Source of the DNA: Acidobacteriota bacterium
Lineage (GTDB): Bacteria; Acidobacteriota; UBA6911; RPQK01; JAJDTT01
Assembly: GCA_965217775.1 (NCBI GenBank)
Contig: CBDCJH010000002.1
Span: 1,632,001-1,696,000, forward strand
Length of the DNA stretch: 64,000 nucleotides
Reading direction: 5' to 3'
Shown here: piece after piece, positions 1-64,000 of the stretch
How the letters are laid out: the number at the start of each line of letters is the position of its first letter
Position numbering within the stretch: the first letter of the stretch is position 1
The notes under the pieces: model-generated
The model's input: the letters and a program-made list of their open reading frames with translations, nothing else
Told to the model about the DNA's origin: nothing
The model's database searches: none
Translations under genes and position numbers: made by a program

Positions 1-85
1 CTGGAGAATCTCCCGAGCCACAACCTGCCAGGAGAACACCAGCCAGGCAAAGGACGAAGAGGAACTTGATTTTCTTAGTTTCCAT
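1..85 (-). CDS. N-terminus of a lipoprotein (runs off the window)
   Basis: Reverse strand from ATG 85 reads METKKIKFLFVLCLAGVLLAGCGSGDSP, with lipobox LAGC; overlaps the end of the GWxTD gene. Confidence 0.75.
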   Translation of the reverse strand, partial: METKKIKFLFVLCLAGVLLAGCGSGDSP

Positions 86-1658
86 GGTTGCTCCTTTCCA
101 CTCTGAAAGAGATTGCGGGCTCGAGCCTGCTACCGGATATCCGATCGCTGATCCGGAGTTGGAAACGATATCTTCCCGGCGACAGATCCAGGCGCGACCA
201 CAACTTCGCGATCGAGATCCGTTGCCCCTGAAACGCCGCGTTGAGAGCGGTAATATTCTCCTCTTTGACGGGTCGATCCTCTGGGTCGAGAATTCGATAG
301 GCAACATCGACGTCGGGCTTCGAAGTGGCCTGGTCGATCTGCATATTGTAGATCTCCGCGTAGACTCCAAAGGGTGAATTCCGCGAGAAGACGCCGCGGA
401 CGTTCGGGTAGACCTTCAAGCCTCCGCTGGTGACGAAGGGATGGGGGTAGATCTCGCCCGCCTGGGACGCACCGATCCGCTCAGCCAGGATGATGCTGCT
501 GGCGCTCAACGCCTCGGAGCCGATCGCGGGGACCACGATGCCGGCTTGCCGGGAACCGATGTTCTCGCTTTCCAGGTTCTTTAAAACCAGTTCCAACTTG
601 TACCGTCCCGGTCTCAATGGAACGTAACGTTGATAGAGAGATTTGCTCGGCGTCTCACCTGCAGACAACGAAGTCCGAATGACATCCTCGAACTCATAAA
701 CGACGCGCTGTCCCAGGTTGGATACCCTGCCGTAAAGGTTGAGGTTGGCCTGCCTGTTTCTCGCCTCGGGGACCGGAGCAAAGGTCAAATCCCGATGGGC
801 GACTTCAACGGTTACCGGTGTCAGGGTCAGCTCCGGCGAGAGCCGCAGGACGTGATAGGACATCTCGAAAGGAAGCTGCTGGTAGCGGATCTGCGTCTCC
901 ACTGCCGTCTTCAGGTCTTCGAATTCAATCGAAGGCGGGCGCGTCAGCTTGACGTACTCCTCGACCCGCAGAAAGGGATTGGCCGCTTCGCTCACGAAGG
1001 AGTCTCCGGGCAAACCCAGGGAACGCATGGCGTCGGCGCTTCGAATTCGCCCCGCCCTCGTTTCCAGACCCAAGTATTCATAGAGTGTCTGGCCGTGCCC
1101 CGACACGTACAGCATGGCGTCTTTCTCGGTATCTCGCAGGGCGAGCCGGTACTCTCCGGTGCTCGTCGGGTCCACGAATTCGATGGAGATCCCCTGGCCC
1201 AATTCTCCCAGATCCTGGTAGTACCAGACCTCGTACGGATAGGTCGTGGTCGAACCGCCTCCTTCCCCTAGAGTCCGAAAGTAAGGTCCTCCAGTGGGGT
1301 AGCGTTGGATGCTGGTCGGAGGCCCAAAGGTGATATAGGTTCGCCCCCTATCGGTCCGCCATCCTTGCAGCCCCGATCGGAAGTTGTCGTTGGCGTAGGC
1401 GATGCGACGATAGTGCTCCTCCTTGAACTCGTTGATGGAAGTGCGCGGGTCGGTGTCGCGCCGCAGCCAGAACTGCTCGATGAACCGATCCTTTTCTTCG
1501 GGGGCGGTAAGCTGACTGAAGACGGTCCGCTCTTCGGGCGTGATGATGTAAACCACATCTCCATTCAGCCATTTCTGGTAGTAGTCCGCCGGTTCCTTCT
1601 GCGGAAACCCGGAAATGGGTGGGAACAGAATGGCCAGCAGAATCAGGGTCTTTTTCAC
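75..1658 (-). CDS. GWxTD domain-containing protein
   Basis: Motifs KWLNGDVVYII, FIEQFWLRRD, EEHYRRIAYAN, GWRTDRGRTYITFGPP; start re-placed at GTG 1658 before signal peptide VKKTLILLAILF. Confidence 0.9.
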   Translation of the reverse strand: MKKTLILLAILFPPISGFPQKEPADYYQKWLNGDVVYIITPEERTVFSQLTAPEEKDRFIEQFWLRRDTDPRTSINEFKEEHYRRIAYANDNFRSGLQGWRTDRGRTYITFGPPTSIQRYPTGGPYFRTLGEGGGSTTTYPYEVWYYQDLGELGQGISIEFVDPTSTGEYRLALRDTEKDAMLYVSGHGQTLYEYLGLETRAGRIRSADAMRSLGLPGDSFVSEAANPFLRVEEYVKLTRPPSIEFEDLKTAVETQIRYQQLPFEMSYHVLRLSPELTLTPVTVEVAHRDLTFAPVPEARNRQANLNLYGRVSNLGQRVVYEFEDVIRTSLSAGETPSKSLYQRYVPLRPGRYKLELVLKNLESENIGSRQAGIVVPAIGSEALSASSIILAERIGASQAGEIYPHPFVTSGGLKVYPNVRGVFSRNSPFGVYAEIYNMQIDQATSKPDVDVAYRILDPEDRPVKEENITALNAAFQGQRISIAKLWSRLDLSPGRYRFQLRISDRISGSRLEPAISFRVERSNHGN

Positions 1659-1829
1659 CCGATCGCTCTGTCGCCCATTCGCTTTTGAACTTCGGGGTCC
1701 GGATGGCAGTGGCGGGACCATCTTTTGAGTTATCGTTTCAGATCCCATGCCGAAACACAAACGAGTCCAGCTTGATGTTGCGGATGTGGATTCGCAGTTG
1801 AATAGTCTGAGACGTGAGGAGGATCTCCA

Positions 1830-3680
1830 ATGATCGTACGCTTGAGGACACGGGTTGCAGTTCTGTCCCTCGTGGGCTTTCTGGCTGCAGGAGCCGGGTT
1901 TGTGGCAGCCGCCTCTTCGAGTGTGGAAGATCCGCCGATCCTTCTTCCCGACGGGACGGAATTCCGGACCTGGGAGGATAGGACCGAGTACCGGCGCGTC
2001 TACTATGTGGATCAGAACCACCCTGCGGCTGCGGACGACAACCCGGGCACGGAAGAGGCACCTTTTCTGACGATTCAACGTGCGGCGGACGTCGTCCAGC
2101 CCGCCGAAAAGGTCTTGATCAAGTCGGGCATCTACCGTGAGTGGGTCCGGCCTCGGCGAGGGGGCACCGGCCCGGACGGGATGATCAGCTTCGAGGCGGC
2201 GCCGGGCGCGGAGGCCGTCATCAGCGGGTCCGACGTCCTGAGGGCCAATTGGACCAATTCGGGCCGTTCAAGATCGGCGAACGTCTGGAAGGCGGATCTG
2301 CCGGCCGAGTTCTTCGGTGACGATCACCCGATTGCCACCATCAACACCTCCGACGATGACTTTGCGGTCATGCGCTGGGCCAGGGCGGAGCAGGGACGGA
2401 TCCCCCACACCCTGCCGCGAGCCATGGTGTTCCAGGAGGGGCGGCGAGTGACCCAGTTGGCCAGGATCGATGAGCTGCACCGGGTCGCCGGCACCTTCTG
2501 GATCGATCGGGAGAACCGGCAGCTTCACCTCAACCCGTTCGATCGCAGGGACCCCAACACCCGGCAGATCGAGGTGACCACGCGACAGTTCCTGTTCAAC
2601 CCGCTGGCGAAGGAGATGGGATACATCCGGATTAGGGGGCTTACGTTCGAGCATGCCGGCAACGGCTTCATTCGCTCCGGAAACGGCGCCATCACGACCT
2701 GGGGTGGCCACCATTGGATCATCGAGGAGAACACCGTCCGGCACCTCAACGCGGTGGGTATCGAGATCGGAGCGTTCACCGAAGAGGGCCCCAAGGCAGG
2801 GAACCGGAACGAGCTGGCGATGACGACGGGAGACCATCTGGTGCGCCGCAACCATGTGTACGATTGCGGCACGGGCGGAATTCAGGGAACCGTCGTCTCC
2901 CGGAGCCTGGTGTCCGACAATCACATACACGACTGCGGTTGGCAGGACGTCGAGCGTTACTGGGAGGTCGCCGGCATCAAGCTCCTGATCATGCTGAATT
3001 CCGTCGTCACGCGCAATCACGTTCACGATTGCTATGCTTCGGCCGGAATTTGGATCGATTTCGCGAACCGGAACACGCGGGTCACCCGGAATCTGATTCA
3101 CGACATCTCGAGCTATGCCGGGGCGCTCTTCTTCGAGGCCTCGAACGTCCTCAACCTGATCGACCACAATGTCGTCTACAACGTCCAGGGCTCCGGGTTC
3201 TACCTGCACGACTCCGATCGGCTCCTGGTGACTCACAACCTGCTGGTGAACTGCGCGCCGTTCGGGATCCGCATGACGAAGACCAAGACCCGGGACCGGG
3301 TGGGCGTTTCCAAACACAACCGGGTGATCAACAACGTGGTCGCGCAGTGTCCGGTGCCATTCGAATACGCCAATACGGAGAACGTCTCGGATTACAACGT
3401 CGTCTCCGGTTCGGGAACGGATTTCAACTTGGCCGAGTGGCAGGCGTCCGGCCTGGACGTCCACAGCCGAACGGCCGAGCTCGACATTACGATCGGTCCC
3501 GAGGACGGGATCCTGTCCTGGTCGGCTCGGAGAGACGAGGTCCTGACGGTGACCCGCGACGAGCGGATGGGATTCGACTACTTCGGCCGTACGTATCCCG
3601 GAAATGCGATTGCGGTGGGACCCTTCAAGGAAGGTTGGAACCCGGTCCACCGCCGGTTGAAGCTCATTCTCAATAAATGA
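1830..3680 (+). CDS. Secreted right-handed parallel beta-helix protein (DUF1565/pectate-lyase-like)
   Basis: Signal peptide; YYVDQ..A.DDNPGTEEAPFLTIQRAA, GIYRE; repeated N-x-I/V-H/Y-D beta-helix turns; GIWID. Confidence 0.85.
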   Translation: MIVRLRTRVAVLSLVGFLAAGAGFVAAASSSVEDPPILLPDGTEFRTWEDRTEYRRVYYVDQNHPAAADDNPGTEEAPFLTIQRAADVVQPAEKVLIKSGIYREWVRPRRGGTGPDGMISFEAAPGAEAVISGSDVLRANWTNSGRSRSANVWKADLPAEFFGDDHPIATINTSDDDFAVMRWARAEQGRIPHTLPRAMVFQEGRRVTQLARIDELHRVAGTFWIDRENRQLHLNPFDRRDPNTRQIEVTTRQFLFNPLAKEMGYIRIRGLTFEHAGNGFIRSGNGAITTWGGHHWIIEENTVRHLNAVGIEIGAFTEEGPKAGNRNELAMTTGDHLVRRNHVYDCGTGGIQGTVVSRSLVSDNHIHDCGWQDVERYWEVAGIKLLIMLNSVVTRNHVHDCYASAGIWIDFANRNTRVTRNLIHDISSYAGALFFEASNVLNLIDHNVVYNVQGSGFYLHDSDRLLVTHNLLVNCAPFGIRMTKTKTRDRVGVSKHNRVINNVVAQCPVPFEYANTENVSDYNVVSGSGTDFNLAEWQASGLDVHSRTAELDITIGPEDGILSWSARRDEVLTVTRDERMGFDYFGRTYPGNAIAVGPFKEGWNPVHRRLKLILNK

Positions 3681-3783
3681 AAGCCGTTCGGGGCAGGGAA
3701 GACCGGCTGCGGCAGAATCTCCGACCTCGATTGCCGAACGACGGGCCGGGGGTGAATAACGCGCAACACCCGGGCCGGTGGGG

Positions 3784-5562
3784 TCAGCCGCCGCGTTCGG
3801 GGGTCCCGGAAAGACGGGCCCGCTCCGTCCGGGTGGCCTGGAGATCCACTGCCTTGCCCGACGCGTCCAGGACGACGCCGTAGGTGTCACGGGCTCTTTC
3901 CGGCGTCACCTTGCCTTGGGTCACGTCTTGCAGCACCCGTTCCGGATCCCGCTCCAGGGACGGACCGTAGCCTCCTCCTCCGGGCGTCCGATAGCTGATG
4001 ACGGAATCGGGCTGGAGGTGCAACGTGATCTTGGACGGGAGTTCTTTCGCTTCTCCATCCGGATTGAGAATGTATTTGGAGCTGGCTCCGCTGCCACCTC
4101 CGAACAACCCCCAGGGCGCAAACTTCCGATTGTCGGAAAAGATGGTGAGCGTGGCCTCGTGACCGGGGAACTTCCAGTCCCGCCTCAGACCCAATCCTCC
4201 CCGGTAGCGGCCGGCCCCTTCCGAGTCCGGGATCAACTCGTAGCGGGTGATCAGGAACGGCAGGTTGTTCTCGGTCTCCTCGATGGCCGAGTTCTCCGTG
4301 TTCTGGACATGGGACTGGACGGCGTCCATTCCGTCCTTGGTGGGAAGGCCTCCCCAGCCGCCGGCCATGGTCTCGATGAAGGTGTAATACTCTCCGGTTC
4401 GCGGATCGATGCCCCCACAGGCCATGTGACAGTTTATGCTCTTGGTGCTGGCCATGACCTTGTCCGGCATGGCGTCCGAAAGGGCGCGGAAACCCAGGCA
4501 GCAAAGGCGCATGACCACCTCCCAGCCACCGACCACGCCCACCGGAGGAACCGCGTTCACCACGGTCCCCGGCGGCGCCTCGACGTCGATGAGCCGGTAG
4601 AAGCCTTCGTTGGTGGGGATATCGGAATCGATCAGGCACTTGACGACGTAGGCCAGGGGCGAATAGGTCTGAGTCAGCGTGGCGTTCATGGGAGAGCTGC
4701 GCTGGGCGTCCGTACCGGTCAGGTCGAATGAAACCCGGCCCTCTCTGATCTCCACCTTCAGCACCAGCCGAATCGGGCGATCCGACACCCCGTCATCGTC
4801 CAGCAGGGCCTCCGCTTCGTAGACCCCGTCCGGCAGTTTCGAAATCTCGGCGCGGGCCCATCGCTCCGTGTACTCGATCAGCTCATCGACGAAGACCTCC
4901 ACCGATTCGGCACCGAATCTGGTCAGGATCTCCGCCATCCGTTTCTGGCCCAGCAGGGAAGCGGCGATCTGGGCCCGAAAATCTCCTGTGGACTGGCGGG
5001 GCGAGCGGATGTTGGCCAGGATGAGGCGGAAGACGTCGTCGACGATCTCACCTTCGGAGACCAGTTTGGCCGGCGGGATGATGATCCCCTCCTGGTAGAG
5101 CTCCGTGGAAATGCAGTAGCCGCCCGGCGCATAGCCGCCGATGTCGACGTGATGCGCAATGGTGGCCGCGTATCCCTGGATCTTCCCGCCGCTGAAAAAG
5201 GGCGCCATGATGGCCACGTCGTTGAGGTGGACGCCGCCCCGGTAGGGGTGGTTCATCACCAACGCGTCGCCCGGATGGAGCTTCTCGATCCCGTATTGCC
5301 GGATCGTGTTGGGAATCATTCTGGACATGGAGGCCAAGTGCACCGGCTGGGAGAAGGACTGGGCGATGATGCGGAGCTTGGAGTCGAAGAGGGCACAGGA
5401 GAAGTCGGAACGGGTCTTGATGTTGGTCGAGTACGCCGCCTTTCTCAGGGCGGCTCCCATCTCGTCGGCCGCGGCTTCGAAGGCGCTGCGCATCACTTCG
5501 AACCGGATGGGGTCCATTTTCAGGGCCGCGGTCGTCTTCTCGGTCCCGTTGGTCTTGCTCAT
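3784..5562 (-). CDS. Hydantoinase B / 5-oxoprolinase family subunit
   Basis: DFSCALFD, PVHLASM, HPYRGGVHLNDV, HHVDIGG, EGAGRYRGG, TPGGGGYG. Confidence 0.93.
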   Translation of the reverse strand: MSKTNGTEKTTAALKMDPIRFEVMRSAFEAAADEMGAALRKAAYSTNIKTRSDFSCALFDSKLRIIAQSFSQPVHLASMSRMIPNTIRQYGIEKLHPGDALVMNHPYRGGVHLNDVAIMAPFFSGGKIQGYAATIAHHVDIGGYAPGGYCISTELYQEGIIIPPAKLVSEGEIVDDVFRLILANIRSPRQSTGDFRAQIAASLLGQKRMAEILTRFGAESVEVFVDELIEYTERWARAEISKLPDGVYEAEALLDDDGVSDRPIRLVLKVEIREGRVSFDLTGTDAQRSSPMNATLTQTYSPLAYVVKCLIDSDIPTNEGFYRLIDVEAPPGTVVNAVPPVGVVGGWEVVMRLCCLGFRALSDAMPDKVMASTKSINCHMACGGIDPRTGEYYTFIETMAGGWGGLPTKDGMDAVQSHVQNTENSAIEETENNLPFLITRYELIPDSEGAGRYRGGLGLRRDWKFPGHEATLTIFSDNRKFAPWGLFGGGSGASSKYILNPDGEAKELPSKITLHLQPDSVISYRTPGGGGYGPSLERDPERVLQDVTQGKVTPERARDTYGVVLDASGKAVDLQATRTERARLSGTPERGG

Positions 5563-7649
5563 ACTTCAGTTTCCTGGATCCGAATGTTGCCATGGAGGTC
5601 CACGTCTGCCCGGTAGTCCGGATGAAGGACAATCGTTGAATCGACTTCCTCCACGATGGCGGGTCCCGTGATGCAGTCTCCCGACTTGAGCCGATAGCGA
5701 TCGTAGACCTTGCACGGAACCGCTCCGCCGCATTCGGAAAAGTGGACGGGACGCTCGTTCTTGACGGCATCGCCGGCGTCCCCGATCCCCTCTTCGAGCC
5801 GGCGTAAACGAGGCTGCCGGATCTTACCGATTGCCGTCAGCCTCAGAGCGACCGCTTCCGTCGGTTCCGTGTCGTCGGCATAGCCGTAAGCCCGCTCATG
5901 CTCCCGATAGAACGCCGCATTCACGGTTCTTTTGTCACCCTCGGTCAGATCGCGGTTCGGAATCTCGATCTTCAACTCGTATCCCTGACCCACGTATCTC
6001 ATGTCCAGATAGTGAGCATAGTTGACGTCTTCCTCGGAAATTCCTTCGGAGAACAAAATCTCCCTGCCACGTTCGGCCAATTCGGCGAAGGACCGGTTGA
6101 GGCGTTCGAGATCGAGCTCAGCGATCTGTTGATGAAATGCCCGGACGTAGTCGTGCTTGATGTCGCTCACCAGCAATCCCAGGGCGGAGGTCACTCCGGG
6201 ACTCATGGGAATGAGCACCTTGGGAATCCCCAGCTCCCGGGCCAAGCCGTTGGCGTGCATGGGTCCGGCGCCTCCGAAGCCGACCAGCACGAAGTCCCGT
6301 GGATCGAAGCCTCTCTGAACCGAGATGGTGCGGACGGCGCCGATCATGTTGGCATTGGCGATCTCGATGATCCCGTTGGCCGTCTCCACGACACCCAATC
6401 GCAGCCGGCCGGCCAGTTTCCGGACCGCCGCTTCCGCCAGCTCCGGGTCGAGCTTCTGCGCCCCCCCGATGAAATAGTCCGGATTGAGTCGTCCCAGCAC
6501 CAGATTGGCGTCGGTGATGCACGGCTCCTCCTGGCCCTTTCCGTAACAGGCTGGACCCGGATCCGCCCCGCCGCTTCGAGGACCGACCCGCAACGCGCCA
6601 CCGGGATCGATCCAGGCGATGCTGCCGCCGCCGGCTCCGATCTCCACCAGGTCGACGACGGGAGTTCTGACCGGGTAGCCTGCCCCCTTGCTCTCCGCCA
6701 CGGCGGCGCTGCCGACTTCGAAGTGCGGCGCGATCTTGACGGTTCCTCCTTCCACCAGGCCGACCTTGGCGGTGGTGCCGCCCATGTCGAAACTGATGAC
6801 GTCCCGGGTTCCCACCAGGTTTCCCAGGTAACGGGTCGCGATGACGCCCGCCGCTGGTCCCGATTCGATCAGATGCACCGGTTCCCGCTTGGCGACGTCG
6901 GAGGCCATGACTCCGCCCGCCGAGGTCATGAGGTGCAATCCCACGCCGACTCCCAGTCGGGCCAACCGGTTCTCCAGGTTTTCCAGGTAGCGGGTCACGA
7001 TGGGCATGACCACCGCGTTGATGGCGGTGGTGCTGGCGCGAAAGTACTCCCTCATTTCCGGGCAGAGGTCGGAGGAGATGGACAGAAACACTCCCGGCAA
7101 TTCATTCCGGAGGAGGTCGCGGACTCGTTTTTCGTGTGCCGGGTTGACGTACGAATGCAGCAGGCAGACCGCCACCGACTCGACGGCGGCCTCTTTCAAC
7201 CGGCGGGCGACGTCCCGAACGGCATCTTCATCCAGAGGAGCAAGGGTCTGGCCGGCATAGTCGAGGCGCTCCGGAACCCCGTAGCATCGATTCCGGGGAA
7301 TCACGGGCTTCGGCTTCTCGCAGAAGATGTCGTACAGTCTGGGCCGAATCTGGCGGGCGATTTCCAGGACGTCCCGGAATCCCTCGGTAGCTACCAAGCC
7401 CGTCCGGGCTCCTTTGCCCTCGATCAGGGTATTGGTCGCCACGGTGGTCCCATGGACGTTGTAGGTAACGTCCGCGGCAGCCACCCTCGATTCTCTCAAG
7501 GCGCGTTCCACCGTGTTCAGAAACCCGACCGAGGGGTCGCTCGGAGTGCTGGCCATTTTCACGAGCCGCAGCTCTCCGGTGGACTCGTCCATCATGACCA
7601 GATCCGTGAACGTTCCCCCGATGTCCACACCGATTCGATAGCTGTTCAT
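5559..7649 (-). CDS. Hydantoinase A / 5-oxoprolinase family subunit
   Basis: IGVDIGGTFTD, HGTTVATN, ESGPAAG, DMGGTT, IGAGGGSIA, FGGAGPMHA; 4-bp overlap with the B subunit gene. Confidence 0.93.
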   Translation of the reverse strand: MNSYRIGVDIGGTFTDLVMMDESTGELRLVKMASTPSDPSVGFLNTVERALRESRVAAADVTYNVHGTTVATNTLIEGKGARTGLVATEGFRDVLEIARQIRPRLYDIFCEKPKPVIPRNRCYGVPERLDYAGQTLAPLDEDAVRDVARRLKEAAVESVAVCLLHSYVNPAHEKRVRDLLRNELPGVFLSISSDLCPEMREYFRASTTAINAVVMPIVTRYLENLENRLARLGVGVGLHLMTSAGGVMASDVAKREPVHLIESGPAAGVIATRYLGNLVGTRDVISFDMGGTTAKVGLVEGGTVKIAPHFEVGSAAVAESKGAGYPVRTPVVDLVEIGAGGGSIAWIDPGGALRVGPRSGGADPGPACYGKGQEEPCITDANLVLGRLNPDYFIGGAQKLDPELAEAAVRKLAGRLRLGVVETANGIIEIANANMIGAVRTISVQRGFDPRDFVLVGFGGAGPMHANGLARELGIPKVLIPMSPGVTSALGLLVSDIKHDYVRAFHQQIAELDLERLNRSFAELAERGREILFSEGISEEDVNYAHYLDMRYVGQGYELKIEIPNRDLTEGDKRTVNAAFYREHERAYGYADDTEPTEAVALRLTAIGKIRQPRLRRLEEGIGDAGDAVKNERPVHFSECGGAVPCKVYDRYRLKSGDCITGPAIVEEVDSTIVLHPDYRADVDLHGNIRIQETEV

Positions 7650-7976
7650 ATTCCTGACCTTGACCCGGCGTGAATCCTGCCCGGGGCCGGTATTGATGCT
7701 TTCGTAGCCAGCCCACTACGATACCGCAATCAACCGCCATGATCCCCTCATGCCGGGCTCCTTGGATTGCGTTCCGGGCTCCGAACACTCTCCGACGGCA
7801 CCGCGACAGGCCATTGGAAATCTTGTCATCGCCCGGATCCGTTCCCTACAATCTACTGGATTTTGGCAACGGCACCAGGAAGGAGGAACCCCACGAGAAG
7901 AGGGATCCGTCGGGAACCGGCTCAACGCGGAAGCGCTCGTGCCTCTTGTCTCCAACCCTTCCGCCTGGTCTCGCCG

Positions 7977-9182
7977 TTGCGAATCACCTGGTGGACCTGC
8001 CCCTTTCTTCTATTGATAACGATTTGGGCCACCCACGCATTGATCCGTGGCCAGGGAGAGATCCGCCAGCTGATCGAGACCGGCCGGCTCCTCGAAGCCA
8101 AGGAGCTGGTCCAGCAGAAACTGGAAGCAGACCCGTCCAGTCCCGACTGGCTGTACTGGAAAGCGGTCATCGCCTTCGCCTCAGGAGACTTTTCCGAGGC
8201 GGAGAGGACGCTACAACCCGTGGTCCGGAGCCATGCTGCGTCGGGAACACATTTGTTGTTGTTGGGGGAGATCCATGACCGGAAACAGCAATGGAAGGAA
8301 GCCGCTGGAGCTTACCGGCGCGCGTTGTCTTTTCCGCACGGGTCCGACCTACTGATTCGATTGGCGCGATCCGAATTTCGCGCGGGGAATCCGCCGGCCG
8401 TCATCGAGACACTCCGGCCCCTCGCAGAGTCACCCGAAGCCACCGGCGAGGCGCACTTTCTGCTGGCGCTCTCCTATGGCCGGCAGCGAGACCTGGAACA
8501 ATCCGTCGCGCACCTGTCGAAGGCCGTCGCAAAGCAACCGGACGCCGCCTCCTATCGATTCCAGTATGCGCTCGCCCTGGCCGAGAATGGGCAGTTGGAG
8601 AACGCGGTGAAGGAACTCCGCAGAACCCTCGCACTGGAGCCCAATCTGGCCATGGCCCATTTCTACCTGGGGCAGATCCTGCACAATATGAACCTCCGCG
8701 ACGACGCCTTGGCGGCGCTGCAGCGGGCCGAGCGTCTGCAACCCGGGATTCCTCATCTGGCCTTCAGCCTGGGACTGCTCTACAAGCTCCAAGGGGACTT
8801 TGATCAGGCGATCCCGAAGTTTGAGAAGGAAATCGCCGCCGGAACCGATCACCCACCAGCTCATTTCCATCTGGCGGAGATTCTCTTTCGGAGGAACCAG
8901 ACCCACCGGAGCGAGGAGCTGATCAAACGGGCCATCGCACTCCAACCGGGAATGGCCGACTATCATCTGCTGGCGACGGAGATCGCCCTCGCGGCCGATC
9001 GGCTGGAAGAAGCCGAAGAGCAGGTCAAGACGGCCATCGGTTCGGACCCCAACTCCGGCCGTGCCCATTACCTCCGGGGGAGAGTCCTGCAGGCCATGGG
9101 CCGGACCCAGGAGGCGGGAAGCGCCTTCGAGCTCTCCCGAAAGCTGATGGACGGACGGAGGGAAGGCGCTCCCGCACCATGA
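7977..9182 (+). CDS. Tetratricopeptide repeat protein
   Basis: Multiple TPR units (AHFLLALSY, AHFYLGQIL, AHYLRGRVL); start uncertain (TTG 7977 before a signal-like stretch); ATGA overlap with next gene. Confidence 0.85.
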   Translation: MRITWWTCPFLLLITIWATHALIRGQGEIRQLIETGRLLEAKELVQQKLEADPSSPDWLYWKAVIAFASGDFSEAERTLQPVVRSHAASGTHLLLLGEIHDRKQQWKEAAGAYRRALSFPHGSDLLIRLARSEFRAGNPPAVIETLRPLAESPEATGEAHFLLALSYGRQRDLEQSVAHLSKAVAKQPDAASYRFQYALALAENGQLENAVKELRRTLALEPNLAMAHFYLGQILHNMNLRDDALAALQRAERLQPGIPHLAFSLGLLYKLQGDFDQAIPKFEKEIAAGTDHPPAHFHLAEILFRRNQTHRSEELIKRAIALQPGMADYHLLATEIALAADRLEEAEEQVKTAIGSDPNSGRAHYLRGRVLQAMGRTQEAGSAFELSRKLMDGRREGAPAP

Positions 9183-10828
9183 GAAAGGCGGTCCTCCTCC
9201 TGTCGCTGTCCGTGGTCCAGGCCTCGAGCCAGACAGGCTCGCTTCAGTTCAGAGAGAGCGCGGCCGAGGCGGGGATCGAATTCCATTTCGTGAGTGGTTC
9301 GCCCGACAAACCATTCATTATCGAATCGATCAGCGGCGGGGTCGCCCTGTTCGACTATGACAACGACGGATGGCTGGACATCTATCTGGTCAACGGGAAC
9401 ACCGTCGAGGAGTTTCTGAAAGCAAAACGCACCGTCCGGAACGCCCTCTACCGGAACCGGGGAGACGGCACATTCCTTGACGTCACGCTCCAGGCCGGCG
9501 TCTCGGGAGGCCCGTGGGACATGGGAGCGGTGGCGGCCGATGTGGACAACGACGGCTTCAAGGATCTCTTTCTCACCGGGTTCGATCGAAACACGTTGTT
9601 CCGAAACAACGGCGACGGCAGCTTCAGCGACATTACGGCCTCGTCGGGTCTGGCCGACAAGCGGTGGGGTGCCGGCGCCGCTTTCGGCGACTATGACGCG
9701 GACGGCTTGCTCGACCTGTACGTGGCCCGTTACGTGGAGTTCGAACCGCGCCATCCTCCCCCTCCCACGCCTAAGTTTTGCAGTTACCGGGGGATCTCTG
9801 TCCAATGCGGGCCCCGCGGCATGCCGGGAGCGGAAGATTCGCTCTACAAGAACCTGGGTGGCGGCCGGTTCCGGGACGTGAGCCGAGAGGCCGGCATTTT
9901 GACCGGTTCCACCTACTACGGCTTGGGTTGCATATGGTTCGACTACGACGATGATGGCGATCAGGACATTTTCGTGGCCAACGATTCCTGTCCCAACTTC
10001 CTGTTCCGGAACGAGAAGGGCCGATTCGTCGAGGTGGCGATGGAGTCCGGGGTTGCACTGGGCGAAAACGGAAATGAACAGGACGGCATGGGGATCGCGG
10101 TGGGAGACGTGAACCGCGACGGACGGCTCGATCTGGTGCAAACCAACTTCTCGGAGGACAACAACACGCTGTACGTGAACCGGGGATCCTTCTTCACGGA
10201 CTCCAGTTACCGGTGGGGACTGGGGGAGACCACCTGGCAATACCTGGGCTGGGGGACCTTCCTCTTCGATGCGGACCTGGACGGGTGGCTCGACCTCTTC
10301 ATCGCCAACGGGCACGTCTATCCCCAAGTGGACAAACATCAGATTGGGACCTCTCTCCGGCAGCGCGATCTTCTCTTCCGAAACGAAGAGGGACGGCGGC
10401 TGGTCGAGGTGGGCCGGCAGGCGGGTCTGGTCAAGCTGGAGAACACCCGTGGAGCGGCGGTGGGGGACCTGAACAATGACGGCAAAGCGGACATCGTCGT
10501 CAACCACATGGATTCGTCCGCCGGCCTGTACTGGAACCGGACCCAGACCGGAAGGCGGCACTGGATCGGCTTCAAGTTGACCGGATCGGTCTCCAACCGC
10601 GACGCGGTGGGCGCCCGCGTGACGGTTACCGCAGGGGGTCTCCGGCAAGTAGCCGTTGTGCGGAGCGGCTCCAGCTACCTCTCCCACAACGATCACCGGC
10701 TTCTGTTCGGGACCGGGAATCACGAGATCGATGAAGTGACGATTCGCTGGCCCAGCGGCAGGATGCAGACTCTGAGAGATTGGAAGCTCGACACCTACAA
10801 CCAAGTGCCTGAGCCGCGTGGCCCCTGA
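9179..10828 (+). CDS. CRTAC1-family FG-GAP repeat protein with C-terminal ASPIC/UnbV domain
   Basis: Repeats DYDNDGWLDIY, DVDNDGFKDL, DYDADGLLDL; C-terminal SNRDAVGARV...GSSYLS...FG...IRWPSG. Confidence 0.93.
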   Translation: MRKAVLLLSLSVVQASSQTGSLQFRESAAEAGIEFHFVSGSPDKPFIIESISGGVALFDYDNDGWLDIYLVNGNTVEEFLKAKRTVRNALYRNRGDGTFLDVTLQAGVSGGPWDMGAVAADVDNDGFKDLFLTGFDRNTLFRNNGDGSFSDITASSGLADKRWGAGAAFGDYDADGLLDLYVARYVEFEPRHPPPPTPKFCSYRGISVQCGPRGMPGAEDSLYKNLGGGRFRDVSREAGILTGSTYYGLGCIWFDYDDDGDQDIFVANDSCPNFLFRNEKGRFVEVAMESGVALGENGNEQDGMGIAVGDVNRDGRLDLVQTNFSEDNNTLYVNRGSFFTDSSYRWGLGETTWQYLGWGTFLFDADLDGWLDLFIANGHVYPQVDKHQIGTSLRQRDLLFRNEEGRRLVEVGRQAGLVKLENTRGAAVGDLNNDGKADIVVNHMDSSAGLYWNRTQTGRRHWIGFKLTGSVSNRDAVGARVTVTAGGLRQVAVVRSGSSYLSHNDHRLLFGTGNHEIDEVTIRWPSGRMQTLRDWKLDTYNQVPEPRGP

Positions 10829-10851
10829 ACTGGCGGCATGCCATTTTCGCC

Positions 10852-10880
10852 TTGCAACGTGACACGGTGCACGTTATATT
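10852..10880 (+). promoter_or_regulatory. higBA promoter with overlapping palindromic operator
   Basis: TTGCAA (10852-57), 17 bp, TATATT (10875-80); palindrome AACGTG-N8-CACGTT (10856-10875) overlaps the spacer. Confidence 0.6.
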
Positions 10881-10886
10881 TCTGGC

Positions 10887-11321
10887 ATCCGGTTCGCACA
10901 CAGAGGGCTGCGGAGATTCTACCAGCCCGTGGCAAAAGTCGTCACGGCATTCGACCGTCCCTGCATCCCGGCGGACTGCGTTGCGATTCGGTCACATACA
11001 CCCGGTATGCTCCCGAATCGCGCCTTGTCCGGCGGGCGCAGGAACGGTCTCGGTGCTCGCGAGACTTTCACCACGGACTGCTACGAGCGGGACGATGCTC
11101 GCGGGCTGAACGCCGAACATGTACCCCGAATCAGACGTGCGCTGACCGCTCTGCAAGATGCACGCTCGCCTCGGAACCTGGACCTTCCTGGTTGGCGGCT
11201 TCACCGGCTCAAAGGGAATCGTCGCGGGCAATGGAGCGTGCGCATATCTGGAAATTGGAGAATTGTGTTCCGCTTCGAATACGGCGAGGCGGTCGATATC
11301 GAATTGATCGACTACCACTGA
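10887..11321 (+). pseudogene. higB: HigB (RelE-superfamily) toxin interrupted in frame by a MITE
   Basis: Removing 10923-11084 gives IRFAHRGLRRFYERDDARGL...GWRLHRLKGNRRGQWSVRISGNWRIVFRFE...LIDYH; no ATG/GTG/TTG in frame between TGA 10860 and the native N-terminus. Confidence 0.85.
10923..11080 (+). mobile_element. MITE-A, 158 bp, empty copy
   Basis: Imperfect TIRs CAGCCCGTGGCAAAAGTC / GACTTTCACCACGGACTG; 4-bp TSD CTAC (10919-22, 11081-84); second copy at 24568-26241. Confidence 0.9.
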
Positions 11322-11332
11322 GGAGGCGTGAA

Positions 11333-11593
11333 ATGGCCATGCGCAACCCATCGCACCCTGGAGAACTGATCCGTGAGAGCATGGAGGCAAAAGGCTGGAC
11401 AGTGACACAGTGCGCCCAGCACCTTGGCGTGGCCCGAAATACTTTGTCACGAACGCTGAACGGACGCGCTGGTGTTTCGCCCAGAATGGCTCTGGCCTTG
11501 GAGCGCATCGGTTGGAGCGATGCCGAACATTGGGTGCGGATGCAAGGGAGCTACGATCTGGCGCAGGCTCGACTGAGAGACGCAGCGGCGTGA
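11333..11593 (+). CDS. higA: HigA-family antitoxin (HTH)
   Basis: MAMRNPSHPGELIRE...LSRTLNGRAGVSPRMALAL...W..MQ..YDL; RBS AGGAGG. Confidence 0.93.
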   Translation: MAMRNPSHPGELIRESMEAKGWTVTQCAQHLGVARNTLSRTLNGRAGVSPRMALALERIGWSDAEHWVRMQGSYDLAQARLRDAAA

Positions 11594-11652
11594 GTCCAGC
11601 TTCAACTCCGGGTTTCAGTCTATTGTTTGCAGCGTTGACGTGGGGGAGGGAA

Positions 11653-12723
11653 ATGCGAATTCGGACTCTCTTGAGCGTTGTCTTGATCGCTTCCGTTGTC
11701 TGGCTACCCGGATGCCAGGCTGAGGAACCGGCGCCTCAGCTGCCTTTCTACAGAATTCCGCGAGACATCCAGGCCTTCTCACCGCAACCGATACGGGGGG
11801 AGGGAGTTCGGCCCAAGCTCATGGAGTTGTTGGGACTGGAGAGTCTGCCGACGATAGTAGCGGTCAATCGGGAAGAAACCGTTCCCGGTGACGACGGCGT
11901 CGATTCGACCCGCATCAGCTTCCTCAATTCACTGGGGGAGACCGTTCCCGGTCTTCTGATGATTCCCCAGGGGGCGGGACCGGAGACACTTCCCGGTATC
12001 GTCTGCATGCCCGGCACCAGCGGCAGCGTGGACCAGATCAGCGACGAACGTCTTTACCGGGAGGCCGATGGCCAGGGCCCGTTGAGGGGTTGGGCCCGGG
12101 AGCTGGCCCGAAGGGGATTCGCCACGCTCGCCATCAACGAGAAGGGAACCGTGATTCGGCGCCGGGTGTTCGAGGACTGGGAAAGAGAAGCCAAGATGCT
12201 GATCCCCTACGGACGGACCCAGATGGGCGTCCTGGTGGAGGAGGCCCTGAAAGCGGCGCGGGTGCTGGCGGCCGAGCCGGCGGTCGACCCGTCACGGGTC
12301 GGGCTCACGGGATTCTCGCTGGGCAGCTACGCGACCTGGATGGCCGCGGCCTGCGATCCCTCGATCCCCACGGTGGCGGTACTCTGCGGCGGTCTGGGTA
12401 CCCTCGCCGCCGTGATCCATGAGGGGGACCCGGACCGGTCCAGCTCCTTCAGCTACATCCCCCACATGTTGCGGTATTTCGACCATCCGGAGATCGTCGC
12501 CGCCGCCATCGCTCCCCGGCCCCTGATGATGCTGGCGCCCTTGCGGGACCCCGACATGCCCCGGTCGGGCGTGGACCGGCTCATCGAAGTGGTTCGCCCC
12601 GTCTACGAGGCACAGGGAATGGCGGACCGTTTTATGGTCTACCGCCCCGACGACGGCCACAACTTTCGCATCGAGTACTTCGAGTGGGTCGTCGAGTGGT
12701 TCAAAGCTCAGCTCGGAGAATGA
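11653..12723 (+). CDS. Exported alpha/beta hydrolase (dienelactone hydrolase/esterase-like), probable lipoprotein
   Basis: Signal ending LPGC; VDPSRVGLTGFSLGS nucleophile elbow; AIAPRPL; GHNF catalytic His. Confidence 0.85.
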   Translation: MRIRTLLSVVLIASVVWLPGCQAEEPAPQLPFYRIPRDIQAFSPQPIRGEGVRPKLMELLGLESLPTIVAVNREETVPGDDGVDSTRISFLNSLGETVPGLLMIPQGAGPETLPGIVCMPGTSGSVDQISDERLYREADGQGPLRGWARELARRGFATLAINEKGTVIRRRVFEDWEREAKMLIPYGRTQMGVLVEEALKAARVLAAEPAVDPSRVGLTGFSLGSYATWMAAACDPSIPTVAVLCGGLGTLAAVIHEGDPDRSSSFSYIPHMLRYFDHPEIVAAAIAPRPLMMLAPLRDPDMPRSGVDRLIEVVRPVYEAQGMADRFMVYRPDDGHNFRIEYFEWVVEWFKAQLGE

Positions 12724-12736
12724 CTCTCCGGGGAGA

Positions 12737-13522
12737 TCAATACCACCACCGTTCGTAGGCCAGGAACCCTCCGTCGACGACGATGGCCGTCCCGTTGACG
12801 TAGGTGCATTCGTCCGACGCCAGAAAGACCGCGGCCGACGCCACCTCCTCGGGCTTGCCCGGCCGCCTCAGCGGCACCGACTTCTCGATCCCGGTGCGCC
12901 TTCGCTCCTCGCTGAAAATGGGCAGGGCGCCTTCCGTCGCCGTCATTCCCGGCGCGATGGCATTGACGACGATCTTATGGTCGCCCAGCTCCACGGCCAT
13001 GGACCGGGTCAGGCCCATGACTCCGTGCTTGGCCGCGACGTAGTTGGCGCCCCCCAGATCGGCGCCGAAGCTGGCGGTGGACGCGATGTTGATGATCCGC
13101 CCCTCGATGCCACGCTGGACCATGTAGCGGGCCACGGCCTGGCTGCAGATGAAGAGACTGGTGAGGTTGATGTCGATGACCCGTCTCCAACTCTCCAAAT
13201 CGAGTTCCAGACATTGTGCAAACAGCTGCGGGTGATGCACCGCGGTCACGCCGGCATTGTTGACCAGGACGTCGATGCGCCCAAACTTCTCGGCGCAGGT
13301 CTCGACCAGATTCAGCACCTGGTCCGGAACGGTCACATCGGTGGGAATGGAAACGGCCTCACCCCCCTGGGCGGAGATTTCCTGACAGGTTCGGTCCCCG
13401 GCTTCGGGTCGGATCTCGCCGATCGCGACCCTGGCCCCCTCGGCAGCAAAGCGGAGTGCGATGCCACGGCCCAAACCGGTGCCGCCGCCGGTGACGATGG
13501 CCACCTTTCCGTCAAGTCGCAT
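12737..13522 (-). CDS. SDR-family NAD(P)-dependent oxidoreductase
   Basis: VTGGGTGLG, NNAG, YVAAK, VNAIAPG, VDGG. Confidence 0.93.
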   Translation of the reverse strand: MRLDGKVAIVTGGGTGLGRGIALRFAAEGARVAIGEIRPEAGDRTCQEISAQGGEAVSIPTDVTVPDQVLNLVETCAEKFGRIDVLVNNAGVTAVHHPQLFAQCLELDLESWRRVIDINLTSLFICSQAVARYMVQRGIEGRIINIASTASFGADLGGANYVAAKHGVMGLTRSMAVELGDHKIVVNAIAPGMTATEGALPIFSEERRRTGIEKSVPLRRPGKPEEVASAAVFLASDECTYVNGTAIVVDGGFLAYERWWY

Positions 13523-13764
13523 GGGGAGTGATTCCTCCAATCTCGAAGCTGGGAGACTGACGGGCCGGCCTTGGCCTCTTGATCCCGGCCGGACGCTCTC
13601 CGAGACTTCTAAAACGCCTTGGAGACTAGCACCCACCGGCACCGGAGACCAGTGAATCGGCCCTTGCGAGGTTGACAGCGTCCCAGTCCTTGCCAGTATG
13701 GACGCGCCGGAATACTCTTGACCGCTCCGGCGGCGAGACTGCACGCGAAAGAAGGAGATTTCGG

Positions 13765-15519
13765 ATGCGATCGGAGGGAAGAGAAGTGTCCTTGTTTGAA
13801 GCTCCGATCGCAAAATCCACATGGCGGCGTCTGCTGCTGGCAGGGTCTCTGAGCTTGTCGAGCTTATGCGTTGTCCGGCCGGCGTTGGGATCGGAGAACC
13901 CCGGATCCGGGATCGTCGACCTGTCCCTGATGGTGGCTCCCAACCTGCCGGCCACTTGGCCTCACCCCAAGGTCCCCAATTTCCAGATCAGTCACTACCT
14001 GAAGATCGGTCCCGGGGGAGCTTACAACAGCGATATTCTGACCATCGACGGCAACACCGGCACGCAACTGGACGTGCCGCCCCATTCGGTGGCGCGTCCC
14101 GAACTGGGTTTCCCCAACTCGGGGCCGTACGGACACATGTTCATCGACCGGGTCCCCCCCTGGCAGTTCGGCGGCGAGGCCTGTGTCGTGGATCTGAGAT
14201 CCCTTCGCGACGCCGCTCCAAAGGGGCACAGCGCCCTCATCGAAAGGAAGCATATCGAGGCCTGGGAGAGGGAACACCGGCCTCTACGGCCGGGCGATGT
14301 CGTCCTCTTCTACTCGGGCTACAGCGACCACTACTACAAGCCGTTACCAAGAGGCCGCCGCTTCATCGCCGCGGCCCTCGACGGCGACACTCCGGGTTGG
14401 CCCGATCCCAGCCCCGATTGCATGGAGTACCTGGCCGGCCGCGGCGTCAGAGCCCTGGGTACCGACAGTCCCAGCATGGGCCCGTTGCCGGATCTGGCCG
14501 AGCCCACGCACTACGCCGGCCTCAAGCACGGAATGATCTGGACCGAAGGCGTTATCGGGCTCGGGAAGCTACCCTCGACCGGCGCGTTCTATTGCATGTT
14601 GGGACCCAAACATTCCGGCGCGCCCTTTGGAGAAGGAAGAGCCTTCGCCATCGTGGAGAAACCGCTCGCGGCCCGGCTCGTCGATTCGGTGCGAAAGATG
14701 CGGGTGGTTGACCTTTCGGTGACCCTGGCGCCCGAGCTGCCCGTGACCTGGCCTGGAACCGCCACCGGGGAGCACCGCCATCCGTATCACCGGCTGGATT
14801 TCTGGTACATACCGCACCTCGATCTCCACAACCACACCCACATGTTGGACAGCCATGCCGGGACCCATCTGGTGCCGCCCTCGTATGCCCTGCCTCCCCC
14901 GGGATTCGACAACTCCAGCTATCCGCCGCGGGTTCAAGGATGGCTCGCCGAGTACGAGCGAGAGTACGGAACTCGAGGCACCAGCCAAGTCACCACCGAG
15001 CAGGTCCCCCTGTCCCAGACCATGGGCCCGGCCCGAGTCATCGACGTCCGGCATCTGCTGGGCTCGGTGGATTCGGATCGTTGGCCCGATTCCCCGAAAA
15101 TCACGGTCGCAGACATACGCAGATATGAAGCGGAGCGGGGCACCCTGAATCCAGGCGATATCGTCCTCTTTCACAGCGGCCACGTCCCTCGAACGTTCAA
15201 GCCCCACGCCGAAGGGGAGGCCTGCATGAGCGCTCCTCTGCAGGGAAAGAGTGAAGGCTGGCCGGCGCCAGGTCCCGAGGCCATCGCCTACCTGGCAGAG
15301 AAGGGAATCCGTTGCGTCGGCACCGACGGCCCGTCGCTGGGGGGTGTGAACCCCCAAAAGGCGCTGGCGACCTACTGGGCCTTGGGAACTCGGGGAATGG
15401 TCGGTGTCGAGTTTCTGACCCACGTGGGGGAAGTCCCGGAGGGAGCTTTTTTTCTCTTCGCCCCGGTAAAAATTCGAGGCTGTCACGGGGGACCGGGACG
15501 AGCCATCGCCCTATATTGA
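13765..15519 (+). CDS. Exported tandem cyclase-family (kynurenine-formamidase-like) protein
   Basis: Two cyclase domains (VDLS...TWP; NTGTQLDVPPH / HAGTHLVPPSY; GDVVLFYSG / GDIVLFHSG; GTDSPS / GTDGPS); N-terminal signal. Confidence 0.85.
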   Translation: MRSEGREVSLFEAPIAKSTWRRLLLAGSLSLSSLCVVRPALGSENPGSGIVDLSLMVAPNLPATWPHPKVPNFQISHYLKIGPGGAYNSDILTIDGNTGTQLDVPPHSVARPELGFPNSGPYGHMFIDRVPPWQFGGEACVVDLRSLRDAAPKGHSALIERKHIEAWEREHRPLRPGDVVLFYSGYSDHYYKPLPRGRRFIAAALDGDTPGWPDPSPDCMEYLAGRGVRALGTDSPSMGPLPDLAEPTHYAGLKHGMIWTEGVIGLGKLPSTGAFYCMLGPKHSGAPFGEGRAFAIVEKPLAARLVDSVRKMRVVDLSVTLAPELPVTWPGTATGEHRHPYHRLDFWYIPHLDLHNHTHMLDSHAGTHLVPPSYALPPPGFDNSSYPPRVQGWLAEYEREYGTRGTSQVTTEQVPLSQTMGPARVIDVRHLLGSVDSDRWPDSPKITVADIRRYEAERGTLNPGDIVLFHSGHVPRTFKPHAEGEACMSAPLQGKSEGWPAPGPEAIAYLAEKGIRCVGTDGPSLGGVNPQKALATYWALGTRGMVGVEFLTHVGEVPEGAFFLFAPVKIRGCHGGPGRAIALY

Positions 15520-15550
15520 GTTGGACAGGTAGAATCCCCACGAGTTGTCG

Positions 15551-16453
15551 ATGCGTTGCGTTCGTTTCATCTCTGTCCTGGGTTTCGGACTGACTCTGGG
15601 ATGCGGAGAGGCGCCGCCTCCGGAGACGTCGGAGCCGTACGAATTCACCTACGACTGGTTCACCAGCGCCGTTCCCGTCTGGACCCGGGTGTTGGCTCCC
15701 TACGCCGGACGGCCGGACATCCACTATTTGGAGGTGGGCGTCTTCGAGGGCCGATCCGCCATCTGGATGTTGAACAATATTCTGACCCATCCTACTTCAA
15801 AACTCACTGGAATAGATCTTTTTCCTGGGGACTTGAAGGAACGCTACTGGGCCAACCTCCAACTCTCCGGCGCCGCCGAGAAGGCCATCACCATCACCGG
15901 GCGGTCACAGGTCGAGCTCCGAAACCTGAAGCCCGATTCCTACGACATCATCTATATCGACGGTGGACACACGGGCGACATGGTCCTCGCGGATGCCGTG
16001 TTGTCCTGGGATCTGCTCAAGGTGGGGGGGCTCCTGATCTTCGACGACTACCGGTGGAAGAGAGAGGAATACCCGGCCGAAGTCCGGCCGGGCGTGAGTA
16101 TCGAGGCGTTCATCACAGCCTATCGGAACTTTCTGGAGTTGGTGCACCTGGACTACCAGGCCATCGTCCGCAAGCAGAAAGGTCCTGATCTGGCCGATCC
16201 GTACCTGACCATCCTCGGGGACTACGCCTACGCGTGGGAGGCTCGGGAACTCCGCCGCCGGGATGACGGGGAGCGGGTGGACCTTTCCGAAGCCGAGCGG
16301 GACCTCCTGGAGGACCTGATCCGGTCCCGCCCATTCGGAGAGACGGCCTTCGTGGCCGGTCCGGCTCAGGCTCTGGACAACGAACTCAGGGCCCTGGTCC
16401 ATCGTCTGGACCTGGAGCTGGACCTGAGGTGGATGGCAGGCGAAAACCCTTGA
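15551..16453 (+). CDS. Class I SAM-dependent methyltransferase (Methyltransf_24-like) with lipoprotein-like signal
   Basis: YLEVGVFEGRS, YDIIYIDGGH, LKVGGLLIFDDY; N-terminus FISVLGFGLTLGC. Confidence 0.85.
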   Translation: MRCVRFISVLGFGLTLGCGEAPPPETSEPYEFTYDWFTSAVPVWTRVLAPYAGRPDIHYLEVGVFEGRSAIWMLNNILTHPTSKLTGIDLFPGDLKERYWANLQLSGAAEKAITITGRSQVELRNLKPDSYDIIYIDGGHTGDMVLADAVLSWDLLKVGGLLIFDDYRWKREEYPAEVRPGVSIEAFITAYRNFLELVHLDYQAIVRKQKGPDLADPYLTILGDYAYAWEARELRRRDDGERVDLSEAERDLLEDLIRSRPFGETAFVAGPAQALDNELRALVHRLDLELDLRWMAGENP

Positions 16454-16510
16454 AACAGGCAGTCCGTGGTTCACTTGCGAGCACGCGCTGAAGACAACAT
16501 TCCTGCGTGA

Positions 16511-17689
16511 TTATCGCGTCCTCCGGTGAAAAACGCGGACCAGATTTCGGCCCAACCCCAGCAGGAACAGGGCGCCAGCCAAAAGGCTGATTCCCATGCA
16601 TGCGTGGAGCATTGCCGGGACCCCGACACTCTCTGCCACCGGGCCCAGAAGCCATCCCGCCACCGAGTTTCCCAAATCCAGGGCGCTGAAGTAGACGGCG
16701 ATGATCCGTGCACGATTCTCGTGGCCGGTGTGGTCCGAGACGAACGTGGTCATGGCGGTCATGTAGGCGCCGAAACCGGCTCCGTAGACGAATCCAGCGG
16801 CAGCCAGCGTGCCCATGGACTCGACTTCTCCGATCAGGAAAACACCGGCGATCAGTAGGATCTGGGCCATGAATCCGGCCGGGAGACGGCCGAAGCGGTC
16901 GGAAACTTGTCCCGAGACCAAGCGGCCCGAAAGAGCGGCCAGGGCAAAGCAGGTGAAGAAAACACCGCTGTTCCCGGTCAGGGTCCGACTCACGTGCAGG
17001 GGCAGAAAATAGAACGCTCCGCCGTGCACCAGCGCGTTCAGAAAGAGCAGCGTCGTCGCGACCAGAACGGGTCGGCCGACGCCGTGAACCCGTTCCCGGC
17101 CCGTCGGAGGATGGAGACTCTCGGGATGGACCTCTTCCACCACCCGCGAGAGTAGAGCGAGGCCGATCAGCGTCACGCCGGCAACGGTGGCAAAGAGGAC
17201 GTCGGCTCCCGCCCGCTCCAAAAGGATCACGGCCAACAACGGACCCGCCGACAGCACCGATGTGTGGCTCATCCCCAGGTAGGACAGGGACCGGCCTCGA
17301 CGCCGCTTGGGAGTCTGATCGATGGCCATGGTCGTGGTTGCCGTGATCAGCAGGGAGGACCCGATCCCTTGAAGAAACCGAAAAAGGACGTACCACGAGA
17401 CCTGCGGAACCCACGAGTAGAAGAGGACGGAGCCGCAGATGAGCAACGCTCCCAGGATGGCCACCCGTTTGCGGGACCGGGAGCCAAGCAGCCATGTCGC
17501 CAATGGTCGTCCCGCCAACACGCCGGCGGCGTAGCTTCCCATCACGAACCCGATCCGGCTCACCTCCACGTTCCGGCCGGCCAAGACCAAGGGGAGCCCG
17601 ATCAGGAGCAGGGCATGACAACAGGAGAAACAGACCCGGGCGGCCAGAAGGCGTCCGAAAGAAGTCAAAAACACTTTACTGGACGTCAT
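16511..17689 (-). CDS. MFS transporter
   Basis: About 12 hydrophobic segments; RFLQGIG; GQVSDRFGR motif. Confidence 0.9.
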   Translation of the reverse strand: MTSSKVFLTSFGRLLAARVCFSCCHALLLIGLPLVLAGRNVEVSRIGFVMGSYAAGVLAGRPLATWLLGSRSRKRVAILGALLICGSVLFYSWVPQVSWYVLFRFLQGIGSSLLITATTTMAIDQTPKRRRGRSLSYLGMSHTSVLSAGPLLAVILLERAGADVLFATVAGVTLIGLALLSRVVEEVHPESLHPPTGRERVHGVGRPVLVATTLLFLNALVHGGAFYFLPLHVSRTLTGNSGVFFTCFALAALSGRLVSGQVSDRFGRLPAGFMAQILLIAGVFLIGEVESMGTLAAAGFVYGAGFGAYMTAMTTFVSDHTGHENRARIIAVYFSALDLGNSVAGWLLGPVAESVGVPAMLHACMGISLLAGALFLLGLGRNLVRVFHRRTR

Positions 17690-17731
17690 ATCCGAGACGT
17701 TATCTAAAGCTCTACCTAAGCACTATCCCGG

Positions 17732-18949
17732 TCAACCGGAAAGCCGTATCCCGAAACAGGTGAGTAGCGGAGCGAGAACGGTATGGATCTCGAACGCCTT
17801 TCCGGCGGCACGGTTCTGGGATGCGATCCTTTGGTACCGGATCTCATCCCGGAACAGACCCCGGATCGCCTCAGACCAGTATTCGTGGCTGGTCAGGGAT
17901 TCGCACCAGAGCCGGTTTTCCTCCCCGACGGCCTCCCGGATTCCCCCGGAACGGGGTCCCGCACAATAAAGCACCGGCGTGCCTCTGGAGGCGAAGGTGA
18001 CGGAGGAGCTGCTGATGGCCTCGGTAAAGGGCTCCTTCCGCTCCAGACCGGATCCCATGAGCATGAGGTCCGTCCGGGCCGCCAGGGCCAGGACTTCCGG
18101 AAAGGAAAGGGGGCCGACCCAGGCGCGGCCTTCCGAGATCCGGTCGCCCAGGACTTGGCGGATCCGGCTCCGTTCGGCGCCGGAACCCGCCATCACCGCC
18201 CGGACGGACAGTTCCCGTTTCAACAGCGAGTCCAGGACCTCGGCAACCTTGAGAGCTCCTTTTTCCGCCGCCATCCGCCCGGCAAAAGCCACCAGCCGCC
18301 CCTCGACTGGCGGATCTCCGGGGAACAGTCTCTGCTCCAGACCCCGGGCTGCCGCCTCGAGAGTCTCCGGGGAAAAAGGATGGAATGTCACCGGCGCCAC
18401 GACTCCCGTCACAGGCAGGCCGATCTTCTTGGCCAGATCTTCAAGCCAGCCGGAGACGGTGAAGATGGCGTCGCACTGTTCCAGGGCCCGGCGGTATCGG
18501 CGGCCCGAATAAGTCTCTCCCCACGTTCTGCCCAACTCCAATGTATCGGTTCCCCGGAGCAGGCTCACCACCGGGATCGGCGGATCGAGACAGACGTTGA
18601 GGACATCCGCCATATAGCTCAGCGGAGAGATGGCCAGGACTCCCCGCACCCCGTCCGGGTACTCGCGAAGGATGCCGTCCACGGAATCGGCCACCACGCA
18701 GGAGCTCAGGCTGTGGGGCACTTTGGCCATGGGCTCGTACTGAACCTCGACGCGCCGGTAGCGGGAAGCGGCGACCGGGGGCGTGATCCGGACACTGTGG
18801 CGGGAGCCCTCCCGGGAGGAATGGGTGACGTGGACGACGGGAATTCCGGCCCGTCCCGCCAGAAATTCCGACAGTTGCCAGGAGAAAATGCTGTGTCCCG
18901 ACAGATAGGAATCAGGATTGCGGGAGATGATGACCAGCGGTTTGCTCAT
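17732..18949 (-). CDS. Glycosyltransferase family 4 (divergent, BshA-like N-terminal motif)
   Basis: VSLLRGTDT, CDAIFTVS, FAGRMAAEKG, MAGSG, GGIREAV. Confidence 0.75.
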   Translation of the reverse strand: MSKPLVIISRNPDSYLSGHSIFSWQLSEFLAGRAGIPVVHVTHSSREGSRHSVRITPPVAASRYRRVEVQYEPMAKVPHSLSSCVVADSVDGILREYPDGVRGVLAISPLSYMADVLNVCLDPPIPVVSLLRGTDTLELGRTWGETYSGRRYRRALEQCDAIFTVSGWLEDLAKKIGLPVTGVVAPVTFHPFSPETLEAAARGLEQRLFPGDPPVEGRLVAFAGRMAAEKGALKVAEVLDSLLKRELSVRAVMAGSGAERSRIRQVLGDRISEGRAWVGPLSFPEVLALAARTDLMLMGSGLERKEPFTEAISSSSVTFASRGTPVLYCAGPRSGGIREAVGEENRLWCESLTSHEYWSEAIRGLFRDEIRYQRIASQNRAAGKAFEIHTVLAPLLTCFGIRLSG

Positions 18950-20172
18950 GCCCGTGTCTCTTCGATCAGAGCCCGATACAGGGTCAAATGGTCGCTTGCG
19001 TACCGGTCCAGCGTCAAGCCGGCCGCGGTCTCCCGGGCCGCGGCAGCCAAGCTCAGCCGGCGGTCATCCGAGAGGAGAATCGACTCGACACCGCGGACCA
19101 GATCATGGATCCGATCTGGGGCAAAGACGATCCCGTTGACCCGATGGCGAACGTACTCCACGAGGCCTCCGTCGCCGGATACGGCGGGGCAACAGCCCAG
19201 GAGCATCCCTTCCAGGTGGCTGCGTCCCGCTCCCTCGTTTCGAGCCGGATAGACCACGATCTCTGCCGCGGCATAGAGCGCGCGCAGTTCGGCCGGGGAA
19301 AGCGTGTCCAGGAAGGTGACGTGGCCGTCGAGATCCAGGTCTGAGACCATCTGCTCCAAGCTGGTTTTGTAGGGAAGTCCTTCAGGAAGGGTCGGACCCG
19401 GCAGAGCCAGCCTTACCCCCAGGCCGGCCTGCCGGACGGCCCGGCTTCGAACCACGCCGTTCAGGCCCCGGATCAGAAACTCGTGGTTCTTCCGCGGTAT
19501 GAACCGCGCCGGGTACACCAGAAGCCGATCCATCGTTCCCGGCGCCAGCCGTCGCCGCCAGGCTTTGCGATCGCCGTCCGTGACGGCGTCCGGATTCCAG
19601 AAGTCGGGATCCACGAAGAACCCGCGATAGTCGACGCGGGGAACGCCGAAAGCAGCAGCCGAAAAACGGGTCACGGCGCAGACACGATCCGCCAGACGGC
19701 AAGACTCCCGTAGGATTTCGGCCATCTCCGTTGTCGCGGGCCGTCCCTCATGGTGGGTGATCACGGTGGGGATTCCTGCGTCTTTGGCGGTCTCCAGAGC
19801 CACGACCTGGATTCGGTGCCGAACCAGGTGGACGTGCAGGAGATCGGGCCGTTCCCGCCGCAACAGCTCCACCAGGTGACGCCGGAACGCGGTGCAGGCC
19901 GTGTCGGAGTCCATGTCGGTGCGTCCGGGGGTACGCATGGGAACGAGGCAGGGAAAGACCCGGATCGGGGTTTGCGCCTCGAACCAACGGCCGTGCCTAT
20001 GCCTGACTTGTCCTGCGGATTCGAGCGCCTCCATCTGCGACTCTCCTACCAGGAAGGTCTGGAGTACCTCGACCCGGCCGGTCCGGACCAGCGCCCGGTT
20101 CAGCGCGCGGAGATGACCCATCAGGCCTCCGGTGTTGACCAGGTAGTCGTGAGAGAAGCGAAGGACCTTCAC
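18946..20172 (-). CDS. Glycosyltransferase family 4
   Basis: GGLMGH, PDLLHVH, PARFIPRKN, LYAAAEIVVYPARNEGAGRSHLEGM, GGLVEYV. Confidence 0.88.
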   Translation of the reverse strand: MKVLRFSHDYLVNTGGLMGHLRALNRALVRTGRVEVLQTFLVGESQMEALESAGQVRHRHGRWFEAQTPIRVFPCLVPMRTPGRTDMDSDTACTAFRRHLVELLRRERPDLLHVHLVRHRIQVVALETAKDAGIPTVITHHEGRPATTEMAEILRESCRLADRVCAVTRFSAAAFGVPRVDYRGFFVDPDFWNPDAVTDGDRKAWRRRLAPGTMDRLLVYPARFIPRKNHEFLIRGLNGVVRSRAVRQAGLGVRLALPGPTLPEGLPYKTSLEQMVSDLDLDGHVTFLDTLSPAELRALYAAAEIVVYPARNEGAGRSHLEGMLLGCCPAVSGDGGLVEYVRHRVNGIVFAPDRIHDLVRGVESILLSDDRRLSLAAAARETAAGLTLDRYASDHLTLYRALIEETRA

Positions 20173-20184
20173 CGGGACGCGGCG

Positions 20185-21582
20185 TCAGGCCCTCGACCAG
20201 GGGCCGGTGATGGCCACCGTCAGGCCCTTTTGCTGGATGTTGACCAGGAGCGTGGAACCATCAGGGGTGAAGACGGCCCCGGCAAACTCGGTCCGGAGCC
20301 GATTGTTGGCCAGAACGTAGCACCGGCCCTCTGGTGTGACCCCGATGAGCCGAACGACCTCGGTGGATCGATCTTCGCAAAGGACCAGGTCGCCCCAAGG
20401 GCTCAGCGTCAGGTTGTCGGCACTCTTGAGGAGATCCACGTCGTCCGGTTCGATGAAGAGCTCGACGGTCCCGGGCGCTTGAAGCTCTTCGGGGGTCCCT
20501 TCCGCCGGACTTGGCCGGTACTTCCAGATCTGGCCGTTTCTGCGGTATCCCCCGTTGGTGCAGGCGAAATAGACCGTTTCATCGCCATACCACATGCCTT
20601 CTCCCCGGGCGAAGCGGGCGGCTCCGGCATCGTGTCCACGGTATCGCAGGTTGTCCTCACGGGGTTCCGGGTCCTCGAGATCGATCCACTCGACGGCCAC
20701 GGGTTCTCCGACGGGGATGGATCTCCAGAGGTTCCAGTTGCGGGTGTCCACGCCGCTCTGGTCCCGGATCTTGAGGGCCTGAAGCCGCCCTCCCGCCTGC
20801 AACTTCCCGGGGGACTCGGGCAGGAACCGGTAGAGGAGTCCGTCGCCCCGGTCTTCCGTCTGGTAGACGATTCCGGTCTCCTCAGCCACGGCGACGGCTT
20901 CGTGATTGAAACGGCCCATGGCGCGAAGAGGGACGGGGTCCGCGATCTCCATGCGCGTCGTGGCGGGAACCTCGAAATTGTAGCCATGGTCCTGGTCGGT
21001 CCGGATCCCGGCCTCCTGGTCGTGCCCGGCCGTCCGCACGGTCTCCTCGCAACTGATCCAGCTATTCCAGGGCGTCGCTCCGCCGGCACAGTTGCGTATG
21101 GTTCCCACCAGGCTCATGAACTGGGAGACGATCTCCTGGCGGGCCGGGTCGAAGAGGAACGTAGTGGTGCCGCCGCAGGACGGGGTCTTGCCTTCACCGT
21201 AGTCATAGATCTTGCCGCGATCCAGAAGCTCCAGCCGGCGGTTGTCCCTGCCGAACGGGCCGCGGTCCGATTGAACCGTCAACTCATGATTGCGGATCAC
21301 GACGGCGAGACCATCCGGTCCCGGAAAGGCGGCCATGCCGTCGGGCGCCCCGGGCAGGAACAGGCCGTCCGACATGGTCTGCCCGGCCCAGGACACGATC
21401 CGGTAACGGAACCCCTCGGGGAGATCCAGGATGCCCCTGGGGTCACGTTGCAACGGCCCGTACCCCGGATCCACCAGGTCGGCATCGGTGTAGAGGGGAC
21501 GGTCGCTCATCAAGTGCCGCAAGCCCAGGAAACCGGCGGGAACCAAGCCTCCCGCGATCAGAAAACGGCGGCGATCCAGCAT
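20185..21582 (-). CDS. phoX: PhoX-family alkaline phosphatase (DUF839), Tat signal
   Basis: MLDRRRFL; DGMAAF, RNHE, NCAGGATPWNSWISCEE, MGRFNHEA, RGEG, DNL, EFAG..F.PDG.TL.VNIQ. Confidence 0.9.
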   Translation of the reverse strand: MLDRRRFLIAGGLVPAGFLGLRHLMSDRPLYTDADLVDPGYGPLQRDPRGILDLPEGFRYRIVSWAGQTMSDGLFLPGAPDGMAAFPGPDGLAVVIRNHELTVQSDRGPFGRDNRRLELLDRGKIYDYGEGKTPSCGGTTTFLFDPARQEIVSQFMSLVGTIRNCAGGATPWNSWISCEETVRTAGHDQEAGIRTDQDHGYNFEVPATTRMEIADPVPLRAMGRFNHEAVAVAEETGIVYQTEDRGDGLLYRFLPESPGKLQAGGRLQALKIRDQSGVDTRNWNLWRSIPVGEPVAVEWIDLEDPEPREDNLRYRGHDAGAARFARGEGMWYGDETVYFACTNGGYRRNGQIWKYRPSPAEGTPEELQAPGTVELFIEPDDVDLLKSADNLTLSPWGDLVLCEDRSTEVVRLIGVTPEGRCYVLANNRLRTEFAGAVFTPDGSTLLVNIQQKGLTVAITGPWSRA

Positions 21583-21742
21583 CTTGTCTTCTCCCAATGA
21601 ACGCGGCGCGGCCGCGCCGTGCGAACTCCAAGTCTGACAGCGACTCAATGATTCTACAAGCGTCCGGCTCCGCCCGCGCCCGGCGAACTCGTCTATAATC
21701 GCTTCCAACAAACACGTTTGCGAGCATATTCCCCGAGGTCGA

Positions 21743-23008
21743 ATGTTCCTTACCTACAGAGGCCATCGCTGTCTTTCAATTCTCTTCAGCCTGTTCATCT
21801 GGACCAGCATCTCCCAGAGCCGGGCTGAGGTCCTGGGAGTGACGTTCCCCTACCGGGCTCCCAAGGGAGATTACGTCACCCAGCAGGACCGATACCATAC
21901 CTTCCGGATCCCGGGGATGGTCGTCACCGGCGACGGGTCGATTCTGGCCTTCGCGGAAGGCCGCCGGGGCCGGGGAAGGGATCCCACAATCGACGAGAAC
22001 GCCCCTCTCGATATGGTCCTGCGCCGGAGCACCGATCAAGGCAGGACCTGGGAACCGATGCAGGTCATCGATTCCGGTTTCCGGCCGGACGGCAGTCTGG
22101 TCGATTTCGCCGACCCGACTCCCGTTCTCGACGTCGTGACCCAGACCGTGCACCTGTTCTACGGACAGTGGCCCGACCGGGGCCCGCTGGTGATGAAGCC
22201 CGGTCAGAGCCCGGACGCCGACGCCGTCAATCATGTGACCTGGGTCCGCTCCAGCAGCGACCACGGCCGGAGCTGGTCCCGGCGCCGTCAGATCGACTAT
22301 CCGGATGAGCCGTCCGAAACCAACGACGGATTTTATTGGAGGCAGGCCGAACCGGGTCCCGGCCATGGAATCCAGCTCCAATGGCAGGATCCGCAGGTGG
22401 CCCCCAACGGCCGTCTCGTGGTTCCGGCAAAACGGTACCGTTCCCGGACTCCGGACGGACCGGCCACGGCGGAGCCGTTCGTCTACTATTCGGACGACCA
22501 CGGAAGAACCTGGAAGGTCGGAGGCGCCACCGCTGGACCCGCAGCCAACGAGGACGAGATCGTGGAGCTGACCGACGGCCGGTTGCTGCTGGACGCGCGG
22601 CAGACCCACGGCGATTTTCGTCGGCGCCACATCAGCGCCGACGGCGGCCTCACTTGGGGCCCCGACCTGTCGGACACCATAGCCCTCACCCGGGTGGACG
22701 GTTCCATGGTCCGCTATTCGGCGACCCGGGCCGGCCACGACAAGGACCGGATCCTGTTCTCGGCTCCCCAAGGCCGAGACGGTCTCAACCGGACGAGGAT
22801 CACCGTCTGGACCAGCTACGACGAGGGGAAGACGTTCGTCAATCCGGTCAAGTTCAACCATGGGTTCGCCGCCTATTCGGTTCTGCAACGGTTGTCGGAC
22901 GGGACCATCGGCCTCTTGGCGGAGACCTCCCGGAAGGAGGGCGTGAGATACGGTGAGATCAGCTTCCATCGTTTTGACATCGGCGAGTTGGAAAAGGGTT
23001 CCCGGTAG
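21743..23008 (+). CDS. Sialidase-family (GH33-like) BNR protein
   Basis: FRIP motif; Asp-boxes STDQGRTW, SSDHGRSW, SDDHGRTW, SADGGLTW, SYDEGKTF; AAYS. Confidence 0.88.
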   Translation: MFLTYRGHRCLSILFSLFIWTSISQSRAEVLGVTFPYRAPKGDYVTQQDRYHTFRIPGMVVTGDGSILAFAEGRRGRGRDPTIDENAPLDMVLRRSTDQGRTWEPMQVIDSGFRPDGSLVDFADPTPVLDVVTQTVHLFYGQWPDRGPLVMKPGQSPDADAVNHVTWVRSSSDHGRSWSRRRQIDYPDEPSETNDGFYWRQAEPGPGHGIQLQWQDPQVAPNGRLVVPAKRYRSRTPDGPATAEPFVYYSDDHGRTWKVGGATAGPAANEDEIVELTDGRLLLDARQTHGDFRRRHISADGGLTWGPDLSDTIALTRVDGSMVRYSATRAGHDKDRILFSAPQGRDGLNRTRITVWTSYDEGKTFVNPVKFNHGFAAYSVLQRLSDGTIGLLAETSRKEGVRYGEISFHRFDIGELEKGSR

Positions 23009-23029
23009 GCACCCGGGGAGGTCGAAACC

Positions 23030-24289
23030 ATGCAATCCGGGGCATGCAATTCAATCGCCGGCGTCTTCCTGCTCCTCCTGAGCGCTTTCGTGGGAGGTTC
23101 CGTACTGGCGGAAGCGCCGCCGGCCGCAGAAGCCGTGCAGGGCAAGGAACTGCTGATGGCCGCCTTCGTTGGGCGGACCGAAGTCACCATCTCTTTGGAA
23201 ATAAACTCGGACTATGAACAACCACCCTCGGTGGGATACTTGGATCTGGAGAACGGCAAAAAGCTGGAGCCCCGGTATGTCTTCGCCGACATGGTCGGCC
23301 TCGCGCCTGGCAATACGATAGTTACGCTCCGCAAGTCTCCCGAACAAGAATCCCGGTACCTGGTTCGGGTCGACTCGGACGGAGATGGAAACCTGCTGGA
23401 AGAAACGGAGCAGACCCTCGATCCGGAAACACCGGCTCGGGTACAAGTCTTGCGCCGTTGGCCGCGCGGATCGCGGGAACTGCAATACATCCTGTCCTAT
23501 CAGGTCTGGACTGATCGGAACGGGCAGGCCGCGCATTTGTTCTGGTGGAAACCACGTTATCGCGCGGAGGGTCGATTCCGATTCAAGAGCTGCGAGGGAC
23601 TCTTTGCGGTTGCGGACTTCGATGGAGACGGCGACTTCGATTTGACTGATTCGGCCCGCGGCACAACGATCCAATCCGACCGGAACGGGGATGGGAGAAT
23701 CTGGAGACAAGACGAAAGGTTGGGATCTGATCATGTCATTGAATTCTGTGGAGAAACTTTCTGGATCAGCGAACTCTCACCAGACGCCTCCTTCGTCAAG
23801 CTCGTGAAGACACTGGTTCGAATCCCGAAGGTCGGCGCTCAAGTGCCTTCATTCAAGGCCCAGACCACGGCTGGTGTAACGGTCACTTCGGACGACCTGA
23901 AGGGAGAGACCTACTTGATGGATTTCTGGGCATCGTGGTGCAAACCCTGTTTGGCAGGTTTTCCGAAACTCCAGGAACTCGACCTGAAATACGACGGCGG
24001 AGTGAAGGTGATCGCCGTCAACGTCGACCCAGAGACGAGTGCGGCAAACGCGGTCAAGATCATCAAGAAATACGATCTGAAATGGACTCACATCATGAGC
24101 GGAAGAGGCGATTCGGATCCCCTCTGGAGGACATTCGGCAGCATGGAGGGGATCCGGATGGCGATTCCCCTGTACGTGCTGGTGGACCCTCTGGGCGACA
24201 TTCGATATGCGGGCAACGGGGGGTGGAAGCTGGAAGATCTTGCCTCGAAAATCGAGTCCGTTCTGGTTCGACAAGACACCCAAAAGTGA
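23030..24289 (+). CDS. Exported TlpA-family thioredoxin-like protein with N-terminal extension
   Basis: DFWASWCKPC, IPLYVLVD; DxDGDG-like motifs in the N-terminal half. Confidence 0.85.
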   Translation: MQSGACNSIAGVFLLLLSAFVGGSVLAEAPPAAEAVQGKELLMAAFVGRTEVTISLEINSDYEQPPSVGYLDLENGKKLEPRYVFADMVGLAPGNTIVTLRKSPEQESRYLVRVDSDGDGNLLEETEQTLDPETPARVQVLRRWPRGSRELQYILSYQVWTDRNGQAAHLFWWKPRYRAEGRFRFKSCEGLFAVADFDGDGDFDLTDSARGTTIQSDRNGDGRIWRQDERLGSDHVIEFCGETFWISELSPDASFVKLVKTLVRIPKVGAQVPSFKAQTTAGVTVTSDDLKGETYLMDFWASWCKPCLAGFPKLQELDLKYDGGVKVIAVNVDPETSAANAVKIIKKYDLKWTHIMSGRGDSDPLWRTFGSMEGIRMAIPLYVLVDPLGDIRYAGNGGWKLEDLASKIESVLVRQDTQK

Positions 24290-24693
24290 ACGAAGGTCGC
24301 TTCATTATCGTCAGATATTCAGCGACCCGGTGAAAAATCCGGGCCACGAAAGCAATTCCGGCTGTTGTTTGATTATCTGACTGCGGTGAGAAATTCGGTG
24401 GAGTTTCGAGAGCGACCGGAATTTCGTCGTGGCCAATCCCTGCGGCCTGTCTTCCGGACTGCGTGCATTGGCGCCGTTCTGATTCCGATCCTGCTTACAG
24501 CCTGCAGTCACAAGCGGCCGATTCTGACCCGAACGGATCCGTCCGGTCCCTCGGCGCACCGAGGTAACAGCCCGTGGTGAAAGTCTCGCGAGCACCGAGA
24601 CCGTTCCTGCGCCCGCCGGACAAGGCGCGATGAGGGAGTATCCATGTTGCAAATCTTCCGATTTTCCAGGGATTGTTTCCTCCCTGGTTAGAC

Positions 24694-25647
24694 TCATCCG
24701 ACCGCCCTGACTGGCCGCGGTGTCCACACCCGATCCTGGCTCAGCAGGACGTTGGCCAAAATCACCATCTTGCGCATGATCGCCGTGAGCGCCACCTTCG
24801 GCGCCTTGCCCCGCTCACGCAGCTGGCGATACTTCTGGATGTAGTCCGGATTGTGTCGAATGGCGGTGAGGGCGGCCATATACAGCATCCGCCGCACCCG
24901 ATGCCGGCCCCCGCGGATGAAGCGACGTCCCTTCCAGGTCCCCGACTCCCGAGCCACCGGCGCCAGACCGGCCAAGCTGGCCACCGCCTTGGAGTCGATC
25001 TGTCCCAGTTCCGGCATCAGAGAGAGCAGGCCCGCGACCGTGACCGGACCCATTCCCGGAATCGAAGTCAGCACTTCGGCTTTGCGCGCCAGCGCCGGAT
25101 CGGCTTTCAGCAACTTGCGGAACTCGCCGTCCAGGGCCCGGATCTGGCGCTCAATCTGAGCCAGCCGCTGTCGCAAATGCCGCTTCACCATCGGGTGGCG
25201 CGCGTGGTGGCTCCGGTTGCGAGCCGCCGTCCGATCCTTCACCAGCCCGTCCCGCGCCGAGATCAGTTCCTCCAACTGGCGCTGCGTGGGCGAGGACACG
25301 TCCACACGCCGCAACGGGAGCGCCTCCCCCATCCGGGCCAGGATCCGGGCATCCACCGCGTCGGTCTTGGCCTCCTGGCCCAGCGCCTGCGCGAACCGCC
25401 GCGCCCGCATCGCGTTGACCCGAGCCAGTGGCAACCGAGCGGCCAGAGCTTCCTCCATCGCCCGGTGCCAGGGGCCCGTGGACTCATACACCACGCACCG
25501 GACCTCCGGTCCGATCCAGCGGGCCAGGGCCTGGAACCCTGCCGTGTCGTTGGGGAACCGCTTCGACCGTCCCGAAGGCCACTCGTGCACGTCCAAATGC
25601 GCCTTCGAGATGTCCACACCCACCGTCTTTGAGGTATCCTGAGTCAT
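24694..25647 (-). CDS. IS110 recombinase/transposase (DEDD RuvC-like plus Ser-containing Tnp domain)
   Basis: VGVDISKAHLD, VYESTG, KTDAVDA, SIPGMG, GLAPVARESG, GGRHRVR, GKAPKVALTAIMRK. Confidence 0.96.
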   Translation of the reverse strand: MTQDTSKTVGVDISKAHLDVHEWPSGRSKRFPNDTAGFQALARWIGPEVRCVVYESTGPWHRAMEEALAARLPLARVNAMRARRFAQALGQEAKTDAVDARILARMGEALPLRRVDVSSPTQRQLEELISARDGLVKDRTAARNRSHHARHPMVKRHLRQRLAQIERQIRALDGEFRKLLKADPALARKAEVLTSIPGMGPVTVAGLLSLMPELGQIDSKAVASLAGLAPVARESGTWKGRRFIRGGRHRVRRMLYMAALTAIRHNPDYIQKYRQLRERGKAPKVALTAIMRKMVILANVLLSQDRVWTPRPVRAVG

Positions 25648-25649
25648 CT

Positions 25650-25815
25650 TTCCTTCCTCCTGTGCTTGTCGTGCGAGCCTTGACGCTCACGTATCCATTC
25701 AGGACGTTGGGAAAGACGGTGGCGGCCCCACTCCCTCCCGGCCCTTGACGGCCGGCATACATAACGGCCCGACCACCGCCGCCGAGGCGCCTCTGGCCAG
25801 AGGCGCCTCGGATGG
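25650..25815 (-). ncRNA. Predicted IS110 bridge RNA
   Basis: 5'->3' on the minus strand: 30-bp palindromic hairpin, LTG GTATGC, RTG GAGGGAG, LDG ATGGATAC, RDG GACAAG, matching the target and donor; both guide loops contain a hairpin with loop GTCAAG; RNA ends approximate. Confidence 0.85.
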
Positions 25816-26332
25816 ATCCTCCCAAAAGATCCCAACCCGTATCGGAATAACCCACCAGAAATCATGCCGGCGCCACCGAGCCAAGCCTGGACGATGGCTG
25901 GGTCACGGCCCTGCGCCTGCTGTCGCCACTGGCGGCGTTGACGGGGGCAGGGGGGGCCGGCCCCCCCTGAGACCCCCCGGATGCAAAGAGACACATACCC
26001 ACTTGAAATCCCTGAAACGAGAGCCCCGAGGCCCCCTCGTCACCCGGAACCCCCCTGTGGAAAATCAAAGATTTCCCACAGGGTGCTCCCTTTTTGCTGA
26101 CACCACAATCTGTACCCCCCCAAGAAGAAAGACAGACAAGAAATAACAGACAAGCATACCGGGAGTATGTGACCGAGTCGCAACGCAGTCCGCCGGGATG
26201 CAGGGACGGTCGAATGCCGTGACGACTTTTGCCACGGGCTGGTAAGGGTGCCGCAACCGAATCGGTTCCGGACTCCGCGCAACATCTTCACGGTTGGCGA
26301 AGGGCCGAAGCGGTCTACCAGAAAGCCTATAG

Positions 26333-26572
26333 CCCGCATTTCTCACCAGGCCGCTACGCGTATGATGAAAAATAATCTGTTTTTGAGCATTTACGCGGAT
26401 TTTTCCAAGGTTTCTCCGGGACAGACTGCGCTGGGCGCGCGCTCGCTGGTCTTTTTGCCCTCAGCGCGCACATGCTCCCTCAAACGTAGTTACCACTACG
26501 CTCTCGGTCGCGAGCGCGCGCTGAGGGCGAAAATCCTGCGCGATCGTCACGCCCCCTGGTGAGAAATGCGGG
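26333..26572. mobile_element. MITE-B, 240 bp
   Basis: Perfect 18-bp TIR CCCGCATTTCTCACCAGG / CCTGGTGAGAAATGCGGG; TSD ATAG (26329-32, 26573-76); no transposase. Confidence 0.9.
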
Positions 26573-27975
26573 ATAGGGACTCGGCGGACCCAGCGGTCCT
26601 GGACAAGTTGCTCACCACGCAATTTCTGATTCTGACGCGCCAGGCCGAGGAGGGAATCTACGGGCCCTTCCAGGTCATGAAGCTCTCTTCGCTCTGCTCC
26701 CGAGGAACCTCGTCCTTTCATGAGGCACTTTGCCGATCGGCACGGGAGCGGCTGCGGCAGCACCATCCGATACCCGCGGAGACGGCCCCAAATCCGTATT
26801 CAATCGGGGACGGTGACATGCCAATAGAGAATCCTCTGCTCGCGGCCTATCTCCGATTCCTCCTCACGGGCGAGCACCAAGAGTCCGAACCGTCCGGCAA
26901 GAATCCTCTTGAGGTCCTGGATCCGGACAGGACCTCACCGCTGACGCTCTACCTGGCCTGGAAAAACGGACGGCTCGAGAAGACCGCGGGTCATGTCGAA
27001 CGACATCCCGGTTTCGCCGAGCTGTTGCTCTACCGGGGAAACCGGCTGCTGGAGGAGACCAGATATGCGGAAGCCATCGACTCGATGACGGAAACCATTC
27101 GCCTCGTGCCCGAGTACACGAGAGCCACGGTCGCACTCGGTGAATTTCACCTTCGATCTCTGTATCTATACGAACGGGCTCTCCACTATTTCGAGGACAC
27201 GCTGACCTGGGATCCCCGGAACATTTCCGCCTTGTTCGGCCAGGGAGTGGCCCTTCATCTTTTGGGACGGTACGAACCATCCCAGCACTCCCTGGACCGC
27301 CTGCTGGAGCTGGAGCCGACGGTGTGGAAGACCATTCCCCAGGTATCACGCGAAAGTTTTCAGGCCCGGACCTGCTACTGGAAGGCCAAGAACTATTACG
27401 CGACTGGGTCATCGGAAAAGGCACGGGAATGGGTCGACCGAGCCTTGGCCGACTTGCCGCGCTCCGAACCGGTCCTGTATCTGTCTGGTCTGCTCCACCT
27501 GGAGAAATGGGATCTCGCCTCGGCTCGTTCCGAATTTCTCAAAGTCGTGGAAGGCGGCACCGAGTGGTGCGATGCGTACTATCAACTGGGAGTCATCAAC
27601 CAATCCCAGCCCGGACGAGACATCTTGTTCAACTTCATGAACAATGCCTATTGTCGACAGCGAAAGCTGACCAATCTGAAAGAGGGGTTGAAGCGAGTCG
27701 AAGACCTGGATCTGGACTCGACCAGAAAGGAAGAGGTGTTGCACGTCCTTCAGACTCGCCGGGACCGGCTCCGGGAAGAGACTTTTGCTTCGCTCTTCAA
27801 TATGACGGAAAGAGTAGGTTCGATTGGAGAACTGGACGCGACCGTATTCCATCAAGCGATGGAGGAGTTGTGGGATCGACTCTCCAATCCCGAGTAGTAG
27901 GGAAAATACTGTGCATGAACTGAATCGAGTCTTGGCAGATGTGCTCCGGCCAACTTCAGGCTCAAGGAGGATGAG

Positions 27976-29718
27976 ATGAGTCTCACGCGAAGGGAAGCCC
28001 TTGCCGCCATGATCGGCGGAGCGGCCGGGTGGGCCGCCGGTTGCGGAGCCGGCGAGACCCCCGTCCCGTCCCAAGCCAAGCTGGACCGGCTGGAAGCTGT
28101 TCGCCGGCGGCGGCGAATCATCTTCGTGGACGACAACTACGGTCTCTCCCACGCAGGAAGCGACACACCCGAGGGATTCCTGGCACCCCGGCTCAAGCCT
28201 CTGATCGGAACCCAGGTCGACGCCATCACCTACGCCGTCTACGCCCACAGTCCGGCCTACATCAGCAAGACTCGTCGCAGGCTCTACGCCGCAGCCGGAG
28301 GGACCTCGGTCACCGACCAGGCCTGGGCCCAAAACCACAAGGCGCTGGTGGACTCGGGAAACGACCCGTTGCGGCTGGTCGTCGACTTCGCCCACGAGAA
28401 TGGGATGGAAGCCTTCGCCCACATGAGCATGAACGACTGCCACGACAGCATCATGAGAAACCTCATGCACCCCTTCAAGAGCCAGCATCCGGAGCTGCTG
28501 GTGGACTCGCAGGGGACCCTCTCGAATCTGCAGTTGTACGTGACCGCCTACGACTTCTCCCACCAAGCCGCCCGGGACCGCCAGTTCACCATCGTCCGGG
28601 AGGTCTGTGAGGGGTTCGACGTGGATGGCTTCGAGATGGACTACATCCGCCACCCCATGTTTTTCAGCCGCTGCATGCGCGGCGAGCCGGCGACTCCGGA
28701 AGAAACGGCGATCATGACCGGCTTCATGGCCCGGATTCGAAAGATGGCCGATGCCGCCGCCGCTCGTCGAGGAAGACCCCTGCTGCTGTCGGCCCGGGTC
28801 CCCGATACTTTCGGGCAGGCGATTCATCTGGGCATGGATGTGGAGGCCTGGATGGCACAGGACCTGGTGGACCTGATTATCGCCGGCGGCGGCTACGCCT
28901 CCAGCACCTTGGATGTCGAGCACTTCGTCCAAACGGCCCATGAACACGACGTGCGGGTCTACCCCTGCATCAACCAGAAGCCCTGGAGCTGCGACCCGGC
29001 CTGGTGCCGGGAAGGGAACCGGGCGCTGGCGGCCCGCTGGCACCGGACCGGCGCCGACGGCATCCATTTCTGGAATCTGGCGACGCCGTTCGATCCCTAC
29101 TCCGCGGACACCCCGGAGGAGCTCGCCACGATCCGAAAGCGGGTCTATGCCTGTCTGAACGACGTGGGCGAGGCCGGGACGCTGGAAGGCGAGGACAAGC
29201 TCTACTGTGTAGACAGCTCGGTGTTCATCCACTACAAGCACGTTACGGTCGAGCCCCCTCTCCCGCTGCACCTGACGCCCGGTCGCAGAGCGAGTTTTCC
29301 GCTACCGCTGGGAGACGACGTCCAGGCCGCAGCTATTAACGGCACTCTTCAGGAACTACGGCTGGAACTAACGGTGCACGGGCACCTGCAGGAAGGCGGG
29401 TTGGAGCTGACCGTCAACGGGGAATCTGCGGGATCAGGAGACGCGGTCCGGATCGGCTACGCTCATACCCACGAGCATCGCCACGAAGCGGACGGAAATG
29501 TATCTCCCCACAGCCACTATCACTTCCAGGCTCACCAGGTGACCTATCTCCTGGACGCCCAACCGCTGAACCTGGGGGACAACGAACTGGAGTTGCTGGT
29601 CGCGTCCAGCAGCGATCCATTCAAGACCGGGGGTCCGCTCCAAGTCGTGAATGCCCAGCTCTGGGTGCGATTTTCCAATAGTACTTCTGTCAACAGCACC
29701 GTTGAGAGAAGTGGATGA
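27976..29718 (+). CDS. Tat-exported GHL10-like TIM-barrel protein
   Basis: MSLTRREAL...AGC; RRIIFVDD, AHENGME, MNDCHD, DVDGFEMDYIRHP, GADGIHFWN. Confidence 0.75.
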   Translation: MSLTRREALAAMIGGAAGWAAGCGAGETPVPSQAKLDRLEAVRRRRRIIFVDDNYGLSHAGSDTPEGFLAPRLKPLIGTQVDAITYAVYAHSPAYISKTRRRLYAAAGGTSVTDQAWAQNHKALVDSGNDPLRLVVDFAHENGMEAFAHMSMNDCHDSIMRNLMHPFKSQHPELLVDSQGTLSNLQLYVTAYDFSHQAARDRQFTIVREVCEGFDVDGFEMDYIRHPMFFSRCMRGEPATPEETAIMTGFMARIRKMADAAAARRGRPLLLSARVPDTFGQAIHLGMDVEAWMAQDLVDLIIAGGGYASSTLDVEHFVQTAHEHDVRVYPCINQKPWSCDPAWCREGNRALAARWHRTGADGIHFWNLATPFDPYSADTPEELATIRKRVYACLNDVGEAGTLEGEDKLYCVDSSVFIHYKHVTVEPPLPLHLTPGRRASFPLPLGDDVQAAAINGTLQELRLELTVHGHLQEGGLELTVNGESAGSGDAVRIGYAHTHEHRHEADGNVSPHSHYHFQAHQVTYLLDAQPLNLGDNELELLVASSSDPFKTGGPLQVVNAQLWVRFSNSTSVNSTVERSG

Positions 29719-30533
29719 TCATAGAATTACCCCAATAGCTGGAAGACCTCCGACACGCGGAAGTCGTTCAGCAAGTTCGCGACGATCCCCGATCCGTCTG
29801 CGGAACGGTGCTCGGTGTCTCCTTCGATGTCGCACGAAGTGAGGCTGTGGGTGGAGGACAGGCAAACTTCGATGAACCTTGGCGTGATCTCACCCCGGAT
29901 GACCGCGTCCTCCTCTACGCCTATTGCATCCAGAAGGGGCATTTGGAGGAACTTTCGGCGGCGTTCCGCAGGCTGTTCGCCAATAAACCCGTGGACGCGT
30001 CCATCGTTGTGGACTTGGGGTGCGGCCCGTGTACGGGTGGTCTCGCCATCGCCAACGAGCTAGGAGATCAGCCCCGTTTCGACTACATCGGCGTGGACCG
30101 ATCAATCGCGATGCGCAAGCTCGGCGAACGACTGGCAGCCGCTACGACCCAGATGGACAACGTTCGATGCCAGTGGGCAGGAGACATCGCCTCTGTATGC
30201 TGGCAACCGGCGCCCGGATGGCGACCCGTAATCGTCATTGTCTCCTACCTTCTCGCGAGTCCGACTCTGGACGTGACGATTCTCGTAGAGCAACTCGACT
30301 GCCTGCTGGCGAGGTTTGGCCGCGGTCCCGTGACGGTTCTGTACACAAACTCAGTGCAGACTGACGCCAATCGTAACTTTCCAATATTCAATGAAGAGCT
30401 GCATCGAATTGGCTTGATGTCGTCTGTTGACGACACCGGAACGATCAAGATCGAGAGATCGAGTGGCGTAACGGATCGCGCGCTCCGATATGCGCTGTTC
30501 CATCGCCCGTCGCGACGCACTCTTGCGCTCTGA
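29715..30533 (+). CDS. Class I SAM-methyltransferase-like protein; TAG at codon 8 from ATG 29715, alternative start GTG 29808
   Basis: VVDLGCGPCTG (motif I), YIGVDRS (motif II), SYLLAS. Confidence 0.7.
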
Positions 30534-30541
30534 GATTAGAC

Positions 30542-31648
30542 GTGCGGCTGCCCACGTACGAGGAACTTGCCCGTGTGGCGGAACAACTTGAAGTCTTGGA
30601 GCATCCACTCGACAAATCACTTTTCGTCGCCGGGCCACCGGGATCGGGCAAAACGGTGCTGGCGGTGCAGCGTGCAGATATGGCGTCGGAGTGGACAGAA
30701 GATGAGTCCGTTTTGATCGTCACCTACAACCGAATGCTTCGACGACTGCTGTATTTGCTGAACGAAGGGGCGGTGGATACACGGACCATGCACAGCTTCG
30801 TTTGGGCGGACTATCAAAGGCGGACTGGAATGCCTGTGCCAACAGAGCCAAATGACTCCTATGCCTACATGTGGACTGAGATGCTTGCTCGCCTTCGGCA
30901 AGCTTGGGTCGTTCCAGACAGTTCACATTTGGTGGTGGACGAGGGGCAAGACCTGCCGAAAGGATTCTTCGCATACGTCTCACACCACGTCGCCCGGGCA
31001 CTCACTGTCTTCGCAGATGACGATCAGGCGCTGAGCCGACAACGTACGACTCTTGAACAGATCAAGCGAGCAGCAAACCTGGACGATCCAATCATCCTCA
31101 AGCGAAATCACCGGAACACGCCGGAGGTGGCCGCTGTGGCGGAGCACTTCCACAGCGGGCGTCTGCCTACCGCAGAAGTCACTCGCGAGTCTAACGGCGA
31201 GTTACCGCGCCTGATCCGATCAAGAAACATCGACTACACGGCCGCTCTCGTGTCGAATTGGCGACAAACGAGAGGTGGTGCCATTGGCGTAGTCGTCTAC
31301 AGCAATCAGCAAACAGGCGTAGAATTGCACCGAAAGCTCAAGGAACGGCTGCCGGAATCGCGGGTCGACATCTACCAGCATGACGAAAAAAACGAGGATT
31401 CGACGAACGTCTTGACGGACGGCGTAACGGTGTTGAATAAGAAGTCGGTCAAAGGCCAAGAGTTCGACGCGTTGTTCATTCTCGAACTCCGACGCTTCAT
31501 TCCGTGCACGAACGACGCGGAACGCAGGGCGATGTACATGATGTGCTCTCGCGCTCGCGACAACCTGTTTCTCGTGTACGGGCCCGAAAACCTCTCAGCC
31601 CGAGCTTGGCAAGCGCTACCCGGCCCGGAGATCTTGGAACGACAATGA
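30542..31648 (+). CDS. Compact superfamily 1 (UvrD/Rep-like) helicase/ATPase
   Basis: Walker A GPPGSGKT, VTYN, TMHS, VVDEGQD, DDDQ, LKRNHRNT, SVKGQEFD, YMMCSRAR. Confidence 0.9.
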   Translation: MRLPTYEELARVAEQLEVLEHPLDKSLFVAGPPGSGKTVLAVQRADMASEWTEDESVLIVTYNRMLRRLLYLLNEGAVDTRTMHSFVWADYQRRTGMPVPTEPNDSYAYMWTEMLARLRQAWVVPDSSHLVVDEGQDLPKGFFAYVSHHVARALTVFADDDQALSRQRTTLEQIKRAANLDDPIILKRNHRNTPEVAAVAEHFHSGRLPTAEVTRESNGELPRLIRSRNIDYTAALVSNWRQTRGGAIGVVVYSNQQTGVELHRKLKERLPESRVDIYQHDEKNEDSTNVLTDGVTVLNKKSVKGQEFDALFILELRRFIPCTNDAERRAMYMMCSRARDNLFLVYGPENLSARAWQALPGPEILERQ

Positions 31649-33861
31649 CGAACACCGGTGGCCAGCAGGCTTTGTTTTCGGGTAAGTCCGGCAGGGGAGA
31701 TGTTTCTCGGAGCGACCCTGGTCCAGCAGAGGGTTGTTGGCTGGGGCTGAACACGAACCAACGTCGATTGTTCTCCGCCCTTCAAGACGGTTGGCTCCGC
31801 CCGCTGCCGCCGAATGCCGGCATGCTGCTTGGCGCCGGAACCTTTGTCCCGGAACAATGTGATGGTGGGAAGCAGCCTATCTCGGTTCGTGTGAAGTTCG
31901 ACGTACGGAAGCTGCCGAGACTGGATGCTCTCGCCTTCGGGGACAAACGGTGGGTGCGTTGGGACCCAAATGAAGTCGAACTGACCGATTTCAGCGCGTT
32001 GTACTGGCCCGGCACACTCCCAATGTTCGCTGTTTCCGCGTTAGAAGTAGCAACGGATGAGGAACAGGCACGACTTACGGGAATGGCTCGACAGTTCTCC
32101 AATGTGGAGATTCCCGTCCCAGTCACAGTGGGCACTGCGGCGCCTGCCGATCTGTCCTTCTCCATGCCTCCGCCCGAAGCAGGAATGGAACTTGCCGTCC
32201 CCAATGATTCGGACGCAATCCGCGGGTCGATGAGCATGGCAATATGGGCAGTGCCGCGCATCGATCCATGGTTGGAGGTTCTTGTGGCAAGTCTGTCTTC
32301 CGATAAGGCGCGGCTGGCGAAGTCAGCAACCAAGGTGGAAGCTGGTTGGTGGCGGGTTCCACCGTGGGTCACGCCGTCCGCCGATAGGCCAGTCGGAAAT
32401 CTGCAAGATGGTCTTTGGCGCGCTGCGGTCGAGGTCTTCCGGGAACGTTCGGACAAGGACAGTGCTCGTCCGGAAGAACTTGCCGAGAAAATCGCCGCCG
32501 TCGCCCGTTCCCACTACGGAAGTTCCGAAGTCGATGTCGCCAAGTGGCAGGGCCAGACGAAGGGAATCCTACGCGCAGAGACCACGATCCAACTCGATGA
32601 TTGGCGCGACTGTCCTGTAGGCATGACAATCCAACTTGTGTTGACCCGTCCCGAACCGACCAATTTCAAGACGTGGATCCAGGACATGCCCAATCTTCCG
32701 CCGAAGGTGTGGTGGTCTGCTGCCGCCCTTTGCGGCCTCAAACACGGCTACAAGAAGCTGGCCATCGGCTTTCGCGGTCAAGCCGCACTCCAAGAAGCGC
32801 TCTCGGTGCATGCTTTGCGTTTGAGTAACACCGCCCTTCGGAAACTTCACTGGCCTAATCTATCTGGTGACCCGAGTTGGTGCAGGGAGGCGAGCGGGTT
32901 CACGATATCTTGGGGCGACAGGAAGATCGACCAGAAACCGAATGGATCGCGCGGCCAGTGGTACGCGGCTGACTTCGGGAACGAGGACGTAAGACTTCAG
33001 GCCAAAACCGTCGCGAAACACATGAAGTGGCCATGTCTTCACATAGACCTCAAGCTCCCGTCCGGTCGTCTGCACAATTCCGGTCCGGGTACCATGTCTG
33101 TGCAGGGTCGGGAACTCGACATTCTTGGAGACGTGGAGCTACGGCTACCGTCGGGCTTCATCATTGAAGAAACGCTTGATGTTAAGGACTTCCGTCATCA
33201 TCTCGTCGTGGCCGCTGGACGACTTCCACAACCGCCGACGGCACCCGTAGCCGACACAGTTGTCCAACGGGCAAGAATCCCCGGTCTGACCTATGTGCCG
33301 GATTTTCTCAGCGAAGCTGAGGAAAGGAAAATCGTCGCAGAAATCGATCAAAACGACTGGATCGATGATCTCAAGCGGCGTGTGCAACACTACGGTTGGC
33401 GGTACGACTACAAGGCTCGGAAAGTCAACGTGACCATGCGTCTCGGTCAAATGCCCGGTTGGGCGCAAACGATAGCTCAACGCCTCGTTCAACGAGACCT
33501 CGTGCGCGAACTTCCAGATCAGGTGATCGTCAACGAGTACATTCGCGATCAGGGGATCAGCAAGCATGTAGACGCCAAATCGAGCTTCGCCGACGGCATC
33601 GCAATGATTAGCTTGTTGGAATCGTGGGAAATGGTGTTTCGTAATCAAGGCGGGCGTGGCAAGCGGAAGGAGACTCTCAGGTTGGAGCAACGTAGTGCGA
33701 CGATCATGGCGAAAGAAGCCCGGTATCAGTGGAGCCACGAAATACCGAAGCGAAAGACCGAACCGGCTGTCTCTTCACCCGGCAACGAGAAGAAGAGGCG
33801 AAGGGTAAAGAGAGTACGGCGTTTGTCGCTCACATTCCGCAAGGTGCTTAGCGAGCGTTGA
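31645..33861 (+). CDS. Large protein: unknown N-terminal region (about 545 aa) plus C-terminal AlkB-like 2OG-Fe(II) dioxygenase
   Basis: YVPDFLSEAEE, RRVQHYGWRYDY, PDQVIVNEY...GISKHVD (HxD), QWSHEI (H), RRLSLTFRKV; ATGA overlap with the helicase gene. Confidence 0.85.
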   Translation: MTNTGGQQALFSGKSGRGDVSRSDPGPAEGCWLGLNTNQRRLFSALQDGWLRPLPPNAGMLLGAGTFVPEQCDGGKQPISVRVKFDVRKLPRLDALAFGDKRWVRWDPNEVELTDFSALYWPGTLPMFAVSALEVATDEEQARLTGMARQFSNVEIPVPVTVGTAAPADLSFSMPPPEAGMELAVPNDSDAIRGSMSMAIWAVPRIDPWLEVLVASLSSDKARLAKSATKVEAGWWRVPPWVTPSADRPVGNLQDGLWRAAVEVFRERSDKDSARPEELAEKIAAVARSHYGSSEVDVAKWQGQTKGILRAETTIQLDDWRDCPVGMTIQLVLTRPEPTNFKTWIQDMPNLPPKVWWSAAALCGLKHGYKKLAIGFRGQAALQEALSVHALRLSNTALRKLHWPNLSGDPSWCREASGFTISWGDRKIDQKPNGSRGQWYAADFGNEDVRLQAKTVAKHMKWPCLHIDLKLPSGRLHNSGPGTMSVQGRELDILGDVELRLPSGFIIEETLDVKDFRHHLVVAAGRLPQPPTAPVADTVVQRARIPGLTYVPDFLSEAEERKIVAEIDQNDWIDDLKRRVQHYGWRYDYKARKVNVTMRLGQMPGWAQTIAQRLVQRDLVRELPDQVIVNEYIRDQGISKHVDAKSSFADGIAMISLLESWEMVFRNQGGRGKRKETLRLEQRSATIMAKEARYQWSHEIPKRKTEPAVSSPGNEKKRRRVKRVRRLSLTFRKVLSER

Positions 33862-33941
33862 CCGTCCGCGAAAAATCTTGTTTCGCGTGTTCAACCGAAA
33901 TTCCCGCTTCAGAATCAAGACAACTCCCAGACTGTTGTTGG

Positions 33942-35510
33942 TTACTCGAACCAGAAGGAGAACAGCTCCGCCTTCTCCAAGTGGAATTCCAGCCGGATCG
34001 CCTGGTCTTTGAGGGAGGCGGGATCGGCGGAACCCTCCCAGGCCACCTTGTGATTCGTGGAGTCGCCGCTGAACGACCGGCATCGCTCGCGGCTCCACTC
34101 GTCGAACCGCAGGCCGTCATGCTCTCCGTCGCCCCGGCGGACCGCCACTCGGACAGAGCCCCCCTTCTCCGTCCTGGCGTTGATGCGCAACCGGCCGCCC
34201 GGATGCCGGATGGGCCGCGTCAACATGCTCCCCTGATCGGCAGCCTCCAACGAAACGAATCCGTCGCGGCGCAGGGACGCCAGGCAGATGTGGCCGTCGC
34301 CGGCCCGGACGTCGCGGGAAATGTGCAGGCTCTCATGTCCCGTGTAGTAGAGGTCGACCCGGTCCTCGTGTTCGATGAGGCCCTTGGCGACGTAGACTCG
34401 TCCCCAATCGTAGGAGCCGTCAGGCCCCGTCTCCAGGAAGATGGGACGCTCCGGGTGGCGTTCCCAGTTCCGGCCGTCCCGGCTCCAGGCAAGTTGGACG
34501 TCGATCTTCAGCTTCTTCTCGACCTCTCCCTCCCGCTGAAAGGGGGGACGCAGGTAGAACATATGGAGAAACCCGAGGTAGACCCCCTCATACCGCATGA
34601 CCGGCATGCAATAGAGGGAGTAGGGGTCCAGCTCATCGGGGACCACCACGTGCTCGGGCTGGCTCCAGGTGAGTAGATCTGAGCTTTCGGAATAGGCGAT
34701 GCGCCGGATCTCGCCGGCGTTGATGGGCGGTCTCCGGTAATACATGACGACGCCGCGCTCGGGGTTGTAGGTCAGGTTGTTGGCAGTGTCGCTCTGGCCC
34801 CGGAAGATGGGGTTCTCCTTCTGGTCGGTCCAGTGGAAGCCATCGTCACTGAAGGCCACCCGGAGCTCCTGACCGCCGGCGATCAGTTCGGGATGGGGAT
34901 CGCGCCCGGCGGGACCCTGGTTGTAGATCATCAGAAAATGGCCCTGATCCCGCCATTTGGGAGGGGTTCGGATCACGCCGACGCTGTCGAAGCTGATCTT
35001 GTCGGCCCCTTTGAAGACGTTGTTGGCCTTGCTGCCGTCGACCTCCACCAGTCCGAGCTTGGGGGCGGTCCAACGAAGGCCGTCCCTGGACTCGTAATAA
35101 CGCGCGCGGCTCAACCAATAGAAGCCGGGCGGAGTGGGGATCTCGACCAACACGCTGCTGGAATCCCACAAACGGTAGAGACCGCTGTCCGGGTCTCGGA
35201 GAACGCTCACGTAGGTGACCGTCGTGTCCGGATTGAGGTCCTTCGTTCCGGTCGAGAAGAGCGGGTTCGAGGGGTGTTTTTCCGGCTGATGAACCTTCCG
35301 GCGAAGGGCCCGCACATCCTCGACCACGTGGTTGTCCATCAGGAGCTGGCGTTCGTGGCCGATCTCCAGCGGCTCGGTGGGGAGAATGGAGTAGGAGCCC
35401 TGAATGGTCCACTGGTGCTCGTGCTGCGACGCGGACAGGTTCAGGAAACAAGTCAGAAGGATCGCCGCGACCGTCCCTGGCCGGTTATATGTCACACAGT
35501 TCATTCGCAA
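33942..35510 (-). CDS. Secreted GH32/GH43-like five-bladed beta-propeller protein
   Basis: Signal; ERQLLMDN, YESRDGLRW, SDDGFHW, VQLAWSRDGRNW, LRRDGFVSL, LRINA. Confidence 0.8.
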   Translation of the reverse strand: MRMNCVTYNRPGTVAAILLTCFLNLSASQHEHQWTIQGSYSILPTEPLEIGHERQLLMDNHVVEDVRALRRKVHQPEKHPSNPLFSTGTKDLNPDTTVTYVSVLRDPDSGLYRLWDSSSVLVEIPTPPGFYWLSRARYYESRDGLRWTAPKLGLVEVDGSKANNVFKGADKISFDSVGVIRTPPKWRDQGHFLMIYNQGPAGRDPHPELIAGGQELRVAFSDDGFHWTDQKENPIFRGQSDTANNLTYNPERGVVMYYRRPPINAGEIRRIAYSESSDLLTWSQPEHVVVPDELDPYSLYCMPVMRYEGVYLGFLHMFYLRPPFQREGEVEKKLKIDVQLAWSRDGRNWERHPERPIFLETGPDGSYDWGRVYVAKGLIEHEDRVDLYYTGHESLHISRDVRAGDGHICLASLRRDGFVSLEAADQGSMLTRPIRHPGGRLRINARTEKGGSVRVAVRRGDGEHDGLRFDEWSRERCRSFSGDSTNHKVAWEGSADPASLKDQAIRLEFHLEKAELFSFWFE

Positions 35511-35523
35511 TTGATACCTCCCC

Positions 35524-36732
35524 TCAGAGGAACTTACCCTGCATCGACGTGGCCACGGACCGTACCAGACGGTCTCCCGTGGTGAAGAAGATGTCCTGGA
35601 TCTGTTTGCGCGTCAGTCCCAGCCGAATCGCCGCCCGCCGCATGGCCCGCAACTGCTCGTAGAGGTAGAAGGTCAGCTCGCCCCCCAGTTGATTGGTGGT
35701 GGGAGTCAGGTCTCCCCAGCGGGAGCCGTAGAACACGATCTTCCCTCGGGAGAAGGCCACGTCGCCCGAGTCGGCCCCGTACAGGATCCGGTCCGTGTCC
35801 ACCTGCGAGAAGAGCACGTCGAAGGATTCCATGGAACAGACGGCGGAAACTTCGTACCAGACGTTGGGAAGCCCGCGGAAAGCGGGGGCGGCTTTTTCGA
35901 TGGGATACGGAGAGAAGCTGCGCGCTCCGTGAGCCAGAATCCACTGGGCCCGGGGATAACGGTTGGCCAAACGGAGCATGTCGCTCACGTTTCTCGGGTC
36001 CGCGAAAGATTTCTTCATGCCCACGTGGAGCATGATGAGCAGTCCGTAGCGGTCGGCCACGGCAATCTGGTGCTCGGGGAGGAAATCGGTGATCCGGCAT
36101 CCAAATTCCCGGGTTGGGCAATACCTGGCATAGGGTTTCAGGCCCAGGAGACGGTGCTTCAGGATCGTTTCTTCCACCTCATGCGCCGAGATGGACGGCT
36201 CCACCAGCATCAGGGCGGCGGACCCCGGCTCCTTCCGGATCTCTCTGCCGGCGAATTGGTTCGATTTCCGGAAATCACACCGGTAGAAGGGGAAGGGAAA
36301 CGCCAGCCGCGTGATCTGACGGCCCGGCATCAGGACGCTTTCGACTTGGCGCACCGTGTCGATATCGCAGTCGGTCCAGACGGTTTCTGTCTTGAAGTCC
36401 TCTTTTCGGGCAAGCGCCGTCCGGTAGTTCAGGTCGAAGTCGGCCTGGTAGATATGGCAATGAGCGTCGAAGATCCGGGTGGGAACAAATTCGGAAAGTT
36501 CCTCTTCCCAGATCTGCCGGTCCAGAGGCTCCATCTTCCGAGGAATGCTTTCTCCTTCCCGTGTCCGGATGGATGGTTTTCGGACCGACGATTCGTCTTG
36601 GGGACGGGCGGAAGCCGTCCGCTGCAACCGGGTGGCCGCCAGGGCGCCGGCGCCCGCCGAAAGGAATCGCCTCCGGCCGACGCTCCGGCTTTCCGGCTCG
36701 GGTTCGGGTTTGGCGCCGCGCCTGCTGCGCAT
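35524..36732 (-). CDS. Amidohydrolase-family protein, Tat signal
   Basis: GRRRFLS; IFDAHCH, GLKPY, IMLH, ILAHGAR, ILYGAD. Confidence 0.85.
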   Translation of the reverse strand: MRSRRGAKPEPEPESRSVGRRRFLSAGAGALAATRLQRTASARPQDESSVRKPSIRTREGESIPRKMEPLDRQIWEEELSEFVPTRIFDAHCHIYQADFDLNYRTALARKEDFKTETVWTDCDIDTVRQVESVLMPGRQITRLAFPFPFYRCDFRKSNQFAGREIRKEPGSAALMLVEPSISAHEVEETILKHRLLGLKPYARYCPTREFGCRITDFLPEHQIAVADRYGLLIMLHVGMKKSFADPRNVSDMLRLANRYPRAQWILAHGARSFSPYPIEKAAPAFRGLPNVWYEVSAVCSMESFDVLFSQVDTDRILYGADSGDVAFSRGKIVFYGSRWGDLTPTTNQLGGELTFYLYEQLRAMRRAAIRLGLTRKQIQDIFFTTGDRLVRSVATSMQGKFL

Positions 36733-36737
36733 CTGCT

Positions 36738-37844
36738 TCACCCAGCCCCCCACGGCTCTCGCCTGACCTCGGCGGCGGCTCCTTGCGGATCGGATTCAGG
36801 ATTCTGCGGCACTGCCAGCAGGCCACGGTCCCGCAGTTCCCTGAAGATGGCCTCTCCCAACAGACGGTATCCCTCGGGGTTGGGATGCCGGGGATCGCCG
36901 TAAAGGTCCGATTTCCCGGCATAGATCCCGGTCAGATCGGCACAGTAGGGAATCTGCGCGCAGCGGACCTGGGCCGCCTCGTAGTAGCGGGTCAGCGCCT
37001 CGTGGTACGGCGTTTCGCCGGGACGGAGCCGCTGCTGCCGCTCCTCCCACATTTCTTTCTCGCGAGGGGACGGGTCGTAGCTCCCGAATCCCATGATGGG
37101 CTGCAGCACTGCCAGGTACCGGATGCCGAACTCCTCTGAGACGGCGTTCATGATGCGCACGTTCTTCTCCCAAACCTCCTCGGCCTTCATTTCGTCCGGA
37201 TGACCCCAGTGCGGCTTCTGCAGGATGCCTTCGCCGAACCTCAGGAGCCGGGCCAGATTGGGCAGAAACAGGCTCTGGGCGGAGGTGCCGACCACGTAGT
37301 CCATGATCGCCTGCTGGGGATGGTTCACCATGGGAGTGGAGGCAGAGATGGACTTGACCAGTCCCAGGTCGTTGACGCCGTCCACCGAGATCACCACCTG
37401 GGGCTTCAGGGCCAAGGCGTCCCGGATCAGCTTGATCACCTCCTGGTTGGTGGAGTAGCTGCCCACGCCCCCGTTGTAGATGCGTGCCGGGATCCCTTCA
37501 CTCGCCAGCATCTCCGAGAGCGTGCCGGACCAGTGTCCCTGATTGAAGGGATCGGTGGTGGAGCCTCCCAGGGCCACGATGCGGAGCGCGCCTTCGTTCT
37601 CTTCGTCTCCAAAGACTTGGAAGGCCGGCTCGAGAGCGTAGCCCAAGTGGGGGTCCACGGACAGCGGTCCCCGGGAGGTCCCGACGAAACCCTTGGCCAA
37701 TCGCCGGTGAAACTCGCCGCCGCGAGACACCAGGAAACCCGAGGCCGGACCGGAGCCCAACGAAAGCAGCAGCCACGCCGCACCCTCCACGAGAAATAGG
37801 AGAACCAGCGCGAACCCTAGTCCGGTACCCAGCTTGCGAATCAT
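36738..37844 (-). CDS. Membrane-anchored SGNH/GDSL hydrolase
   Basis: LGGSTT (block I), NGGVGSYST, DGVND, DPRHPN (DxxH). Confidence 0.88.
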   Translation of the reverse strand: MIRKLGTGLGFALVLLFLVEGAAWLLLSLGSGPASGFLVSRGGEFHRRLAKGFVGTSRGPLSVDPHLGYALEPAFQVFGDEENEGALRIVALGGSTTDPFNQGHWSGTLSEMLASEGIPARIYNGGVGSYSTNQEVIKLIRDALALKPQVVISVDGVNDLGLVKSISASTPMVNHPQQAIMDYVVGTSAQSLFLPNLARLLRFGEGILQKPHWGHPDEMKAEEVWEKNVRIMNAVSEEFGIRYLAVLQPIMGFGSYDPSPREKEMWEERQQRLRPGETPYHEALTRYYEAAQVRCAQIPYCADLTGIYAGKSDLYGDPRHPNPEGYRLLGEAIFRELRDRGLLAVPQNPESDPQGAAAEVRREPWGAG

Positions 37845-37956
37845 GTGAACGGCCTCCGGCTGTCGGCCCATTTTGGTGGAAAATCGGAATCTATCATAGG
37901 ATGGACCCGGTCGCAGGATGACCCTGCTGCTGACCGGCCGGAAAGGAAGCGAATCA

Positions 37957-39846
37957 ATGCATACGCCCGGAAAGGAACCAACCATTCGGCTCACGGCCGC
38001 ACAGGCCATCGTCAAATATCTGCAGAGGCAGTACAGCGAGCGGGATGGCTTCCGGCAACGGTTGGTGCCGGCCATGTTCGGCATCTTCGGTCACGGCAAC
38101 GTCACCGGAATGGGTCAGGCCCTGGAAGAATACGGTTCGGAGCTGCCCTATTATCAGCCCTGCAACGAACAGTCCATGGTGCATACCGCGGCCGGTTTCG
38201 CCCGGGCCAAACGCCGTCTGGCCACACTGGCCTGCACCACCTCAATCGGACCCGGCGCCACCAACATGATCACGGGCGCCGCCGCGGCCACCATCAACCG
38301 GTTGCCCGTGCTCCTCTTTCCCTCGGACATCTATGCCAATCGGAAGCAGGGACCGGTGCTCCAGCAACTGGAGCACCCGTCCGCCGGCGACGTGAGCGTG
38401 AACGACTGCTTTCGGCCCGTCAGCCGCTTTTTCGACCGCATCACCCGGCCGGAGCAGATCCTCACGGCCCTTCCGGAAGCCATGCGGGTATTGACCGACC
38501 CGGCGGAAACGGGGTCGGTTACCCTCTGTCTCTGCCAGGACGTTCAGCCGGAGGCCTTCGATTTTCCCGTCCATTTCTTCGAGGAGAGAGAGTGGCGGAT
38601 CGAGCGGCGCCTGCCCGACCCCAAGCGGATTCGGGAGGCAGTGGAGTTGCTGAGGGGGGCTCGAAGGCCCCTGATCATCGCCGGCGGTGGCGTCATCTAT
38701 TCCGAGGCCTCACGCCAGCTGGAGCACTTCTCCCGCCTCTGCGGTGTTCCCGTGGTGGAGACGCACGCCGGCAAGGGAGCCCATGGTCAGCCTTCGGACC
38801 TTCTGGCGGGAGGTTTGGGCACCACCGGGAACCCGGCGGCGACGCGGTTGGCCGCCACCGCCGACCTGATTCTGTGCGTCGGGACTCGCCTGTCCGATTT
38901 CGACACCGGTTCCCAATCGGGCTTTCAGCACCCGGACGTTCACTTCATCAACATCAACGTCTGTGGCCGCGACGCCTACAAGCAGGGAGCATTGCCCCTC
39001 CTGGCCGATGCGCGCGAGGCGCTGCAGGCGCTGACCGATGCCGCGCAGGAGGCCGGGATCGAGACCGAGCCGTCCTATCGGCGAGAGGTCGTCGAGGTCT
39101 GCCGGGACTGGGATGACGTCTGCCGGCGGGAGGTCAACGAGCAGGACTCCGAGGTGATGCTCCAGACGCAGTTGGTCCGAACTCTGCAGGAGGAGTCCCA
39201 GCCCGGAGATACGGTCATCGCCGCCGCCGGCAGCCCGCCCGGCGACATCCTCAAATTCTGGGACGCCACCGGGGCACGCCACTGTCACCTGGAATTCGGC
39301 TACTCCTGCATGGGCTACGAGCTGCCGGCCGGACTCGGCGTCCGGATGGCCCATTCCCAGGGTGAGGTCGTCGTCTTCATCGGCGACGGCACCTACCTGA
39401 TGAACCCCACCGAGCTGGTCACGGCGGTCCAGGAAGGCCTGAAGCTGACGGTTGTCATCAGCGAGAACCGGGGCTTTCAGTGCATCCGCGGGTTGCAGGA
39501 GCTACGGTCCGGGCAGGCCTTCGGCAATGAGTTTCGCCGGCGTAATTCCGAAACAGGACGGCTCGACGGGGACTACTTGAAGATCGACTACGCCGGGAAC
39601 GCGGCGTCCATGGGAGCCAGGACCTTCAATGTGGCGACGAAGGAGGAGCTGCGTCGAGCCCTTCGCCAAGCCCGGCAGGAAAGCCGGACCTGTGTGATCG
39701 TGGTCCGGACCGCCCGGGACGCGACCTCGCCCCCTTCAGAGCTCTTCTGGGACTTTATGGTGGCTGAGGTCAGCAACGACCCGTTGACGGTGGAACTGCG
39801 CCAGCGATATGACGAAGAACGTCGACTCCAGCGGTTCCACTACTGA
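37957..39846 (+). CDS. iolD: 3D-(3,5/4)-trihydroxycyclohexane-1,2-dione acylhydrolase (TPP-dependent)
   Basis: IRLTAAQA, GIFGHGNV, NEQSMVH, TSIGPGATN, PVLQQLEHP, HLEFGYSCMGYE, GDGTYLM. Confidence 0.95.
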   Translation: MHTPGKEPTIRLTAAQAIVKYLQRQYSERDGFRQRLVPAMFGIFGHGNVTGMGQALEEYGSELPYYQPCNEQSMVHTAAGFARAKRRLATLACTTSIGPGATNMITGAAAATINRLPVLLFPSDIYANRKQGPVLQQLEHPSAGDVSVNDCFRPVSRFFDRITRPEQILTALPEAMRVLTDPAETGSVTLCLCQDVQPEAFDFPVHFFEEREWRIERRLPDPKRIREAVELLRGARRPLIIAGGGVIYSEASRQLEHFSRLCGVPVVETHAGKGAHGQPSDLLAGGLGTTGNPAATRLAATADLILCVGTRLSDFDTGSQSGFQHPDVHFININVCGRDAYKQGALPLLADAREALQALTDAAQEAGIETEPSYRREVVEVCRDWDDVCRREVNEQDSEVMLQTQLVRTLQEESQPGDTVIAAAGSPPGDILKFWDATGARHCHLEFGYSCMGYELPAGLGVRMAHSQGEVVVFIGDGTYLMNPTELVTAVQEGLKLTVVISENRGFQCIRGLQELRSGQAFGNEFRRRNSETGRLDGDYLKIDYAGNAASMGARTFNVATKEELRRALRQARQESRTCVIVVRTARDATSPPSELFWDFMVAEVSNDPLTVELRQRYDEERRLQRFHY

Positions 39847-41342
39847 GCTTCGGAAACCGGACGGATCCGTTTCCAGCGGGACGCCACCAACATGGATCCC
39901 AACAACAGCACCGCCAGGATCACGAATCCCCGGATCTGATCGTAATCCCATATGGCCTTGAGTCCCATGGCCGTGAAGGCCACTCCGGCCGCCAGGTTGG
40001 CGGCCATCAGGAACCCGGGCATCCTCAGTTCCTTCGGCAGGAACTTCCAATCCGACCAGATGTTGGCCAGGCAGTAGAAACCGCAGAGCAGGACTCCGGT
40101 GTAGATACCGGCTGGCGTCACGATGTCCAGAAGGTCGACTTCGGGAAAGAGCCGCGTCAACCAGAGGATGGCCAGGCCGCCCAGCAGGATCCAGAGAATG
40201 GTGGCCCATCGCAGTTTCGAATTCTCCAGCTCCGAACGCGTCTTCCCCAGGGTCAGTCCGAACTCGTAGAGGAGCCGATAAGTCACCTCCGGGCCGCCGT
40301 AGAGGATGCCGAAGAAGGCGAAAAAGACCCCGATCTTGTAGAGAGGCAGCAGCACGGGGCTCAACGTGGTGAGGAAGGTGGCCTGGTAGTTGAGCAGGTT
40401 GACTCCGTCCGGGACCAGGTAATGGGGCTGCAGGAGGACCGTGCCCAGAATCGAGAAACAGGCGGCGACCAGCACGATCATGGCGAAGCTGACCACCGTG
40501 TCGATGACCGCCGCCCGAACCCAGAGACGCGCCGGATGATCGGGGCGTGCAGCGACGCGCGCCAGCCGGGCGGGTGTCGCCGTCCCACAGTCGCTGTGAC
40601 CCCATTTCTTCTCCCGCAGGAAGGAGACATAGGCCAGGTAGTCGTAACTCTGGCCTCCGAGGGCAGCGGCATAGACCATGATCTCCAACCACGGGGAGCG
40701 GGCCGCCATCTCCGGCAGCTCCCGGGCCAGCCACTCGGGATAGGTCAGGGCGACAGGCACCAGGAAACCTTGCAGCACCTGCCACCAGTCGGGCCGAACG
40801 TGGAAGACGGCCACCAGGATGCAGCTCACCGTCACACCCAGAATCACCATCTGGGCCTTCTCCAGGAACTGGTACCGGCCGACGGCCAGGAGCAGAAGGG
40901 CAACCGCTACCCAGAGACTCGCCCAGGCGTGGAGGCTTCCTACGCCGAAGATCCAGGTGCAGATGGTTCCCAATACGCCTTCCAGGAAGCACAGCCAGAG
41001 TGGAGAGCAGACCACCGCCACCGCGACCATGAACAGGTTCATCCAGCCGGGAGGACCGGGGAAGGAACTCCAGCGCCGGCAAGGGTGCCCTCCGGTCAGG
41101 ATCATGTGGCGCATGCTGGTGTAGACCAGGACCCACTTGAGCAGGGCGATGAGCAGCAGGACCCAGAGAATCCGGTAGCCGAAGACGGAACCGGTCCGGG
41201 AAGGGAAGAAGATTTCTCCGCTGCCGATGTTGACCGACGCGATGATGGCGCCGGGACCGAAGAAGGCCAGCCAGCGGAGGGGACTCCGGGAAAGCAACGA
41301 AGGCGGAGGCGGGGGAAACCCCGTGTTGGATTCTTCGGACAT
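39840..41342 (-). CDS. Nramp-superfamily-related transporter (lacks the DPGN metal motif)
   Basis: GPGAIIASVNIGSGE, GYRILW; about 11 TM segments. Confidence 0.8.
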   Translation of the reverse strand: MSEESNTGFPPPPPSLLSRSPLRWLAFFGPGAIIASVNIGSGEIFFPSRTGSVFGYRILWVLLLIALLKWVLVYTSMRHMILTGGHPCRRWSSFPGPPGWMNLFMVAVAVVCSPLWLCFLEGVLGTICTWIFGVGSLHAWASLWVAVALLLLAVGRYQFLEKAQMVILGVTVSCILVAVFHVRPDWWQVLQGFLVPVALTYPEWLARELPEMAARSPWLEIMVYAAALGGQSYDYLAYVSFLREKKWGHSDCGTATPARLARVAARPDHPARLWVRAAVIDTVVSFAMIVLVAACFSILGTVLLQPHYLVPDGVNLLNYQATFLTTLSPVLLPLYKIGVFFAFFGILYGGPEVTYRLLYEFGLTLGKTRSELENSKLRWATILWILLGGLAILWLTRLFPEVDLLDIVTPAGIYTGVLLCGFYCLANIWSDWKFLPKELRMPGFLMAANLAAGVAFTAMGLKAIWDYDQIRGFVILAVLLLGSMLVASRWKRIRPVSEAQ

Positions 41343-41413
41343 GGGCGTCAGTATAAGGCGGCGTGCGACTCGTGGTGAAATTTATATTGGCAACTGATGG
41401 GAGTGAAGGAATC

Positions 41414-42988
41414 ATGAGATACCGGGTGGGAGTTCTCGTTCTGTCCATTTTTCTCGTTGCGGCGGCCGCGGAAGCTTCCTCCCACGAACCCCTGAAGATC
41501 GGCTCGCAACGGCAACTCTTCATCGACGACCACGTCGTCGAGTCGATGGATCCGCGGGTCTACCGGCACCTGAACCAGCCTTTGAAATACCGGGACAACC
41601 CGGTGATCCGGATGGATCAGGATTGGGAGCACAAGGGCGGCCTCTCCCACGCGGGCGACTGCGGGCAGATCTTCTACGATCCGGACCGGAAGCTATACCG
41701 ATTCTACGGGTTGATGGTCAATTGGGACTGGTCGGAACGATGGATCTTCTACGCCGAGTCCAAGGACGGCATCCATTGGGTCAAGCCTCGCCTGGGACAG
41801 GTCGAGTATCTCGGATACGACACGAATTTCATCTCCCTGCCTTTCGACAAGGAGGCGACGAGCAACACCGTCTTCCGCGACCCGGCCGCCAAAAGCGAGG
41901 ACGAGCGGTTCAAGATGATCTACATCCGGAAACGGGGAGACAAGGCCGTGATGATGCCCGGCCACTCTCGGGACGGCCTCCACTGGAAGGCCTACCAGGT
42001 GGAACGGCCCGTCGTCAACTTCTGGTCGGACACCAACAACAACCTGCTCTGGGACCCCAAGAAGAAGCGGTACATCCTCTACCTGAGGAGCTTCAACAAG
42101 CTGAGCCGGTGGATGACTCCGGAGCCGGTCTATCCTGCGGATGCGCGGGTCCGGACCGCTTCCTTCGCCACCAGCGTCGACTTTCTTAACTGGGACGCCC
42201 AGCCCACGCTCCGGGACGCCCCGGACCGTTTCATCGCCTTTCACGCTGACGAGAAGGACCGCGTGGGCGATCGAGATTTCTACACTCTGGAAGTGCTCCC
42301 CTATGAGGGCGGGTACGTCGGGTTCACCTCCGTCTACCACACCATGTTGGGGACCGCGCCGGCCGCCATGGATACGGACAATGCCCAATCCCCCTGGATG
42401 GAGCGGATGGACGTGCAACTGCTCTGGAGCCGGGACGCGGAGAGGTTCCAACGCGTCGGAGACCGGCGGGTCTTCATTCCCAACGGTCCGCCGGGCAGTT
42501 GGGATGAGCATATGGTCTATTCGGTCCACAACGGGGTCATCCGGGAAGATCTGGGTGAGGTCTGGATCTACTACCAGGGCTTCCGCGGTCACCACTGGTT
42601 CTACCATCGACAGGAGCCTCAACTGGGACAGATCGGACTGGCGATTCTCAGGCTCGACGGGTTCGTGAGCGTCACCGGGAAGGGAGCCTTGACTACCCGT
42701 CCCCTGTTGCTCGAGGGAAACCGGCTCAAGATCAACGCCACCGGGGTGGACAAGTTCGTGGGTCCCGGATACGGGACCGTGCGAGTCGAGGTTTTGGACG
42801 CCGCTACAGGCGAGGCGGTGGCCGGGTTGGGAAGAGAGGACTCGGATGCCTTCGGCGGGGACGAAATCGGGTACACGGCGAGTTGGAAGGGAAAGCAGGA
42901 TCTGAGCGCCCTGCAGGGGAAAGCCGTTCGGTTGCGGTTCCACCTGGACAAGGCCAAGCTGTTCTCGTTCTGGGTCGATCAGGAATGA
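41414..42988 (+). CDS. Secreted GH32/GH43-like beta-propeller protein (paralog of 33942-35510)
   Basis: QRQLFIDD, YAESKDGIHW, SRDGLHW, VQLLWSRD, LRLDGFVSV, LKINA, KLFSFW. Confidence 0.8.
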   Translation: MRYRVGVLVLSIFLVAAAAEASSHEPLKIGSQRQLFIDDHVVESMDPRVYRHLNQPLKYRDNPVIRMDQDWEHKGGLSHAGDCGQIFYDPDRKLYRFYGLMVNWDWSERWIFYAESKDGIHWVKPRLGQVEYLGYDTNFISLPFDKEATSNTVFRDPAAKSEDERFKMIYIRKRGDKAVMMPGHSRDGLHWKAYQVERPVVNFWSDTNNNLLWDPKKKRYILYLRSFNKLSRWMTPEPVYPADARVRTASFATSVDFLNWDAQPTLRDAPDRFIAFHADEKDRVGDRDFYTLEVLPYEGGYVGFTSVYHTMLGTAPAAMDTDNAQSPWMERMDVQLLWSRDAERFQRVGDRRVFIPNGPPGSWDEHMVYSVHNGVIREDLGEVWIYYQGFRGHHWFYHRQEPQLGQIGLAILRLDGFVSVTGKGALTTRPLLLEGNRLKINATGVDKFVGPGYGTVRVEVLDAATGEAVAGLGREDSDAFGGDEIGYTASWKGKQDLSALQGKAVRLRFHLDKAKLFSFWVDQE

Positions 42989-43006
42989 CCCGATGAGCTG
43001 ATATCT

Positions 43007-44276
43007 CTACCGTGAGACCCGGACCCGCCGCAACAGGATGGCCTTCTGCTGGCGGCCCTGCCTGTCCTGGTGCTTGAAGTGGGAGTAGGCGATGAGGAAT
43101 TCGTCCGGTCCCACCGCCAGCACGCTCGTATACCCGCAGGTGTTCCGGTCGCCTGATGTGCCCATCGGAATCAACGTGGTGGGCTTGGACCACGTTCTGC
43201 CGGTTCCGTCGGCGGAAAACTTCATGTGCACGCCGTGACGGCCGAAAGAGCAGGCCATGATCCCGTTTTCCAGCAGCAGCAGACAGGGGAAAACGCCGAA
43301 TTTATGGAGCGGCCGAACCGGTTCCCAGGTCCGTCCACGGTCCGAGCTGAAGGTGATGACCAGACGGTGGCCCTTCGTGTAGTCCGTGTAGTGGGCCGAT
43401 CCCCGGATGGCACAGACCAACCGTCCGTCTGACGCGACGGCGATCATGGGTTCCGTCATGTAGGAATCTCCGGTCGGGTCGACCGCAATGGTGCCTCTCC
43501 GGGTCCAGGTTCTGCCGTTGTCGCGCGAGACCATGCAGGTGGCCGGCCAGTGGCGGGGGATCGTATCGTCCCCGGCGGTGTACGTCCCCTGATAGTCGCC
43601 GTAGAAAAGCTCGTCCCCCAATCTGGCGGGAGCGTGCTCGATCCGGGTGCGTCCCACCAAGTGGGACTTGGTGTGCTTCCAGATCAGGCGTCCCCGGGTG
43701 TCGTAGATCACCGTCTCCGGCTTCCAGGCGGGAAGGTCGAGAGTCCAGCGATAGGCGGGGAGCTCACGCATGAAGTCCTGGATTTCTTTGGGGGATTCCT
43801 CATACCGGTGCAGCGAAATCCCCTTTTCGTCTCCCAGATACCCGACCGGGGGCGGCAGACTCAGGCCCGTGGCCTTCAGGTTGAAGGCCACCACAGGAGA
43901 TATGGAGAGGAACTCACCCGGAGATATCTCGGCCAAGGCCGGGTGCGGTTTGTAGCCGGCCACGTGATTGTAGACCCGCTTCCAGCTCCTCCCCTCGTCC
44001 GCCGAGACGTACATGGGGCTGGCATGCCCCACGGCTTCGGTGGCGTCGGCGTTGTGTGAAAAACCGAGGCCGATCCGTCCCTGGGGCAGTCGGAACAGGG
44101 CAGGGTACTGATGGTATCCCCACCGCGTCTCGCCGGGCTCGGAGGTGGCGATGACCTGGACCTTCCCCAGTTGCACCCGGACCTCGGGTCCCACGGGGAC
44201 GAGTGGCGTGCCGGAACCCGCCAACGGAGCGGACCATAAGAAAAATAGGTAAATCGCCGCTGTTACGGGAACGAAA
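43007..44276 (-). CDS. BNR/Asp-box sialidase-like protein (start codon unclear; frame is open through tRNA-Arg)
   Basis: SADEGRSW, SRDNGRTW, SSDRGRTW, DGTGRTW, TCGYTS; hydrophobic signal AAIYLFFLWSAPLA. Confidence 0.8.
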
Positions 44277-44350
44277 CGCGCCCGGCAGGGCTCGAACCTG
44301 CGGCCTTTGGTTTCGTAGACCAACGCTCTATCCAACTGAGCTACGGGCGC
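44277..44350 (-). tRNA. tRNA-Arg(ACG)
   Basis: GCGCCCG-TAGCTCAGTTGGATAGAGC-GTTGGTCTACGAAACCAA-AGGCC-GCAGGTTCGAGCCCTGC-CGGGCGC-G; CCA not encoded. Confidence 0.96.
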
Positions 44351-44544
44351 TCCGAATGCCGGGAGTTTAGCAGAATCGAGCTCGGCCCGGAAGAAGCCTC
44401 CATCGTTGCAGTTGCCGTTTTTAGGGGGCAGACTGGTCGCCGGCGCCAACCTCACGATCGACATCGGAGACGGTCCATCCGGAAACCGGGAAGCACTTTG
44501 GCCAAGTAACCGAACGGTCACCAATTGTTCCGCAAAGCACTGGA

Positions 44545-45936
44545 ATGACTGAAATTGGACGGCGCAATTTCCTCAAGGGTTCCTCGACGCTTCTCATCGG
44601 AAGTTCCACTGCCGGTCTGTCTTCAGGGTGGATCGGAGCGGGCGATCGAATCCGGGTGGGACTCATCGGGGCCGGCATCCGAGGCCGCGGCTTGATGTAC
44701 GAGGCCAGCGACGTGCCGGGCGTGGAGGTGTCGGTCATCTCCGATCCCGACCGGCGGAGGATGGAGGGAACGGCAGTCGAACTGGAGAAGAAGACCGGCA
44801 AGCGAGCCCGGACCGAAGTGGACCTGCGCCGGATCCTGGACGACCCGGAGATCGATGCCGTCGTCATCGCCAGTTGCGACCACTGGCACGCCCTGGCCAC
44901 CATCTGGGCCTGCCAGGCGGGAAAACACGTCTACGTGGAAAAGCCGGTCTGTCACAACCTCTTCGAGGGGAGAAAGATGCTGGAGGCGGCCCGCAAGTAC
45001 GGCCGCATCGTCCAGACCGGGACCCAGCGGCGATCCAATGGCTCCTTTCGCAAGGCGGCCCAGCTGATCCGGGAGGGGGCCATCGGCGAGGTCTATTGGG
45101 CCAGCTTCGACCTCCCCAATCCCCGGGATCCGATCGGATTCAAGAAGCCGGAGCCGGTCCCCTCGTGGCTCGAGTGGGATTTGTGGCTGGGACCGGCCAA
45201 AACGCAGCCGTACCACGCCAATCTGGTGCACTACAACTGGCAGTGGTTCTGGGATTTCGGCAACGGCGAGCTGGCGACCAACGGCGTGCACCTGTTGGAC
45301 ATCGCCCGCTGGTGTCTGGGCAAGGGTCTGCCTTCCCGAATACATTCGGTGGGAGGACGCTTCGGTCCACCTGATCAGGGAGAGACTCCCAACGCTCAGA
45401 AAGCCACCTTCCGGTACGAGGATGGGACGCTGCTCACCGGCGAGGTACGCAACCTCTACTCGGCGCAGGGAAGAGTGAGGCCCCGGCGGCCCGGCGGCCC
45501 GGATCCCAGACACAGGTGGCTCGAGGAATTGTCCTGGAACTTCTACGGGAGCAAGGGTTACCTCCATCTGAAACCGCGACAGGGGGGCGGTCGGGACGAG
45601 GCGCCGCGCCAGTTGGCCAAACGCTACGGCTGCGAGTATCAGGTATTTCTGGGCCGCAACCCTGACCCCGAACCGGATCAGGGAATTCTGGAGCACCAGG
45701 ACCACTTCGGCAATTTCGTTGAGGCGATCCGGTCGGGACGCCCGGAGATCCTGACGGCGGGCCTGGAGGATGGAGTGCTTTCGGCCAGCCATTGCATCAT
45801 GGCCAACCTTTCCCTACGACTGGGAAGGGAACTGCGATACGACACCGCGACTCATCGATTCCTGGGGGATGACGAAGCGAATCGCCTGTTGACCCGAACC
45901 TATCGGGTGCCATACGTCGTCCCCGACAAGGTCTGA
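44545..45936 (+). CDS. Gfo/Idh/MocA-family oxidoreductase, Tat signal
   Basis: RRNFLK; VGLIGAGIRG, DHWHA, GKHVYVEKP, WDLWLGPA, GVHLLD. Confidence 0.93.
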   Translation: MTEIGRRNFLKGSSTLLIGSSTAGLSSGWIGAGDRIRVGLIGAGIRGRGLMYEASDVPGVEVSVISDPDRRRMEGTAVELEKKTGKRARTEVDLRRILDDPEIDAVVIASCDHWHALATIWACQAGKHVYVEKPVCHNLFEGRKMLEAARKYGRIVQTGTQRRSNGSFRKAAQLIREGAIGEVYWASFDLPNPRDPIGFKKPEPVPSWLEWDLWLGPAKTQPYHANLVHYNWQWFWDFGNGELATNGVHLLDIARWCLGKGLPSRIHSVGGRFGPPDQGETPNAQKATFRYEDGTLLTGEVRNLYSAQGRVRPRRPGGPDPRHRWLEELSWNFYGSKGYLHLKPRQGGGRDEAPRQLAKRYGCEYQVFLGRNPDPEPDQGILEHQDHFGNFVEAIRSGRPEILTAGLEDGVLSASHCIMANLSLRLGRELRYDTATHRFLGDDEANRLLTRTYRVPYVVPDKV

Positions 45937-45996
45937 GCCGTAAGTTCCGACTCCCTTGGGGGTACCCTGCGCCGCCTCCTAAGCTGCGGCAGCCCT

Positions 45997-46566
45997 CTAT
46001 AGCGACTCACCCAACTTGTTCTTCCGGGCCCGGTCGCGCAATGAGCCCTCCCGGTAGTACTCGTCGGGTGGCGTCCCGATGAACACCCACCAGCAGTCCT
46101 CCTGGGTGTGGTTGTAGACGGACCGGGGCACGTCTGCGGGAAAACGGAAGGCGTCGAAGGCCTTGGCCTCCACCACGGTATCACCGACTCGGATCTGGCT
46201 CCGGCCTTGCATCAGGATATAGGTCTCTTCCGCCTTCTCGTGGGTGTGGTGGCCCACCGACTGGCCCGGCTTCAGGTGACCGATGGAGAAGGCGACGTGC
46301 TCGCATTCCAAGTGGGGATCATAAGCCCGCAAATCCCCGTTTTCGGCCTTGGGCCATGGGTGATCCTGGTCCTTGATGGGACTTCCCGGAGTTCCCGCCG
46401 GTGGGAGCCAGTCCCATCGAACCCGCCGGGATCGCAGTTTGTGCCCCTCGACAGGCCTCACCGCCGGCTCCCCCAACACCGCTTCTTTCAGGATCAGGGC
46501 CAGCGCCGGGACTCCGGCGGCCGAAGTCTTCAAGAAACCCCTCCTTTTCTTCTCAGATCTCCACAT
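45997..46566 (-). CDS. Cupin-domain protein, Tat-like signal
   Basis: RRGFLK; PGQSVGHHTHEKAEETY; FPADVPRSVYN. Confidence 0.85.
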   Translation of the reverse strand: MWRSEKKRRGFLKTSAAGVPALALILKEAVLGEPAVRPVEGHKLRSRRVRWDWLPPAGTPGSPIKDQDHPWPKAENGDLRAYDPHLECEHVAFSIGHLKPGQSVGHHTHEKAEETYILMQGRSQIRVGDTVVEAKAFDAFRFPADVPRSVYNHTQEDCWWVFIGTPPDEYYREGSLRDRARKNKLGESL

Positions 46567-46614
46567 GCGACCTCCTAACATCTCTCGTTCTTCGATTCTC
46601 CCCGTCCAATTTCT

Positions 46615-48123
46615 TCAGAAGTTCCACACGGGGATCGGTTCTCCGGCCGAGACCACCTCCTCCAGGTATGCGCCCGTGTGGGGAGTCGGGTCTTGCATAT
46701 GGGTCAACTCTCCGTACTCCAGGATCCGGAGCGCGATGACGTTGCGCCATCTGCCGTCGGCCAAGCGCAGCGTGACGGCAACGGGGTGATCCACCCGCCA
46801 AGCCGTGCCGCCTGGGGGAGGTCCGAATTCCTTTCTCAGGTTCCGGGCAACCAGGGGCTCGAGCAACCCTGTTCGTTCCTGGTTCAAGGGCCAGAGGCAG
46901 AGGGTGTTTCGGCTGCGTCCTCCCCATAAGGGGCTCCCTCGCGAATCCTTCACCAGTTTGATCCGGTCCAGACCCTCCATGAAGACTTCATAGAGATTGG
47001 AAGCGATGTAGGGTGTCCCGTCGGCCGCACTGTTCAGGACGATAGGAGTCGCCGAGATCAGGCCCCTGACGTGGACGACTTTCTCCCAGGTCTCACCGTT
47101 GTCTTTCGAGCGCCAGACTCGGATGTCGTGAGGGGCCGTTCGGGTCTCGGAGGCCTCGAAAACCCCGGGACTCCCGTTGCCCCGGGCAGAAAAGAGGATG
47201 GACCCGTCCTGGTCGCGCACGGCGCTGGCCTCGAAGCTGCCGTCCTGACCCGTGACGGGAACGTAGGAGACGGGGCGCCATGCACCGTCCGTACGCCTCC
47301 AGCGGGCCAGCCCCGAGCCACCGGTCTCGCCTGGCCGGTTGCCCTTCATGGCAAAGAGAAGATCGTCGCCTTCGGGAATCGCCGTCATCAGGCTCGCGGT
47401 CAGCCGCCAGCCCGGAAGCAGGGATTCCTGCGAAACCCGCTCGGTATTGGCCACGCTGAAGGTCTCGCCGTCGTAGGCCAGTTGATGAAGCTCCAGGTAG
47501 GAGTACATCTGGCTCATGTCTTCGAACACCGAGGTTTTGGGATTCCGGCCGAACATGTTCACCCCGTAGGGCGGGGGCCCTTCGATGGTGGTCCTCCAGG
47601 CGATGGACTGATTGAGGCCGAAGCCTGTGCCGGCATGAGGGTGGGGAGAGCCGTCCGCCCGTTTCGCGCCGAAAGGAACGAAGCCTCCCATGACCGGGTA
47701 CTTCACCATGATGGCTTCCTGATTGGGCGGCTTGGAATTGGGGTTGGGCTCGTTGTGGTTGCGGGTGATGGGGACGGCGCGATCCGGTTTCAGACCGGTG
47801 ATATCGTCGAAGGGGATCAGGTCGGAGCCGTTCTCGAAGTCGGTGCCCTTCGCGCCCGCAACCCGGATGTTGCACAGATACCCGCCGGTGTTCGGACCCA
47901 ACTGGAGAGGCAATCCCAATTGGTAGACCCAGGTCGCACCTTCCGGGGTGTTTTCAGGAAAACGCAGGTCTGGGGAACTCCGCGTCACGTCGATGATCCC
48001 GCTATCGGGAAGAGGCGGCGGCTCCTCTGCCGGCGACGGCTGGGAGCCGCATGCGGCCAGAGACCAGAGGGCAATCAGACCGAGCGCCTTGATCGAATCC
48101 GAAACTTCGTGGCGTTTTCTCAT
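46615..48123 (-). CDS. Hypothetical lipoprotein with an Asp-box (sialidase-like propeller?)
   Basis: Lipobox LAAC; SKDNGETW; RBS AAGGAG. Confidence 0.7.
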   Translation of the reverse strand: MRKRHEVSDSIKALGLIALWSLAACGSQPSPAEEPPPLPDSGIIDVTRSSPDLRFPENTPEGATWVYQLGLPLQLGPNTGGYLCNIRVAGAKGTDFENGSDLIPFDDITGLKPDRAVPITRNHNEPNPNSKPPNQEAIMVKYPVMGGFVPFGAKRADGSPHPHAGTGFGLNQSIAWRTTIEGPPPYGVNMFGRNPKTSVFEDMSQMYSYLELHQLAYDGETFSVANTERVSQESLLPGWRLTASLMTAIPEGDDLLFAMKGNRPGETGGSGLARWRRTDGAWRPVSYVPVTGQDGSFEASAVRDQDGSILFSARGNGSPGVFEASETRTAPHDIRVWRSKDNGETWEKVVHVRGLISATPIVLNSAADGTPYIASNLYEVFMEGLDRIKLVKDSRGSPLWGGRSRNTLCLWPLNQERTGLLEPLVARNLRKEFGPPPGGTAWRVDHPVAVTLRLADGRWRNVIALRILEYGELTHMQDPTPHTGAYLEEVVSAGEPIPVWNF

Positions 48124-48151
48124 GGGGACTCTCCTTCGGGAAGGTGTCAAT

Positions 48152-49840
48152 CTACGTCTTGACGAAAACTTCCAACTCGTCGATGAGGATATCTTTGCCG
48201 GACGACGACGACACTTCCACCAACGTCACTTCCAACTGATTGTCCCCGAATCGGGCGGGCGGTTCATTCAGGTCAAACCAGAAGGTCCGGCAGTCACCCG
48301 GCAATTCGGGGACCGGCGGCAGGCCGGAAGTCTTCGTGGAGGATGGATCCACCACGGCTCGCAGGTCGGTTCGCGATTCATCGGAGCGAGCGCGGATCGC
48401 GCTGTCGTCCACTCGGGCGCCGTTGATTCGGATCTCCATTCGGTCGTGCTCGCCAGCTCCATAGGCCCGAAAAAGGAGCATCGCACCTCGCGACTGGCCG
48501 AGGTGTTCGCAGACCCGGAAACGAAAAGCGCCCGTCGACCCCGGTCTCCTTTCGAGAAGAAGACGATCCGCCTTGACCGCTCCGGTGGAGGCTCGGTCCT
48601 TTCCAAACCCGAGGCTGCCCCCCCATGAAGGCTCGAAGACGTAGTGCCGATCACCCGCCATCACCAACTCCGGATGCCGCACCGCAGCCAGCTCCCGGAG
48701 CAGATGGGGATAGAAGGGGGCCCAGGACTGGGTGACGAAATGATTGTAGAAGCTGATCCCGTCGGCTCCCGCCGCGTACATGTTGGCGGCCGCCGCCCGC
48801 TGCTGATCCAAGGACATGTGGCGATTGCCAAGACGTCTCCGCATGCGCTGGCTGGTCCAGGGAAGCATTCCCGGATAGAGGAGGCAGTTGCCGTCGTGAG
48901 TGAGACGGCGAAACTCCTCGTAACGGACGTTGGGTTCGGTGTGCATGGTGTCGTTGGGGGCGACATAGTCGACCAGTCCTCGGGAAATCCAGGTCTCCAC
49001 ATCCAATCCCAGGGACCGGCATTCGTCCAGGGTCTGGAAGACACGCGCACCCAAGAGCAGCTTCTTCCTCCGCAGCCGCCCCGTTTCTTCCAGCAAGGTC
49101 CGGGTCCGCGCTACCAGATCAGTCATCAAATGCTTCCGCTCGGGCCCTTTCCCTGGAGGGAAATAGCGATGGTCCCGAAAGCAGAGCTCCAAGCCGTCGA
49201 CTGGAAAGCGATCGACCAAGCGCCCCATGACGCCGACGACGTAGTCACGAACCTGGGAATACGTGAAGTCCAACGGAGTGCTGAGCTTGTAGTAGGGTCC
49301 CGGCGGCAGCTCCCGGATCTGCCATTCAGGGTGGTCGAGGAGAAATCGGGCTCCCGCCCCGACGCCCTGCTCGACAGAAATGTGGCCGTGGTTGTCGTTG
49401 ATTCGGATTCCCGCCAGGAACTCCATTCCGCGCTTGTGACTCTGATCCAGTAGAACCTCCAAGGGCTGCACTCCCCGTTCCAGTAGGGGAAGGAACCGAC
49501 GGTGCTGAGGCCGGGCGTCATATTCAAGGCCGTCCACCCGCCAATAGGTGGTCCAGCCCTGCGTGTAGGCCTCTTGGACCAAGACATCAACCCGGGCTGC
49601 CGAAAGTTGATCGACCCAAGCCCGAATCGATTCCTCTGTCGCCGGATCGGGAAGATACCGAGTGGCGATGCTGGACGGGTCGCTCACATATAGGATCCGC
49701 CGAGAACCCCGTGGCGCGTAGTCCTTCCAAGGTGAACCGGCACCGGAAGGTAGGGCCCCCGATCCGGCATAGACTCCTCCCGCAGCCGCACCGGCAGCCG
49801 TGGAGGCGACGAAACTCCGCCTGTTCATTATTCGTGTCAT
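48152..49840 (-). CDS. Tat-exported GHL10-like TIM-barrel protein
   Basis: MNRRSFV; RRILYVSD, HKRGME, RINDNH, VDGLELCF, GADGISFYN. Confidence 0.75.
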   Translation of the reverse strand: MTRIMNRRSFVASTAAGAAAGGVYAGSGALPSGAGSPWKDYAPRGSRRILYVSDPSSIATRYLPDPATEESIRAWVDQLSAARVDVLVQEAYTQGWTTYWRVDGLEYDARPQHRRFLPLLERGVQPLEVLLDQSHKRGMEFLAGIRINDNHGHISVEQGVGAGARFLLDHPEWQIRELPPGPYYKLSTPLDFTYSQVRDYVVGVMGRLVDRFPVDGLELCFRDHRYFPPGKGPERKHLMTDLVARTRTLLEETGRLRRKKLLLGARVFQTLDECRSLGLDVETWISRGLVDYVAPNDTMHTEPNVRYEEFRRLTHDGNCLLYPGMLPWTSQRMRRRLGNRHMSLDQQRAAAANMYAAGADGISFYNHFVTQSWAPFYPHLLRELAAVRHPELVMAGDRHYVFEPSWGGSLGFGKDRASTGAVKADRLLLERRPGSTGAFRFRVCEHLGQSRGAMLLFRAYGAGEHDRMEIRINGARVDDSAIRARSDESRTDLRAVVDPSSTKTSGLPPVPELPGDCRTFWFDLNEPPARFGDNQLEVTLVEVSSSSGKDILIDELEVFVKT

Positions 49841-50049
49841 TTAACTTTCCCCTGTCTCACAGATTTCGCGAAATGAAAGTCCGGGGGGAGGCTGGATGCC
49901 CATTGGCCGAGCCGAGAATACCACAGCACTTCGCACCGCCGTCTCCATTCCACATTAGGTGAGAAAGGGCGATATGCTGTAGTGGCTTCCAGCTTGATTT
50001 GGAGAAATGCTTCAGGACCAGGCTCAGAGGCCGCTGAGAGACAAGGATC

Positions 50050-64000: not shown

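Follow-up and report, generated by a model that had tools for sequence, protein, structure and literature searches.

What do a methyltransferase-like gene, a small helicase gene, and an AlkB-family gene do together in an Acidobacteriota genome? In the window that we analyzed (the whole stretch of 64,000 nucleotides), these genes form a compact cassette (Table 1), and the first-pass annotation had proposed that a methyl writer, an unwinder, and a methyl eraser could act together in defense or modification sensing. That logic fits the domain content, but we now predict two pairs of writer and eraser instead of one, and the AlkB domain may demethylate or hydroxylate. Our preferred explanation is tentative, if close to an even call: the cassette is a predicted DarTG-like conflict module that combines writers, erasers, and a helicase.

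Table 1. Features of the cassette, in window coordinates
Feature	Position	Strand	Residues	Description
Inserted cassette	29673..33939			4,267 bp; empty site in five same-genus genomes
Methyltransferase (MT) gene	29715..30533	+		Class I SAM-methyltransferase-like; PADLOC candidate C3a159 family; codon 8 is a stop in the assembly
In-frame TAG	29736..29738	+		Codon 8; stands where most homologs have the Trp of an N-terminal P-x-W-L motif
Helicase gene	30542..31648	+		SF1 (UvrD/HelD-like), compact, 368 aa
Fusion protein gene	31645..33861	+		738 aa; four domains: ART-like, ARH-like, beta, AlkB
ART domain	31726..32145	+	28-167	Predicted DarT/Tpt1-type ADP-ribosyltransferase fold
ARH domain	32200..32844	+	186-400	Predicted all-helical ADP-ribosylhydrolase (ARH/DraG-type) fold
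Beta domain	32857..33219	+	405-525	Beta-rich; confidently modelled
AlkB domain	33277..33858	+	545-738	ALKBH8-type 2OG/Fe(II) dioxygenase

A mobile and patchily distributed insertion

Open reading frames were called on the forward strand at 29808-30533, 30542-31648, and 31504/31645-33861; the reading frame of the MT gene begins at an ATG at 29715. The genes are co-oriented and tightly packed, as the first-pass annotation had stated: reading the sequence directly, an 8-bp gap (GATTAGAC, 30534-30541) separates the MT and helicase genes, and the helicase and fusion protein genes share ATGA at 31645-31648. The motifs that it listed are likewise present in the translations (DLGCGP in the MT; GPPGSGKT, DEGQD, KGQEFD, and SRAR in the helicase; and HxD...H...R in the AlkB domain). 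Of the flanking genes, which it described as glycoside-hydrolase-like, one matches Pfam's GHL10 under the model's cut-off, and the other encodes a TPR protein (Pfam).

The cassette is horizontally acquired, mobile, rare, and patchy. In blastn comparisons to five genomes of the same genus (G001, G003, G004, G005, and G006), window position 29672 joins 33940, with about 38 bp between them, and the trio is a clean, exact indel of 4,267 bp. Some contigs of runs X1 and X7 likewise carry the sequence of the empty site, on loose ends at position 29672. The GC content of the insert is 0.572, versus 0.614 for the window, and GC3 is 0.63-0.66 in the trio, versus 0.78-0.83 in four neighboring genes (and 0.68-0.70 in two others), which bears out an earlier impression that the trio is less GC-skewed. 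The cassette is present in two of the nine genomes of the genus and in 4 of 301 from the phylum. Between genomes G000 and G002, identity is 67-78% for the trio but 92% for the GHL10 gene next to it.

The trio is also conserved as a unit, since the same gene order is seen in dozens of unrelated contigs. Among 36 loci that encode a protein with both the N-terminal ART-ARH region ("N-domain") and AlkB, the MT is present in all 25 with at least 2,050 bp of upstream sequence (24 upstream and one downstream), and the full helicase, judged from match coverage, is present in 27 of the 29 with at least 1,150 bp upstream. In one homolog (P0116), the helicase is fused to the N-AlkB protein.

The cassette often lies near restriction-modification, Shango, toxin–antitoxin, or ICE genes. 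By raw count, four of the 12 loci examined lie within 8 kb of a PADLOC system (type I RM, DUF4297, PDC-M03, or Shango); further neighbors among the loci include Mrr/BrnT/integrase genes, an ICE that carries TrwB and an integrase, and a NERD protein. At five of the 12 loci and in the window, the neighbors are ordinary metabolic genes only, and this counts against a conflict module. So does the finding that no PADLOC system model fits the trio and that the AlkB fusion protein has no PADLOC match. This agrees with the earlier failure to match the trio to a named system, although the MT family is already PADLOC candidate C3a159, and a sister protein family is already in Pfam as 2CompART/2CompARG.

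Predicted functions of the three proteins

At the position of the TAG codon in the MT gene, homologs mostly have tryptophan, and a few carry other residues (homolog alignment). Because contigs of two other runs, X2 (depth 34.9/34.9) and X5 (4.3/4.3), have G instead of A at 29737, giving TGG, the stop codon is a polymorphism between strains, and sibling populations carry an intact allele. (The X1 contig has A, as in the assembly.) The MT matches Pfam methyltransferase models under their cut-offs and PADLOC's C3a159 at 2.9e-9. In an alignment of 24 sequences (A2), D-x-G-x-G-P and Y-x-G-x-D are invariant, and the best match of this profile in the PDB is Tmt1 (3g5t, 3.9e-5), whose products are methyl esters. 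Two observations count against a conflict module: the nearest solved relatives of the MT are Tmt1 and METTL17, not DNA base methyltransferases, and no DPPY-type motif was seen in this alignment.

The helicase matches Pfam's AAA_19 (32.9 bits, cut-off 25.1) and UvrD-helicase (23.5 bits, cut-off 23), and the residues of G-P-P-G-x-G-K-T, D-E-x-Q, N-H-R-N, G-x-E-F, and R-x-R are invariant among its homologs. Its profile (A3) matches 6wvk_H, the best solved relative, at 1.4e-24, UvrD at 8e-14, and GajB at 3e-7; it also matches PADLOC's GajB models (down to 7e-10) and NCBIfam's HelD_BACSU (6.2e-13, 47.5 bits against a cut-off of 419). It shares the SF1 core motifs with GajB, HelD, and UvrD, but it has just 368 amino acids and scores far under their family cut-offs, and neither a GajA partner nor HelD arm domains were seen at the cassette.

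The fusion protein has 232 homologs at E ≤ 1e-3 and an AlphaFold2 (AF2) model with a pLDDT of 81.6 (m4485116a40f1). Outside the AlkB domain, there was no Pfam match at E ≤ 0.1. The annotation had described a large unassigned region here; structural models now assign it a DarT/Tpt1-like ART fold followed by an ARH fold. We used a model of the N-domain (pLDDT 85.9) as the query for VIA-align. The best matches of the predicted ART domain are DarT from Thermus (7omv, Z = 9.8, 134 aligned residues, rmsd 3.2) and from M. tuberculosis (7yk3_C, Z = 9.0), followed by 7omu (Z = 8.6), yeast Tpt1 (7yw4, Z = 8.2), and E. coli DarT1 (8baq, Z = 8.0); the top five Foldseek matches of the N-domain are all DarT (best 9e-4). 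For the predicted ARH domain, the best match is ARH3 (6g1p, Z = 13.3, 207 aligned residues, rmsd 3.9), followed by MJ1187 (1t5j, Z = 12.3), a Listeria ART–ARH pair (8za7_A, Z = 11.2), ARH1 (6g28, Z = 10.9), and 6dre_A (Z = 10.3), and the whole-protein model gave agreeing matches for this region. Among 48,161 chains, 17 match the N-domain at Z ≥ 5, and 16 of the 17 are ARH-type or ART-fold entries. None of the structural matches listed for the whole-protein or N-domain models covers the beta domain. Given these folds, the system would have a writer and an eraser for each of two marks, where the annotation had proposed a single such pair.

The AlkB domain has an intact HxD...H, RxxxxxR center (H641-x-D643, H698, and R726/R732) that is invariant or nearly so in 37 homologs. 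It matches PF13532 at 5.8e-18, and its best sequence match is ALKBH8 (profile search of the PDB, 3thp, 4.8e-35); by structure (VIA), it is similar to ALKBH6 (Z = 22.5), ALKBH8 (Z = 21.1), and E. coli AlkB (Z = 17.7). Thus the dioxygenase center that was originally noted stands, but the domain is of the ALKBH8 type and not the E. coli repair type. ALKBH8 hydroxylates a tRNA side chain, which counts against a conflict module.

Could the cassette be for housekeeping alkylation repair, with the helicase as an accessory to AlkB? The domain has both the fold and the active site of AlkB, and human ALKBH3 is partnered by the ASCC3 helicase (PMC8254245). However, the domain scores 14.1 bits against NCBIfam's alkb equivalog (cut-off 231), and it is fused to ART and ARH folds. 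It is the sole PF13532 match in this genome, and seven of the nine genus members have no AlkB-family gene; the cassette is missing from those seven and from 297 of the 301 genomes in the phylum, and the locus is an insertion of foreign composition. We consider this explanation very improbable.

Related systems and rival explanations

DarTG consists of DarT, which ADP-ribosylates single-stranded DNA, and DarG, a macrodomain hydrolase. The cassette resembles it in the predicted DarT fold (Z of 8.0-9.8 to four DarT entries), in having an ADP-ribose writer and eraser at one locus, and in its mobile location close to defense genes. It differs in that its eraser is of the ARH type rather than a macrodomain and shares a polypeptide with the writer, and in the added helicase, MT, and AlkB dioxygenase. 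ARH-fold proteins also neutralize ADP-ribosyltransferases in the 6dre and 8za7 toxin–immunity pairs. We take those to be secreted interbacterial toxins that target proteins and have separate immunity proteins; in the cassette, the ART is predicted to be of the nucleic-acid (DarT/Tpt1) type, with ART and ARH on one cytoplasmic polypeptide.

A sister operon at four loci (L063, L086, L065, and L047, where the contig ends within the helicase gene) encodes a helicase, a SAP-2CompART(-2CompARG) protein, an N-extended MT, and a stand-alone AlkB that is 44-50% identical. Two of these loci have a match to 2CompARG (PF22545) at E ≤ 1e-4. By hhalign, the probabilities are 99.6% for the helicases and 99.7% for the MTs. 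The partner set is the same, the ART precedes the hydrolase in both, and there are collinear motifs (e.g., C-G-L-x-x-G-Y-K versus L-G-L-Y-Y-G-Y-K). On the other hand, the gene order is different, and the window's protein lacks SAP, joins its hydrolase side to AlkB via the extra beta domain, and matches neither Pfam model; the comparison of 2CompART (PF22546)/2CompARG to the N-domain is marginal (hhalign E = 0.0084, probability 4.8%), which counts against a conflict module.

Plasmid pAQ6 of the cyanobacterium Picosynechococcus PCC 7002 has an MT–AlkB pair without the helicase or ART/ARH, and therefore the two pairs are separable modules. Its MT matches C3a159 at 4.9e-136 and the A2 profile by hhalign at 99.3%; the window's MT and nine more homologs (5e-5 to 4.9e-136) are in the same wider family, which always adjoins an ALKBH8-like AlkB. 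The pAQ6 pair has different partners, namely a polynucleotide-kinase-like AAA_33 (kinase-WYL) protein and type III CRISPR genes, including a RAMP gene; "C3a" probably denotes CRISPR type III-associated. Burroughs and Aravind reportedly described polynucleotide-kinase-like proteins in 2016 as typical partners in RNA repair.

That kinase-like neighbor fits another explanation, a repair or counter-toxin module built around the erasers, in which the cell uses the helicase, ARH, and AlkB to clear its own DNA or RNA of ADP-ribose and alkyl adducts made by the toxins of competitors or phages or by chemicals. The ART-like domain would be an inactive reader of adducts or NAD, and the MT would mark or protect repaired molecules. 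The intact AlkB center and the clear ARH fold are as expected, and at two putative positions of the ART triad, the window's protein has Q39 and F67, which also counts against a conflict module. The MT can be lost with the other frames still open: it has the TAG allele here, and only the fusion protein remains at the degraded loci L012 and L014. Furthermore, relatives of the N-domain are fused to NADAR and DUF4326 (P0210), which are associated with ADP-ribose removal. But at the putative triad the consensus H-Y-E is retained in 22 of 37 homologs, Pfam models the sister family as a transferase plus a glycohydrolase, and pure repair needs neither a transferase-fold domain nor a SAM methyltransferase, both of which are in 25 of 25 loci. 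This explanation is possible but rather unlikely.

Alternatively, the four enzymes might work in series to build and tune one complex mark, a hypermodification, on host DNA or tRNA/rRNA. The ARH could, for instance, trim an adduct derived from ADP-ribose, which the MT then methylates and the ALKBH8-type domain hydroxylates, much as methyltransferase and hydroxylase domains are coupled in ALKBH8. The MT's link to Tmt1, a methyl-ester former, the closeness of the AlkB domain to ALKBH8, and the adjacency of MT and AlkB in three different architectures are consistent with this. ALKBH8 and the cassette share the HxD...H/R...R center and a methyltransferase partner, but the cassette's AlkB protein lacks the RRM and zinc finger, and its MT is encoded separately and belongs to another family. 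According to Zdzalik et al. 2014 (PMC4051686), ALKBH8's natural partner is a methyltransferase domain in the same protein; the authors favor an RNA substrate for the bacterial ALKBH8s. The same paper describes their DNA repair activity as weak or absent, with no MMS phenotype for an A. tumefaciens knockout, which counts against a conflict module. Against serial modification, tRNA modification would not call for a helicase, a rare and patchy spread with mobile sites is unusual for tRNA/rRNA modification, and the pAQ6 pair does without ART–ARH. We regard this as improbable.

A possible mechanism for a conflict module

Because the helicase is joined to predicted writers and erasers of both methyl and ADP-ribose marks, the cassette resembles a more elaborate relative of DarTG. 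In favor of a conflict module are the co-inheritance of the three genes, the second architecture in which the sister operon combines the same four activities, the DarT/Tpt1-type and ARH folds, the mobility of the insertion, and the defense-related neighbors and C3a159 membership. The fusions of N-domain relatives to NADAR and DUF4326 (P0210) or to a SLOG domain (P0222) add an ADP-ribose context, and an AlkB-family gene that most genus members lack does not look like a housekeeping one. The gene set, its conservation as a unit, its mobility, the folds, and the intact AlkB and helicase motifs are what the analysis shows; we infer a role in defense, the substrates, what each domain does, and any complex that the proteins might form. 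In such a self-contained module, the SF1 helicase would load on nucleic acid, most likely invading or replicating DNA but possibly RNA, and expose single strands. The DarT-like domain would then use NAD+ to ADP-ribosylate bases in the exposed strands, and the SAM methyltransferase would add methyl groups; both marks would stop the target from being copied or read. The ARH-like hydrolase and AlkB dioxygenase, which are fused to the writer, would take the same marks off the host's own nucleic acids, serving as an antidote or reset built into the cassette.

The insertion and its distribution in the genus

The cassette consists of a gene for a methyltransferase-like protein (MT), a gene for an SF1 helicase, and a gene for a fusion protein that ends in an AlkB domain. 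The first-pass annotation had described three co-oriented genes with an 8-bp gap followed by a start/stop overlap, and our reading of the window sequence bears this out: the helicase gene starts 8 bp past the MT stop, and the intervening bases are GATTAGAC. Every motif that had been quoted for the three proteins was also found in the window translations.

Genes of the cassette and the gene upstream of it (window coordinates)
Feature	Coordinates	Strand	Remarks
GHL10-like gene	27976-29718		
MT gene	29715-30533	+	frame opens at ATG 29715; longest stop-free ORF 29808-30533
Helicase gene	30542-31648	+	368 aa
Fusion gene	31645-33861	+	738 aa; ATG overlaps the helicase TGA

Within the MT frame, a TAG at 29736-29738 replaces the tryptophan of an N-terminal “P-x-W-L-x-x-L-R” motif that is kept in most of the homologues we examined. 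In two other public sequencing runs (X2 and X5), contigs that elsewhere match the window almost exactly have G at base 29737, which gives TGG, so this stop is a strain-level polymorphism and not a feature of the MT family. The contig from a third run (X1) has A at this base. The window may itself derive from X1, which therefore lends no independent support to the TAG.

Each of the nine genomes in the genus contains the GHL10-like gene that precedes the cassette in the window (90-92% identity), and the trio is present only in the window's genome and in G002. In five of these genomes (G001, G003, G004, G005, and G006), the site is empty: position 29672 joins 33940 with about 38 bp between them. 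The cassette is therefore a 4,267-bp indel that contains exactly three genes. The GC content of the insert is 0.572, versus 0.614 for the window. The codon usage of the trio had been judged by eye to be less GC-skewed, and this stands in part: GC3 is 0.63-0.66 for the trio versus 0.78-0.83 for four neighbors, but two others are at 0.68-0.70. The two copies of the trio share 67-78% protein identity. There is no integrase inside the insert, we found no direct or inverted terminal repeats at its ends, and promoter-like and terminator-like sites of the cassette were in no excess over the shuffled expectation. Across the phylum, a profile of the N-terminal domain of the fusion protein had matches in 4 of 301 genomes (2 of 185 genera); a scan of genome contigs with a single protein as the query returned only the G002 copy and one spurious match.

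The junctions show some further details. Homology of the window's GHL10-like gene to its relatives stops at 29672 and the ORF runs to its end in the insert, so that the last ~15 codons were replaced by the insertion. At the left junction in G002 (~2640-2955 of contig locus L124), the native GHL10 end and the MT start are separated by ~320 additional bases that the window lacks; if the cassette's promoter sat in these bases, then the window's cassette might rely on read-through. The GHL10-like gene and its paralogues form a greatly expanded family, with 7-14 matches per genome (E ≤ 1e-30) in all nine genomes. The orthologue in G001 (G001:C1:631180-632901) has one in-frame TGA and could be a pseudogene or reflect a sequencing error. 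Also, runs X1, X5, and X7 each contain both empty-site and insert contigs (with loose ends at 29672) from the same metagenome run, so cassette-plus and cassette-minus forms seem to coexist in natural populations. Depth differences between the flank (29500-29672) and the insert (29673-30500) are sums over contigs, and we did not take them as copy number.

Domains of the three proteins

The AlkB-type center had been described as intact, and it is: none of 37 homologues departs from D643, H698, R726, or R732, and at least 90% keep H641. Residues 545-738 match the AlkB dioxygenase family (PF13532, 66.2 bits versus a cut-off of 31.2) and score 14.1 bits against the equivalog model for the E. coli-type repair AlkB (NCBIfam TIGR00568, cut-off 231.05). 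When the domain's profile was compared to the PDB, ALKBH8 (3thp, 4.8e-35) was the best of 31 sequences. In structural comparisons, the top Foldseek matches were at 1e-14, and VIA placed ALKBH8 at Z 21.1, within about 1.5 of ALKBH6 (Z 22.5). Overall, ALKBH8 is the closest, followed by Ofd2, NMAD-1, and ALKBH6, and E. coli AlkB is not the closest; we therefore place the domain in the bacterial ALKBH8-like group. The passages of PMC4051686 that deal with this group describe weak DNA repair in vitro and name no known substrate, and the knockout of the ALKBH8-like gene of A. tumefaciens that they describe had no MMS phenotype and unaltered tRNA-Gly. We consider plain alkylation repair to be a highly improbable account of the cassette.

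The cassette's AlkB is the sole AlkB-family gene in the window's genome, and the majority of genomes in the genus have none. Among plasmids, tblastn found stand-alone AlkB-domain matches only (0 of 20 cover at least 80% of the query). The neighborhood of the match on a Streptomyces plasmid held nothing informative. On the 5,824-bp plasmid pTB4 of Roseobacter denitrificans (L108), the only other named cargo besides an ALKBH8-like AlkB is a BrnT/BrnA toxin-antitoxin pair, and a 153-aa gene of no known identity lies directly upstream of the AlkB gene. We take this AlkB to be the “RD” protein assayed in PMC4051686.

The helicase is, as first described, a compact UvrD-like member of SF1 (Pfam AAA_19, 32.9 versus a cut-off of 25.1; UvrD-helicase, 23.5 versus 23). 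The motif residues of Walker A, Walker B, and motifs III-VI are invariant in 24 sequences. Its closest solved relatives are 6wvk_H (1.4e-24), UvrD, and GajB; we take 6wvk to be B. subtilis HelD bound to RNA polymerase. The cassette's helicase differs from HelD and HelR in scoring well under both NCBIfam cut-offs (47.5 bits versus 419 and 30.3 versus 750), and it attained no cut-off of any curated NCBIfam family. PADLOC's GajB models match it partially, but unlike Gabija, the cassette has no GajA-like gene.

For MT, the proposed class I SAM-binding fold is favored by an invariant D/E-x-G-x-G motif and an invariant acidic motif after strand 2, but Pfam methyltransferase models match only below threshold (12.7-17.6 bits versus cut-offs of 23-30). 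A PDB search with its profile picks up Tmt1 (3.9e-5) and METTL17 (0.03). The window's MT also matches PADLOC's candidate methyltransferase model C3a159 (2.9e-9, model positions 54-208 of 265). The MT on pAQ6, a plasmid of Picosynechococcus PCC 7002, matches the same model over its full length (4.9e-136). By these sequence comparisons, the window's MT probably belongs to the same wider family as C3a159 and to a different branch of it.

The first ~540 residues of the fusion protein match no model in Pfam (E ≤ 0.1), NCBIfam, or PADLOC. AlphaFold2 (AF2) models of the whole protein (pLDDT 81.6) and of the N-terminal domain alone (pLDDT 85.9, pTM 0.86) both show three subdomains in this region; the N-terminal domain was folded alone because AlkB matches filled the fold searches with the whole protein. 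Just 17 chains among 48,161 PDB representatives matched the N-terminal model at Z ≥ 5. Residues 28-167 (alignments over 26-170) match four DarT entries (Z 9.8, 9.0, 8.6, and 8.0) and yeast Tpt1 (Z 8.2), and Foldseek independently puts DarT entries first (best 9e-4). In the predicted structure, then, this subdomain resembles the nucleic-acid (DarT/Tpt1) branch of the ADP-ribosyltransferase (ART) fold. In the three columns that may represent an H-Y-E triad, 22 of 37 sequences have the consensus H/Y/E, and the window reads Q/F/E.

Residues 186-400 match eight ADP-ribosylhydrolase (ARH)-type or ARH-like entries, whose Z values range from 9.4 to 13.3 and whose alignments span 185-207 residues; six of these were deposited as ADP-ribosyl- or glycohydrolases and two as ART toxin-immunity pairs. 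ARH3 is at Z 13.3 (207 aligned, rmsd 3.9), MJ1187 at 12.3, ARH1 at 10.9, and the ARH immunity proteins of the two toxin pairs at 11.2 and 10.3. For helical folds, this tool calls for Z of about 13, and most of these values are under that line, so our assignment of a probable ARH fold rests on the agreement of many ARH entries over the whole domain rather than on one score. Residues 405-525 are beta-rich, and none of the matches listed extends over this subdomain. A Foldseek search of viral BFVD models with the N-terminal domain (E ≤ 1e-3) gave 0 matches. The large region ahead of AlkB had been left unassigned in the first-pass annotation, and structural matches to the model now give it putative DarT-like ART and ARH folds.

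Linkage, sister operons, and neighborhoods

Among the candidates that we scored, 232 relatives of the fusion protein were found at E ≤ 1e-3; the majority have lengths of 720-790 aa and identities of 46-57%. One of them (P0116) is a fusion of the helicase to a protein of the 738-aa type. Among metagenome contigs, 237 relatives were confirmed, and 80 loci were kept. The N-terminal domain occurs with AlkB in 36 loci. The trio is conserved elsewhere: a full-length helicase is directly upstream in 27 of the 29 loci with at least 1,150 bp of upstream sequence (taken from alignment coverage columns), and MT is present in all 25 loci with at least 2,050 bp (24 upstream and 1 downstream). Near-duplicates (L021/L022, L024/L025, L037/L038, and L011/L013) reduce the number of independent cases. 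The two exceptions for the helicase, L012 and L014, are near-identical contigs in which only a remnant (residues 319-368) is left. These are degraded cassettes, with an intact gene for the N-terminal domain and AlkB, no MT seen, and sulfatase genes on both sides. In a contig from a viral collection, a full-length copy of the fusion lies within an apparent integrative conjugative element.

The N-terminal domain is also found in other contexts. Searching 1.84 billion representatives with its profile identified at least 413 clusters (at 50% identity, E ≤ 1e-3). The domain is joined to DUF4326 and NADAR in P0210 and to a SLOG domain in P0222; we take NADAR, DUF4326, and SLOG to be domains of NAD/ADP-ribose networks. 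Relatives without AlkB (P0210, P0222, P0238, P0250, P0268, and similar proteins) include giant proteins with DUF4326 and NADAR or SLOG, and some are stand-alone proteins of ~400 aa with the ART-like and ARH-like parts only.

Four loci (L063, L086, L065, and L047) contain a sister operon that encodes, in this order, a helicase, a ~590-aa protein, a ~500-aa protein whose C-terminal half belongs to the MT family, and an ALKBH8-like AlkB of 205-220 aa. The ~590-aa protein has 2CompART in 4 of 4 loci, 2CompARG in 2, and SAP in 2 (E ≤ 1e-4). Comparing the sister and window families by hhalign gives probabilities of 99.6% for the helicase and 99.7% for MT. Thus, the same four predicted activities recur as separate genes. 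The sister proteins match PF22546 (2CompART) and PF22545 (2CompARG) at 7e-25 and 5e-23, and the window's fusion protein has no match at E ≤ 0.1. An hhalign comparison of the window's N-terminal domain with the sister ART-ARG family (alignments A5 and A6, with 29 and 31 sequences) was only marginal (E 0.0084, probability 4.8%), with 245 collinear columns and shared short motifs; no match came from hhalign of the fusion protein with either one sister protein or a 4-sequence alignment. We regard the fusion protein as a probable divergent branch, in fused form, of the 2CompART/2CompARG family. Because Pfam models of 2CompART and 2CompARG exist, someone has already described the sister proteins. 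Our full-text literature search found no account of the cassette, of the helicase-MT-AlkB association, or of 2CompART/2CompARG, and an earlier computational account may exist.

On pAQ6, a gene for an AAA_33-kinase/WYL protein precedes those for MT (hhalign 99.3%) and an ALKBH8-like AlkB, and a RAMP CRISPR gene lies next to them. This minimal form implies that MT and AlkB are a separable two-gene core.

Two of the sister loci have other features nearby. In L065 (732-9224), two genes for ALKBH8-like AlkB proteins point toward each other across 45 bp, and a 1,601-aa Sacsin-like protein with an AAA_11/AAA_12 helicase lies ~2.3 kb past them, adjoining the sister operon. In L086, a gene for a small RRM_1 protein (8908-9279, 1e-22) follows the stand-alone ALKBH8-like AlkB after ~300 bp.

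In the loci that we examined, gene conservation does not extend past the trio. Of 12 loci with extended flanks, 4 have defense systems that PADLOC identified within ~8 kb: L019 has type I RM S and M subunits immediately upstream, L039 has PDC-M03A/B immediately downstream, and L028 and L053 have DUF4297 and Shango SngABC, respectively. Three further loci have Mrr, BrnT, and an integrase (L021), a NERD protein (L033), or TrwB, an integrase, and a DNA methylase (L089). The neighbors are metabolic in L015, L018, L027, L034, L002, and the window. Pfam (Peptidase_M41 and AAA) identifies PADLOC's “IetA” match in L015 as an FtsH-type protease, and it was left uncounted. The nearby defense genes, as raw counts over these 12 loci, are only suggestive. 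Together, the mobility, the patchy distribution, and the neighbors suggest conflict rather than housekeeping.

A proposed role in reversible modification, and its alternatives

Gene content, linkage, mobility, predicted folds, and the intact AlkB and helicase motifs come from the analysis itself, and we infer every activity, substrate, and biological role of the cassette. We read it, with slightly less than an even chance of being right, as a DarTG-like module for reversible modification with two marks. The ART and MT domains would write the marks (ADP-ribose and methyl), and the ARH and AlkB domains would erase them, as an antidote or a reset. DarT enzymes require single-stranded DNA as their substrate, and single strands are also what AlkB enzymes favor. 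For such a mechanism, it is reasonable that a helicase of its own would provide the substrate: it would expose single strands for the cassette's enzymes. That writers and erasers of two marks stay together in two architectures suggests a logic of toxin and antidote or of attack and reset. The cassette resembles DarTG in its DarT-type ART fold, but its fused hydrolase has an ARH fold instead of DarG's macrodomain, and Pfam finds no macrodomain in any of the three proteins. The cassette would work like DarTG and is probably not a member of DarTG.

Three observations argue against this DarTG-like reading: the solved structures related to MT are of enzymes other than DNA base methylases, this type of AlkB may hydroxylate rather than demethylate, and Q and F occupy the first two putative triad columns in the window. 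An eraser-centered module for repair or for countering toxins fits the departures at these columns, but it would need neither writer, and both are retained; we think this account unlikely. Another alternative is a pathway of serial hypermodification like that of ALKBH8. ALKBH8 has the closest AlkB domain. It also contains an RRM, and the RRM protein near the AlkB of L086 therefore hints at an RNA substrate. ALKBH8, which hydroxylates mcm5U, has a zinc finger and a fused Trm9-like methyltransferase as well; the 738-aa protein has no RRM or methyltransferase domain. We consider the hypermodification pathway improbable. A further reading is a natural immune or addiction system whose weapon is two chemically distinct base lesions that enzymes can reverse: the helicase would expose single strands, the DarT-like domain would write ADP-ribose and the SAM methyltransferase N-methyl lesions, and ARH and AlkB would be the antidotes; this is possible, and we hold it only tentatively.

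For annotation, these results offer putative fold assignments for ~400 formerly unassigned residues across at least 413 clusters (50% identity). Bacterial ALKBH8-like AlkB proteins are tied to one MT family in three architectures, and a helicase and a DarT-like/ARH pair are added in two of them; the linkage suggests that the product of the partner MT is a candidate substrate for AlkB. If the two-lesion reading is true, then the physiological role of the bacterial ALKBH8-like AlkB group would be that of an antitoxin, or eraser, for a partner MT, and not alkylation repair or tRNA modification. If the defense reading is true, then the principle of DarTG (reversible modification of nucleic acids by a toxin and its antidote) would be widened to methylation, in a fused system with two marks.
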